Positions 1 through 64,000 of a stretch of DNA of 64,000 nt are shown here, piece after piece. The DNA comes from Cetorhinus maximus. Lineage: Eukaryota. The first letter of the stretch is position 1. Each line of letters begins with the position of its first letter. The stretch covers positions 160,642,001 through 160,706,000 of the forward strand of contig NC_135881.1 in NCBI RefSeq assembly GCF_964194155.1. Direction: 5' to 3'. The position numbers and the translations under genes were made by a program. The notes beneath the pieces are model-generated. The model was not told where the DNA came from, did not search any database, and worked only from the letters and a program-made list of their open reading frames with translations.

Positions 1-920
1 GCCAGCCACTCACACAAAGATGCCAGGCCTGTTTCCCCCCGCCCCTGCCATTGGCCAAATGCTGCCTATATGACATGTGGCACTACATGGTCTAACCCTC
101 CATCGCAAGGAGGCACAAGCACATGGAGCGCAGAGGGCAACAGATCGATTGGTGCCATGTCACTTTGAAGCTCCCCTCTCAGCATGTCATCACCCTGACT
201 TTGACAGATCCTGGAATTCCAGCACTGCGCCTGGGTGCAGCTCCTCCAGGTTGTCCCTAAAACAGTAATGTGGGTCTCAGTGTACCACATGCTGCAGGTG
301 TAGAACTCATCTCATCACCACCCTCTCAGGCTGACCTCGGCATGGGCAATATCTGCTGGCCCACCCAGCAAAGGACGCATGCCATCAATAATTCAATGCA
401 GCCACTACACTCAGTCTTGGGGTGGTGGGGATGGGGGGCAGCTCCAGGAGGAAAGCCTGTCTGCTGGGTTAAGTGACCAATACCACCATGATACTCACCC
501 TTCCCGAGCGCAAGAGGTCATTGAAACGCTTGCCACACTGGATCCAGGTGCACCGCACCACACCCTGGGAGCTCACGGCCTCTGCCACCTCCTCCCAGGC
601 ACGTTTGGTCATGTTGGGGGGCCTCCACCTCCCATCCTGGGCTGCGAGGACCTCCCACTCTGCCGCCACCTCCTCGAGGAGGGCAGCAAGGCAATCATCC
701 AAAAAACGAGGGACTCAGTGCCCCCTTGCCCTACCCTCCTGCCTAGCCTGCTCACCAGCAGCAGTCTGGGGAGCCCTTCCAGTAGCCATGTTTGACAACC
801 TCTGAAAGGCTGCAGCAGATTTTTCAAACAGGCCGCCAGGTCGCCATTGGACCCAGCGGTCATTGCAGACCTGCATCCGCTCACCCACTCACACTCTGCC
901 CGACACAGAAAATCCTGCCC
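1..920 (-). mobile_element. Harbinger element end with Myb/SANT exon (cut by window edge)
   Basis: TIR AAAATCCTGCCC at 909-920 followed by ATG. ORF 469-702 reads LLEEV...TKRAWEEVAEAVSS...WIQCGKRFNDLLRSGR|gtgag. Confidence 0.8.
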
Positions 921-1021
921 ATGATTCCGTGATGTTAGTAAGGAGGACTTTGCAGGGTCATTGTCCAGTGCCATTGTCACTTCTGGTACATAGATCGATG
1001 CCGGGTGGTCCATCCAGTTTC

Positions 1022-1304
1022 ATTCCTTTTTTGTGACTTGCTTGCTAGGCCATTTCAGATGGCATTTAAGAATCAAACATATCTGGGGTCACATGTAGGT
1101 ACATCCAGGTAAGGGACATTAGTGAACCAGATGGGTTTTTACAACAATCAACAATGGTTTCATGGTCATCATTAGATTTTTAATTCTACATTTTTATTGA
1201 ATTCAAATTCCACCATCTGCCGTGGTTGGATTCGAACCCAGGTCCCCAGAGAATTACCCTGGTTCTCTGGATTACTAGCCCAATACCACTACACCATCGC
1301 CTCC
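1022..1304 (-). mobile_element. tRNA-derived SINE
   Basis: Pol III A box TGGTGTAGTGG (1286-1296) and B box GGTTCGAATCC (1228-1238). The body is shared with 22721-23080. Confidence 0.85.
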
Positions 1305-1309
1305 TCTGT

Positions 1310-2676
1310 GGACCAGATTGTGTGCTGTGCTCACTAGATCGTGACCCCGAGACTGCTTTAGAACTAATCCCACTGGGTGTGTGTCTCTGTGCTGTTGGAG
1401 GGTGTGAGTGAGCGCTGTGATGGGTCTTCAATGGTGTCGGCCTCAGGTTTCTCATCTGTGGTGTAATTGGGGCTCGAGCTAAGGGTCTGGTTGGTTGGGG
1501 GCCTCGGGTGCTTGGCAGAGGTGCCTATGAAAGAAAGTAGAGATAATTAGTGCATAGCAGGCAACTCTAAAACAGGACAGTGCACTCACAATGTGGTTGT
1601 CAGGGAGATGAACTGGGGCAAGATCGTCATGCAGGTGTGTGTTGCCAACTTCATTGTCACTGCAGGCATGGTCCATGTCCTCTCCGGTCAGTTCGATGGC
1701 TCTGTTCTCAAAGACAGCGAGGACCTTTAGTTCTGGCATTCCATTCCCAGTCTGGGACCTCTACCTGCAATTGTGTGCAACCTTGTCCTGCATAAAGACA
1801 GATAAAGAATGTGAGCAGAACACATGCCAGGGCAGATGATAAAGATTCCTGGCATGTGTGAGTAGTGAGTGGAACCATGGATGGGGTGAGGACACAAGCT
1901 CCAGAGGAGATGAGCCCAGATGGTGATGTGAAGGTGTGTGTGAGGGAATGGGTGGTAATGTTCCTTCAATTGGCATTGTGTAAGATGCCATTGAATGTCT
2001 GGGCTTGTGAGTGTGTGAGTTGAGAGTGATGAGGTGGTTGACTTACCCTGGCAGCACAGATGAGATCATTCATCCTCTTTCTGCACTGGGTGGTTGACCT
2101 CTTCTGTGCTGTATTGGCATAGACCACCGCTACCACCACCTGCCAAGCCGGAGTGATAAGGGTGGTAGACCTCCTCTGGCAGAGGACATCATGGCGGGCC
2201 TTGACTGCATCTAGAAGGCATTCCAGTGAAGCGTCACTGAATTTCGGGAGCAGTATGCTTCCTTCCTTTGGGAGCCATGTCTTCCATGTAGCAGTCCTGG
2301 GCTGCAGACATTGAGAAAGCTGTGCAGGGGTGCCATTGAAATATGGCGCCCAAAATGAGGAAACAGTGAGCTCACGATGGGGTGGGTGAATCAGAGGCCA
2401 ACCTCCCGTGTTTTGGCATGTTTCCCATGCATGCATAATTAATGTGGTGAGAAGTGGATGATACGGCACAAAAACTTCCTTGCCTCCGACTCTGTAGCTC
2501 TTGACTGACGGCCTCAGGAGCGCACTGCTCTCTATAGTTCTTGCCAGCCTGAGCTGGGTGAGAAAGGATCGCTGGATTTCCAGATAAATAACTAGGAGCG
2601 GAGTGGCAATTCAGCTGTGATCACCATCTGATCGCGCCTGTCACTGCATTTGTGCGCTGAGGAGAAAATCCTGCCC
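1310..2676 (-). mobile_element. Harbinger relic of a second family, with Myb/SANT exon
   Basis: PKFSDASLECLLDAV...AWQVV...QCRKRMNDL in ORF 1966-2469. TIR AAAATCCTGCCC at 2665-2676. The left boundary is approximate. Confidence 0.75.
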
Positions 2677-3178
2677 AAAGACAGGCAAATAAAAAACAAA
2701 TTTAATTTTAAGTTACTTTTTTTGATTTACAACGATTAAAGACTGAAGAAATGTCACTCCTTGCTTGAAGCAGTTAATTTTCAGTGCAGTGAGGTTAGTT
2801 GCCATAATTAATAGATGTCACATCATTATTAGCATACTTGGACTAGAATGAAGAAGGCTTAACTTTCTGTCATATTCAGTTTGTAGCCACTGTGTAAATG
2901 CAACAACTTCACATCATTCATATATTTCAGTGGTGAGGCAGACAGCAAAATGCCACTTCCACAAAGATAACAGTGAATTGAACAACTGCGTCAGAAGAAT
3001 TGGATATTTGAGTTTAACTGTGCATCTACTTCTCACAAGATGTTGCTATACAATTTGCATGTAAACAACAATTAGCTACGCCATTATTTTGACCAGAAAA
3101 TCACTAAATGTAAACTAAATGAACAGTCCCAAGTTAGGTAATTGAGCCAAATAAAATGAGAAAAGAGGAAAACAGATG

Positions 3179-6100
3179 GGGCATGATTTTGAGGTCGTGG
3201 GTGTGGTGAGTGGCCCTGGAGCGGCTGGGAAAATTGGCTCCTGACCGTGATTTCGTGCTGGCGGGCCAATTAAGGCCCACCCAGTGTGAAACGTGGCTCT
3301 GCACTGGTTGGGGAGGGCAGAGCGGAGGCAGGGGCCTGTCAGCCACCAGGTCCAATGGCGACCCTACGGCCATTTTAAAAACTGCCCAGGCAGCCCCTGG
3401 AAGGTGTCTAGTATCTTGGCGCACATTGGTGAGGGCACTTCACACTCGCTTGAGGTGCAGGCAGAGGCAGAGAGTGCCCAGGGCGCTGGCAGCATGAGGA
3501 CTGCTGGAGACCAGGACGATGCTCAGTCGAAGGCAGATGATGAGCTTCTGGAGTCATACATTAGGTGGCAGATGCTGGATGTCCAGTGGGATGTGCAGGA
3601 GAATCTGGTGGAGACCCATGAGGGTATGCGCGCCATGGTCTCCATTATGGAGGAGTCCATGCGTGAGCACTATGTTGACCCTCATGGCTGAGCACACTGC
3701 CTCCTTCATGGAGAGAATGGTGACTCTCATGGATAGGTAGCTCCAGGAACAGAACGAGGGGTTCCTGGGGTTACGCTTGGACCTGCAAGACCTCACACAG
3801 GCATTGACCTCAGGTGGTTAGTATCAGTGTGGAAGATGGATGAGGCACCCAGTATCCTAGCTAGGTGCCCATCCATCAACGGTGAGCAGGGAGGTCCTGA
3901 GTGACCTCACATTAGTTCACAAGCTGCCTGTCATCTCTGTGGGCTCCTCTCATGGTACTCTGGATGACGGCAGCAGCTCCTCTGCCCCTTCGCCAGAAGA
4001 CCGCGGCAAATGATGAGGCTGCAATGACTGGGGAGATGCCAGCCATGGAACTGGCCGCTCCCTCCCAGTCAGGGCCAGCACAGGCTCCATTGGCCAGAGG
4101 ATGACCTCCAAGATCATCAAGGCCAACAAGACAGCAGAGTCAGCAGGCTGTCTCCAAGGCGGGGGAGAACCAAGACGTAGCACTCGCAAGCGTAAATTAA
4201 AGGCACCATGAGCACAAGAGGGACAGTTCACAGGTCATTTTGTGTTCATTTATGTTTGCTTTATCTATACTGGTGTGGGAATGAAGACCAGAAAAGTTTA
4301 TGTAAATAGTTATGAATTGCCAAAATGAGATAAATTTTGTTTTTGTCATCATGGCCTGTGTATGCTTCACCTTTTTAGTTTATTGGTGCAGGGTACGCTA
4401 GTATGTAATGCTGGGCATAAGTGGCTCTGAAGTGTTCAGTTGCACAGGCACTGAGTGTTCTTTGTGTTCAAATGAAAGGGTCCTTTCAGACATCCGGGTT
4501 GGAGGCACCAGCCCTGGTATGCGGTTGAACCTGATCTTTGGTAGCCTAGCTAAAGGAGCATTAGATCAAGGTGTCCCTTGTGTCTCTGCCTCCCTGGAGT
4601 TTACTGAGGTCTGCCTCCACATCCTCAGCGTTATCCTCACCATGCTCCTTTTCTGACTCACTACTGGACTCATCCTCTGTGGCCTGTGGAGCTGTGTCAA
4701 GATCCTCTTCCTCTAGTGGGTCCTCCCTTGCCAGTGCCAGATTGTGGAGAGTGCAGCATGTGATCACTGTCAGTGACACCCGCTCTTGGGGGTATTGTAG
4801 TGCTTCCCCTGAACGGTCCAGGCATCAGAAGCGCATCTTCAGAAGACCTATGGTCCTCTCTATCACTGTCCTTGTGGAGGCATGACTCATATTGTAGTGC
4901 TTCTCTGCCTCTGTTCTTGGGTGGTAGAGAGGCATCATGAGCCAGCTCTTCAATGTTAGGCCTTGTCACCCAGCAGCTATCCATCCAGTCGGGCTGGAGC
5001 ACTGAAGAGCCTCAGAACCTGGGAATGTCTGAGGATGTAAGCGTCATGAGAGCTGCTGGGGTACCTTGCACAGACTTGCAGAGCTGCATCCTGTGGTCAT
5101 ACACTATCTGCACGTTCATGGAGTGGAATCCCTTCCTGTTGACGAAGGCACCCGGCTGACCCGCTGGCACCTTCATGGCCACATGTGCAGTCGATGGCAC
5201 TCTGGACACGGGGGAACCCAGCAATCACTTCAAGGCCTCTGGCTCGCTCAGCCTGGCTGGCCTTGTCCATACGGAAATGAATAGATGTGAGTACCTGCCT
5301 GAACAGACCTTCTGTGAACAGCTTGATGTAACTGCGGACAGCTGATTGTGAGACTCCACACAGATTCCCCACTGAACCCTGGAAAGAGCCGGAGGCATAG
5401 AAGTTGAGGGCCACTGTGACCTTCAGAGCCACTGGTATGGGGTGTCCATCCACACAGTTGGAGCTGACCTCAGGCCCAATCATCTGACAAATGAAGGTCA
5501 TGGTCTCTCTTGAGAGGCGGAGACTCCCACGGCATTGCACCTCGGATAGATTGAGGTAGCTGCATTGCTGCCTGTAAACCCTGGCATCAGGATAGTTGCA
5601 CCTTCTGCAGCCCCTTCTGCCTTGGACTTCCTTCTGGCCCTGTGCCCCTTGTGCCTGCACCTCTCCTCCCACCAGTCACTCCCCTGGAAGCTGCATTGGG
5701 ACGCCTGGCCTCCTCTCCTTTCTGCCCCTTCCTTCCTCCTCAGAGAAGGTGCCACCAGCGGAGACCACAATCCCCATTACCAGGGTGACGGAAGGCTGCC
5801 TGATACCTGGACGGGTCCACACAGTCTGAATCCTCCAGGGTCCCTGGAGACACCAAGCAGTCCCAAAATGAAGCCTTTTCCACTAAAAATGAAGCCCCAC
5901 ACAGAGATGAAGCTGCCAAGTACCAATAAGTCACCAGCAACAAACTATGTCCCAAACTCCTCACTACTCACACTGGCAGTGCTGCTGACCCCTTTTATTC
6001 TGCCTGTGGATGAGATTTTTGAAAATGCCGGCTGGTCGCCTGCCCGCTTTGCCCGTGTGACGAGCGCAAAATCACATTGGCAATGAAAAATCACCATCAG

Positions 6101-6292
6101 TTGGATTGTTAATGGTCCTAAGTGGCCTGTTAACTAATGGCAGGCATGGCTCTAGTACCCGCTCGCACCTGCCAAGTGAAATATCGCAGGGGTGCGTGAT
6201 GGCGTCAGGACACTTACCCAACGTCATCACACACTATTTCACGCTCAGGCGTGTCGAGCATGCGCCTGCACGCCAAGTGGAAAATCCTGCCC
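3179..6292. mobile_element. PIF/Harbinger transposon, internally deleted sister of 15318-19458
   Basis: TIRs GGGCATGATTTT and AAAATCCTGCCC, with TSD ATG at 3176-3178 and 6293-6295. Collinear with the second copy except for about 1 kb missing near 3400. Confidence 0.92.
4546..5777 (-). pseudogene. Harbinger transposase, frameshifted
   Basis: LKVTVALNFYASGSFQ, GFPRVQSAIDCT, FVNRKGFHSMNVQIV and TCCTLHNLA occur in several frames. Confidence 0.93.
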
Positions 6293-7852
6293 ATGATTTT
6301 CTGTGAGGTGTATGATTTTACAATATTGCTCCAAAGAAATAGCAGAGAACTCAGAGAGTAATGTAGGAGTTTGGCAAATAGGTCAATTGCATATCTGGGC
6401 AATTTACTTCCCTTAATCTATTAATTGCACATTATATGAAAATCAATATCTTCACTGACTTATTGCACTGGCAGGACTGCACAACTTTATTGAGTCTGCT
6501 TTCTATGAGGTGGAACATGTTACAAATATCACACATCTGAACAACTCATCAAAATTTACCGTCAAAAATACAGCTAAGTCAGTTGTTAAGCTGTTAACCA
6601 TGCACATTGTTATGATTTTGTTAGAGACCATTAATGGTTAAAGAGAAGTCCGAACACCTCATAATTAACTGACAGAACTACACCACAAGATTTCACATTT
6701 TTATACAAAAAGAAACAATTATATATAAAAAGAATTAAGCAAAGCAAGCACTATTGACTTAACACTATAGTTTATAACTACTTATGCTATGAGCTTAGTT
6801 GTACTTTTTAATTCCATGCCCCCCCCCACATCTCCACCCCCACCCCCGAGTCTTCCCTTATACGTTGCAAAAGTCTTGAAGGTTCATTCACTTCTCCTGG
6901 GACCAACTCAAAGGTAGGCCATAGGATCCCCCCACCATGCCCCCTCCTCTCCCCAGAAGTCACTTTGAACTTTCGATTTCTCTTCCAGTGTTCCAAGGTA
7001 TGAAGTTTCATGGGGATCCTTCCATTAGTTTTTGGCTAAGTGATCCTCCAAATTCTCTTCAAAACCTCACAACTGTGGACTTCTCAACTCAAACTTATGC
7101 TTCACTGCATCCTTGCTTATGGATTTAAACATCAAGAACATCCCTGGTTCCTAATGGTCCTCTATGCTCCCACAGCTTCTATACAGTTGTTAGTGCCACA
7201 GCTGATTTCCAGCTCCTGGCAGATGCTTTCTCCCTGCCTGATCCAAGCTGACTGCTTCCAAGCTAGCTACAAACTGCCTTCTGCCACAAGGCTCTATGAA
7301 GATCACTGTAGATTTTTTCCTCAAGCTTCTAGGAAAATCTTCCAGCTTCTTTTTCCCTCACAAATTCCAAACTGAGCTTGAGATTCACCTGCAATCTTCG
7401 AAGTGAATGATTTAGTATTTTCTCTACTTAAGATGTAGGTCCAACTAACATTTATTTCCTTTGGCTCTCCCAACTCAGTGAGCTGCACTCTATGCTAAAC
7501 CAAAACTGCAGCTGCTTCTGTGAGAAACACCCAGCTAAATTAAACAAAGGAATCTTCTAATCCGCACAGCCCAGCTCCATGACAGTCTGGCATGCTTTGG
7601 GATGTTCCAAAATGAAATGCAAACTAATTATCTGTCACCTTGAAAATACTCTTTGATTGTGTGACTCATACGAATAAGTTATATATCTAATGCAGTTTTA
7701 TGACCCTTTCGCTGGATCTTCTAGATCCCCCTGACTGGACCAACTGCCTCTAACTTCTTTTCATCCGGGAGCTACCACATAACTGAAGTATTTTCTTGAA
7801 GTAAACGGAGACCTGCTGGCTATATTACAAGCTCAGTGATAGGTTTAGATCA

Positions 7853-8038
7853 AAAGATAAAAGCAAAATACTGCGGATGCTGGAAATCTGAAACAAAAGC
7901 AAAAATTGCTGGGAAAACTCAGCAGATCTGACAGCATCTGTGGAGAGAAAGACAAAGTTAACGTTTCGAGTCTGTATGACTCTTCTTCAGAACTAAAGAG
8001 AAGTAGAAATGTGGTAAAATACATACTGTTTAAGGGCA
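7853..8038 (-). mobile_element. Short Penelope-type retro-repeat with hammerhead-like motif
   Basis: 10-bp TSD GTTTAGATCA at 7843-7852 and 8039-8048. Related copies at 28483, 47381, 59638 and 24233. Confidence 0.75.
7956..7994 (-). ncRNA. Candidate minimal type I hammerhead ribozyme
   Basis: Minus strand reads AGTT-CTGAAGA-A-GAGTC-ATACA-GACTC-GAA-ACGT-T-AACT. This gives the CUGANGA and GAAA cores, a 5-bp stem II, a palindromic ACGU stem III and a 4-bp stem I. Confidence 0.6.
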
Positions 8039-9299
8039 GTTTAGATCACTGTTTAAGTTTTTACACCTCTCCCTCTGACCTTGTAAGATAAATACCAGTT
8101 GCCTTTTAATTGTAATTAACAGTAAGTTAGTTTGAATCGTGTTCACTTAAGATGCATACCAATTTCTTAACCAGGTGTTTCCATTTAGCTTACATTCAAC
8201 ACTTTAATTTCTAAAACAAAAAGTTATATTCTGAAACAAATGAATTATGAACTAGATATTCACAACAATCATGCACAAACATAATTCACTTGGACAACTT
8301 GCATTGATTAACTCAGGTAAAAATGTGAGAAACTTAAAGTTCACAGATGGCCTTGCTTTACAAGTATGCTTTCACTAATGATGGGCTGGAATTATTAATT
8401 CTCTACATGTACAAAGAAATAACCCATCAAAGAGGAGTCATTAACAAGTAAAGATTATCAATGTTAATTTGAGGGTTATTTACCATTCTTTGTGTCAGCT
8501 AGATCTGCCACAGTCACAGAGCTCTGAGTTTCTTTAGGGTCAGAAAATCCAAAGTTGGTTATTTTCTTGAAGCTACCAGGCTAACACACAATGGCTGAAA
8601 TCTTTTGGAAAAAGAAAGGAAGACTTAATTTATAAAGAATCCCTGCTGACATTCTTGGAAACCTTAGATCACTGAAGTTCACTGACCTGAATGTAAGGAC
8701 CTGACACTTTCAGTCTAATCTTTTATACTTTGGTACTGCTTTAGACTAAAGGTCAGTCAAGGCACCATTTAGTTATGGTAATTTTTCAGATGTTATTTGC
8801 CTTTAGCAGAGTTACTGTAGTCTCTTGAATAAACCACGACTGATATTGATTTGTAAAGTCTCATGCTGAAAGAATTTGACTTCAGCCTTCGATAGCTGAT
8901 CCATCTCATTGGTTTTCAGGTGAAAAGACGGCATTCCTTTAATGCAAATGATCACACTGACAGGGCCTCTGTGCGACATGAGCTCCCTGGAATGCTTCCT
9001 CCCTCATTTTAGGCTATTTTAGAAATTTTATTCTACTGAGAATTATCCCCCAAATATTAGACAGCCAGTAATCAAGACTTACCACCTACCCAACCCTAAT
9101 AAATCCTCAATTCTGCTCATACTGCAAGGCTTGTAAAATGAATTTCAAAATAGGTAGGTGTGTGGTGGTGCATTTTCATAGGAAAAAATATTCCTTAGAA
9201 AACAAGAGTCTAAATAGAAGCAGTGAGATCTAGGGTATAGATTTTTTAAAAACACAGTAAAGGTAGTGATGCAGGTTAAGGCCATTAAAAAAAAAGGGG

Positions 9300-11907
9300 C
9301 AGCCACATTGTTAGGTGTTTATTATAGACCCCCAGATAGTCAACGGGAAATTGAGGAGCAAATATGTGCATAATTCGCGGAGGTGAGTAAAAACAATAAT
9401 AATAGGGTAATTATATTAGGTGATTTCAACTTTCCCAACATTAATTGGGATAGACATAGTGTAAAGGGCTTGGATGGAGTGGATTTCTTGAGATGTGTAC
9501 AGGAGAACTTTTTAGGTCAATATGTAGAGGGCCCAACAAGGGTCGGCGCAGTGCTGGACCTAATTCTGGGAAATGAAGCCGGACAGGTGGCTGAGGTGGT
9601 GGTGGGGGAGCATTTTAGTGATAGCGACCGCAACATGGTACAATTTAAGCTTGTTATGGACAAAGAAATAGACAAGTTGCAAAAAAATGTTTTGGATGGA
9701 TTGGTAGAGAGGAGATTTTAGTAAAATAAGGCAGGATCTGGCCAAGGTAGACTGGGAACAGTTACTTGTGGGGAAATCTACAGAAGAGCAGTGGAGGGCG
9801 TTCAAAAGGGAAATGGGAAGGGTACAGGCTCAACATGTTCCCTCTAGGGTGATAGGAAGGAGTAACAAGCCCAGAGAACCATGGATGACCAGAGATATTC
9901 AGGTTACGATGGGAAGGAAAAGAGAGGCTTTTAGCAGGTTACAAGGGGAGCAAATCAGCGGAGGGATTAGTGGAGTACAGAAAGTGCAGGGTGGAGCTTA
10001 AGAAAGCAATTAGGAGAGCAAAGAGGGGATATGAGAAAGCTCTGGCTGGTAAAAGTAGGGAAAATCCCAAGATAAGTATATCAATGGGAAGAGGATAACC
10101 AGGGAAAGAGTAGGGGCCATTAGGGACCAAGGGGGCAGCCTATGGGTGGAGACAGAGGACATTGGTAGAGTGTTGAATGAATACTTCACATCCACCTTCA
10201 CCCAAGAGAATGAGGATGAAGATATGGAACTCGGGGAGAGGGACTGCGAGGTTCTTGAGCAAATTGATATAGGGAGTGACAAGGTATTGGAGGTGTTGGC
10301 AGGCTTAAAAGTGGACAAATCTCCAGGTCCGGATGATTTGTGTCCCAGACTGCTGAGGGAGGCAAGGGAGGAGATCGCAGGGGCTCTGACCCAAATTTTT
10401 AATTCCTCTCTGGCCACAGGGGAGGTGCCAGAGCACTGGAGAACAGCTAATGTGGTTCTGCTATTTAAGAAGGGTTGTAGAGATAAGCCAGGGAACTACA
10501 GGCCAGTGAGTCTCACGTCAGTGGTAGGGAAACTATTGGAGAAAATTCTGAAGGAGAGAGTCTATCTCCACTTGGAGAGGCAAGGTTTGATCAGGGATAG
10601 TCAGCATGGCTTTGTCAGAGGGAGGTCATGCCTAACAAATTTGATTGAATTTTTTGAGGAGGTGACCAGGTGTGTAGATGAGGGTAGTGTAGTTGATGTA
10701 GTTTATATGGATTTCAGCAAAGCCTTTGACAAGGTCACACATGGGAGACTTATAAAGAAGGCAAATGCACATGGGATACAGGGTAATTTGATAAGGTGGA
10801 TTCAAAATTGGCTTAGTTGTAGGAGACAGAGGCTGATGACAGAAGGCTGCTTTAGTGACTGGAAGCCAGTGTCCAATGGCGTACCACAAGGATATGTGCT
10901 GGGTTCCCTATTATCCATCATTTATATAAATGACATAGATGACTATGTGGGGGGTAGGATTAGTAAGTTTGCGGATGACACAAAGATTGGCAGCGTGGTT
11001 AACAGTGAGGTTGAGTGTCTTGGGCTACAGGAAGATATAGATGGGATGGTCAAATGCGCAGATAAATGGCAGATGGAATTTAACCCTGAAAAGTGTGAGG
11101 TGATACACTTTGGAGGGAGTAATTTGACAAGGAAGTATTCAATGAATGGCATAACACTAGGAAGTTCTGAGGAATAAAGGGACCTTGGCATGTTTGTCCA
11201 TAGATCCCTGAAGGCAGAGGGGCATGTTAGTGGGGTGGTGGAAAAGGCATATGGAACACTTGCCTTTATTAATCGAGGCATAGATTACAAAAGTAGGGAG
11301 GTCATGTTGGAGTTGTATAGAACCTTGGTGAGGCCACAACTGGAGTATTGTGTGCAGTTCTGGTTGCCACATTATAGGAAGGATGTGATTGCACTGGAGG
11401 GGGTGCAGAGGAGATTCACCAGGATGTTGCCTGGGATGAAACATTTAAGTTATGAAGAGAGGCTGGATAAACTTGGGTTGTTTTCATTGAAACAGAGAAG
11501 ACTGAGGGGCGACCTGATCAAGGTGTACAAAATTATGAGGGGCATGAACAGGGTGGATAGGGACCAGCTGTTACATTTAGTTCAAGGGTCAGTCACGAGG
11601 GGACACAAGTTCACGATGGGTGGCAGGAGGTTTAGGGGGGATGTGAGGAAAAACTTTTTTACCCAGAAGGTGGTGGAATGCGCTGCCTGTGAGGGTGGTC
11701 GAGGCGGGTGGCCTCACATCCTTTAAAAAGCACCTGGATGAGCACTTGGCATGTCATAACATTGAAGGCTATGAGCCAAGTGCTGGTAAATGGAATTAGG
11801 TACATAAGTCAGGTGTTTCTCACGTTTTGGTGCAGACTCAATGGCCCGAAGGGCCTCTGTGTGACTGACACTCTGATTCACACTGGCCTCTGTGTGATTC
11901 TGTGATC
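9300..11907 (+). mobile_element. CR1 LINE, 5'-truncated (endonuclease and RT), frameshifted
   Basis: IILGDFNFPNINW, LDLIL and SD endonuclease motifs. The 343-aa ORF 10146-11177 has KSPGPD, NYRPVSLTS, MDFSKAFDKV, GVPQG and FADD. Ends in the TGTGATTCTGTGAT CR1-type tail. Confidence 0.95.
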
Positions 11908-12752
11908 CTTTAAATGACTCGGATGAAGGGATGGATGGGATGGTCGCCAAGCTTGCTCATGACATAAAGATAGGTAGGAAAGTAAGTTTTGAAGAGGACA
12001 TAAGGAGGCTACAAAAATATGTAGATAAAATAAATGAGTGGATCAGGATCAGGAAAATGGAGTATAATGTAGGAAAATGTGAAATTGTCCATTTTGGCAG
12101 GAAGGATAAAAGAGAAGCATATTATCTAAATGGTGAGAGATTGCAGAGCTGAGATGCAGAGGGATCTGGATATCTTAGTGCATGATTTGCAAAAGGCTAA
12201 TATGCAGGTATAGCAAATAAATAGGAAAGTTAATAGAATGTTATTTATTGCAAGGGGAATTGAATTATAAAGTAGGGAGGTTCTGCTTTAGTTGTACAGA
12301 GCACTAGTGAGACCACATCTGGAGTATTGTGTACAGTATTGGTCATCTTATTTAATGAAGGATGTAAATGCGTTGGAAGCAGTTCAGAGAAGGTTTACTA
12401 GACTAATACCTGGAATGGGCAGGTTGTCTTATGAGGAAAGGCTGGACAGGGCGAGGCTTGTATCCACTGGAGTTTAGGAGAGTAAGAGGCGATTTGATTG
12501 ATGAGGTGAAATTTTTTCTCTCAGAGGGTCATGAATCTTTGGAACTCTCTTCCTGAAAAGGTGGTGGAAGCAGAGTCTTTGAATATTTTTAAGGCAGAGG
12601 TGGACAGATTCTGGATAAGAAGGGGTTGATAGGCTATCGGGGGTAGGTGGCATGCAGATTTGAGGTTATATCAGATCAGCCATGATCTTATGAAATGGCG
12701 GAGCAGGCTCAAGGGCCCGAATAGCCGACTCCTGCTTGTTGTTTGTATGTTC
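11908..12752 (+). mobile_element. CR1 LINE 3' fragment
   Basis: KCEIVHFGRK and LVRPHLEYCVQYW motifs followed by a CR1 3' UTR. Confidence 0.85.
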
Positions 12753-12759
12753 ATGTGTA

Positions 12760-14130
12760 TCGCAACTGGACAATTGAAGGGGTACCACAGCATGTAGTGT
12801 TTACAATGCTAGGGCATTGGAACAGATGAGCATGTGAAGTGCAAAGATTCAGCATGCGCGGGAGACTTTTTGCACATGGCTCATAAGTGCCCTGGCGAAG
12901 AACTTTGCCTCCCTTCACATGCATGATTTTGGGGGACAGAGACCCAGCCCGCAGTGTCCCTCTGAAGATTGGGGGCTGTCGGGGGGGTGGTGCGCACACA
13001 GGCTTTACGAATCGCAAATAAACCACATCAGACCTCATCAAAGTACAGGTGGACTATATTTATAAAAGTGCCATAACATTAACAATCACAGTGCACCCGT
13101 GCAACTACATGTGAAATCAAAACCTCTTAATCTTGTGTTCCCTACCACTTCTTCTAGGTGCTCTCCCGACATCCACAGCAGGAGTGGAGGCAGCCTGCTG
13201 ACTAGTTTACCCTGTTGCCTTGGATGACCTTTGCAACTGACCCCTGGAGACCCGGGGCCTGCAGGGTCCCGGCTTACTTTGGCTGTCCTGCTGTGGGGCA
13301 GCTGCTGCCTCTGTGGTCACAGAGGACAAAGCTGAAGAGGTCACAGGCAAGGGGGATTCCAAAGGGCCGGACACCCTCAGAGAGTCCTGAATGGAGGCCC
13401 CAGGGGTGTCCAACAGCCACCCCTCCTTTTGGGTGCCCAAGGGCCCCTGCCGGACTCCTTGAGGAGATAGGATACCTGGAGGGAGTTCGAGGTGCCCCAT
13501 CCCCCTCTCATGTAGCCACTACAAAAGCTCATCGATGGTTACAGCAATGGAGTGCAGATCTGTGTGCATCTCTAGCAGAAACTGGGCATTTTGCTGGACC
13601 AGGTTCTTCATGGCATCCAGTGCCCTCCCCATGGAGACCTCCATGCACATGTCATAGGGGACTCTATAGTCAGGGGTTCAGATAGGCGCTTCCGTCACCA
13701 ATACTCGGAGGACTGCTGGAGGTCAGGCTACTGGTAAGCCCAAGTCCGATGATGAGTATCTGGAATTGGCTCTCAGAGAGATGTTGGAGCTGCAAAGCCA
13801 GGCAGGGAGTGACCTGAGCAGGCAGGGTTGTCAGAGGTCATCAGCAGATTAGGACGGAGGATGGAGGATCTGTCCACGTTTTGTCTGATGTTGTGGCACT
13901 AACATGCCAGCACATTGAGATCACCATTGGAAGACTAACAACCATCATGGAGACGTTGGTCCAGCAGTTTCTGCTGGATATGTTCACAGACCTGCACACC
14001 ATCACTTCCAGCAGTGGCTAGGCGAGAAAGGACAGGGCGCCTTGATATCACTCCAGGAGCCCCTTCTCCTCAAGGAGTCAGTTGGGGGCCCTTGGTGGCT
14101 GTTGGACACCTCTGGGACCTCCACCCAGGA
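12760..14130. mobile_element. Harbinger Myb-gene 3' fragments in opposite orientations
   Basis: WLLDTPGASIQD on minus (about 13380-13420) and WLLDTSGTSTQD on plus (about 14095-14130). Both resemble 21300-22050. Confidence 0.6.
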
Positions 14131-14625
14131 TGGAAATGCATTGGAAGCAGTTCAGAGAAGGTTTACTAGACTAATACCTGAAATGGGCGGGTTGTCTTAT
14201 GAAGCTAGGCCTGTATCTACTGGCGTTTCAAAGAGTAAGAGGTGACTTGATTGAAACATATAAGATCCTGAAGGGACTTGAAAGTGTGGATGTGGAGAAG
14301 ATGTTTCCTCTTGTGGGAGAACCTAGAACTAGGGGTCACTGTTTAAAAATAAGGGGTCGCCCATATAAAACAGAGATGAGGAGAAATCTTTTCTCAGACG
14401 GTTGTGAGTCTTTGGAACTCTCTTCCTGAAAAGGAGGTGGAGGCAGAATCTTTGAATGTTTTAAGGCAGAGCTAGATAGATTCTTGATAAGCAAGGGGGT
14501 GAAAGATTATTGGGGTAGGCAGGAATGTGCAGTAGATGTTAAAATCAGATCAGCTATGATCTTATTGAATGGTGGAGCAGGCTTGAAGGACCGAGTGGCC
14601 TATTCCTGCTCTTAAATCATATGTA
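14128..14625 (+). mobile_element. CR1 LINE 3' fragment
   Basis: LEAVQRRFTRLIP and RGDLIETYKIL motifs. Very similar to 12360-12750. Confidence 0.85.
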
Positions 14626-15582
14626 TATAAAGGTTATTTATTTTACAGATCATTTTGTCTTTATCAAGTATCTTTTTCACAGTGGAAATTGTTAGGGCCA
14701 CATCCTCAAAGTGTCCTACACTAAATTTTAATAGCAATGAGAGTTTATGAAGTATGATTAGTCCTTTCATTTAAACTACAACTTGCTTTTGGAAAAGAAT
14801 GAAGAATAAGATAGAATAATGGGATCACCATCCAAAGGTCAAAACAGCTGTAGATGAATTGAGGTGTTGGTGGGGTGGTAACTCTTTGTTCCTGGTAACT
14901 CTGTATTTCAATACATGATAAAATGCTGTCCATTATACATTTTGACATTTATAAGGCTGAAGGTCGGTGGCATTAAATAAATCACCTGGCTCCGAATATA
15001 AAACCTATTCAGTACAATTCAGTTGTTTGGCTGCTTTGCTCTTAATCTGAATGCTTTACAAATGTTCCTTCCCACTGACTTTAAGTTTCACTTTCACTAT
15101 TGTTGTGGGTGAGACCCACTTGGGAAAAGGAAAGGTTTCCTTGTGCAACTGCTCCAGCTTTGAGTTTCGAACATAAATTAAATGAAGGAATCTTTGCACG
15201 AACCATTACAAAACACATAAATCAAGTTTTAGCATGCCAAACCTCCTGCAGAACACAATGAAAATGCTGGATTCAGGTACATATTTCCATTGTGTAATAA
15301 ATACACTGGAACACATGGGCCTGAATTTTACACTTGGCGGGCGCGCGTGCGATTGGCAGGCCCTGGACTGATCGGGAAACAGGCCCCCGACCGCGATTTC
15401 ATGCTGGCTAGCCAATTAAGGCCCGCCCAACATGAAACACGTCTTCCCAATGGCTTGGAAGGGCCAGGCGAGGGCATTGGCCTGTCGGGCACCGGATCCA
15501 ATGGTGACCCAGTGGGCGGTTTAAAAACGGCACAGGCAGCTCCTTGAAGACTGCCTGGGAAGAATCATATATTCAGCGTTCT

Positions 15583-17422
15583 ATGGCCTCAACAGCGGCT
15601 GGTGACACCAGGCAGGAGGGCAGGTCAGGCGGCAGTCGGCCCCCCATTTTTCAGACGAATGCCTTCGGGAGCTCTTGTAGGAGGTGGCTGCCAGGAGGGA
15701 CACCCTTGTCCCCAGAGATGGAAGGAGGAAGCCACCACACCAGACAAAAAAAGCTTGGGAGGAGGTGGCAGCCCAGGTCAGCAGCCAAGATAATGTGTGG
15801 CACACATGGGTGCAGTGCTGCAAAGGTTCAACGGCCTGCTGTGCTCGGGAAGGGTGAGTACCATGTTGGCATGGATCAGTGCGGTGAAGTGTTAAGGGCT
15901 GGCCATCCCGCCGTGGAGCTCAGGGATGTTGGAGTCTGAGCGCCAACTGCCAATGATGCCAGAGCTGGCCAAGTGGGTGAGCCTTGGCTGCTTGGACTGA
16001 GTGCCTTGAGACTCGAGGGCCATGACTTGGATGTGCCCTGCAAGGTGTTCCTCAGGTGGGGTTAGTCAGGCTGCAATGGCGATGCAGATAGATAGTGGAC
16101 TAATCAGTGCTCCTCTGTCCTTTCAGGAGAAGACATTGAAAGTCATGGACAGGCGGAGGCCCCTCAAACCTAATATTGACCAGATTTGAGCAAGAGGCCT
16201 TGGGGCTGGAGAGCTGCTATGTACCTCATTCAGCCGGCCATGGAGAGGTTGAGGTGTTAGACGAAGGTTAGAGTGCAGTGCACAGAGGTGAGTTTCAGAT
16301 TGTGCAAACATTTTTGTGTAGTCTCTTAATTGATAACAGCTTCAAAACCAGATTCCCCATTGATCATTGAAAGACAATGGCACCATGATGAAGATCTGCA
16401 TTGCCTCACCAGGGTGCCTGGCATACACAGTGACAGGTTGATGACTTAAACTAATCACATATCGTATTTCTCCCTTAGATTCGCCAGCAGGCACTCGTTT
16501 GCAGGGCCCCGAAGAGCTACCCCTGATGCCAGAGGACCGGCAGGCTTCACCTGCGTCACACCCACTGTCTGAACCAGGTACCAGCGCAAATACCAGCGTC
16601 TCTGTGGGTGTTAGATTTTTGGTTAGAGTGTTGGTGCACAGCAGTGAGGGCAGTTCACAGTTGCTTGAGGTGCAGGCAGAGGCGCAGGGCGCTGGCAATC
16701 GAAGGACTGCTGAAGGCCAGGACGATGCTGATTTGAAGGCAGGTGATGAGCCTCTGGAGCCTTACATTAGGCGGCAGCTGCTGGATGTCCAGCAGGATGT
16801 GCGGGAGGATCTGGCAGACATCCATGAGGGTATGCGTGCCATGGTCTCTGTTGTAGAGGAGTCCATGCTGAGCATCTGCACTGCGTTGACCCTCATCACC
16901 GAGTGCACTGCCTCCTCCATTGAGAGAGTGGTGACTCTCATGGAGAGGCAGCTCCAGGAACAGAGTTAGGTGTTCCTGGGGTTGCTCTCGGACCTGCAAG
17001 CCTTCGCACAGACCTCAGGTGGTTAGTGCCAGTGTGGGAGATGGATGAGGCACCCAGTATCCTAGTTAGTTGCCCATCCATCAATGGCAAGCAGGGAGGT
17101 CCAGAGTGACCTCACATTGGCACACAAGCTGCTTGTCGTCTCTGTGGGCTCCTCTCAGGGTGCTCTGGATGATGGCAACAGCTCCTCCGCCCCTCTGCCA
17201 GTGACCGTGGCATCTGATGAGGCTGCATTGACTGGGGGGATGCCAGCCATGGCACTGGCCGCTCCCTCCCAGGCGGGGCCAGCACAGACCCCACTGGCCA
17301 GAGGACGACTGCCAAGGTCATCAAGGCCAACAAGACAGCAGAGTCAGCAGGCTGTCTCCAATACCACTGCCAGCAGGGGGGGTGGGGGGCACCAGGACGT
17401 AGCACTCGAATCGCGAGTTTAA
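15583..17422 (+). pseudogene. Harbinger Myb/SANT-like DNA-binding protein gene, three exons, disrupted
   Basis: Exon 1 (15583-15853) encodes ...KKAWEEVAAQVSS...WVQC... and ends AGG|gtgagt. Exon 2 is 16127-16287 (cctttcag| ... AG|gtgagt). Exon 3 starts at 16479 (cccttag|) with a helical LLDVQQDVREDL region. Stops and frameshifts are present. Confidence 0.75.
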
Positions 17423-17757
17423 AGCACCATGAGCACAAGAGGGACTGGGCATGGGTGATCTTCTGTTTTGCAATGTTTTGTTCATATGTCTACAGATGTG
17501 GAAATGAACACCAAAAATGGTAATATTCATTTGTTTTGAGTGTGAAAATTACATAAATTTTGTTTTTGTCGTAATGGCCTGAGTATGCTTCACTTTTTTT
17601 GGTGCAGGGTACGCCAGTATGTAATGCTGAATGTGAGTGGCTCTAAATTTTATTGCACAGGCACTGTTAGACTTTGGGTTCAAATGAAAGGGTAACTTCA
17701 GACATCCAGGATGGAGGCGCCTCCCCTGGCAAGAGGTGGAAGCAGATCTTTGTCAGC

Positions 17758-18963
17758 CTAGCTGAAGCAGCATTGGATCTAGGCATCCTTGGTGTCCCTG
17801 TCTCCCTGAAGGATCCACGCCCTCAGCATTCTCCTCACCGTGCTCCTTTTCTGACTCATGACTGGATTCATCCTCTGTGGCCTGTGGAGCTACCTCAAGA
17901 TCTTCTTCCTCCAGTGGGTCCCCCCTTGCCAGTGCCAGATTATGGAGAACGCAACATGCAACCACTATCAGTGACACCTGCTCTGGGGGCTGTTGCAGTG
18001 CTCCCCCTGAATGGTCCAGGCATCGGAAGTGTATCTTCAGAAGACCTATGGTCCACTCTATCACCGCCCTTGTGGAGGTATGACTCCTATTATAACGCTG
18101 CTCTGCCTCTGTTCTTGGGTGGCGGAGAGGCATCATAAGCCACCTTTTGAATGGATAGCCCTTGTCACCCAGCAGCCATCCATCCAGTCGGGCTAGAGCA
18201 TTGAATAGCCCCGGCACCTGGGAGTGTCTCAGGATATAAGCGTCTTGGGAGCTGCCAGGGTACCTTGCACAGACTTGCTGAATCTGCATCTTGTGGTCAC
18301 ACACTATCTGGACGCTGATCCCTTCCTGTTGACGAAGGCACCCGGCTGACCCACTGGCGCCTTGATGACCACATGTGTGCAGTCGATTGCACCCTGGATG
18401 CCGGGGAACCCAGCAATCACTGCAAAGCCTCTGGCTTGCTCAGCCTGGCTGGCCGCGTCCATACGGAAATTAATAAATGTCATTACCCACCTGAACAGAG
18501 CTTCTGTCACCAGCTTGGCGCAACTGGGGACAGCTGATTGAGACACCCCATAAAGACCCCCCACTGACCCCTGGAAAGAGCTGGTGGCATAGAAGCTGAG
18601 GGGCCACTGTGACCTTCAGAGCCATGGCATGGTTCGTCCACCCACATAGCTGGAGGTGATCTCAGGCCCAATCATCTGACAAATGGAGGTCACAGTCTCC
18701 CTGGAGAGGCGGAGCCTCCTTCGGCATTGCACCTTGGACATATTGAAATAGCTGCATCATTGCCTGTAAACCCTGGAAGCAGGATAGTGGCGTCTTCTGT
18801 AGCCCCTTCTGCCTTCCTGCTGGCCCTGTGCCCCTTGTGCCTGCACCACTCCTCCCACAGGTCGCTCCCCTGGAAGCTGCATTGGGACACCTGGCCTCCT
18901 CTCCCTTCTGCCCCTTTCTTCCTCCTCAGAGAATGTGCCTCCAGTGGAGAGCACAATCCTCAT
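17758..18963 (-). pseudogene. Harbinger (HARBI1-like DDE) transposase, frameshifted
   Basis: Motifs GFPGIQGAIDCTHV, FVNRKG, ARYPGSSQDAYIL, LLGDKGYP, YNRSHTSTRAVIEWTIGLLK and ACCVLHN are spread over several frames. Confidence 0.93.
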
Positions 18964-19466
18964 TACCAGGGTAACAGAAGGCTGTTTGATACCTGGAAGG
19001 GTCCACACAGTCTGAAACCTCCAAGTGCCTTGGAGACACCAATGAAATGCAGCCTGGAAATGCTAAGAATGAAGCTTAGAGCTGAGGTGAAGCTGTCAAG
19101 TTCAAATAAGCAACCAGCAGCAAACTATCTCCTAAACTCCTCACTACTCACACTGGCAATGCTGCTGACACTTTTAATCCTGCTCTTGGATGAGGTTTTG
19201 CAAAATGTGGGCTGCCCACCTGCTCGTTTTGGCCATGCAACAAGCACAAAATCTTGGGGGCAATGTAAAATTTGCATCAATTGGGTTTTTAATGGCCTTA
19301 AGTGGCCATAAGTGGCTCCGACACCCACGCACTCCTGCCGACCTGAAGATTGTGTACGTGTGGGATGACGTCGGGACACTTGCCCGACATTTTCTCACGT
19401 GATTTTACACCGGATTGGGTCGGGCGTGCACCCACCCTCGAGGCCTAAAATTCTGCCCATGGACTA

Positions 19467-22400
19467 GCAGCAGGATCGTCCACTTCTGCCATCAGCGGGA
19501 TTTGTGGCAGGGCTGGAAGGTATGGCGAGGAGCTTTAAATCAGCTTCCTGACGACAGGACATCAAGTCGGGAAATGCCCCTCCTGGCGTTTGTGGCAGGT
19601 TGATGGTGCGTCAACTTTCCTGCTGAACCTCGGTGGGGACCCATGTATGCTCATAAAATCCCAACAAATCACAACCTTGCACCATCAAATCGTTTGCCCC
19701 ACCAGCGGAAATTTATTCTGTTCTGTTACCAACTGCACATTTGTGGTGTGCACCTGGTGAAGGAAAATATTAAAACACTTACTTTTCAGTCGAAGCGGGG
19801 TGCACCAGTGGAACTGACCACAGTATGGTGCGCGGGAAGACACAAAGGGAGGGAGGTCCGGAGGAGACAAAGCGGGGGTGGGCGCAAAACAAGAAGTGGC
19901 GGGGGGGTGTGGCGGGGTGGGTGGGGGTGGCGGCTGGAAGACATGGTGAGGTGGGGTGGAAGAACGGAGGGGGTGGGTGGAATAAAGAAGGGGGTGTGGA
20001 AGACATGAAGGAGGGGCTGTCCAGAGGAGAAGGGAGGGCCAGATGAGGAAAAGGGGTGGAGGTATTTGGGGGGAGTGAGGAGAAGGAAGACATGAAGGGT
20101 AAGGGGGACGGAGCTGGGTGGGGTGGGCTGGGGCCTGAGCGTTTCACAGGGAGGGGTCGGTCGAGTTAATGTTAGAATCCTGGGGGGAGAAGTGGAGTTG
20201 CTGGTGATCGGTGACTGTGAGGGGGGGAAGTGAGATGCGGTAGGGTGGGAGGGTCAGGGTCCAGATAGTTCTCATCCGCGATGGGTCATTGAGGGGACAA
20301 GGATGATGACCTGGATTACGGGAGTGGGGAGGATCAGGGTGGGGATAGAAACGGTGACTGTGGTGGGCTCAGCGGGAAGGGAAAGCTGTCCAAATTCACT
20401 GTGATGGGGGGAGGCTCAAAGATTATTAAAGGGAGAGTGAAGGTGACATTGAGTGGCAGGGGGGATGGGGTTGATGCTGAGGGGGTGAAGTTGATGGGTG
20501 ACAGGGGGAGGATAAAAGGCGGGGAGACGGTCTGATATGAAACATGCACCATCCTGAGACAGAGCCAGCTCCAGACCAAAGCAATGCCCTCGATGTTCAA
20601 CTGCAAAACATCAAGGTGGAGGGATGGTCTTCTCGGATGGGTGGCGCTGAAGGTCAGCACAACTGGACAACTGAAGGGAAACACAATAATCATGTAGAGA
20701 CTGTATAAGAGCTTTTTTTTGCTTTTGCAAATCCTCACTGTCTGCTGAAGGCCACATAGCAGCAGGTCTGGCCCAGGGGGTTCTCACTACAATGAGATTC
20801 CAGCAAGGTGTAGAGCTGCCGGTCACTCTGAGCCATTTGCTATTGGCTCCAGGCAGAGTTAGGGAAGAGGAGTGGGGGAGGGAGGGTAGGGGATGCCTAC
20901 AAGGGATATGCAGGTGAATGGCAGCCAAGTCGCGACTGCAAACCTTCGTCCTCCCAGGGGAATGGACCCGCCTGACAAGGGCTTAGGTGATTAGCCTTTC
21001 CATTGTGACAAGATCTTTCAACAGAGTCTGAAAGGCAGTGGAGGCAAGTGGAATGGTGTGAGTGGGAGGCCTCTTGCACATGGAAGTCCTCACTCTTGTC
21101 AAAGAGCGAAGTCTCTATGTGCAGCCATGCATCAGGGGAAGGAAGACTGTCTTTGGTTCCCCCTGGAAGGGGTGGAGTGTGCACTACCATTAAAACAACT
21201 AGCAGCAAGAATGAATCCAGGAGACTTTTAATCAGTGTCACATAACATATATTTAGAAGCGAAATAACTATGTACAAGATTGTATACCCGTGCCACCAGG
21301 GTTAATTCAAAATTTCTCAATTTTCCTAACTCTACCATTACATCTTGGTGCTTCGCCAACATCTGCAGCAGAGGTGGAAGCAGCCTGCTGACAACCATAC
21401 ACTGTTGTCTGTAATGATTCAGCGGGTGTCTTCTAGAGGTCTGAGGCCTGGTGGGCTCCGGCCTGCTTTCAGTCTCCTGCTCGGGAGCAGGTGCACCCTT
21501 CTCAGCCTGAGCAGTTGGAGCTGATGGGGTCACAGGCAGAGGGAACTGGGAATGCCTGGACACTGTGGATGCCCCTAGGGTGTCCGCCTGATGCTTCTCC
21601 TCACAATGGGTACCTGGGGGCTCCTCCCTAACTCCTTGAGGAGAAGGGGCACCTTAAGGGAGATCTAGGTGCCCTGTCCCCCTCTCACATAGCCACTGTG
21701 AAAGTTCACCCATGGCTAGATAGATGAGTGCAGGTCCAAGTGCATCTCCAGCAGAAAGTGGACATTCTACTGGACCAGGTTCTCCACGGCATGCACCATC
21801 CTTCCCATTGGAGATTTCCATGTGCTTGTATGTCGGTGCCATGACACCAGACAGCTTGTGGACAGACTCCTCCGTTTTGCATGCCACTCTGTTGAGGGCC
21901 TCTGCCACCTCTGCCTGATGTTCCTCTGCAATTCTTTGATACTCCAGCATCTTTTGCATGGCTGCTTCCAGAGGGTCATCAGCTGACTCAGAAGGAACCT
22001 CTTCTCCAGCAGTCCTCCATGAGACTTTGGCTGTCAATGCCTCTGTCTGCTGTGGACATGCATCTGTGAGGTGACCAACAATGTGTGACCCCGAGCCTAA
22101 ACTAGATATATGACCCACCGAGGTGTGTGTCTCTGAGCTGGTGTCTCTACAGGTGTGAAGTAGACCCCATCCTCCTCCGAGGTATCCTGAGGGCTGGGGC
22201 TGACCTCAACCTCTTCCTGCTGGCACCTAGAATGGAAAGAAGAGAGAATGAGTGACTGCCTAGTCTGGCTCAAATGTTGCACTCATCAATCACCTTGATT
22301 TTCTGAGGTTCTCAGGATTATGCACACTTCCTCGCTGGATGCTTGGGGGAGGCCGACCTCATCGTCAGACAGACCCGTCCATGGTCCTTCACCACCAGCT

Positions 22401-23700
22401 AGGCAGCCTGCTGTTCAAATTGAGTGAGGGACCTGAGCTCAGGAATCCCCTCTCCTGTTTTCTCTCCACTTTCCTGGATGAGTACAGCTCCAAGGACACT
22501 TAAAGGTGGACACCATTCAGGACAAAGCAGCCCACTCAATTGACACCCTGTCCAGCACTCCCTCCACTGTCAATGCACAGAGGCACTGCAACAAGTCACC
22601 AAGGCTCCTTCAGCAGCACCCTCCAATCTCTACCAGTTAAAAGGACAAGGGCAGCTGATGAATGGGAACAGCAGCACCTGCAAGTTGCCCTCTTCTCCAC
22701 CTTTACTGTGGCTGTGAGAATTTTTTTTGTTTTTTTAAAAAATTCATTCATGGGATGTGGACATCTCTAACTTGGCCAGCATTTATTGCCCATCCCTAAT
22801 TGCCCTTGGTCAGAAGGCGTTTAAGAGTCAACCATGGTCTGGAGTCACATGTAGGCCAGCAGATTCCTTCCCTAAAGGACATTAGTGAACCAGATGGGTT
22901 TTTACAACAATCAACAATGATTTCATGGTCATCATTAGACTTTTAATTCCACATTTTTTTTTCATTGAATTCAAATTTCACCATCTGCCATGGCGGGATT
23001 CAAATCCAGGTCTCCAGAACACTACCCTGGGTCTCTGGAATACTTGTCCAGTGAAAATACCACTATGCCATCGCCTCCCCTGCAGTTGCTTTGCTAACAT
23101 GGATTGCAGAGATTCAATAAGACAGCAGCCCACCACTTTATCAAGGGCATTTAGAGATGGGCAAGAGAAATGCTGGCCTTGCCAGAGACGCCCAGGTTCC
23201 ACAAGAGAAAAACAAATGACTGCCGAGGTGGGTTGAGAGAGTAGAAGGTTCACTTACTCTAGTGGCATGGATTAGATCATTGACCCATCTTCTGCACTGC
23301 ATGGTGGTCCTCCTCTGCACCCCACGGGCACTGATCATCTTAGCCACCTCCTCCCAGGCCGCAGGGGTCAGTTGGGGGGGCCACCTCTGGCCTTCCCCAG
23401 AGAAGCCCTTTCCTGTACGGCCTCGAGGAGATACATCACTGAAGCGGGGAGCCATTGCTTGTTGCCTTCTCCTGCTCATCGTTCTTCCCGTTCATGAAGG
23501 CCCATCAGGGTGACTTTTAATTATGGTGCCTTGAAATGACAGTGGAGTGCCCAACTTCCAGCCCGCCCCACCATGAGAATTGATGCAAAATATGCGCATG
23601 TATAATTAATGAGACAGGGAGCAGACAATTGCATGTAAAAGCTCACCTCACTCCACAGTGGGAATCACTCCGATTTTCTAAACCCACCCTCGAAGATCAT
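19467..23700. mobile_element. Heavily decayed Harbinger-type element (Myb gene on minus strand, G-rich interior)
   Basis: ORF 23141-23479 reads APRFSDVS...AAWEEVAKMISA...QCRRWVNDL, with further exon-like pieces at 21330-22500. Boundaries are approximate. Confidence 0.65.
22721..23080 (-). mobile_element. tRNA-derived SINE, fuller copy with TGAA-repeat and A-rich tail
   Basis: Same head and body as 1022-1304. Tail ...CCCATGAATGAATT followed by an A-rich run. Confidence 0.85.
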
Positions 23701-24639
23701 TTAATAACAGTTATCTCTGGACTGGACCATAATAACCTACCTTCAAGCTATAACATGATTGACCAACTTTAAAACATGGTTTCACAAAATAATACCTGAA
23801 TTAAGTGAGATTGACTGAGAAACACATGGTTAAATTCTGCACTAATATGCCTCAATTCATTTCTCATTTGCATTAAGTTATGAAACACTGCATTCCAACC
23901 ATTGGACATGAGCTATAATCCACATAGTTTTATATGTCATTTTTTTATGTTAACTCTCCTTGAATGCACTATAATGTTTTTAAAGTTTAGTACCAACCTT
24001 TACTCAAACTGAAAGAGTTTAAAACGAAAACTAAATTAGGCATTGTTAAAAGCAATTATTACAACAAATTCAAAGTTAATGCTGGTTCTTGGTCATGCAG
24101 GCACATCATGATTGAAGGGAGGGCTGAATTTACACTCCTCGTTGGTTTTATTGTTTGGATTGATACCCATTGCTTTGGGAGATTTCTATTCAGTAAGCAA
24201 ATGTTATGTAACCTGATTTGAAATGCTAGATATAAAAACAGAAAATACTGGAAATGCTCAGCAGGTCAGGCAGCATCCAAGGAGAAAGAAACAGTTACTA
24301 TTTCAGGTCAATGATCTTTTCGCACCTTGAAGTACCAATTACTCCCCTACCAATGCTAGTGTTTGAATTTTATGCAGCCAGCACCTTTGGGATCCATCCT
24401 GAAACATGCAAAACTTCTCAAGTCACTACTGCTGGGCATATAGCGTGGAGACAGAGCTGGGTGAAGCACAAAAAGAGCTGAAGCTGAGGATGTGGTGATA
24501 ATAAAAAAGTTTGCTGGAGAGGAGGAAGGTGTTTCTCACCTTCAACGAGAAGGATAGAGTCACAGAACTCAAGGATTCTAAGGCAAGTATCTTGATATTT
24601 TATAATTTGGTTTTTAGGAGTTTAGGAGGTCATTTGGGC

Positions 24640-26135
24640 CAAAGTGTGAAAACAGGCACAAAATGGGTACTAATAAGAAAAGCCCAAAAGAGTGGATTTA
24701 GCACATAATTTTCAAGCTAATTGATGATTATCCTGATTTAAACATGCCCACAGATACTGAAAATGACAATTGCAGGTTCATATCCAAGCAGTGATTTGAT
24801 GCAATTTTGCTGGAGCTATGTTGTGCAGCCTGCACCCACCTAATTCCACTGAAGAAGTAGAGTACACTGGCTGGGAGAGAAACCAATGTGGAAGGAAAGA
24901 ATGGCTCAATAATCTAGACAGAGAGCACCCAGCTCCATGTAACATTGGAGGTCCAAGTGGAGGATGTACTGAGGGGGAGGGGGAAAGGAAGCCACAGAGG
25001 CAACGAGTGCAGCACACATGGGATCAGCAGGTGACAGGCACTGGCCCCAGGACATGGCTTCAGTGCTACAAGATATTTACTGACTTGACACAAATAGCCA
25101 AGCTAAGATCCCATCTCGCAAACACATTTCTCAATAATTGCACCACAACCACCAGCATCACAACCTCAACAAACATCATCCACCACTTAACTACATGCTG
25201 GGATTTAGATATGGTACATTCCTGCAATCTTCACAGGTGCTATTCACACCTCAAATACATCTCACAGCCTTTCAACCATGTGAGGCATCACACTCACAAA
25301 AACACTCTGTCAATATAATCTCCCACAATCACAACTTTTGCTCTTGCCTGAAAAAAAAGCATGTAACAGGTGGTGCAAGACCTCACTGGGGCAGACAAAC
25401 ATGTCTGAAGGACAGCACTCCACTTGAGAAGGCAGTGCTGGTCACACTAGGGAGGGCAGTGGGAGACACCATGGCCAGTGGCAGAGCAGACAGCATACCA
25501 CCTAGAAGTATGTTGCAATCCCAGCTTCCTGACAAATGCACAATTATTCCTGATCCCTAATCCCCAAAGCTATCCTCAATATGTTCTCATCACACAGATC
25601 CTCCTGCACCTTAACCCTGCCAGTGTTATCATTGCAGGGTCCTGAGAGCAAAATTCACCTCACCACCACTGCCCACCCCCTGGAGCATCTGCAAGATGAG
25701 CAAGAGTCACCTTACCCCCGGAGGAAGAGGAGGAGGAGAGCACGGAAGAATGCACTGCGCCAATGCTTACCACCGTTGCACAAACCAGCTCAGAAACTGG
25801 CACCTCGTGTAACCTAGAAGAGGGATCTGTACAGAGACATCAGGCACTTGTGTGTAGCAGCCATGCAAGGTGGAAGCGATTCTATAGATGCCACTTATCC
25901 TCCAGTTGCATACTAGTTCTGCTGTAGAGGAGTCTGGGGGTACTTTGCAGGACCAAGCTTAAGAAGAAGGCTGAAGGGTTTTATAAACCAAATACTTAGT
26001 GCAATGGATAGTCTGGCTGAAAGCTAATGGAGGAGTCCACCTTCAGCTTGGTCCCTAACTTGATGCAGATCCTGGAACCCATCCTCTCCAACCTGGAAAG
26101 GTTGGTCAATTTCAGGCAGCAACCTACAGGGCTCA
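24640..26135 (+). mobile_element. Old Harbinger Myb/SANT relic
   Basis: W...V...RTWLQCYKIFTDL motif in ORF 24818-25318. Related sequence occurs at about 41160-41880. Boundaries are approximate. Confidence 0.5.
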
Positions 26136-26139
26136 AGGT

Positions 26140-27350
26140 CATTTGTGAGTCTGACAAAAGTAAACTATCCCTCCTCATCCTTCTTGACCTACTTGCAGCC
26201 TTTGACAAAGTTAACCATGCTACACTCCAACGCTTCTCTACTGGATAGAACTGCAACTCACCTGGTTCCATTCTTACATATCTAATCATAGCCAGAGAAT
26301 TCCCTGCAATGGCTTCTTTTCCAACCTCTGCACCTTTAACTCTGGTGTCCCTCAAGGATCTATCCATGACCCCCTCCTATTTTTCATCAACATGCTGCCC
26401 CTTGGCAACATTATCTGAAAATACATCAGTTTCCAGATGTAGGCAGATGACACCCAGCTCCACCTCACCACCATCTTTCTCTACCCTTCCACTGTCTCTC
26501 AATTGTCAGACTGCTTGTCTAAATCCAACACAAAATGAGCAGTAATTTCCTCCAACTAAATATTGGGAAGACCAAGACCATTGTCTTTGGTCCCAGCTAC
26601 AAACTCAATTCTCTAACCATATAATTGATTCACCTCCCTCTGGCTGAACCAAATTTGGTGTCATATTTAACCCTGGATGAACTTCCAACCACATGTCCAT
26701 GAAGACCAAGTATTTCCACCTCAGTAACACCACCTAACTCTGCCCCTGCCTCAGCTCATCTGCTGCTAAAACCCTCATTCATCTCTTTGTTACTTCTAGG
26801 CTTGATTATTGCAATGCATTCCTGGCAGCCCTTCCACACTCTATCCTCTGTAAACTTGAGGTTATTCAAAATTCTGCTGTCCATGTTCTAACTCACAAAA
26901 AGTGTGGTTTATCCATAACCCCTGTGCTAACTAACCTACAGTAGCTCCCGGTCAAGCAAAGTCTTTATTTTAAAATTCTCATCCTTGTTTTCAAATCCCT
27001 CCGTGGCCTCACCCCTCCCTATCTCTGTAGCACAACTCTCCAAGATATCTGAACTGGTCTAATTCTGGCCTCTTAAGTATCCCTGATTTATTTGCTCCAC
27101 CAATGGTGGCCAAACCTTCAGCTGCTAGGCCCTAATCACTGCAATTCCCTTCCTATACCTCTGCATCTTGCTACCTTGCTTTCTCCTTTAGAACACTCCT
27201 TAAAATCTAACTCTTCAACCAAGCTTTTGGTCATCTGCCCTAATACCTCCTTGGGTGCCTCATATTTCATTTTCTAATACCCCTGTGGGATATTTTATTA
27301 CATTAAAGGCACCACATAAATATAAGCTGTTGCTGTTATTGTAGTAGTAG
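26140..27350 (+). mobile_element. L2-type LINE 3' part
   Basis: LLILLDLLAAFDKVNH, LQLNIGKTK and FVTSRLDYCNA motifs, ending in a TGT/TAG short-repeat tail. Confidence 0.8.
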
Positions 27351-28482
27351 TAGTAATAGGATTGAAGTTCTACAGACAGCTTAAGGAGCTAGGGAGGAAG
27401 TTACAAAGCAGGACCTCAAAGATAGTAATCTCTGGATTACTCCCAGTGCCACGTACTAGCGAGAGTAGAAATAGAGGGACATGGCAAGATAATGCATGGT
27501 TACAAATATGATGCAGGAGGATAGGCTTCAGATTTCTGGGGCAGGAAGTACCAAAGGTGGATTGCACCTGAACACAGCTGGGACCAATATCCTTGCAAGT
27601 AAGTTAACTAATGCTGTTGAAGGGTGGGGAAGGTGGTTTAAACTAACTCAGCAAGGGGTAAACATCAGGATGTAGTAATAAATAGTAGAAACATGCTGCG
27701 CAGAGCACTGGAAAAGACAGTTAGAGTTAGAAATAATGCAGAACGAGGAAGAATCATAGAAAACCCAAAGGGGTCTAAGTTAGGTTTGGAGTGCATGTAA
27801 GTGCATAAGGTGTGGTTAATAAGGTTGGTGAGCAGCAGTGTAAATAAGCTCAGTGGAATATGATGTGGTGGCAATAACTGAGACCTGCTTCAAAAAAATT
27901 GAAGGATTGGAAGCTTAATATTCCTGGGTATAAGGTATTCAGAAAAGATAGGGAAGAGAAAACAGGAGGATGGGCAGCAGTTTAGATTAAGGAAAATATT
28001 ACAGTGGTGGAAAGAGAGAATGTTGTTCAGAGGGCATGAACACATTTAACTTGATTGGAGTTAGGTCGGGAGAATTTTCTTGTGCAATACATTTCTTGCC
28101 CAATGATGAAGGCGGCATTGCTGGATGCTTTCCTGGGAAACAAAGTTGATCAAGTGGAGAATGTCACATTCAGGGAGCATCTAAGGAATCATGATCATAG
28201 TATCGTAAAGTTTAGATTAGTTATATAGAAAGACAAATCTAAATAAAAATGCCTCACTGGAAATGAGATAATATCAATAAATTGAGGAGGGATCTGGCCC
28301 TGGTAAATTGGAGTCAAAGACTTGAATGAGATGGAGCAATGGGCAGGTTTTAAAGAGGAGGCGGTTCAGGTACAGTCTACATACATTTTCACAAGTGGGA
28401 AGGAGGGGCAACCAAAGTCAGAGCTTCCTAATGACAAAAGATATGGAAAATAATGAAGCAGAAAAAGGGACATATATTAGAT

Positions 28483-28856
28483 AAAACAAAAAAACTGCGG
28501 ATGCTGGAAATCCAAAACAAAAACAAAAATAAAAATACCTGGAAAAACTCAGCAGGTCTGACAGCATCTGCGGAGAGGAATACAGTTAACGTTTCGAGTC
28601 CGTATGACTCTTCAACAGAACTAAGGAAAAATAGAAGAGAGGCGAAATATAAACTGGTTTAAGGAGAGGGTGGGACAGGTAGAACTGGATAGAGGGCCAG
28701 TGAGAGGTGGAGATTGCCAAAATATGTCATAGACAAAAGGACAAAGAGGTGTTGACTGTGGTGATATTAGCTAAGAAATGTGCTAATAGGTGACATTAAG
28801 AGTAGAAAGGTACAGATAGCCCTAGTGGGGGTGGAGTTGGGGGGGAAGGGATCGAA
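28483..28856 (-). mobile_element. Longer copy of the hammerhead-bearing retro-repeat
   Basis: 11-bp TSD ATATATTAGAT at 28472-28482 and 28857-28867. The motif at 28584-28622 has the core variant CTGTTGA. Confidence 0.75.
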
Positions 28857-29443
28857 ATATATTAGATGTCAGCTTGATAATACAAGGGAGAATCAGGCAG
28901 GATATAAAATGTACAGAGGACAAGTGAAAAGGAAATAACAAAGGCAAAGGGACAGTTTGAAAATAAATCAGCAGCTAACATAAAAGTAAATTCAAATATT
29001 TTAAGGCCATATTAACATTAAAAGAGTCTTCATAGGAACCTTGGGACCAATTAGATATGAAAATGGATATCTGTTGGTGGAGGCAGAAGGCTTGGCTGAG
29101 GCAATAAATATTTTGCATTGGTGTTTACCAAGTGGGAGGACACAATGAAAGCTGTGGTAAACAAGGAGGTTGCTGGGATACTGGAAGAGATATAAAAAAT
29201 AAAGAGGAAGTACTAGGGCGGCTGGCAGTATTTAAAAGTAGATAAATTCCCCAGTGCGGATGAGAAGCTTCCTAGGTAGCTGAGAGAAATAAAGGTAGCA
29301 ATTGCTGAGGTGCTGGCCAGAATCTTCCAATTCTCCTTAGATACAGGGATAGTTTCGAAGCACTGAAGGATTATACCCTTGTTCAATAAGAGAGATGGTT
29401 AAACCTTACAGGCCAGTCAGTTTAATGGAGTTTAATTTTACAC

Positions 29444-29542
29444 TGGCAGGATTTTATGGCCCCGCCAAAGTCAATGGACTTTTGAACGACTCACTGCACT
29501 TTATGGCTGTCCCTGCTACAGTGAGGCTGTAAAATTCTGCCC
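29444..29542. mobile_element. 99-bp Harbinger-type MITE nested in CR1
   Basis: TGGCAGGATTTTA...TAAAATTCTGCCC termini interrupt CR1 reverse-transcriptase-region sequence. Confidence 0.7.
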
Positions 29543-30109
29543 ATGCAGTGATTGGGAATCCCTTAGAAATGCTATCAAATAATCTAAAATTAACAGTTAC
29601 TTGGACAAGTATGAATGCAGAACTAATATGGATTTGCTAAGGGCAAATCTTATTTGACTAATTTGATTGAGCTTTTTGATGAGGTATAAAGAAGGATGAT
29701 GCAGGCAGTGTAGTTGATGTTGTGCATATGGACTCTCAAAAGTTGTTTGATAAAATACCTGATTTTAGGCTTATTAGCAAAATTGATGCCCCTGGGATAA
29801 AAGGAGCAGTAGCTCCTTCCTGTTCCGCCGATGTGAACGGAGATTTCAATGGCTCACCGGCCCCGCCATGGGGAGGGGGGGTGGGGGGCGCGGGGTCCAG
29901 AAGATTCCAGTCAGGGACAGATAACAAGGAGTTGTAGTAAATTTTTTGGACTGCAGGAAGAGGTACAGTAGATTTCTCCAAGGTTCAGCACTAGGTGTGC
30001 TGTTGTTTTTGAAACGCATTAATGATTTGGACTAAAGGGTATAGGGCTCAATGTCAAAATTTTCAGATGATGCAACATTTGCAAGTTCCGTATATAGTAA
30101 GGAAGGTAG

Positions 30110-31590
30110 TGGAGAAAAGGGATGATTACAGCACAGGAGGCCACTCAGCCCTACGACCCTGTGCAAGCTCTTTGCAAGAGCAGTTTAACTAGTCTCACTA
30201 TCCCCCATCCTTACCAACAGCCCTGCAATTATTTTTTCCTTTCCAATTATCCAATTTCTTTTTGAAAACCATGACTGAATCACACTTCACAAGCAGCATA
30301 GTTCAGACAGCATCCACTGCCTACATAAAAAAGTTCTTCCTCATGTCACCTTTGGTTCTTTTGCCAATCACCTTAAATCTGTGTCCTATGGTTCTTGACC
30401 CTTCTGGCAATGGAAACAGTTTCTCTTTATCTACTCTGTCTAGAAACCTCATACGATCATAACAAGATCATAAGAAATAAGAGCAGGAGTAGGCCATTTG
30501 GCCCCTCAAGCCTGCTCCACCGTTCAATAAGATCATGGCTAATCTAATTGTGGCCTTAACTCCACTTTCCTGCCCGGTCCTCCATAAACCTTGACTCTCT
30601 TGTCAATCAAAAATCTGTCTAACTATCTCTACTAGTAAAGCTCAAGAGCTCATATACTTTATTCATTGTTTTGTCAACCTGCACTGCTACTTTCGAAGAT
30701 TTGTGCAGAAACACACCCTGGTCTCTCCCTTCTTTTATACAATTTAAAATTGTACCATTTAGCAGGTAGTTCCACATCTCTCTAGCAAAATATGCCACCT
30801 CATACTTTTCTGTATTGAATTTCAACTGCCATGTGTCGGTCCTTTCCACCAGCCTGGACATAACCTCTTGAAGTCAATTATTATTTATAATTTATAAAAC
30901 ACTGGTTTAGCCTCAACTGAACTACTGTGCCCAATTCTGGCACCGTTCTTCAGAAAGAATGTGGAATCTTTAGAGAGGATGCAGAAGAAATTATGAGGAT
31001 GGTTCCAAGGATCAGGGATTTCAGTTATGTGAATGGATTAGAGAAGCTTTGTTTGTTCTCCTTCGAAAAGAGAAGGCTGAGAGGGGTTTGACAGGGTAGA
31101 TGCTGAGAGGATGTTTCCCCTTGTGAGGGGAACTAAGGGGCACAGTTTCAAAATAAGGCGTCTCCCATTTAAGGTGGGGATGAGAAGGAATTTCTTCTCT
31201 CAGAGGGTCATTGCATAATTGCAATTCCTTATCCCTGGAACTATTTTAGTAAATCTCTCTGTAACATTTGCAAAGCCTTCATGTCCTTTCTGTAGCATGG
31301 TGTCCAGAATTCAACACAATATTCCAGCTTAGGCTGAACTGGTGTTTTGCATAGACTGGAGAAGCTGGGGTTTCTCCCCTCAAAGCAGAGAAGGCAAAGA
31401 GGGAGGGGTTTCAAATTATGAAAGGTTTAGAAAGATTAAATAAAGAGAAACTGTTTCCAATGGCTGAAGGTCACTAACCAGAGGGCACAGCTTTAAGGTG
31501 ATGGCCAAAAAAATCAGGGGTGACAAGAGGAAAAACCACTTCATTCATTGCGTGACAAGTATTTGAAATGCCGAGAGGGTGGCGGATACA
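30110..31590. mobile_element. Nested CR1 3' fragments in both orientations
   Basis: Recurring CR1 C-terminal and 3' UTR motifs, on minus at 30120-30880 and mainly on plus at 30890-31590. Confidence 0.7.
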
Positions 31591-31593
31591 GAT

Positions 31594-32744
31594 TTGCCTG
31601 CATTTTCATTCTCGAGGCGGGTAGCGGGAGTTGGGAAAGTTCCTGGCTTGGCCTGCCTGCCTCAGGAGAAAGTGCCCGCAAGAAAGCGATTTTCATTGTG
31701 ATGGGGCGAGTGTGGGCTGGGGTCTGGTCAGCCGACCCAGGAAAGAGTTTGGAGGCAGCCGCAGGGCCTGCTGAGTGTGGAGGCAGGCTGTTTAAAAGGT
31801 CCATTTCAGTGCTATGGGTCTTCATCCCAGTTAAAATAAGAACAGAAAGGCCCTCCAGCCCTCACTCCTCACACCCCCTGACCTCCCACAAATTCACCCA
31901 TCCCCCATGGCCCCTCATGTCTCCCATGCCAAGGTACACCCCCAAACAGCTTCTATAGTTCCTCATACCCTCTATGCCAAGTTATGGCACTTCCATGCCC
32001 ATTCACCCTCTGAGGTGTTTAAGTACTCTAACAGATATCTTGGCTCTCAGCCAAGAATATATAATATATAATATATAATGAAACGCCAGAAAAACATTGC
32101 TTGATTGACAGCTCTGGCTCTGGCTCTCTGATCTCTTCTGTTAATCTCACAATGTTTATTTACACAACATAAAGAGGTTTCAAATGTTTGTAGTTTCTGC
32201 TATTGAAACTTTAAAGAGTCTGGATGATTGGCACTATATTGAAAGCTATTTTTATGAATGAATGACTGTTTTATAAAGCTTTTGTTTTACACATCCTATT
32301 ACCTCTATAGGGTTCATTGTTTCTATACAATGTGGATGAATGGGTATGGAAGTGCCGTGGCTTGGCATGGTGGCATGAGGGGACATAGGAGTTGCTTGGG
32401 ACACATACCTTGGAATAGGGGGTTGAGTTTGCCTTTCAAAAGGTTCCCTCATGCAGACTTTGCTTCACAACACCTCTGAGGTGCCGTGAACCATGACTGT
32501 TTGGAATGCTGGCCCGACTCCCCGAAATTGGAGAGGACTAGGACATGCCTATCCCTGCAATGGAGCCGGCCAGGTCAGAAGTGCAGGGTGCGAGTTATTC
32601 ACTCTTTTAAGAGCCTGCACTCTTAAAAGGCACACACAAAAATCAAAGACCTCAGAAATGAGGCTGGGAATCCTGGATTTGGGACCCGCCCGCCATTTTC
32701 AAAAGGGTTCCCGAGTCATCCCAACTCGACCAAAATCCAGGCCC
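31594..32744. mobile_element. Non-autonomous Harbinger-like element inserted in a CR1 tail
   Basis: Right terminus AAAATCCAGGCCC and decayed left terminus TTGCCTGCATTTT. CR1 3' sequence resumes straight after 32744. Confidence 0.6.
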
Positions 32745-34267
32745 AAACGTAGCCTTCAAAAGGGAATTGGATAAGTACTTGAAGCAGAAAAGAAATTGCT
32801 GTGATATGAGGAAAGAGTGGGGTGAGTGAACTAATTGGATTGATTATATGATTCTGTCAAATACTTGGTACTCTGAATTCTGCCTGCATTATTGTTTTTT
32901 GTTATAAGAAGGTTTATCCAGAATTTGTAGGGCTTTCCTTTGTAATAGGCAATCAGTGCACACAGATTATAGAAAACGAGAAACATTACCAAATAAAACC
33001 TAGACAGATCAAAAATTATTTCCATTGTATTAATCTTTTGAAGAGCATTTAGTAATTTGCTTCTTGTTGAGCACGTGATCCAATAAGCACAACTATTTGA
33101 CTCCTGATTAACTGACTCATTGCTAACTGAATACAAACATTGAGTGAATAATAGCTTACGAACCATGACAAAGTGACCATGACTAATTGATTATTGACTA
33201 ATCATTCACTCTAATAGATTACTTTATTCTGATAACTGTGACATTATTTGATATTTACCTTTTTTATATTAAACCTTTAAAAAAAGAGTTCCACAAAACT
33301 TGTCGTTATAAATTTGCATTTGTCCATGTGCAAAATTACAGAAGCTGCACAGCAACAGATAGCAATGCAATTAAAGCAGGTGTTCATGCACGTCTCAGAT
33401 GCTCTGTTTAAACCTGAAATACTGACACTCAACTGCTTTCAATCAAAGATTCCTTCATTCAATATAGATCAGAAAGATTACATTATTCAAAGATCAAAGA
33501 TCTAGGAAATTAATTGGTTAAAGATTCCTGTTTCACGAACTAGAACCATGAACAATGTAGAATAATTCCTTCGATGCTGTAACTTGTGAAGGGATGATTG
33601 AGTTATCATAATCAATCAGTACAAGGGGTTCTTGTTGAGAAAGGTCCCAACCTTATTAAAAGGTTGGATCTTGAGATTCAGCCGTGTAACTGAACTGGCA
33701 TGGGTAAGTTCTCTGGCATTGGTCACAAATAAAGAAATATACAGACAGTTTACTCTGAATGTTTTAGGGCCTCAGAACAATTTTAAATCAGGGTTAGATG
33801 AACATAGATTAGGAATAACTTCTAAATACTTCTGACATTCCACATGTTTTTCAGAAATTCAGGGATTCAAATTGGGCTTCTTTTCTTGGGGCAACAAAAT
33901 TGGGGCAGAAGTCATTTGATAATCACACTTGTAAAAACAACATGAACTGCAGGAGGGAAGAGTGACATCTGCTCCTCATGCAGTATTAGTCAAGCAGAGT
34001 TTGAAAGGGATGTTTGTTGCCTTGAGAGGTCAGGAGGGGCTCTGTGATATGTTGCATATACTTCATGAGCTAAATCTTCCAGACTTTGAAACTTTTTGGC
34101 AGCCAGGACAATTTTCTGGTCCTGACACTGCTCATAGCACCAGCATGTCTCCTGGAGTAATTTTATGGGAGGCATCCAATTAAGAGGCCAACTCCAGGAT
34201 TGCTATTCAATTAGGGATGACAAGCAGATTGGGGAGGTGGGATGGCATGTCAGAGTGTGAAACTATA

Positions 34268-36517
34268 GGTGGAATTTTCCATTCTGGAAACTAAGTCTGG
34301 TGGTGGGCGGCCAAGTCAGCGTGATTCCCACTGGATGGTGGGACAGCTGAACATGCGTGATCTTCTGCTGGTGAGCTCATTAATTATGCATCAGCAAAGA
34401 GCTCGGCAAATCTCATGGCAGGACAGGCAGGAAGTCGTCCGCCCTACTGTCACCTCATGGGGTCGAAGGTCTTGGCGCCATATTTAAAAGGCAGCTGGAC
34501 AGACGTTAACTCATTACAGGCCAGGAGCTCCGCCCTACTCCCCCAGAGTGCTTGTCGCTGCAGCTCATAATAGAGAAGCTCACAGATGTGAGTAAACACA
34601 TCCCAGGACATACGAGTGCGCTTTCGTCATTGCCCTTTGCTCATCTCTAGGTAAGAGCACCACTGGCGATACACTCATGGTCATGCTAATGCTTGCCGTT
34701 GCAGTGTTCAATGCTCGCCAGCATCTTGACCTTCCAGAGGCCCCGCTACCTCTTTCTGCTCAGGCCCTTGCTCCTCATGGCCCTGTGCCAGCCTGCAATG
34801 TATCTTCCTTCTCCTCATCTGGATGAGAGCCATTACCAAGAGAGCCATTACCTGCAGCCTGCACCATTAACGCCTCAGTGGATGTGTAAATGAGTTGAAG
34901 TGATACATTAAGTGAGCATGTCCTTTACAGGTTTACCACCATCTCAACCAGCAAGCAAGTACTAAACCCTTCACCTGGCCCCCATCTAGACATGGCATCC
35001 CCACCCCTTCCAGGTGAAGGACATTCTGGAGGACCAGAGATGGGTGTTCCTCCTGTTCATACATGAATGCGTATGTAGACATTGCTCTTTGACCAGGATG
35101 ATGAGAACCATGTACAAGGAGCCTCCCTCTGACACTATTCCTCTTTCCCCCAGTACCAGAGATGCTATAGAGAGACCGTTGACTTGCTAGCATAGAAAGA
35201 CTAACTGCATGAGCATTTGTCAGCCAAGATCATTCAGCAGGGAGGATGAAGGTTTGGAGTTGCGAGTGGGCTGCTATCCACCAGCTGTGCCCTTTGGATG
35301 CATCCACCTCCGTCTCTCCCATCATCACTGTCCCTGACTGCAGTCGATGGCAAATGACACAGAATGGATGGCAGCCCAAGACCTCGCTGGGATCTCGATG
35401 TTATGAGACCCATGAGTCAGGAATAAACAAGTTGCTGTGTGGGCTTCACCATAGAGAGGAGAACATAACTGAACATGGTTGACATCCAGTTGCCTCATAA
35501 TTAATAGGGTGTCCCTTTAGTCAGCCACTTTACTGACCTTGAACTCCACCTATCTGAAAAGACCCTCCTCCCACTTCAAGAGATCTCATTGACTGACTAA
35601 TTGCAATGTCATGGTCAGATTGGAAAAATGGTGTACGTCACCTTCCAAACTTGCTCCAGCACCTTCTATCCTCCCCCTTTCACCCACCAACTTCTCCCCA
35701 TCACCCTTGACACATCCAATGTCACCACTCTTTTCCCCTCTGTCACCCTCATTACCCTGGACTCTTGTCACGATCCACCTCTACATGCCTGCTCTCCCCT
35801 CAGAGGCAACAATCATTACCTATTACTGTTACGCCCTCTGTGAGACTGTCCCTTCCAGACTATCACCCTGGACCTGCCATTTTACTGCAACCCACTACCC
35901 CCCTGACTGTGACTGTTCCCTCCTTTCACCAGTACCCTGAGTTCAGCCCCCAGGATTCCAACATCGACACCAGTGACCCCACCCTCTAAAACAATCCCCC
36001 TCTTCCCCAGACATTCTCTCCCCTTCCCTGATAAGCCTGCCTCCCCCTGTTCAGCCTTCACTCCACTGTTCCACCCTATCCCCCCCTCTCACCTTCCAGC
36101 CTTCGCTTGCCTCCGTGCCCAGCCCCGGCACAGCGTTTGCTACTGGCACTCGGTATGAGTGAAGGAAAGCGAAAGGAGCATCCCCTAACTTCAAAATCAT
36201 GGAAGAAGTGAAGCTCGCCAGGTGCATGCCACTTATATACAGTCATAAAACTGAATGTTCTAAACTCTCGCTGGAGGGGAACTTAATTTGGAAGATGAAT
36301 TTAATTGCAGTGAGGTGGCCTTTTAATTAACATGCATATGGGGTTCCCGACATTGTCAGTCGGGGAACTCAAACTGCCTTTAGTCCATTATCAAAGTCAG
36401 GAGAACAAATTTCCGAACTAATTTTCTGCCAGCAGGAAACCAACCTTTTCAATCACGATAAATTAAGTTCCCCATTCATCACAATTCCCACTGCTGGCGG
36501 GAGTGGAAAATTCTGCC
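34268..36517. mobile_element. Decayed Harbinger-like element with C-rich interior
   Basis: Termini GGTGGAATTTTCC and GGAAAATTCTGCC. The C-rich tract at 35650-36130 mirrors the G-rich tract at 19840-20520. Confidence 0.55.
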
Positions 36518-37309
36518 TTTCAAGGCTGGCCGGCAGTGTGTAAGCAGCAAGAGCACTCTTGATGGGCATGGGACACGAGAGCGCTGGACAAAGTGGAGGA
36601 GTGAAATGGCTGGAGGCAATGGCTGCCTCTTCCTCACCATTAGTATTATGCCTTACTGCATTCTCTATGGATTGAACGGAGCCACTGTCTGTGGAGGAGC
36701 TTAGCCTTGCCAATTTGCACCTTAAGGTGTCATGGTACTCCAACCTCCCACTGTCCATTCGCCTCCTGATACCTGTAAAGCTGCAGACACAGCAGGGATC
36801 CCGTGTGATGATGGTAAAATATCATTCACATTGGAAAATTGTTCCTAATTGCCGTTGATGAGATTAATTGGCAACTTGATCTGCAAACTTCTTAATCATG
36901 CCCTCTACATTTAAGTCTAAATCAGCGATATATACCACGAGGAGCAAGGAATCTGATACTGAGCCCTGCAGATCCCCACTTGAAGCAGTATTCCAGTCAC
37001 AAAATCACCCATTGAGCCTTTACTTCCTGCCACTCAGACATTTTGGATCCAACTTGACTCTTGCCCTTGGATTCCATGAGCACTTACTTCTTTGACCAAT
37101 CTGCCCATGTGGAAACTTGTCAAAAACATTTCTAAAATCCATGTAGATAACGTCAAATGCACTATCCTCATTGAGCCTACTTGTTATCTTCTCAACATTA
37201 GCAGTCCTCCAGAATAATGCTTATAGCCAGATAGCATTGGAAAGTGGTAGTCAGAGCTTCAGGTATATTCATCTTTGGTCCTCCTCTTAGCAGCCTGGCA
37301 TACATTTTC

Positions 37310-39165
37310 TGCAGAAAACTTAGAGTACTATAAAAGTGTAGGGGTGAAATTAAAAAGGAAATTAGGAAAGCATAAAGAGAGCATGAAAAAATATGGGCAA
37401 GTAAAGTCACAGAAAAGCCAAAGATATTTTACAAATATATAAAGAGCAAGAGGATACCTAAAGAAAGAGTAGGACCTATTAGGGAGCTGTCTGTGGAGAC
37501 AGGCGTTGGTACGGTCTCAATGAATACTTTTCATTTGTTTCCACAAAAGAGTGGGCAATACAGACATTGCAATCAGGGAGGAGTGTGATACATTATATGA
37601 AATTTATATAGTGAGAGAGGAAGTAATAAGATGTTTAACATCTTTGAAAGTGGATAAATCCCCAGGCCTGGATGAATATTTTCTAGGCAGTCAAGGGAAG
37701 CAAGAGAAGAGATAATGGAAGCTCTATCCATTGTTTTCAAATTCTCCCTGGCTACAGATGTGGTGCCAGAGAATGGAGGACAGCTAACATTATATCACTG
37801 TTTAAAAGGGGAGAAAGGGATAGACTGAGTAATTACAGACTAATCAGCCTAACCTCAGTGGTGGGAAAATTATTGGAAATAATTCTGAAGGACAAGGTAA
37901 ATCTTCATTTAGAAAGGCACGGATTAATAAACGACAGCCCAGCTTGTTAAGGGAAGATCATGTTTAACTAACATGATTGAATTTTTGACGAGATAACAAA
38001 GAGGGTCAATGAGGGCATTTAATGTAGTCTATGTGGAATTTAGCAAGGTTTTTGATAAGGTCTCACATGGCAAACTGGTGACAAAAGTAAAAGTCCAATG
38101 GGATCCAAGGCAAAATGGCAAGTTGGATTCAAAATTGGCTTAGATACAGGAAGCAAAGGACAACAGTATTTTTGTGACTGGAAGATTGTTTCTGGTTCTG
38201 CTCAGTACTTGCTTTTTGTGTTACATATCAATGGTTTGGGTATGTATAGGTTGTATGATTAAGAAATTTACAGACGATACAAAAATTGGCTCTGTGGTTG
38301 ATAATGAAAAAGAAAGTTGTAAACAGTAGCAAGATATCAATGGACTAGTTAGACAGGTGGAACAGTGGCAAATAGCGTTCAATCTGGAGGAGTGTGCAGT
38401 AATGCATTTGGGGAAGGATAACAAGACAAGGAATACACAATGAATGGTAGGACACTGAGAAGTGTAGAGGGACATTGGAATGCATGTCCACAGATCCCTG
38501 AAGGTGAGTGTATAGGTAGATAAGGTGGTCAAGAAAGGGATACTTACCTTTATTAGCTGAGGCATAGAATATAAGAGCAGGGAATTTATGCTGGAACTGT
38601 AGGAAAAACTAGTTAGGCCACAGCTGGAGTGCTGCATGCAGTTCTGGTCACCACACTATAGGAAAGATGTGATTTCAATAGCGAGGGTACAGAGAAGATT
38701 TACGAGGATATTCCCTGAACTGGGAAATTTTAATTAAGGGGAAAAATTGGATAGGCTAGGACTGTTTTCTTTGGAATAGAGGAAGCAGAGGGGACACTGA
38801 ATTAAAGTGTTTAAAATTATGACGGTCCAGATCAAGCAGCTAGGAAGGCCTTATTCCCCTGGTTGAGGGGGTCCATTACCAGGGGCCATAGATTTAGAGT
38901 AAGAGGTAGTAGGTTTTGTTTAGGGATTTGAGAGGAAATGTTTTGACCCAGATGGTGCTGGGGATCTGAAACTCTCTGTCTCAAATCTGAAACATTTAAA
39001 AAGTATTTTGATGTGCACTTGAAATGCATAACCTACAAGAGTAGGGACGATGGTCTAGAAAGTAGAATTAAGCTGGATGGCTCCTTGTCAATCAGGGCAG
39101 ATAGATGGGCCAAAGGGCCTCCTGCCATGCAGTAAAAGTTCTATGATTTAATGAGTCTATGATTT
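37310..39165 (+). mobile_element. Decayed CR1 LINE
   Basis: Similar to 9970-11860 throughout (VDKSPG, NYRLISLTS and FTDDTKIG remnants). Tail TTCTATGATT. A short minus-strand CR1 piece precedes it at about 36890-37195. Confidence 0.85.
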
Positions 39166-39361
39166 AACATGGGCCCAGTGATTTATCTCATTTTGAAAAA
39201 TTTTAAACCCCTTAATATTTTCATTCTCAGTTTGCTTATGCTATTCAATGTTTCACACTCCTTCTCCTTAACTTAATTGTCTGCATCATCTCCTTCTTTT
39301 CTGCAGACAGATTTGATGTATTCATGAAGAACCATGACCACATCTTCCATCTCTACACATA

Positions 39362-39995
39362 GGGCAGAATATTTCGCTCATCTGGCAGATGTGTGACCTC
39401 CCTATTGAGCATAAAATGATGCACAACGACATCAGGCGAGTTTCCTGACGTCATCGCGTACTTGCGCGATATGTCGGTCGTCGGGCACATGCAGGTGTTG
39501 GCAGCGCACCCACCGATAATTTAGGCGATTAAAGTCATAATTAAAAGAAATTTTTTTTGCTGCCCAGCCAAGCTTATGGTCGGTGGACAGGTGAACTGGC
39601 CAGGTGGCCTTTGGGTTTTTTACGAAGCTTCATCCACAGGTTTTGATCGGTGATTTAAAAAAAAACTTTTCAAACTCATTTCTAACCTGTCCCTGCTAAG
39701 GTGACAGAGTCACATGAGGGGACATGTTTTTAACATTTTTAAATTCTTTATTTTTTATTTTTAAAATTTTCAGTTCCCTGAGGCAGCTCTGTGCCTCAGG
39801 GAGCTTTTACTGCGCGCAGCTGCACACATGTGCGAACTTCTGCGCTCGCCCTCCTCCCCCCCCCACCCACGCAATTCATGCTGGCTGGCTGTTAATTGGC
39901 CAGCCAGTGTGAAATCATGGTTGAGGCCCAATCGCAGGCAGCGGTCCGTTTCGCGGCCGCTCCCGCTCATCCCCGCCGACTGGAAAATCCTGGCC
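39362..39995 (-). mobile_element. Non-autonomous Harbinger MITE
   Basis: Termini GGGCAGAATATT and AAAATCCTGGCC, TSD ATA at 39359-39361 and 39996-39998. Subterminal blocks resemble the reverse-complemented ends of the 3179-6292 family. Confidence 0.8.
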
Positions 39996-40379
39996 ATAAG
40001 TTACCTTTTCGACCTCTAATCTTTCTTTAGTTATTTTCTTGTTGTTTATGTATTTACAAAAATATCTTTGGCTTTTCCTTGTTCTACTTGTGATAGTTTT
40101 TCATGCCCTCCCTTTTCTTTCCTAATTTCCTTTTTAATTTCACCCCAGTACTTTGTATCCTCCTCTGGGCTTTCTGTATTATTAACTCTTGGGACTGAAT
40201 TTTCGGACCTGTCACAGGCAGGAACAGAGGTGGACGAGGTTCAAAAATACCAGTGGTGGTCAGAGTGCTCAGTTTCCCAATGCCTTTCCCAGTGTAAGCC
40301 ATTTGGGTGGAGGCAGGTTCCGGGTTGGCGAGGTGTGTAGCCAATTAGGCTCGTTAAGAAACTTGTTTATTGTAATTAA

Positions 40380-40760
40380 AGGATGGGTTCGCTGGTTTTG
40401 AGATGGTTGATAAGTCGAATCTGCAATCTGCAGACTCTACCACATGTGCAGCAGGTGGTGCTTAAAGGGTTGGGTAGCTGAATTGTTTGGAGATTTGTAC
40501 GCTTCCTCCAATGCCTCGACTTTGCCTCTGCCCCTTTCCAACGAAGTCTCTTAATGTGTTCGCTGTCTTCCTGAATGAAGCTTCTCCATTTTGGTTGGTC
40601 ACAAAACAGGATCTCTGATAAATTGATGGGGATGTTTGACCTTTTTAGGGATGCTTCAAAGACATCCCTACAGCTTTTCCGCTGTCCTCCCAGGAGTCTC
40701 CTGCCACAACTGAGTTCCGAATAGAACAGTTGCTTCGGGAATCTGGTGTCAGGCATACAA
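40380..40760 (-). mobile_element. RTE-clade LINE C-terminal fragment
   Basis: MPDTRFPKQLFYSEL...GGQRK and a terminal CxxCGRVC...LINH zinc-finger-like motif, typical of RTE ORF ends. Confidence 0.75.
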
Positions 40761-42647
40761 ATAAATGTCTTGTCCAGCAGTTTTGAGTGCCCGAATGCTA
40801 GGCAAGTTGGCTTCGGGGAGAGGACGCTGCTGTTGGGCCATCTTTTATGCCATTGGATTTGGAGGACATTTCCAAAGTTGTTTACAGCCTTGGTCAGACC
40901 CCATGCATTCAGTTTGGGCACTGCACCTCAGGAAGGACACTTGAGGGGGTGCAGATTCACCAGAATGATACTGGGGCATAGAGGATTAAATTATGAGGCC
41001 AGGATGGATAAAGTTGACTTGCATTTTCTTGAGTTTAGAGGATTGAGATATTATCTGACTAAGGTGGTTAAAATGTCATAAAGGGTCAATCAGGTAGACA
41101 CAGAGAAACTATTCTCATCACATAAAAGGTGGTAGAAATCTGGAACTCTTTCCATTAAAAGAAATTGGGCTAAAAAAGTGTTATGGCCTGTTTTTAGGTG
41201 TGGGGTTCACAGATTTCAACCTGCCTGTGCTCATTAAGGCAAGCAAACTTGGTGCTGATTATAGCATTGGTCTAAGCGGAGCCTTTGTTGCTGGCTGCCT
41301 GAATGTTCAGCAGGGAGCAGAATAGTGTACACTGATAACTGCTCCTCTTAAAGGCGGTTTAGGTACTGCCGAAACAGGAGGTGCACAATGGCTGGACCAG
41401 TGGTGGCAGCCATGGTTGAAAAGTATCTGACCTGGGAAAGAGTGAGGAATGGCACAACAGGGAATAGAGCAGGCTTCAAGGCTTTTGAACATGGCATGCA
41501 TGGAGGAGCTAACCATGGAGGTTAATCCTGGGATTCAAGCCCTGGGGACCTGAATTTAGTGTTGCAAAATGTTTAATAACCTCACACAAGTCATCAAGGT
41601 CTGTGAATGCATCTTCAAATGGCATATTTTACCAGTTGTACCAATAGCCTCAGCCACTGTTCAAATCACCACACCCACATCACACACCTACCAACAATCT
41701 CTAACAATCAGGACTCATACTTAACATTAATTTGCTTCACACACTTCACACGCATTGCTGCAAGTCTCACACCCACACCTTACAACTTTCACACACCATA
41801 ATCCAGTGATTCAATCATCACAAACACATCAGCCAAACTGATTGCACTGACACACTTCCCCTTTTATTGCAGGACAAAGTTGCCCACTTGTGCCTGGTTT
41901 CTCACCACATGGAATCTAATCTGTCCTCTTTAGATATGTGCAGTGTCAGTATCTGAACTGGTAGCTATGATTGTGAAATCAAACAATAGTATCATGTCTT
42001 CATTATCACTCTTTTTGTGGTGTTCCTCCACTGATTGGCTTGGTTACCTCTTGGGTATCTAAAAGGAAAAAGGCACAAGCCTAAGATTATGGTGAGGGAA
42101 GAAACTGTAAGTGAGAGGAACATGCTTACACCATCTGCAACTTGTATATCAGATTAGAGTATGGGATGAGGGGGTACTGAGGTCTGAGATGAAGGTAGCA
42201 AGAGCTAACCAAAGGGATCACCTGTATGGGTCAATTTGCCCAATGGGTTCAATCTTGTTGGACTGAGGTATCTCATGGCATATGGTGTTCGTCAAACTTT
42301 TCCCTGCACCCTTCAACTTGAAAAAAATTGTGTTCTTGATAGGGTACATATGCTTTTAATCGCAAGGCCAAACTTTCTGTGGCTAATTTCATGGGCAATT
42401 ATTTGAGTAAGCCAGTTCTGAAAAGTAATGGGGAGGCTAAGGGAAAGATGTAGCTTGTACAACATAAACAGCTGTAAATCAACCCACAAGTCCTGGAGAT
42501 TCACAATACACAGTTTATCTCTTAATCCCCTGAATTTGCTGGTCAATTTGTGCATTAACAACTGTGCACTGTTAGCACACTGTTATTTTTCCAGCAAGGT
42601 TTGGTCCATCACATACTATCATGAAAGTATAATAATTCTCATGGTAT

Positions 42648-43520
42648 TATTGTGATTTATTGTAAAAGTAGGTTAATAGTGGGGTTTGGGTAGTATGTGT
42701 GTGTGTGAGAGGGTGATTTAATTGAATTGGAGACAGCTTGTCTGGAGGCTTTGCCTCACCTAAAGAAGCTAGGTTCGAAATGCTACATACGTGAACATGG
42801 CTGAAGTCTGAGAAGGTAAGGTGAGGAGAATTTGCATTTTTAAATAAATCAGGGCAGTTTTAATTTCAAAGAGATGGTAGGATGTTTACATCTAGCCAGA
42901 GAAGCTAGGCCAAGCGGTGTGTTCATTTTTCCCAAAGGTTGCTGATAATATTAGCACAATGAAAAGATTTATATTATGAGAAAGGTAAAGTTGCAAAGAT
43001 ATATTGGAACAATGGAATTTACATTAAAAGGGAAAAACATGTGTAAAAGTGAATGAGGCTATGTGTCAGGGAAGGCATTGTAAGATCTACCAGAAGTGTG
43101 AAAAGCCTCCAGTATTTGTGCATTAAGCCTGCTGTCTGCAGAAACTGAAGCTGGGAAAAGTCACTTTAAATTCTACTGTCCAGGGTATTGTGTTGACCTG
43201 CCTGGATTTGTTTAAAATCTATTTTTTTTTACAGTTGCCTTAATGGGGGTGTAACCGGAAGCCAGATTAATTAGGGGTTTTAGGAATTATTATAGTAGTA
43301 ATTTGTAGACCTGTGTATGTGCTTGAATCTTTTCTTTTGTTAATAAATGTTTAATTTAGTTTTCTAAAATAATCTCTGAAGTCTTTGTGGACTTATTACT
43401 TCTGAATTCATGGCATATATCTCAAAATAAATACAAATTGCAAAACCGTTGTGATAGCATGATCGAGTTTCCCTCATGGATTTTATCCACCTGGCATGCA
43501 TCATCTGCCACATCATAACA
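42648..43520 (+). mobile_element. Possible old solo LTR
   Basis: Ends in CATAACA and has an internal AATAAA. The 5' end is decayed and no TSD was found. Confidence 0.35.
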
Positions 43521-45194
43521 CATACCTTACAAATGTATTTAAATTCTTTGCGGAGGTGGAGTGGGGGGCACAACTGAGTTAAGGAACAAAGATAATCCTA
43601 ATCAGCCATGGTAACTTCAACAGAAGATTGTTGAAAATTATAAATTGAAATGTTTAGAGAGCAAGGAAATGTGAGACCCACCTAGTCTTACTTAAATTAA
43701 GGCCAGATGTGTTTAAAAAGTTTCAGAAGTGCAGATTTTCTGAAGTTGCCCTGATCTGCATTATTATTCACTAGGCTGCACTTTTAAACAGTTAGCATAT
43801 ATAGACAAGTTGATTTAATATATAGTACAAATTGTTTGAATAAAATGGCATGTACCAGTAACTCTATGTATCCCCCTAATCTGCACAGTCAAATCCACCC
43901 AAAATATTTCGCAATAAGCAGCTATTGCTTTATCATGTATAATGGTAGAGCACCTATTACACTGTCTGATAAGCAAGTTTTGCATTTAAACTAAAAATCA
44001 GTGGATACTGGAAATGCATCAGGTGAATTGGAGTCATGCAAATTACTTTATTGGAAAAAATAATTTGCAAATTCTAGTTGTTTTCATTTGAATTACGTTA
44101 TTTGCAACACATTGTACTCGCTATAACTGTCAGTATACAGATATGTTAGCACGTAACTGTTTTGGCACATAACTTGCACTTCATACTGTGCTACTAATTT
44201 ATTATAATATTCATGTCTCACCTTTGTACTCTTCATTAAGTCCTGCAACTTCTCCTACACTTCCAACCAGGTTTATCAAGCAGTTCATTTGGAGTTCATG
44301 CTTTCAAGAGGTCACTGTGTGATTCTTACATGATTGTGATTACTGACAGCACAAAAGCAAATAAAACGGATGTTTCAACTCAGTAACATTTCCTTTCTTT
44401 GTCCCACTGAATATAATTCAAACTTGAAGTTTGCACTGTACGAAATAGCTTTCCAGTATATTACTATCATTGCTTTTAAAAGTCATTGTATAAAGGTACC
44501 AATAAACCTGAGCCTAGCACACTCGTACATAGAATACAACTGATCATTTGTCACAACCAAATTTAATTTGTGAATCATGGGTAAAATTTAAGACTTTGAG
44601 GTGTAAGTTGAAAGCAAAGGTTTTTTTTTTGCTTTGATTTAGTAATTCACTGAATGTTTCAGGAACCAACTCATACAACAATAACCTGCATTGAGATGCC
44701 AGTGCTGTCGTGTAAACTTCTCATGCATTTAAAATGTCAACAAATAAGGATAAGAGGATTCTGGCCAATTGGTTAAAAATGCATTGCTATAACAAAATTG
44801 GCTGCTTGGGTAAGCAAGGAGTTTCCTAACTGGTCAAGGTACATGCCGTGTGAATTGTAGCAGAAAGCTCTGAACTCTCAGTACGTATGCTGCTGTTAAG
44901 CTCTGCACCAGTGCCCATTCCATTAAGCACTCCGGGGGAGAAATTCATTCGTTTCAAGCGGTGCTACCCAGACTCTGTCAATTCCCTAAGGACAAAAAGA
45001 GGTGCATGACATTACCAGCGCGTCGGTGAGTTCCTTCGATTATATCACCTCAACGAAGAACGCTACGTGAGCTATGTAGGGGTTAGGCCGGTGCCCTGTC
45101 TGCCCCCAGGGAACTGCCGTTCTCAGACGAATCTCTCCCCCTCTATGCCCTAGCTATTTTGAGCATAACTTCACATATTACAAAATAGCTAATA

Positions 45195-45400
45195 GAAATT
45201 TATAGCACCCTTTGTGTCTTTAGGGCATCTAAAACAACTTTAATAGGCAATTAATTACTTTTCAAATTGTTGGCAAACATGGCAACCAATTTACACACAA
45301 GGTCCCACAAACAATGAGATAAATGAGCAATCAATTTGCTTTGATGGTGTAGGTTGAAGAATGAGTGTTCGTTAAGGTGCCAGCAGGTCGAGTTTCCTCT
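45195..45400 (-). mobile_element. Probable Deu-domain SINE relic (SacSINE1/AmnSINE1-like)
   Basis: caaccaatttacacacaaggtcccacaaacaatgagataaatga resembles the reverse-complemented Deu core as recalled. Not aligned. Confidence 0.5.
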
Positions 45401-47380
45401 ATGGATGCGCAACAGAGGCAGAGCACATAAACTGTGGGGTCTGTGAGGAAGCCTGGGATTTCTTCTAATTATATAGAATAAGAATGTAGCTCAAAAATGG
45501 ACACCCACAGTAATTGATTTACAGCCTAGGACAATATTTCTGAAAGTATCTTGATCCAAAAGTTTATGACTGTTGCTCATGGAACTTAGCTGAAGATCTC
45601 ATCTGAGAGCTGTCTGCAAAGGTGTTTAGCACTTTAATGTACATGGATCTTCTCTGTTTGAACCATGGTTAGGCTCCATTGGTGACAAAATTGAGCTGCA
45701 GGTATTATCTGCTTCAAAATATGTATGGTGTATTCAGATACGATCCTGATGGTCACAGCTTTATATTTTCATTTCATTGCAGTACAAGCATGAATCAATG
45801 GTATCAAAAGCCAAAGTTGAAGAGAGTAGCCATCCCTTCCAGACTGCCTTCTCTTTTCAACAGTCACAGCAGAGAGGATTGACTTAAAATGAATAATGCT
45901 GTGATTGTTGCCTGAAAACAGGCCAATTGCAGATTAATGGAATGGAACTCCTTGCAGTTCATAAAAGGCCATGATATTGTGTGGAGTCCAGATGAGCATC
46001 ACTGATAAAAATCTTGCACCGTATTTTAGAAAATTTGTAAGAGTGTCTCACGTTGCTGTTAATTTTTTGTGGTGAAAAAAGGTATTTGCCTGGTGAATAA
46101 CACTTAATGATCTCTGCATTACAAACTAACTAATATTGTTGATGTCCCTGTAGTAACTTGGAATGATCTTGAGAAATGGAAGTTCAGGGCTACAATGACC
46201 TTAATTGCCAGTGACAGTGCTACTTCTGTGATGGAGGTTGTCTATTCTCAGATTCCAGCAGACTCTCTCACTGCCTCTCTGGTGAAGCAGAGCATTTTAA
46301 AGATGTATTTCTTTAGATATTCCCAAGTATATGTTCTTAGGTCTGCACACAGCTGCATAGACAAGGGCAGCGAGTAGTCAGCTTTTGTAGCAAGCAATCC
46401 TGTCTTACATCCCTCCTTTCATCCTGTACTTCCTCCTCTAAAAACACAAATAGCAGGAAATAACCCAAAGGAATTTCATATCCAAATTTTTAGTTGCAAC
46501 AAAGATCTTGCTACCAAAACTCTATCCAAAACAGTAAACAAAAAAATGCTGCAAAAAAAATTAAGTCATCAATCAGAAATGTCAGAGGCCACTTGCTTTC
46601 AGACTAATCCTCATTGCACATTTTATATGGGCAATCTGAGCATGCCATAGAAGAAAATTGAGGATGTGTGCTAGGTATCTTTCTATCTTATTAGAATTTT
46701 TTTTTAACATTGCTAAGTTGTGTAAATTTGGTGTTAAGAACTGAACTGACTCTAAAGTGAAGCAAATGAGATGACGTCTTACAGAGTTTCATTCCCTTCA
46801 CTCAGCTCAGGTCAGGCAGACCCCAGATTCAAAACTATAAATGCAGCACTGGTTTGGTGCAAAACCACTTCATATGGATGCTCCAGCCACAGGAAATAAT
46901 CCTGATTTTCAACCTGTTGCTATTCCAGCTTTTTGGGAAAATTATTGCAACATGCAGATTCTAATATAATCTCCAATCATTACTGAAAATAGGAGTGTTT
47001 GTCAAGTTTCACAAAATCAGAAATGAATGTTAGAGAATAGAATACTTTTCTATTTTGGGCATCCTCCATCAGTATTGAGCATTTGCAGGTTACATGTTGC
47101 ATCACCAGGTGAATTTCAAAGTTCCCTCTATTCTGCTCAAATAAATTGCCTCAACCCCCAACCACACATCCCTCCTGTACTAGTAAAACTTTTTTCCCCC
47201 CACTTCCCTTCCTAATTGACACTCTTCCTAGTGCTGTGGTACTGGGATACTAACTCATTAAATTAACTCATTCTTAAAGAACCCTTACAGACAGCAGACA
47301 GAAGATTTTCAACCTACCAAACTCGTGACAAATGGAGAACTAAAAAGGTTGCATCACCCAATCTGTGCAAATCCACAACT

Positions 47381-47570
47381 ATAAAAGCAAAATACTGTGG
47401 ATGCTGGAAATCTGAAATAGAAACAGAAAATGCTGGAAAAACCCAGCAGGTCTGGTAGCATCTGTGGAGAGAGAAAATTAACCTCGAGTCTGTATGACTC
47501 AAAGTCATACAGACTCAACGTTAACTTTCTCTCTCCACTGCTGAGTTTTTCCAGCATTTTCTATTTTTAC
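47381..47570. repeat. Fold-back (inverted) copy of the same retro-repeat
   Basis: GAGTCTGTATGACT-CAA-AGTCATACAGACTC at the centre, with imperfectly complementary arms. Confidence 0.8.
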
Positions 47571-47649
47571 TACAAATCCAGAGCTTGTTTCAAGGATATC
47601 TTCAGAACTAACTTGTCATTGCCCCCTCCAAAATATGAAAATATACAAT

Positions 47650-48951
47650 TTTTCTCATTAAATAGAATGTTTTATTTCCAGGTAAACTACTTTCAAAAAC
47701 ATGAAGTAGAACAAACATTTCTGTATAAAAATACATACCAATTAAAAATCACAAAAGACCAATATGGCCTGTATGATGCATTATGGTTACTGACTGTAGT
47801 TTAAACAGTGTCAAAGTTAGGAATGTCAAAATAAAATGAGCGATACTTTAAATATTTAAGCAAATTAATGCCTCATTTTCAGGAATTATTAATATTGTTT
47901 GTTACCAACTTCAACATTTCAATCATGCAGTTGTTCCTGTCATGACAGCCAGCATAAACAGACAATGCTCAAAATCTTTTTAGGAGAAACATTACATCAT
48001 CTCCTTTACATTTCATCGACCAAATATAAAAGATGTAACATTTATCTGGTTGTACAAACAAAAAACCACCAATGAATTCACCAAGACTCAACTATAGCCA
48101 GACAAAATCATGCATGGTGTCATTATATACATTCAGGCACTTATTTATGCAGACATTGTAGGCAATTACATATACTCAGACACTTGTTATTTTCCAATGG
48201 CAATGTGTTGGTGACATTAAATACACATCCGCACTTCCACATCCAAGTTATTATACACAAACACCACCAACACTGACATATAATTCAGACAATGTAGTAT
48301 TCAAACCATGTGTTCATGAAGAGGGTAATGTTATTTCTAGGGTATATCTGTAGCCAACAACACTTACAAAAAGTGAGGTAGATTTAATTTAAAAAAGCTA
48401 TTCTGCAGTTTCAGCACTCCATTTAATAAGTCTGTGAAATATATTACTGAGCATTTGCACTTTTATTTATGTACATAAACATTTTGAATGTGTCTTTATA
48501 TCATTGCTTCATCTGATGCATTAAATTCCACTTCCTATCGTTTAGAGTAAACTTATGGCTGTATGACTGAAGTTCACTCTGGTCATCTTGTCCAATCTTC
48601 TTAAGCCATGATTCAGCGAGAACTCCTTGGTTTAGTGTGTTAAATGCATCTCAGCCCATATTAGTAGACACACACCCATGCTGTAGTTTTGTGAACATGA
48701 ATTGCAGAACTTCATATCATTGCTTCCTTTAAGTCAAATTTGTTTCCTTTTGAAGATGTCTTGATTTAATTTCCATTCTGCTGGTCAGTCTGTCTTTCAT
48801 AAGGCTAGCCTACAGCTTGAACTCCATCAGTTTTGGCAAACTCCTCACTGAAGTGTCAATCCCTGGTCCCTTGCCAGAACAGAATGGCAATCTCTTCTGT
48901 GGAAGCAGCCAACGTGTGCTGTTTTCTTTGCTTCTGTTAACTGGCAGCCTG
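47650..48951 (-). other. EDN1: Putative EDN1 3' UTR with candidate poly(A) signals
   Basis: AT-rich, repeat-free sequence after the stop. Minus-strand AATAAA at 48462-48467 and 47671-47676, plus scattered ATTTA pentamers. The true 3' end cannot be fixed from sequence alone. Confidence 0.5.
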
Positions 48952-49102
48952 TCAGCACTTGCAGTCCCTGCATTGTGCCACAGGACCTGCCATGGAAACT
49001 GGTAAGCTCCTCAATTTATTGTGGCTGTCTTGTCTCACTTTCCTCATTCTGTATATCCATTTCACTGAAGTAGGTAAATGCTTACTGTCTGCTGGCTCCA
49101 AC
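48952..49102 (-). CDS. EDN1: Preproendothelin-1, probable coding part of exon 5 (frame uncertain)
   Basis: Acceptor tgctttgatttgaag|GTTGGAG. Read in phase 2 it gives LEPADSKHLPTSVKWIYRMRKVRQDSHNKLRSLPVSMAGPVAQCRDCKC*, resembling the tetrapod R|LEAISNSIK...THNR tail. Read in phase 0, as the assembled exon 4 demands, it gives VGASRQ* (stop at 49082-49084). Confidence 0.6.
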
Positions 49103-49604
49103 CTTCAAATCAAAGCATAAATTATGTGAACACTGGTAATAAAATCATGTTGACAGATCTATAAGTGATTGTTTTACAGAGTGTTGCATAGAATAGTTAT
49201 AAAATAGTAAGAAATGAATTATATAAAAGTAAGTTCTGGCACTAACTTAAATTCAGAAATAAGAATTCATCCATATAGGAATATCAGGGTAAATTTTCTA
49301 ATCACATATGCAGGATCTGGCCTATTTATCCTATCTTTGTAAATAATCAATCTAGATTCTGAACACTGAAAAATATTTTGTGGGTAAATGATAGGATTTC
49401 TTCTGGTCATTGTTTGTAGTGAAATTGTAAACCTGCTCTTTCAGATTTATAATTCTGCTCAAAGTGAATCGTCCCTCAATATTTACACTGTCACTAACAT
49501 GCAGCAGAGAAAATCTTCCCACATTGTATAACAACAATCAGCTTTGACCTGGAATATGATGAGGGCTATGTTTCAGACGTTAAGCGAAATTGAATGAAAC
49601 TCAC

Positions 49605-49731
49605 TTTTTTTGTGATGTTAAGGAGGCGTTGATAAACACATTTCAATCCTGTGCAGTCCTGTTTGTTTTGACTCATTCCATCTGATGCTTCCTCTTGGTA
49701 GTGCTTTTGTACTTTGGTTTTGATTGAAAAT
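49605..49731 (-). CDS. EDN1: Preproendothelin-1, exon 4
   Basis: Acceptor ttattttctttacag| continues the frame. Encodes FSIKTKVQKHYQEEASDGMSQNKQDCTGLKCVYQRLLNITKK, where DCxxxKCVYQ resembles the EDN1 DCSKLGKKCIYQQL segment. Donor |gtgagt follows an A7 run. Confidence 0.85.
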
Positions 49732-51404
49732 CTGTAAAGAAAATAAATAGTTGTTTTAATTTTACATTGTAGCTATTTAAAAATTTAGAAAGATTTCAGA
49801 GTCAACGGCTATGCACATTATCAGCAAAGTTTGTTTTAGTCAATAACATTAACTGATTAGGAAAATAATCAGAACAAGAGCCTTAAAGGAATCTTGCAAA
49901 GATTTGTATTGCATCACATGTTCAAATATTAGAAAGTGACTGTTGTTATATTAAAATGTAACTAGAGAACATTAAAACTTGAATGTACTAAACATAATAG
50001 AGTTTATTTTGAAATATGCCATTCCTGGTGCAGAATTACACATGATGGGGTTGCAGAGCTCGACAGCCATTGCTCCTAATTTTCTGGTCATTAAAGTTAA
50101 TTTTTGGAAAATCTGCAGCTCCAAGAGTCAAGCCATGCCCAGTTCTAATCTACATTCTTGTTGAGCAGGAATATGGACCAGAGTAGAACTGCATAGGATT
50201 TACCCTCAAATATACTACAGTGACAATAGTCTTAACTTGTACTATAAACCTTTAAATAAAATGCATTATTCTACAATGAAACACAAATGTGATGATATTA
50301 CTAGGTGGATCTAAGCTACTCAATCTTGTACAAAAAACTTTCTTTTCAAAGTGCTTGACTTAATGGCAAAGTTGTAAAAGGAAGGTGTGAACTGTGGTGA
50401 TCAGACAAACAAAGATCAGTAATCAGAGAAGGAAATGATTGGCTTAAAGGACTGGAAGTAAAGTGTACTACAGGGCAGAACATAAACTTGAAGTTTGATT
50501 GGTATTCCTAAATTTGAACATTTGTTGATGCTGTAGATCATTAAATGTTACGTATTGACAATTATTAAAATATACATTTAATACAAAGTCAAAAATTGTT
50601 TTAGATGAAGCAGAGTTGTGAAGGGAGGAGCGAATTAATTGGATCAAAGCATGCAGAGTAATTCAGTCCCCATTTAAAAATTTGTACTGTGTCCTCACTT
50701 TGACATAATAAATAATAAAGCTTACAACAATTTGGGAAGCTAAAAATATCTGCTTGGGGTTTCTCTGCAATAGAGACTGATGTACTGAGAAATGCAAATT
50801 TGGAACACTACACTGTCACCACTGCTAGAAAGGTGTAATTACAATGGGGCAAGTTGACATAAGCAGTTTCTATTATAACTATAGGCATAAGAATTTATAA
50901 TGAAAAATGGGTAAGCAGGAAGTAGATCTATGTAAGACTTCAATATAACTGCTTTGCTTTTGTGATTTATTTGTCCTGAAGCTCTAAATACATTTGCTGA
51001 GTTATTACTTTCAGCCATGTTTGTTTTTTGTGTAAGTGATTATATACATACATAAGGGTAAATTTTACAAATAGGTGCTAGGGAAGGTGGATCTCATGCA
51101 TTATCAATACAGTTCAGGAAATTGTTCATTCATAAAATCAGCCCTTTACTTTTACATACATATTGCCTGGGAATTGACACAATCCCTCATCACTTTAAAC
51201 CCAAAATAATGAATATTAGCATCAGTTAATGATTAACTGTTATTTTCGTTATGACCCAAGGCTTTAGTTTTCTGCCCAAAAAGAGGTTTAGAGACTGAAT
51301 GTTTTGGCCCTGGATGGTTTCAAAACTCTTTGGCTTTCGGCCGAGCTATTTGTACCTATGATTAAGGTGACTTGTGGAAAAGCAGGTGATCGGTGTCTGT
51401 CTAC

Positions 51405-51563
51405 CTTGCTGTGTGTTGTCCATCTTCACAGAATTGCCAGCAGACACGGTCTTCCTGACTGCTGCATTCACATCGTGGCCTCGATTCCACCAGCATCGCC
51501 AGGTTTTTCTTCGTAGACCGTCTGACCCGAGGGGAGCTGCCCAGTCCGTACGGGACAATCCGC
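51405..51563 (-). CDS. EDN1: Preproendothelin-1, exon 3 (big-ET tail and endothelin-like peptide)
   Basis: Acceptor ttctgtccttcag| and donor AG|gtagac, phase 2 at both ends. Encodes RIVPYGLGSSPRVRR...RPR-CECSSQEDRVCWQFC-EDGQHTA, matching the VPYGLG motif and the second CxCx7Cx3C unit of endothelin precursors. Confidence 0.95.
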
Positions 51564-52108
51564 CTGAAGGACAGAAACAGAATCAAAGCACGGTTACCTG
51601 GAGCGTATGAACTTTTGTAATGCCTAGTTCCTTCACACTCACACTTTATATCACCTTATAAATAAATAAACAAACATTATTATTAGGCGAGGCAAGCAGT
51701 AACAAAATCGAAATCATGCAACACGTTTCCTGCTCAACAGATTAATCTTTACCCCTAATTTAGACCGTGCTTTACTGCAGTAAAATCACCAGCAGCCTCT
51801 TTTCGAAGGAACTACTGCCGAGTTTAGAGAGATTGGCGGTTAGAATGGTACTGCTGATAACCTATTGAGGTGAGAGTCTCCCGTGGAGAAGCTGTCATTT
51901 AAAATTCATACCATAATAACTATCCTCGCCAGGGGCCTGTCCACCTGTATTGTATGCTACAACAGCATTAAGAAATTCACAGTAAAAGATTTAAAAAAAT
52001 ATCTCGGACTGTTCTCGCACTGTCAACCCATTAACACTGCACTAACATGTGCTGGCAATTTATACCGTTACTTTCCCGGTCAAACCTCAGGCATTGAGAA
52101 TCACTTAC

Positions 52109-52283
52109 TCGGGCGTGTTGATCCAGATGATGTCCAAGTGGCAGAAGTAGATGCATTCCTTGTCCAGAAAAGAGGAACAGGAACAGCGCTTGGAGCGGCT
52201 GAGCCGGCGGGGAAGGGAGCTGGAAGCTTGACCGGCAGAGAAGACGGGAGACACGGTCACTGCTACACCCGAGAGCGGGGAGC
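52109..52283 (-). CDS. EDN1: Preproendothelin-1, exon 2 (furin site and mature endothelin)
   Basis: Polypyrimidine acceptor tctctctctgtttcgcag| and donor GA|gtaagt. Encodes ...[34 protein letters not shown]. The mature 21-mer at 52123-52185 has Cys1/3/11/15 and the HLDIIW tail diagnostic of endothelins. Confidence 0.97.
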
Positions 52284-53577
52284 CTGCGAAACAGAGAGAG
52301 AGGCTATTAGTGCCACACAGTATCAGAGGGTGGATGGCCAAAAACTCGCCATATATCATTGCTCATAACTTAATCAATACAGTCTAATGTACTGAATGAA
52401 TATCATAAACTGATCAATATTCTCTTTTAGTGTGGTGCTGTAATTGGAGTGAAAAAGCTTTTCTGGTGGAGTTCAGTGAAGCCTCCTGGTGACCCCGGGC
52501 TCAGTACATACAGCCCGGCGGGACAGTGCGGTCCCGGGCTCTGTATACAGCCCGACTCCGCCGATCAGCATGACCAGTAAATCTCAGAATAATGGCTAAA
52601 TCAAGTCTGGAATATGAGGCGGGAACAACAAAGTCATCCAGATCTGATCTCAGGTATAATACAAGAAAGCGAAACTTCAATAAAGCAGCGCTGTAGCTGC
52701 GGCATGTAGAAATGGTGTTCGGTGTTCTCCGTTAGTAATTTGTAAAGAACACTTCTGATCGGACTGCAGATTCTTAAAAAGCTCCAGAAGAGCCTTTGCT
52801 GCTTTACCTCCCAGTAAGTTGCTGGTCTAGTTACTGAGTAACATGCAGCTCGGATTAATCCTGCGCTCTCCTCCAAACGGGGCCCTGGGACCTGTGGCTG
52901 GAAGCAAGTGCACCTGCTGAGTTGTCAGGCATCCAGCTACTTATTTACACACCAAGTACACCGCAGGCAGCTTTGGGCTTCCTTTTCATGCATATTTGCA
53001 ATTTTAACCCGGTGTTAAGTCAACTAGTACCAGATTTCAGTCACAAAGGTAAGTTACTTTCAGATTCATGAAATTTGCCGTCACGTAACCCAGATTTGGA
53101 CATTTTCCTAAAAAGTCTCTTCAGGTACGAGCAGCAGTTAGTCCTGCACTGATTCGAGACCGCAGGCACCTTGGTTAGCGCACTGTTCTAGCCTGTGTAA
53201 AACATTTATTTTATAGATTCGTTTTTTATGAAACTACTTAAACTTTTAAACAGCTTGAATTAAGAGGTCGAATAGAGAGAAACAAAACCTTGAGGTTAGA
53301 TATTTGGCACCTGAGCACTGAATTTATTATATAAACGTTAATCTTTATATATATTAGATACATAAAAGTTAGACAGATATACATGGTGGAGCATGAGTAG
53401 TGTTAGTCCCAAAGTTGCTTAATACAAATTTCGGATAATTCAAGTAAAATCCTCTTCGTGTTTTCTCTTTGCTTAATTCGTTATTTGGGTAGTATTTTAA
53501 GCGCTGATAACGACTTTGAATTAACTGTAGATTAGAAAGTGATCGATTTTAAAGCTCCCATGAGGATTTAGACCTAC

Positions 53578-53638
53578 CTGTTGAAAAGTGCAGCCCCCAC
53601 AACAGAAAGAGCAAAGAAAAGAACACGTTAAACTCCAT
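53578..53638 (-). CDS. EDN1: Preproendothelin-1, coding exon 1 (signal peptide)
   Basis: ATG at 53638 reads MEFNVFFSLLFLLWGLHFST plus 1 nt, a hydrophobic signal peptide. It ends at donor G|GTAGGT (phase 1), which matches the phase-1 acceptor of exon 2. A TATA box lies about 210 nt upstream. Confidence 0.9.
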
Positions 53639-53848
53639 TTTCAAAATTAAAATCGGGTCGTTCTTGTCAAATAGGTTTCCTTGTTCTCCTCCTCCTGTAT
53701 CGGCAACTTTCTGGAGTTCAGAAGTAAATATGCCGAGGGTAAACTGCGGGATGAAGCTGGTTGTCAGTTTCAGGTCCAGTTTAAAGGAGCTGTGTGCTTT
53801 ACGCCAGCCCTGCTTTACTGTGCAGTTACCACAAGGCAGCAACTCTCC

Positions 53849-53943
53849 TTTTATATAGTACGTGTCTCTCTGTAAACAGCTCAATCTGCTTTTATCCCAA
53901 GACAATGTTATTAGTCACCCAGAGGAGCTGCAGACTTAGATAA
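53849..53943 (-). promoter_or_regulatory. EDN1: EDN1 proximal promoter (GATA, AP-1, forkhead, TATA)
   Basis: Minus strand reads TTATCT (53938-53943), GGTGACTAATAAC (AP-1-like TGACTAA, 53911-53917), GCTGTTTAC (forkhead, 53872-53878) and TATATAAAA (53849-53857). The order and wording match the mammalian EDN1 promoter as recalled. Confidence 0.85.
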
Positions 53944-54149
53944 GCCACACGCTGCCTACAAAATAACCTCCTCCACAGACGGGGCGAGGCCAGCATACAA
54001 TTTAAAAAAAAAACTCTCTCCTTTTCTCAGACTTTGCCAAAACCTCTGCCAGCAGGAACACACTCTCCACGGAGTGAGGCGGCGCGCACACACACTTCGG
54101 CAAAGGTCCAAGAGCCAATCAGAAACTTTCGGCCGCAAATTTCTGCCAA

Positions 54150-54395
54150 GTGATTTCAACAACCTGTACATCCAGAGGGTGGTGGGAGTCTGGAACACAC
54201 TCTGCCTGAGGGGGTGGGAGAGGCAGGAACTTTCACAACATTCAAGAAGTATTTAGATGAGCACCTGAAACACCACAGCAATCAGGGCTACGGGCCAAGT
54301 GCTGGAATATAGGATTAGAATAGATAGGTGCTTGATTGCTGGCACGGACACGATGGGCTGAAGGGCCGTTTTCTGTGCTGTATAACTCTACACCT
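54150..54395 (+). mobile_element. CR1 3' tail just upstream of the EDN1 promoter
   Basis: QRVVGVWN motif and the CR1 3' UTR (gatgggctgaagggcc...ctgtgctgtataactcta). Confidence 0.8.
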
Positions 54396-56319
54396 CGACG
54401 GGTTCCAGTTTAATCATGTTAAATACACTAAAAGGCAATTTCGTGATGAACCCAGTGCGTATCTGAGAAACTTAAACGTTGTTTAAACTTGGATTTGTGA
54501 TGAAACGCCAAGTTTGAAAAGCTTTCAAGTTTAAAAAGAAATAAGGACAGTCCAGAGAGTGACTGTAGGAAGACCTGTTTATAAAGTCAGCGGAGCAACA
54601 TCACTTGGGGAATTAGTTACTATGAGATGACCGGTGAATTCCACCATATTATGCCAGTCCTTTCCTGAATGGTTAACCACCACTACCACTAATGGCATTC
54701 ATGATTCTCACAGATTCTCCGGTGTATTTCGTTTCAACAGTGACGTTTGTCCTAAAATCACAGCAAGTAATCGCGCAGGCAGCCTGCACAGTAAGTACTA
54801 TGTTGGGAAGAATTAGCCAAGGCTGCAAGGAGGTATCTCCGGGCCACTGACAAAGAATCAATACCACAATGGCACCAACAATAACTTGCATTTATAACAT
54901 GGTGAAATGTACCAAACGCGTTCAGTCAAAACTTGACATTAAATGTGAATTGAACAAAGAATGCGGCGTTTGGACAAGTGACCAAAAGTTTGGTCAAAGA
55001 GGTAGATTTTAAACAAGGTCTTAATGGTGGCGAGAGAGGGAGTGAGGTTTAGGAAGACTACTAAACCATTCAAATAATCTCATCAGGTCTAATCAAACTA
55101 ATAGAAACTTAAACTAAACCAGTTTTCCCTTAGAATTTGATTCATATGGTTGTTGAAAGTTGCAAATGAATCATCTGCGCTCAATTTGTGTAAAGATTAA
55201 CGCCACTGTGGAGAATGGGCACGTGTATGCTTGTATCTATTTTGTCAACAGAATTTACACAGAATCAATTGACGCGCTGTCAGCCACAAGGGGGAGAAAC
55301 GGAAATATGGGGAAAAGTGGATCATGTGTAATGATGGACTGTGGCAAACACACCAATGAAGCCCATTACGTTCGTAAAATAAATATTGTTAGGTTGTCTA
55401 TTGTTGGTTTGCATTCTTTCAGCTGTGTCTCCAGTTAATGAATTCCTCGCCGCCTTCTCCATTATAAATGCCAACCATACCTCGATGCAAGAGACGTGGA
55501 AGACTGTATTCGCAAGTGTCACTGTTAGATTGGATTTACACCAAATAAATTAGGTGAAAAAGGTTACCATGGGGTTAACTGTTCTTTGATTTAAAAATGA
55601 TAAAGATCAGCTTTTGCATTGCCCTGAAAACATACATTACATGTGGATACAGAACCTTTCCGTTTGCGTTAGATGTACCTATTTATAAAACAAGAAAATA
55701 AAATCACAAAGAAAAATATAAACAAAATAAGTATTAAGCTGGAATCAGGATTTAAACTGAAATTACATTAGTTTAATGCAATTCAATTTAATGCAAGTCA
55801 TTTGACACGGAAATACGCCGTAACACACTCTCCAGTCTCTCTTTATTCACCCACTTTACATTTTTCCCAAGTCGGAGTTTCTTGATGGCAATGTACTTAG
55901 GGTAAAACGGTCAATCGCGCAGGCAACCCAGCTCTTTTTGTTTACTAAACAATGCTCAGCCATTGGAGGCAATGCAATCCACGAAACATAAAACAGTGAG
56001 AGATCGCCCTTAGAACACTAGAGGGCACAACATAGCAAGGCAACGTGTTCATCCGAAGGCAGCACGATCTTTGCAAAATAATACACAGCATTTACAGCAC
56101 AGAATCAGGCCATTCAGCCCACTTGGTCTATGCCGATGTTTGTGCTCCACGAGAGCCTCCGCCCACCCTACTTCATCTAACACATCAGCATAAACTCTTA
56201 AGATCATTCCAGGTGTACTGGTACAAGTCGTCAACTGGAAACCAAGTCCAGTTCAGTTGGCAAATCCCATAGGCACCTGTTGGACAGGGTTCCAGTCGAC
56301 TGGTGAACCTGTTGAACTA

Positions 56320-56910
56320 ATTTTGGCATTTATTGCTAAAGGAGTAGAGTATAAAAATAGGGAAGTGTTGTTGCAACTGTAAAAGGCATTGGTGAGACAG
56401 CACCTGGAGTACTGTGCACAGTTTTGGTCCCCTTACTTGAGGAAGGATGTAATTGCATTGGAGGTGGTTCATTAGATTGATTCCAGAGATGCGGGGCTTG
56501 TCTTATGAGGAGAGATTGAGCAGTTTAGGCCTATACTTGCTAGAGTTTAGAAGGATGAGAGGAGAACTAATTGAGGTATATAAGACAAAGTAGACACGCA
56601 GTGGATGTTTCCCCTTGTGGGGCATTCTACAACAAGAGGCCATAGTTTTAGGCTAAGGGGTGGTAGATTTAAATCAGAGATGAGGAGGAATTATTTTTCT
56701 CAAAGGGTCGTGAATCTATAGAACTCAGAGTGCAGTGGATGCCAGGACGCTGAATAAATTTGTGGAGATAGACAGACTTTTAATTAGTAACGGGTTGACA
56801 GATTATCGAGAGAGGGTGGGAAATTGGAGTTGAGGCCGAACATTGAGTGGCGGGGCAGGCTTGAGGGGCTGAATTGCCTACTCCTGCTCCTAGTTCTTAA
56901 CGTTCTTATT
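56320..56910 (+). mobile_element. CR1 3' fragment
   Basis: [20 protein letters not shown] motif and CR1 3' UTR. Confidence 0.8.
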
Positions 56911-58119
56911 TCACTCCCAATTTTCACTCCAGTTCGGCTGGATGTTGCCCGCTCAACTTGTTCCAGTTGAAAGCAGTTTTACAGACTCTATGGGAGTCTG
57001 GGTCAAATAGCTCCAGCTGGGAGATGCTCAAATGAGAAGTTTCAGCTGGATGACAATCAACTGATAGTTTTTGATTTGTGATTCCATTTGCGCGAGAGGA
57101 AATTTAATTCACCCAATCCATTATGTTCCTTCAGTTACAATATCATTCGTTGGCATCAGTATGCTAGTGAAAAAAATTACAGTCCCATTCTGGAACAAAA
57201 CAGTGTGTGCTTATGTGAAAGAAAGCTGATTTGGATTCATGAAGTGTCATTTTGAAGCAGAATTTGAGGTTATATAATTCTACATTTGTCCAGACAAAAC
57301 ACTGAGAATAAATGTTTGAGTACAGCTATCTAAATTTTATTATGAGAAACAGAAATGTAGAAAAACACCTATTTAAAATGGACACCACCAGATGTTTACA
57401 CTTATCATTGGGCATTTGATTTTTGATTTAAATCTTGGGTCTTCTCTGTCATGTAATTGTTGAGCCTTGCAACCTCTTTCAAGACAGCCTTTCAATTCAG
57501 CTCCTTCATGCGGAGGTGATGGGTGAAACATGCTGCAAACATAGGTGGAGAGAAAAGAGAAACATCAGGAAAGACTTATTGAAACCTTTAAAGTCACAAT
57601 AGAAAAGGAACTTCTATGACAGGTAGAATGAGAGTGATTAAAAAAAAACTAGATCAAAAACATGGAACATCTAAAAATGTGAATGCAATTTAAAATAAAA
57701 AGTGCTTGTAAGTTGTTACCTTTGATAGCTCGCAGCTTCCCCAGTGAAAGTGAGGGTTTTGCCCTGGGGGAGTACCACCAGCCTTTAAGGACCGTGAGCA
57801 CACTCTCCTACAGATGGAACTGTTCTCAAGCACAAGGACCCCCAGATTGCAACAGCCAAGCACTGGTTGCTAATGGAGTGCCATTGGTACTCAGGGATCT
57901 GGATTTCCCCCTTACAATTGCACCTGTAATGAAAATCAGTGGCACATCAGTATCCGGTGTGTAAGATTTGAAAATAATACAAACTCTAAATTACTGTAAA
58001 TAATTCAGACTCTATATGAATACAGATGATACCATGGGTCAGACAATGCAATGTAGGCAGGTTTAACATTCCAGTCACCATCCTTAAAGACTTTTGTGTA
58101 AACCAACAATTACTTTCAT

Positions 58120-59543
58120 ATACTATATTCTAGAAATAATTATTCAGGATAGAATTAGTAGTCACATGGAAAAATGGACTGATAAGGAAGAGGATTTCTA
58201 AGGGGGAAATTGTGTTTAACTAACTTGCTGGAGTTTTTTGAAAAGATATCAGAAAAGGTCAATAAGGGTAATGCTGTTGATTTGGTGTACATGGACTTTC
58301 AAAAGGCATTCGATACAGTGCCACACAACAGACTAGTGAGAAAAGTTATTGCTCATGGAATAAAAGAGACAGTAGCAATGTGGATACAGAATTGGCTGAA
58401 AAAGAGGAAACAGAGAGTAATGGTCAATGGATATATTTCAGGCTGGAGGAAGGTTTATAGTGGAGCTCCCCAGGGGTCAGTATTAGGATCCTTACTTTTC
58501 CTGATATATATTAATGATCTAGATCTTGGTGTGCAGGGACAATTTCAAAGTTTGTGAATGATATGAAGCTTGGGAGTGTTCTAAACTGCGAGGAGGACAG
58601 TGTAGAACTTCAAAAGGACATAGACAAGTGGGTGGGGTGGGCAGATAGGTTGCAAATAAAGTTCAATGCGGAGAAGTGTGAGCTGATGCATTTTGGTAGG
58701 AAGAACATGGACAGACAATATAAATTGAGGGGTAAAATTTGAAGGGGGTGCAGGAGTAGAGACCCTGGGTGTATGTGTGCATAGATCATTGAAGGTGGCA
58801 GGACAGGTGGAGAGAGCAGTTAATAAAGCATATAGTATTCTGGGCTTTATTAATAGGGGCTTAGAGTACAAGAGTAGGGAGGTTGAGAAACTTATCAGCC
58901 ATGATTGAATGGCGGAGCAGACTCGATGGGCCGAATGGCCAAATTTCTGCTCCTAGGTCTTATGGTCTTATGGTTAGCTGAATTTATATAAGACACTCAT
59001 TAGACCTCAGCTGGAGTATTGTGCACCGTTCTGGGTGCCACATTATAGGAAGTGCAGAAGAGGTTTACAAGAATGGTTCCAGGGATGAGAAACTTCAGTT
59101 ACGAAGATAGATTGCAGATGTTGGGACTGTTCTCCTTGGAGAGAAGATGGCCAAGAGGAGATTTGATAGAGATGTTCAAAATCATGAGGGGGCTGGGCAG
59201 AGTAGATAGGGAGAAGCTGTTCCCGCTCGTAAAAGGATCAAAAACAAGAGGGCACAGATTTAAAGTGATTTGCAAAAGAAGCAAATGTGATGTGAGAAAA
59301 GACTTTTTCACACAATGAATGGTTTGGGTCTGGAGTGCACTGCCTGGAAGTGTGGTGGAGGGAGGTTCAATCGAGGCATTCAAGAGGGCATTAGATGATT
59401 GTTTGAATAGAAACGATGTGCGGGGGTATGGGGAAAAGGCAGGGCAATGGCACTAGGTCAGAATGCTCGTTTGGAGAGCCAATGCTGACATGATGGGCCA
59501 AATGGCCTCCTTCTGTACAGTTAAAGTTCTGTGATTCTGTGAT
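58120..59543 (+). mobile_element. CR1 LINE (RT and 3' end) with a small nested CR1 tail at about 58885-58975
   Basis: CLTNLLEFF, MDFQKAFDTVPH and GAPQGSVLG motifs. Tail TTCTGTGATTCTGTGAT. Confidence 0.92.
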
Positions 59544-59637
59544 TAGGAAAATTGTGAGAATCATACCTTTCCCTCAATTGGAGTGTACAGTTACTCTGCT
59601 TGCATGCTTGTTTCTCCAAGTGTGACAATCATTGAAG

Positions 59638-59768
59638 TTCTGTTGAAGAGTTATACAGACTCAAAACGTTGACTGTGTTCCTCTCCGCAGATGCTGTTGG
59701 ACCTGCTGAGTTTTTCCAGGTATTTTTATTTTTGTTTTGGATTTCCAGCATCTGCAGTTTTTTGCTTT
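59638..59768 (+). mobile_element. Short copy of the hammerhead-bearing retro-repeat
   Basis: 11-bp TSD AATCATTGAAG at 59627-59637 and 59769-59779. It begins at a degenerate motif. Confidence 0.75.
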
Positions 59769-59959
59769 AATCATTGAAGGGAGTTCACTCTATGTGGGCC
59801 TGAGCAGTGTTGTCACATCAAAAGGCATGGTGCTGGGCTGCTTTGGTGCACTGAGGGGTGCAGTCCTCTTGCTGCAACAGGAAGCAAAAGAAATAATATA
59901 GCAGTCTTATGACACTTGCGCAACCCCAATAGATTTGTCATCTTTTTCTAACTGGATGG

Positions 59960-60201
59960 TGTTGTATATTGTATTTTCAGTTGGCCTCATGAAGATTGTT
60001 TATTGATAATCCATAACTATGTACATATATGCAAGTATAGCCCAAGCTAAGAGCTAACTCCATGCTTGCTTCCACACAGGTCTCTGTCCAGTCCACAACT
60101 GACTTTAGTCTGATGTCATGTGTCTCTTTACATCACACTGGTGGGCAGTACTGTTTCCCAGTCCCACATTAACCCTTGCTGCCAAATACCCTTATATTAC
60201 A
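59960..60201. mobile_element. Solo LTR
   Basis: TGTTGTATA...TATATTACA termini and an exact 5-bp TSD GATGG at 59955-59959 and 60202-60206. Confidence 0.8.
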
Positions 60202-61154
60202 GATGGGTGCTGCACTAGTCAGCACTGAAAGATATAGCATGTAATGTAAAAATTGAAGTTACATAAAAAAATGAAGTTACAAAAACAAGCCATGGCTGAA
60301 TGCTGTAAGAATTTTTTCTTGGAGATAGTGACTATACGCAGAAAACTCATCCACCTTCTCCTGGAGGGCTGCCTTATCGGCTTTCAACCTCCCGATCTTT
60401 TCGAGCAGTTCTTGCTGGCTCTGGGCAGTTTCCATTGTCACCTGTCTTGGGGAATGGGAGGGCTCTGCCAACACCTCCAGTTGCTTCTGGGGTTGGGAAA
60501 TATCAGCTGCAGTTGGGGGCAACTTTAGTGGCTCCTTCACCTTTCCCATCAGTTACTTGTCCATGATTGAATTCAGCTGCTAGACTCAGGTGGCCTGGGT
60601 TTGGACAGATGATTTCTTCTATCTGGGAAGAAAAATTAAATATTAAGAAGTTTTTCACAACAATTTACATTGACTGGATTTACACGTTCCACTTATTGCA
60701 ATTGGGCATTTAATTGTCCACGTAGGTCTGTGAGAATAAAACTTTAACTGCCGTGGCTGAAATCAGTGAGTAGCTAGATGCTGGAGAACAAATACCCTGT
60801 CCATGTTAGCATATTCCATTGCCCCCTTCACCCTCACCAGAATTGTGGGGGGGACATCATCACAGCTGCTGTCCATTTCAACTATGGTGTCCACAACTTT
60901 TGCGACCCAGACTTTCAAGCTGTAAGCCTGATCTCTTCATAGGACTCTGTAGGTAGAAAGCAAGAACAACTTAATGTGCCTCCAAAAACACATTACTAAG
61001 ATTTACTAATGACCCCTCATGTGTGTTCAGGAGAATTTTCATGATCAGTATGTTTCAAGCCCTACAAGAAAGGAGGCATTGCTGGATCTGCTTCAGGGGA
61101 ATGAGCTGAGTTGAATAAATCAAGTGTCAGTTGGGGAACTTTGAGGGAAAACTG

Positions 61155-61251
61155 TGTTGTAAAATGTCTTTAAGTGATAGCAGTATGACATCACAAGAAG
61201 GGAAATGTGTCCTGTGATCCAGCCTTAGTTTCACTTTTGCTTTGAGCAGAG

Positions 61252-61282
<31 letters not shown>

Positions 61283-62267
61283 TTGATGCCTTCGAGCTTT
61301 ATACCCATGTGTAATTGTTCTCATATGCCTAGTCTTAATAAATGAACCCACAACGTGTTTACCTAATCCCTTATGAGTAATTGGTGCCTTGTGTCTCGTG
61401 TTGTATAAGCCCAAGGTTACAATTCTAATTATCATTATAATTACACAACATGGTGCTCAGCGACGGTCAGATGGGTGGCAGCAAGATTAAGTGCAGACAC
61501 AACGTGGTGAACAGCCTTGGATCGTGCTACATGCAACAAAGTCGCAGCATCAGAGAGAAAACATAGCATGCTGACTGCAAACAAAAGCTATGAAGACACA
61601 GCACTGAGCTAGTGCTTAAATAAAGAGCTGGAAAGCAGATGGATCCCTTGTGGTGAGATTGCAGTGCATAGCCCGTCAGTTCTGTGATTGGGAGAATGCA
61701 TCAAGAGGACCAACATTGGGTTATCTCAGTTGAGTCAGGGGAGTGACCAGGGTGTGGGCCAGTTCAATAACAAACAAGAAAGTCAAACAAAAAAAAAAAT
61801 CATAAAAATCTGTCCAGAGAAAGCTGTGATTATTACAGGTGTCTTCAGGAGTGGCTGAGCAATAAATTGAACAAAAAGTAAAAACACTATTACACTGTGG
61901 TGCATTCCTGCCACAACTTGTCTTCATGGGTAGAGCTTCAGAAAAGTGCACAAAAGTGGCTACACTGACACTCATCCCAGGGCTATTTTCAAAAAGGTCT
62001 GCAAAATTCCCCAGTTTGAAGTTGGATGCAGCTGACCTACTATCTGAATTTAAAATGTCTAAACAGCGCAGGGAGCTATTGTTTCTTGATCCAGGTGCGT
62101 CTGAACCAGATAAGCAAGCCATAAAAATTCACCTAGCAATTGGGAATGAAGGTCTACACAGGCTGAACATCTCACGATTAATAGAAGAAGAACTAAAGGA
62201 TTTCCAAAAGGTATGGACTACATTGGAAGACTGGTTCGGAAGCACGTTAAACTTCTGTATTCATTGA
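61155..62267 (+). mobile_element. Ty3/Gypsy-type 5' relic: LTR, PBS and gag start
   Basis: LTR TGTTGT...ACAACA (61155-61450) contains AATAAA and is followed directly by TGG (PBS-like). ORF 61926-62267 is gag-like (QAIKIHLAIGNEGL...VWTTLEDWF). Confidence 0.7.
61252..61278 (+). repeat. (CA)n microsatellite inside the LTR
   Basis: Seen directly in the sequence. Confidence 0.95.
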
Positions 62268-63265
62268 ACATATGAAATAGGAGCAGAAGTAGGCCATTTG
62301 GCCCCTTGAGCCTGTTCTACCATTCAATAAGATCATGTCTGATCTGTTTGTGTGTCGAGTTCCATGTCCCCATCTATCCCCAATTCCCTTTGATCTCCTA
62401 GCCTAACAAGTAACTATTTAACTCTGCCTTAAAAATATTCAGTGACCCCGCCTCCACCACCTTCTGAGGCAGAGTTCTGAAGTTGCACAATCCTGAGAGA
62501 AAAATTCTCTCCTCATCTCTGTCCTATAAGGGTTATCCCGAATTTTAAAGCAATGGTCCCTAGTTCTGGACTCAAGAGGAAACATCCTTTTCACATCCAC
62601 CTTGTCAAGATCATTCTTATGGATCTTATATATTTCAATCAAGTCACCCCTCACTCTTCTAACCTCCAGTGGAAACAAGCCCAGTCTATCCAACCTTTCC
62701 TCATAAGACAACCCGCTCATTCCAGGTATCAATCTAGTAAACCTCCTCTGAACCACCTCTAACGCATTTACATCCTTCCTTAAATAAGGAGACAAAACTG
62801 CATACACTATTCGAGATGTGGTCCCACCAATGCCCTATATAACTGAAGCATAAAATCCTTACTTTTATGTTCAATTCCTCTCATAGTAAAGGATAGCATT
62901 CCATTAGCCTTTTTGATTACATGCTGTACCTTCATACCAACTTTTTGTTACGAGAACACCTGCACCTTGGAATTCTGCAGTCGCTCTCCTTAAGTAACAC
63001 TCTGCTTTTTTATTCTTTCTGCCAAAGTGAACAACTTCACATTTTCCCACTTTATACTCCATCTGCCAGATTTTTGTCCAATTATTCAACTTCTGTATCC
63101 ATGTGAAGACTCCTTATGTCTTCTTCACAACATACTTCCCTACCTATTTTTGTCTCATCTGCAAATTTACTTACCATGCCTTCGCCGCCCCCCCGCACCC
63201 CCGCCCCCCCCTCCCACACACCTCATTTAAATCACTGGCGCAGATTGTAAGAAGTTGAGGCCCCA
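62266..63265 (-). mobile_element. CR1 3' fragment
   Basis: ORFs 62439-62807 and 62904-63089 carry CR1 C-terminal motifs. The fragment truncates the Gypsy gag relic. Confidence 0.88.
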
Positions 63266-64000
63266 CTGACTCAGCCATCAACACCACTGCTTCACATGCC
63301 CATTAGCAGACCTTCATTGCCTCTTTAGACCTTCTGACTTCTCACAAGCCTTTATATCACTTTGATTTTGCTTCCTGCAGCTTGGAGCTTTAAGCTTGAA
63401 GCTTGGAGCCTTTCTCTGCCCATCACTCTTAACTTCACTTAACAGGACCTTTTCCAGGTTCCTGTCCTTCCTTTGACTAGAAGGTCTGCTTGGGACTTTC
63501 TCCTGTTCCACTCCCCTGGATTCTGGGACTTTTCCTTTAGCATGGGACTTGCTATCTGTCTCTTTTGCTCTAGTCTCTCCTGGCAGCTACTTTCAACCAA
63601 CTTGAGCTTGGAACTGGCTATCTGAGCCTTCTAGGCTGCTTCTGCTTGGCAGGTGTCTTCAAAACCAACCAAACCCAAACAGCTTCCAAATCAAACTGCT
63701 GTTTCTGGTTTCTTCTGTACATGTCTGTGGAAGGGGCCTCTCTCTCTGGACCCCTGTTGTGAGGCAACAGTCCAGTTTTTTCTACTGTCTGCTTAGCTTC
63801 TCCAACAGTAAGACTCATTAGAAATGCAAGTACTTTTTAAAGTGAAACCAAAACTCAACTTGACCTTTTCTTAATTCACAAATACAGAAATACAAATCAA
63901 ATATAAACTTTAAAGCTAAAACTCATTCCTAATACCCACAATTACCAATATAATTTACTTAAACTATCTCTATATCCTAACAGTTGCTTGAGTGGGCAGA

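What the first reader, a model, noticed from the sequence alone, without database searches (positions are those of the whole stretch)
7853..8038. Short retro-repeat family with a minimal hammerhead ribozyme motif and 10-11 bp target duplications
Seen: at least five related copies (7853, 24233, 28483, 47381, 59638). The fuller ones share a 3' end (...GCAGTATTTTGCTTTT) and vary at the 5' end, and three have exact 10-11 bp TSDs. The 7956-7994 copy has CUGAAGA, stem II, GAAA, a palindromic ACGU and stem I. Established: Penelope-like elements and non-LTR retrozymes carry minimal type I hammerheads that cleave as dimers through a palindromic stem III. Inference: this is a non-coding, ribozyme-processed element mobilised in trans, or truncated Penelope ends. 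The extra A after CUGANGA is non-canonical.
Basis: partly seen in the sequence, partly recalled or inferred. Interest (0 to 1): 0.7.

Follow-up and report, generated by a model that had tools for sequence, protein, structure and literature searches.

The report
Truncated Penelope end with hammerhead ribozyme
This is the cut-short tail end of a very abundant Penelope-type jumping gene, likely in a shark genome, carrying the small hammerhead RNA motif already known from such elements (predicted to self-cut, untested here); it is mostly ordinary, though younger relatives replaced a normally fixed core letter and kept spreading.

Summary
In detail: five related copies, three exact 10-11 bp target duplications, and a minimal type I hammerhead at 7956-7994 (minus strand). 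The repeat is not an independent non-coding element. It is the 5'-truncated 3' end (pseudo-LTR) of an autonomous Penelope-like retrotransposon of Neptune/Nematis type: 28 of the 29 closest copies run further 5', several into a GIY-YIG and RT frame, and a full pLTR-ORF-pLTR copy exists. About 430,000 fragments are estimated genome-wide. The 'extra A' is a published, conserved trait of these ribozymes, not an oddity. Copies are dispersed, not tandem, so they are not retrozymes. Subfamilies form one age ladder in which stem II always pairs, free positions vary, and only core A6 changed (to U, then C) in the youngest, most numerous branches; the focal copy has the older canonical core. About 20-30% of copies start at the ribozyme's first bases, 30 nt below a TATA-like box, likely the RNA start; 1 of 261 starts near the cut site. 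Cleavage was not tested. The scan noted the A6 change and the shared start before, on other DNA.

The parts
7853..8038 (-). 5'-truncated 3' end (pLTR) of a Penelope-like retrotransposon, older canonical-core subfamily (A)
   Evidence: 92-96% identical to 39 other scored copies; 28 of 29 fetched copies extend further 5'
7843..7852 (+). target-site duplication, left copy (10 bp)
8039..8048 (+). target-site duplication, right copy (10 bp)
8017..8025 (-). TATA-like box (one base decayed here), 31 nt upstream of the ribozyme's first base; promoter role inferred
   Evidence: TATAWW at -26 to -32 in 114 of 127 copies that keep this region; the copy filter shares part of the motif
7956..7994 (-). minimal type I hammerhead: stem I 7991-7994/7956-7959, core CUGAAGA 7984-7990, extra A 7983, stem II 7978-7982/7968-7972, GAA 7965-7967, palindromic ACGU 7961-7964, U17 7960; predicted cut between 7960 and 7959
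   Evidence: sequence; pairing across subfamilies
7860..7893 (-). about 33-nt 'tail' between the family's short and long 3' ends
   Evidence: bimodal 3' ends at about +101 and +135
28483..28856 (-). 374-bp truncated copy, younger subfamily with U at core position 6; 11-bp duplication
59638..59768 (+). 131-bp copy starting at the ribozyme's first bases, U at position 6; 11-bp duplication
47381..47570 (.). two-armed inverted insertion (long arm minus, short arm plus); both arms lack the CUGA core; no exact abutting duplication
24229..24319 (-). old, decayed copy of the oldest subfamily (stem II AGGUC/GACCU type), short 3' end, damaged core

Best explanation
The 186-bp repeat is the 5'-truncated 3' end of an autonomous Penelope-like retrotransposon, likely made by target-primed reverse transcription that began at the element's distal 3' start site and stopped early, and it carries the element's minimal hammerhead, which is predicted to cut only as a dimer and is likely inert in this lone copy. 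Shown: the repeat is collinear with the end of an RT plus GIY-YIG frame; there are two 3' ends, target duplications, inverted two-armed insertions, and a subfamily ladder with stem II always paired. Inferred: the element's endonuclease nicks both strands about 14 bp apart and each nick primes at one of two RNA sites (the long or the short end). A TATA-like box 30 nt above the ribozyme would start the element's RNA at the ribozyme's first base, so the ribozyme would sit in the first 39 nt of the mRNA, and the many 100-135 bp copies would be complete copies of that 5' leader. In the source element the motif was under selection for its fold. Cleavage is likely slow and not needed for insertion, since branches with A6 replaced made most of the recent copies.
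For: 28 of 29 closest copies extend 5'; L025 and L014 run into endonuclease and RT frames. L039 is pLTR, 926-aa open frame, pLTR. L042 hits RVT_1 (E 7e-6) and GIY-YIG and shows DKG, YIDD, a CX4CxxC linker and CxxC inside GIY-YIG, as described in PMC8557442. The named top relatives come from sharks and rays, 61-71% identical. An RT fragment had 58,471 first-look candidates. Duplications of 8 bp or more: 101 of 246 rows (mode 14) against 5 of 300 controls. 42 of 42 inverted pairs have one short and one long end, the known one-sided tail. Stem II pairs in 75 of 75 cells, with two double-sided changes. 7 of 7 free positions vary against 1 of 14 core positions (p 7e-5). 5' ends: 54 of 261 at -2..+5 against 27 over the 57 nt upstream; about 30 of the first 100 B3 copies.
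Against: No cleavage or RNA data: the dimer, the RNA start and the slow rate are all inferred. Core versus downstream flank (1 of 14 against 19 of 63 variable) is not significant (p 0.10). Rfam's hammerhead models do not detect the motif. The focal region folds no better than shuffles (z -0.27) and its best fold lacks stem I. 2 of 3 long frames gave no Pfam hit and the RVT_1 score is under the curated cut-off. The full-length copy found (L039) is of the U6 subfamily (85% identical), not the focal one. In the youngest branch the loss of matches across the start region is even and modest (6451, 5783, 5107), so the start hot spot is weak there. The clade call rests on motifs, not on a tree with named references.
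Confidence: 0.9

Rival explanations
1. A non-autonomous non-LTR retrozyme or SINE-like element, processed by its ribozyme into circles and mobilised in trans by the Penelope protein.
For: Retrozymes are proposed to derive from pLTRs (10.64898/2026.07.22.740005). Many copies share a 5' start and are 100-135 bp. Rare head-to-tail 134-135 nt dimers exist (L090; 4 contigs in run X1).
Against: 2 of 43 unbiased copies have a same-strand neighbour within 1 kb and no arrays were seen. The focal copy starts 44 nt upstream of the shared start and is collinear with the coding element. Short copies follow the same subfamily ladder as coding ones. 5' ends lie at the ribozyme's first base, not at the cut site.
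Confidence: 0.05
2. The element is as described, but the motif is kept for a non-catalytic job (a 5' leader fold bound by the element's protein, or a pairing site that brings two RNAs together for two-armed insertion) and no longer cuts in the young branches.
For: A6 became U, then C, in branches with 19,704 and 10,992 exact motif copies against 3,498 for the focal type. In the anole element, catalytic mutants did not affect insertion in vitro and no RNA reads ended at the cut site (PMC11167929). With U6 the core strand is predicted to pair with the GAAACG strand. ACGU is invariant across subfamilies.
Against: The other 13 core positions stayed fixed, which fits continued catalysis. A natural A6C hammerhead keeps low but detectable activity (PMC3088659). 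An earlier, unchecked scan note (e1-8661026) reports rare copies starting at the cut site.
Confidence: 0.3
3. The shared 5' start marks a splice acceptor (pyrimidine tract, AG, then the ribozyme) rather than a transcription start, as in Drosophila virilis Penelope, where the intron end maps to helix I.
For: The sequence before the ribozyme is a pyrimidine run ending in AG, and the 5'-end peak is at +1 to +3. PMC4209133 notes the intron end at helix I in D. virilis.
Against: No shared upstream exon precedes the truncated copies. A TATA-like box sits at a fixed -29 to -31.
Confidence: 0.1

Closest known systems
[quoted passage not shown]
   Same: No helix III, palindromic 15.2-16.2, 4-bp helix I, an unpaired base between 9 and 10.1, G10.1-C11.1 pair, mostly lone copies from truncated elements.
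   Different: Helix II is 5 bp (7-8 bp in Schistosoma). Position 17 is U here. The younger relatives carry U6 or C6, which that paper's parts 1-2 do not describe. No shark family appears in the parts read.
Neptune/Nematis-type EN+ Penelope-like elements (PMC8557442, PMC3846280)
   Same: One RT plus C-terminal GIY-YIG frame, DKG, linker Zn-finger, CCHH cysteines, pLTRs, 5' truncation, inverted 5' arm, 30-40 bp tail on one end only, TATA/Inr-like motif in the pLTR.
   Different: Not placed on a tree with named references. No microsatellite targeting was noticed (not tested).
PAc, Poseidon of Anolis carolinensis (Frangieh et al. 2024, PMC11167929)
   Same: Two adjacent RT start sites that give the tail; both strands cut and extended; minimal hammerhead near the ORF start.
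   Different: PAc is of the Poseidon clade, which lacks the linker Zn-finger, and its ORF starts inside stem II; here the main ATG lies about 130 nt downstream of the ribozyme. Here each two-armed insertion uses one long and one short end (42 of 42), whereas in vitro PAc showed no strand difference in start site.
Metazoan non-LTR retrozymes (PMC7229834; 10.64898/2026.07.22.740005)
   Same: Short, AT-rich, type I hammerhead, long target duplications, related to pLTRs.
   Different: Those are tandem repeats with mostly canonical ribozymes and circular RNAs; these copies are dispersed fragments of a coding element.

Membership tests
EN+ Penelope-like element | Single ORF with PLE-type RT and C-terminal GIY-YIG | tested here: met
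   Not in the 186-bp copy itself but in collinear relatives: L042 RVT_1 E 7e-6 (under cut-off) and GIY-YIG at cut-off; L025; homologues carry PF00078 and PF01541
EN+ Penelope-like element | pLTR on both sides of the ORF (partial tandem) | tested here: met
   L039 6879-6727, ORF, 3637-3456
EN+ Penelope-like element | 5' truncation, inverted 5' arm, 30-40 bp tail on one end, target duplication | tested here: met
Neptune/Nematis clades | CX2-5CxxC linker Zn-finger, DKG, CCHH cysteines inside GIY-YIG | tested here: met
   CNRRRCNTC-type linker, DKG and CxxC read in the frames; definitions from PMC8557442 passages
Neptune clade | RT phylogeny with named Neptune references | not tested
   No named reference sequences were fetched
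PLE minimal hammerhead | CUGANGA and GAAA..UH core, helix I and II, base between 9 and 10.1, palindromic 15.2-16.2 | tested here: met
   Focal copy 7956-7994; features from PMC4209133. The 28483 and 59638 copies fail at A6
PLE minimal hammerhead | Covariation in stems across families | tested here: met
   Stem II 75 of 75 cells paired, 2 pairs with double-sided change; sequences are related, so the shuffle figure (2 of 500) is not a probability
PLE minimal hammerhead | Self-cleavage as a dimer | not testable with these tools
   Needs a bench assay
Rfam hammerhead families | Match to a covariance model | tested here: not met
   No hammerhead among 5 matches at E up to 10
Non-LTR retrozyme | Tandem repeats with a ribozyme in each unit | tested here: not met
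   2 of 43 unbiased and 13 of 261 total copies have a same-strand neighbour within 1 kb; no arrays
Non-LTR retrozyme | Independent of a coding element | tested here: not met
Non-LTR retrozyme | Circular RNA | not testable with these tools
   No raw RNA reads were available

The most novel reading that the evidence does not exclude
This family is a natural experiment on why Penelope elements keep a hammerhead. The ribozyme is the very 5' end of the mRNA, where cutting would remove the cap. The master lineage weakened the cut (A6 to U, then C) while keeping both stems and the ACGU palindrome, and then made most recent copies. The fold and palindrome would serve to pair two RNAs, one primed at each start site, to build the two-armed insertions.
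Probability: 0.25. Interest if true: 0.6.

Novelty: new member of a known kind. Interest (0 to 1): 0.28.

Why it matters
The flagged copy is an ordinary fragment of a known kind of element. The value lies in the family: one dated lineage offers canonical, U6 and C6 versions of the same ribozyme, tens of thousands of insertion junctions and a likely RNA start. Together these make the open question of what the PLE hammerhead does in cells directly testable.

Tried and rejected
Rfam scan: no hammerhead hit. Single-strand folding gave no signal over shuffles for 5 of 5 versions (z -1.3 to +0.1). PDB sequence search with the ORF: 0 hits. Sequencing runs: no RNA holder listed; run X24 is only guessed to be RNA and its contigs cannot show ends or strand, so nothing is drawn from it. 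A pile-up of 5' ends at the cut site was looked for and not seen (1 of 261, an inversion junction); events rarer than about 1% would be missed. Genome-wide pattern ladders alone could not place the 5' hot spot: C2 fell evenly and B3 fell 15481, 11688, 8069, partly through upstream variants; the 47 dropped copies among the first 100 were then read one by one. A longer stem I in the youngest branch was considered; the two extra pairs form in only 4 and 8 of 15 rows. An upstream short reading frame in phase with the main ORF was considered; the only two junction rows matched (two overlapping loci of one insertion) were out of phase. The first divergence estimate was inflated by mixed 3' ends and replaced. 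Lunse et al. 2017 (PMC5785218), which describes PLE hammerhead variants, is not held, so it may already list position-6 variants.

Full report
1. Observation. The window lies at G000:C3:160642001-160706000 of a 4.0-Gb genome. The host is likely a shark, as the named best protein relatives are from sharks and rays. The five copies, three exact duplications (10, 11, 11 bp) and the motif at 7956-7994 are all in the sequence. The element reads on the minus strand at 7853. Rfam finds no hammerhead.

2. What it is. A search with the 186 bp scored 40 of 1319 candidates, at 92-96% identity besides itself. 28 of the 29 other fetched copies extend at least 25 nt further 5', by up to 1.5 kb; the exception has an inverted endonuclease piece directly upstream. 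The extensions run through a 3' UTR into a GIY-YIG domain and an RT with YIDD. An RT fragment drew 58,471 first-look candidates. Of 20 loci chosen for long frames, L039 is a whole unit: pLTR, 926-aa open frame, pLTR. L042 hits RVT_1 and GIY-YIG; L039 and L040 gave no Pfam hit at E 0.01. The frames carry DKG, a CX4CxxC linker and CxxC inside GIY-YIG, which PMC8557442 (passages) gives for Neptune and Nematis and not for Penelope/Poseidon. In 60 evenly spaced 10-kb stretches a profile found 65 hits, about 430,000 fragments genome-wide (95% range 334,000-551,000).

3. Insertion anatomy. 3' ends fall in two peaks about 33 nt apart (94 and 124 of 269 copies). This is the known 30-40 bp tail (PMC3846280 and PMC8557442, passages), explained in PMC11167929 (parts 1-2 of 4 read) by two RT start sites. 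Duplications of 8 bp or more flank 101 of 246 rows, mode 14 bp, against 5 of 300 controls; two-armed insertions count twice. All 42 inverted pairs with a flanking repeat of 9 bp or more have one short and one long end; about four of those flanking matches may be chance. A tail on one end only is already described. Copies are dispersed: 2 of 43 in the unbiased sample have a same-strand neighbour within 1 kb. In two related organisms, contigs run from the left flank (about 3-5% diverged) 27 bases into the insert, short of a formal bridge, so the focal insertion is likely older than their split.

4. The ribozyme. The motif matches the minimal PLE hammerhead of PMC4209133 (parts 1-2 of 4 read), which names the base between 9 and 10.1, the G10.1-C11.1 pair and the palindrome as conserved traits and reports low, dimer-dependent activity. 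271 of 280 copies were sorted into subfamilies without using positions 6 and 7. Non-CpG divergence downstream of the motif: O 12.4%, A0 8.8%, A (focal) 4.7% (6.4% in 8 unselected copies), B types 2.3-4.7% (one group mixes A6 and U6), C1 1.3%, C2 0.9%. A tree of 64 linked endonuclease regions is a ladder in the same order, with weak support among the older nodes. Along it, 7 of 7 free positions (N7, loop II, H17) change against 1 of 14 core positions (p 7e-5); against the downstream flank the contrast is not significant (p 0.10). Stem II pairs in 75 of 75 cells with two double-sided changes; the four stem I pairs hold in 57 of 60 cells, and A0 has a mismatch.

5. Side findings. The one core change is A6, to U and then C. 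Exact motif counts are 163 (O), 3,498 (focal type), 19,704 (U6) and 10,992 (C6), with 0 for each reversed control; exact counts favour young copies and the patterns differ in degeneracy. The U6 motif is also abundant in the two related organisms (3341 and 2950 contigs at 99% or more). A natural A6C hammerhead is slow, under 0.1 per minute, but active (PMC3088659, passages). 5' ends pile up at the ribozyme's first bases: 54 of 261 at -2..+5 against 27 over the 57 nt upstream, and 9 of 43 in the unbiased sample. Among the first 100 B3 copies, 47 failed the upstream pattern and about 30 of those truly end at -4..+5. The effect is weak in C2. A TATA-like box lies 26-32 nt upstream in 114 of 127 copies, a count partly built into the filter. 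I infer that the RNA starts at the ribozyme. A pLTR TATA/Inr pair is reported for a rotifer element, whereas D. virilis Penelope has a TATA-less internal promoter (PMC2377424, passages). One of 261 copies starts near the cut site.

6. Mechanism. Shown: identity, boundaries, subfamily order and pairing. Inferred: nicking of both strands about 14 bp apart, priming at two RNA sites, early stop for this copy (44 nt above the ribozyme), dimer-dependent cleavage in the source RNA, and no function for this lone copy. In the anole element the ribozyme needs the protein to cut and is dispensable for insertion in vitro, which fits the A6 loss here.

7. Literature and earlier notes. Searches for a shark PLE hammerhead or these core variants found nothing relevant, but Lunse et al. 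2017 could be seen only as a citation. The retrozyme definition is from PMC7229834 (passages) and 10.64898/2026.07.22.740005 (parts 1 and 3 of 5 and passages; its supplements were not seen and may list a cartilaginous-fish family). PMC6765202, PMC6155905 and PMC11014351 were seen as passages only. After the analysis, the scan's notes showed the A6 change, the shared start and the inverted stubs already recorded on other DNA; these are unchecked and are not counted as support.

8. Verdict. A real, correctly spotted feature; a new member of a known kind; interest 0.28.

Noticed in passing
window 28610-28622 and 59636-59650; genome-wide: Younger subfamilies replaced core A6 by U, then C, while keeping the stems; these branches hold most exact motif copies.
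   Followed up: yes
L006, L025, L053, L142 and others: 42 of 42 inverted two-armed insertions pair one long and one short 3' end, usually inside a 14-bp duplication; in L221 and L217 the two arms differ at subfamily-diagnostic sites, which hints at two templates.
   Followed up: partly
window 47458-47544: The inverted junction forms a long hairpin that scores weakly as a microRNA precursor in Rfam (44 bits, cut-off 90); an artefact of the inversion.
   Followed up: yes
L039 6879-6727 versus 3637-3456: The two pLTRs of one full-length copy belong to different U6 sub-types (stem II GGGUC versus GAGUC).
   Followed up: no
L254 about 100-170: A 46-nt tandem duplication of the ribozyme region itself, a ready-made head-to-tail pair.
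   Followed up: no
window 3416-6127 and 16631-19307: Two 81% identical copies of a likely Harbinger-type DNA transposon (DDE_Tnp_4 at 17753-18439; a Myb/SANT frame at 1966-2610).
   Followed up: partly
window 9981-11726, 37333-38825, 58186-59361, 62265-63164: Several decayed LINE copies (RVT_1 E 5e-33 at 10059-11177); the CR1-like label is recalled, not tested.
   Followed up: partly
window about 52100-52300, plus strand: A possible host coding exon (a frame starting MAVSSVL read from the opposite-strand ORF 51874-52368); gene not identified.
   Followed up: no
L059-L078 (200 kb beside the window): Only 5 family hits in 200 kb, against 65 in 600 kb of spaced samples; a locally depleted region.
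   Followed up: no
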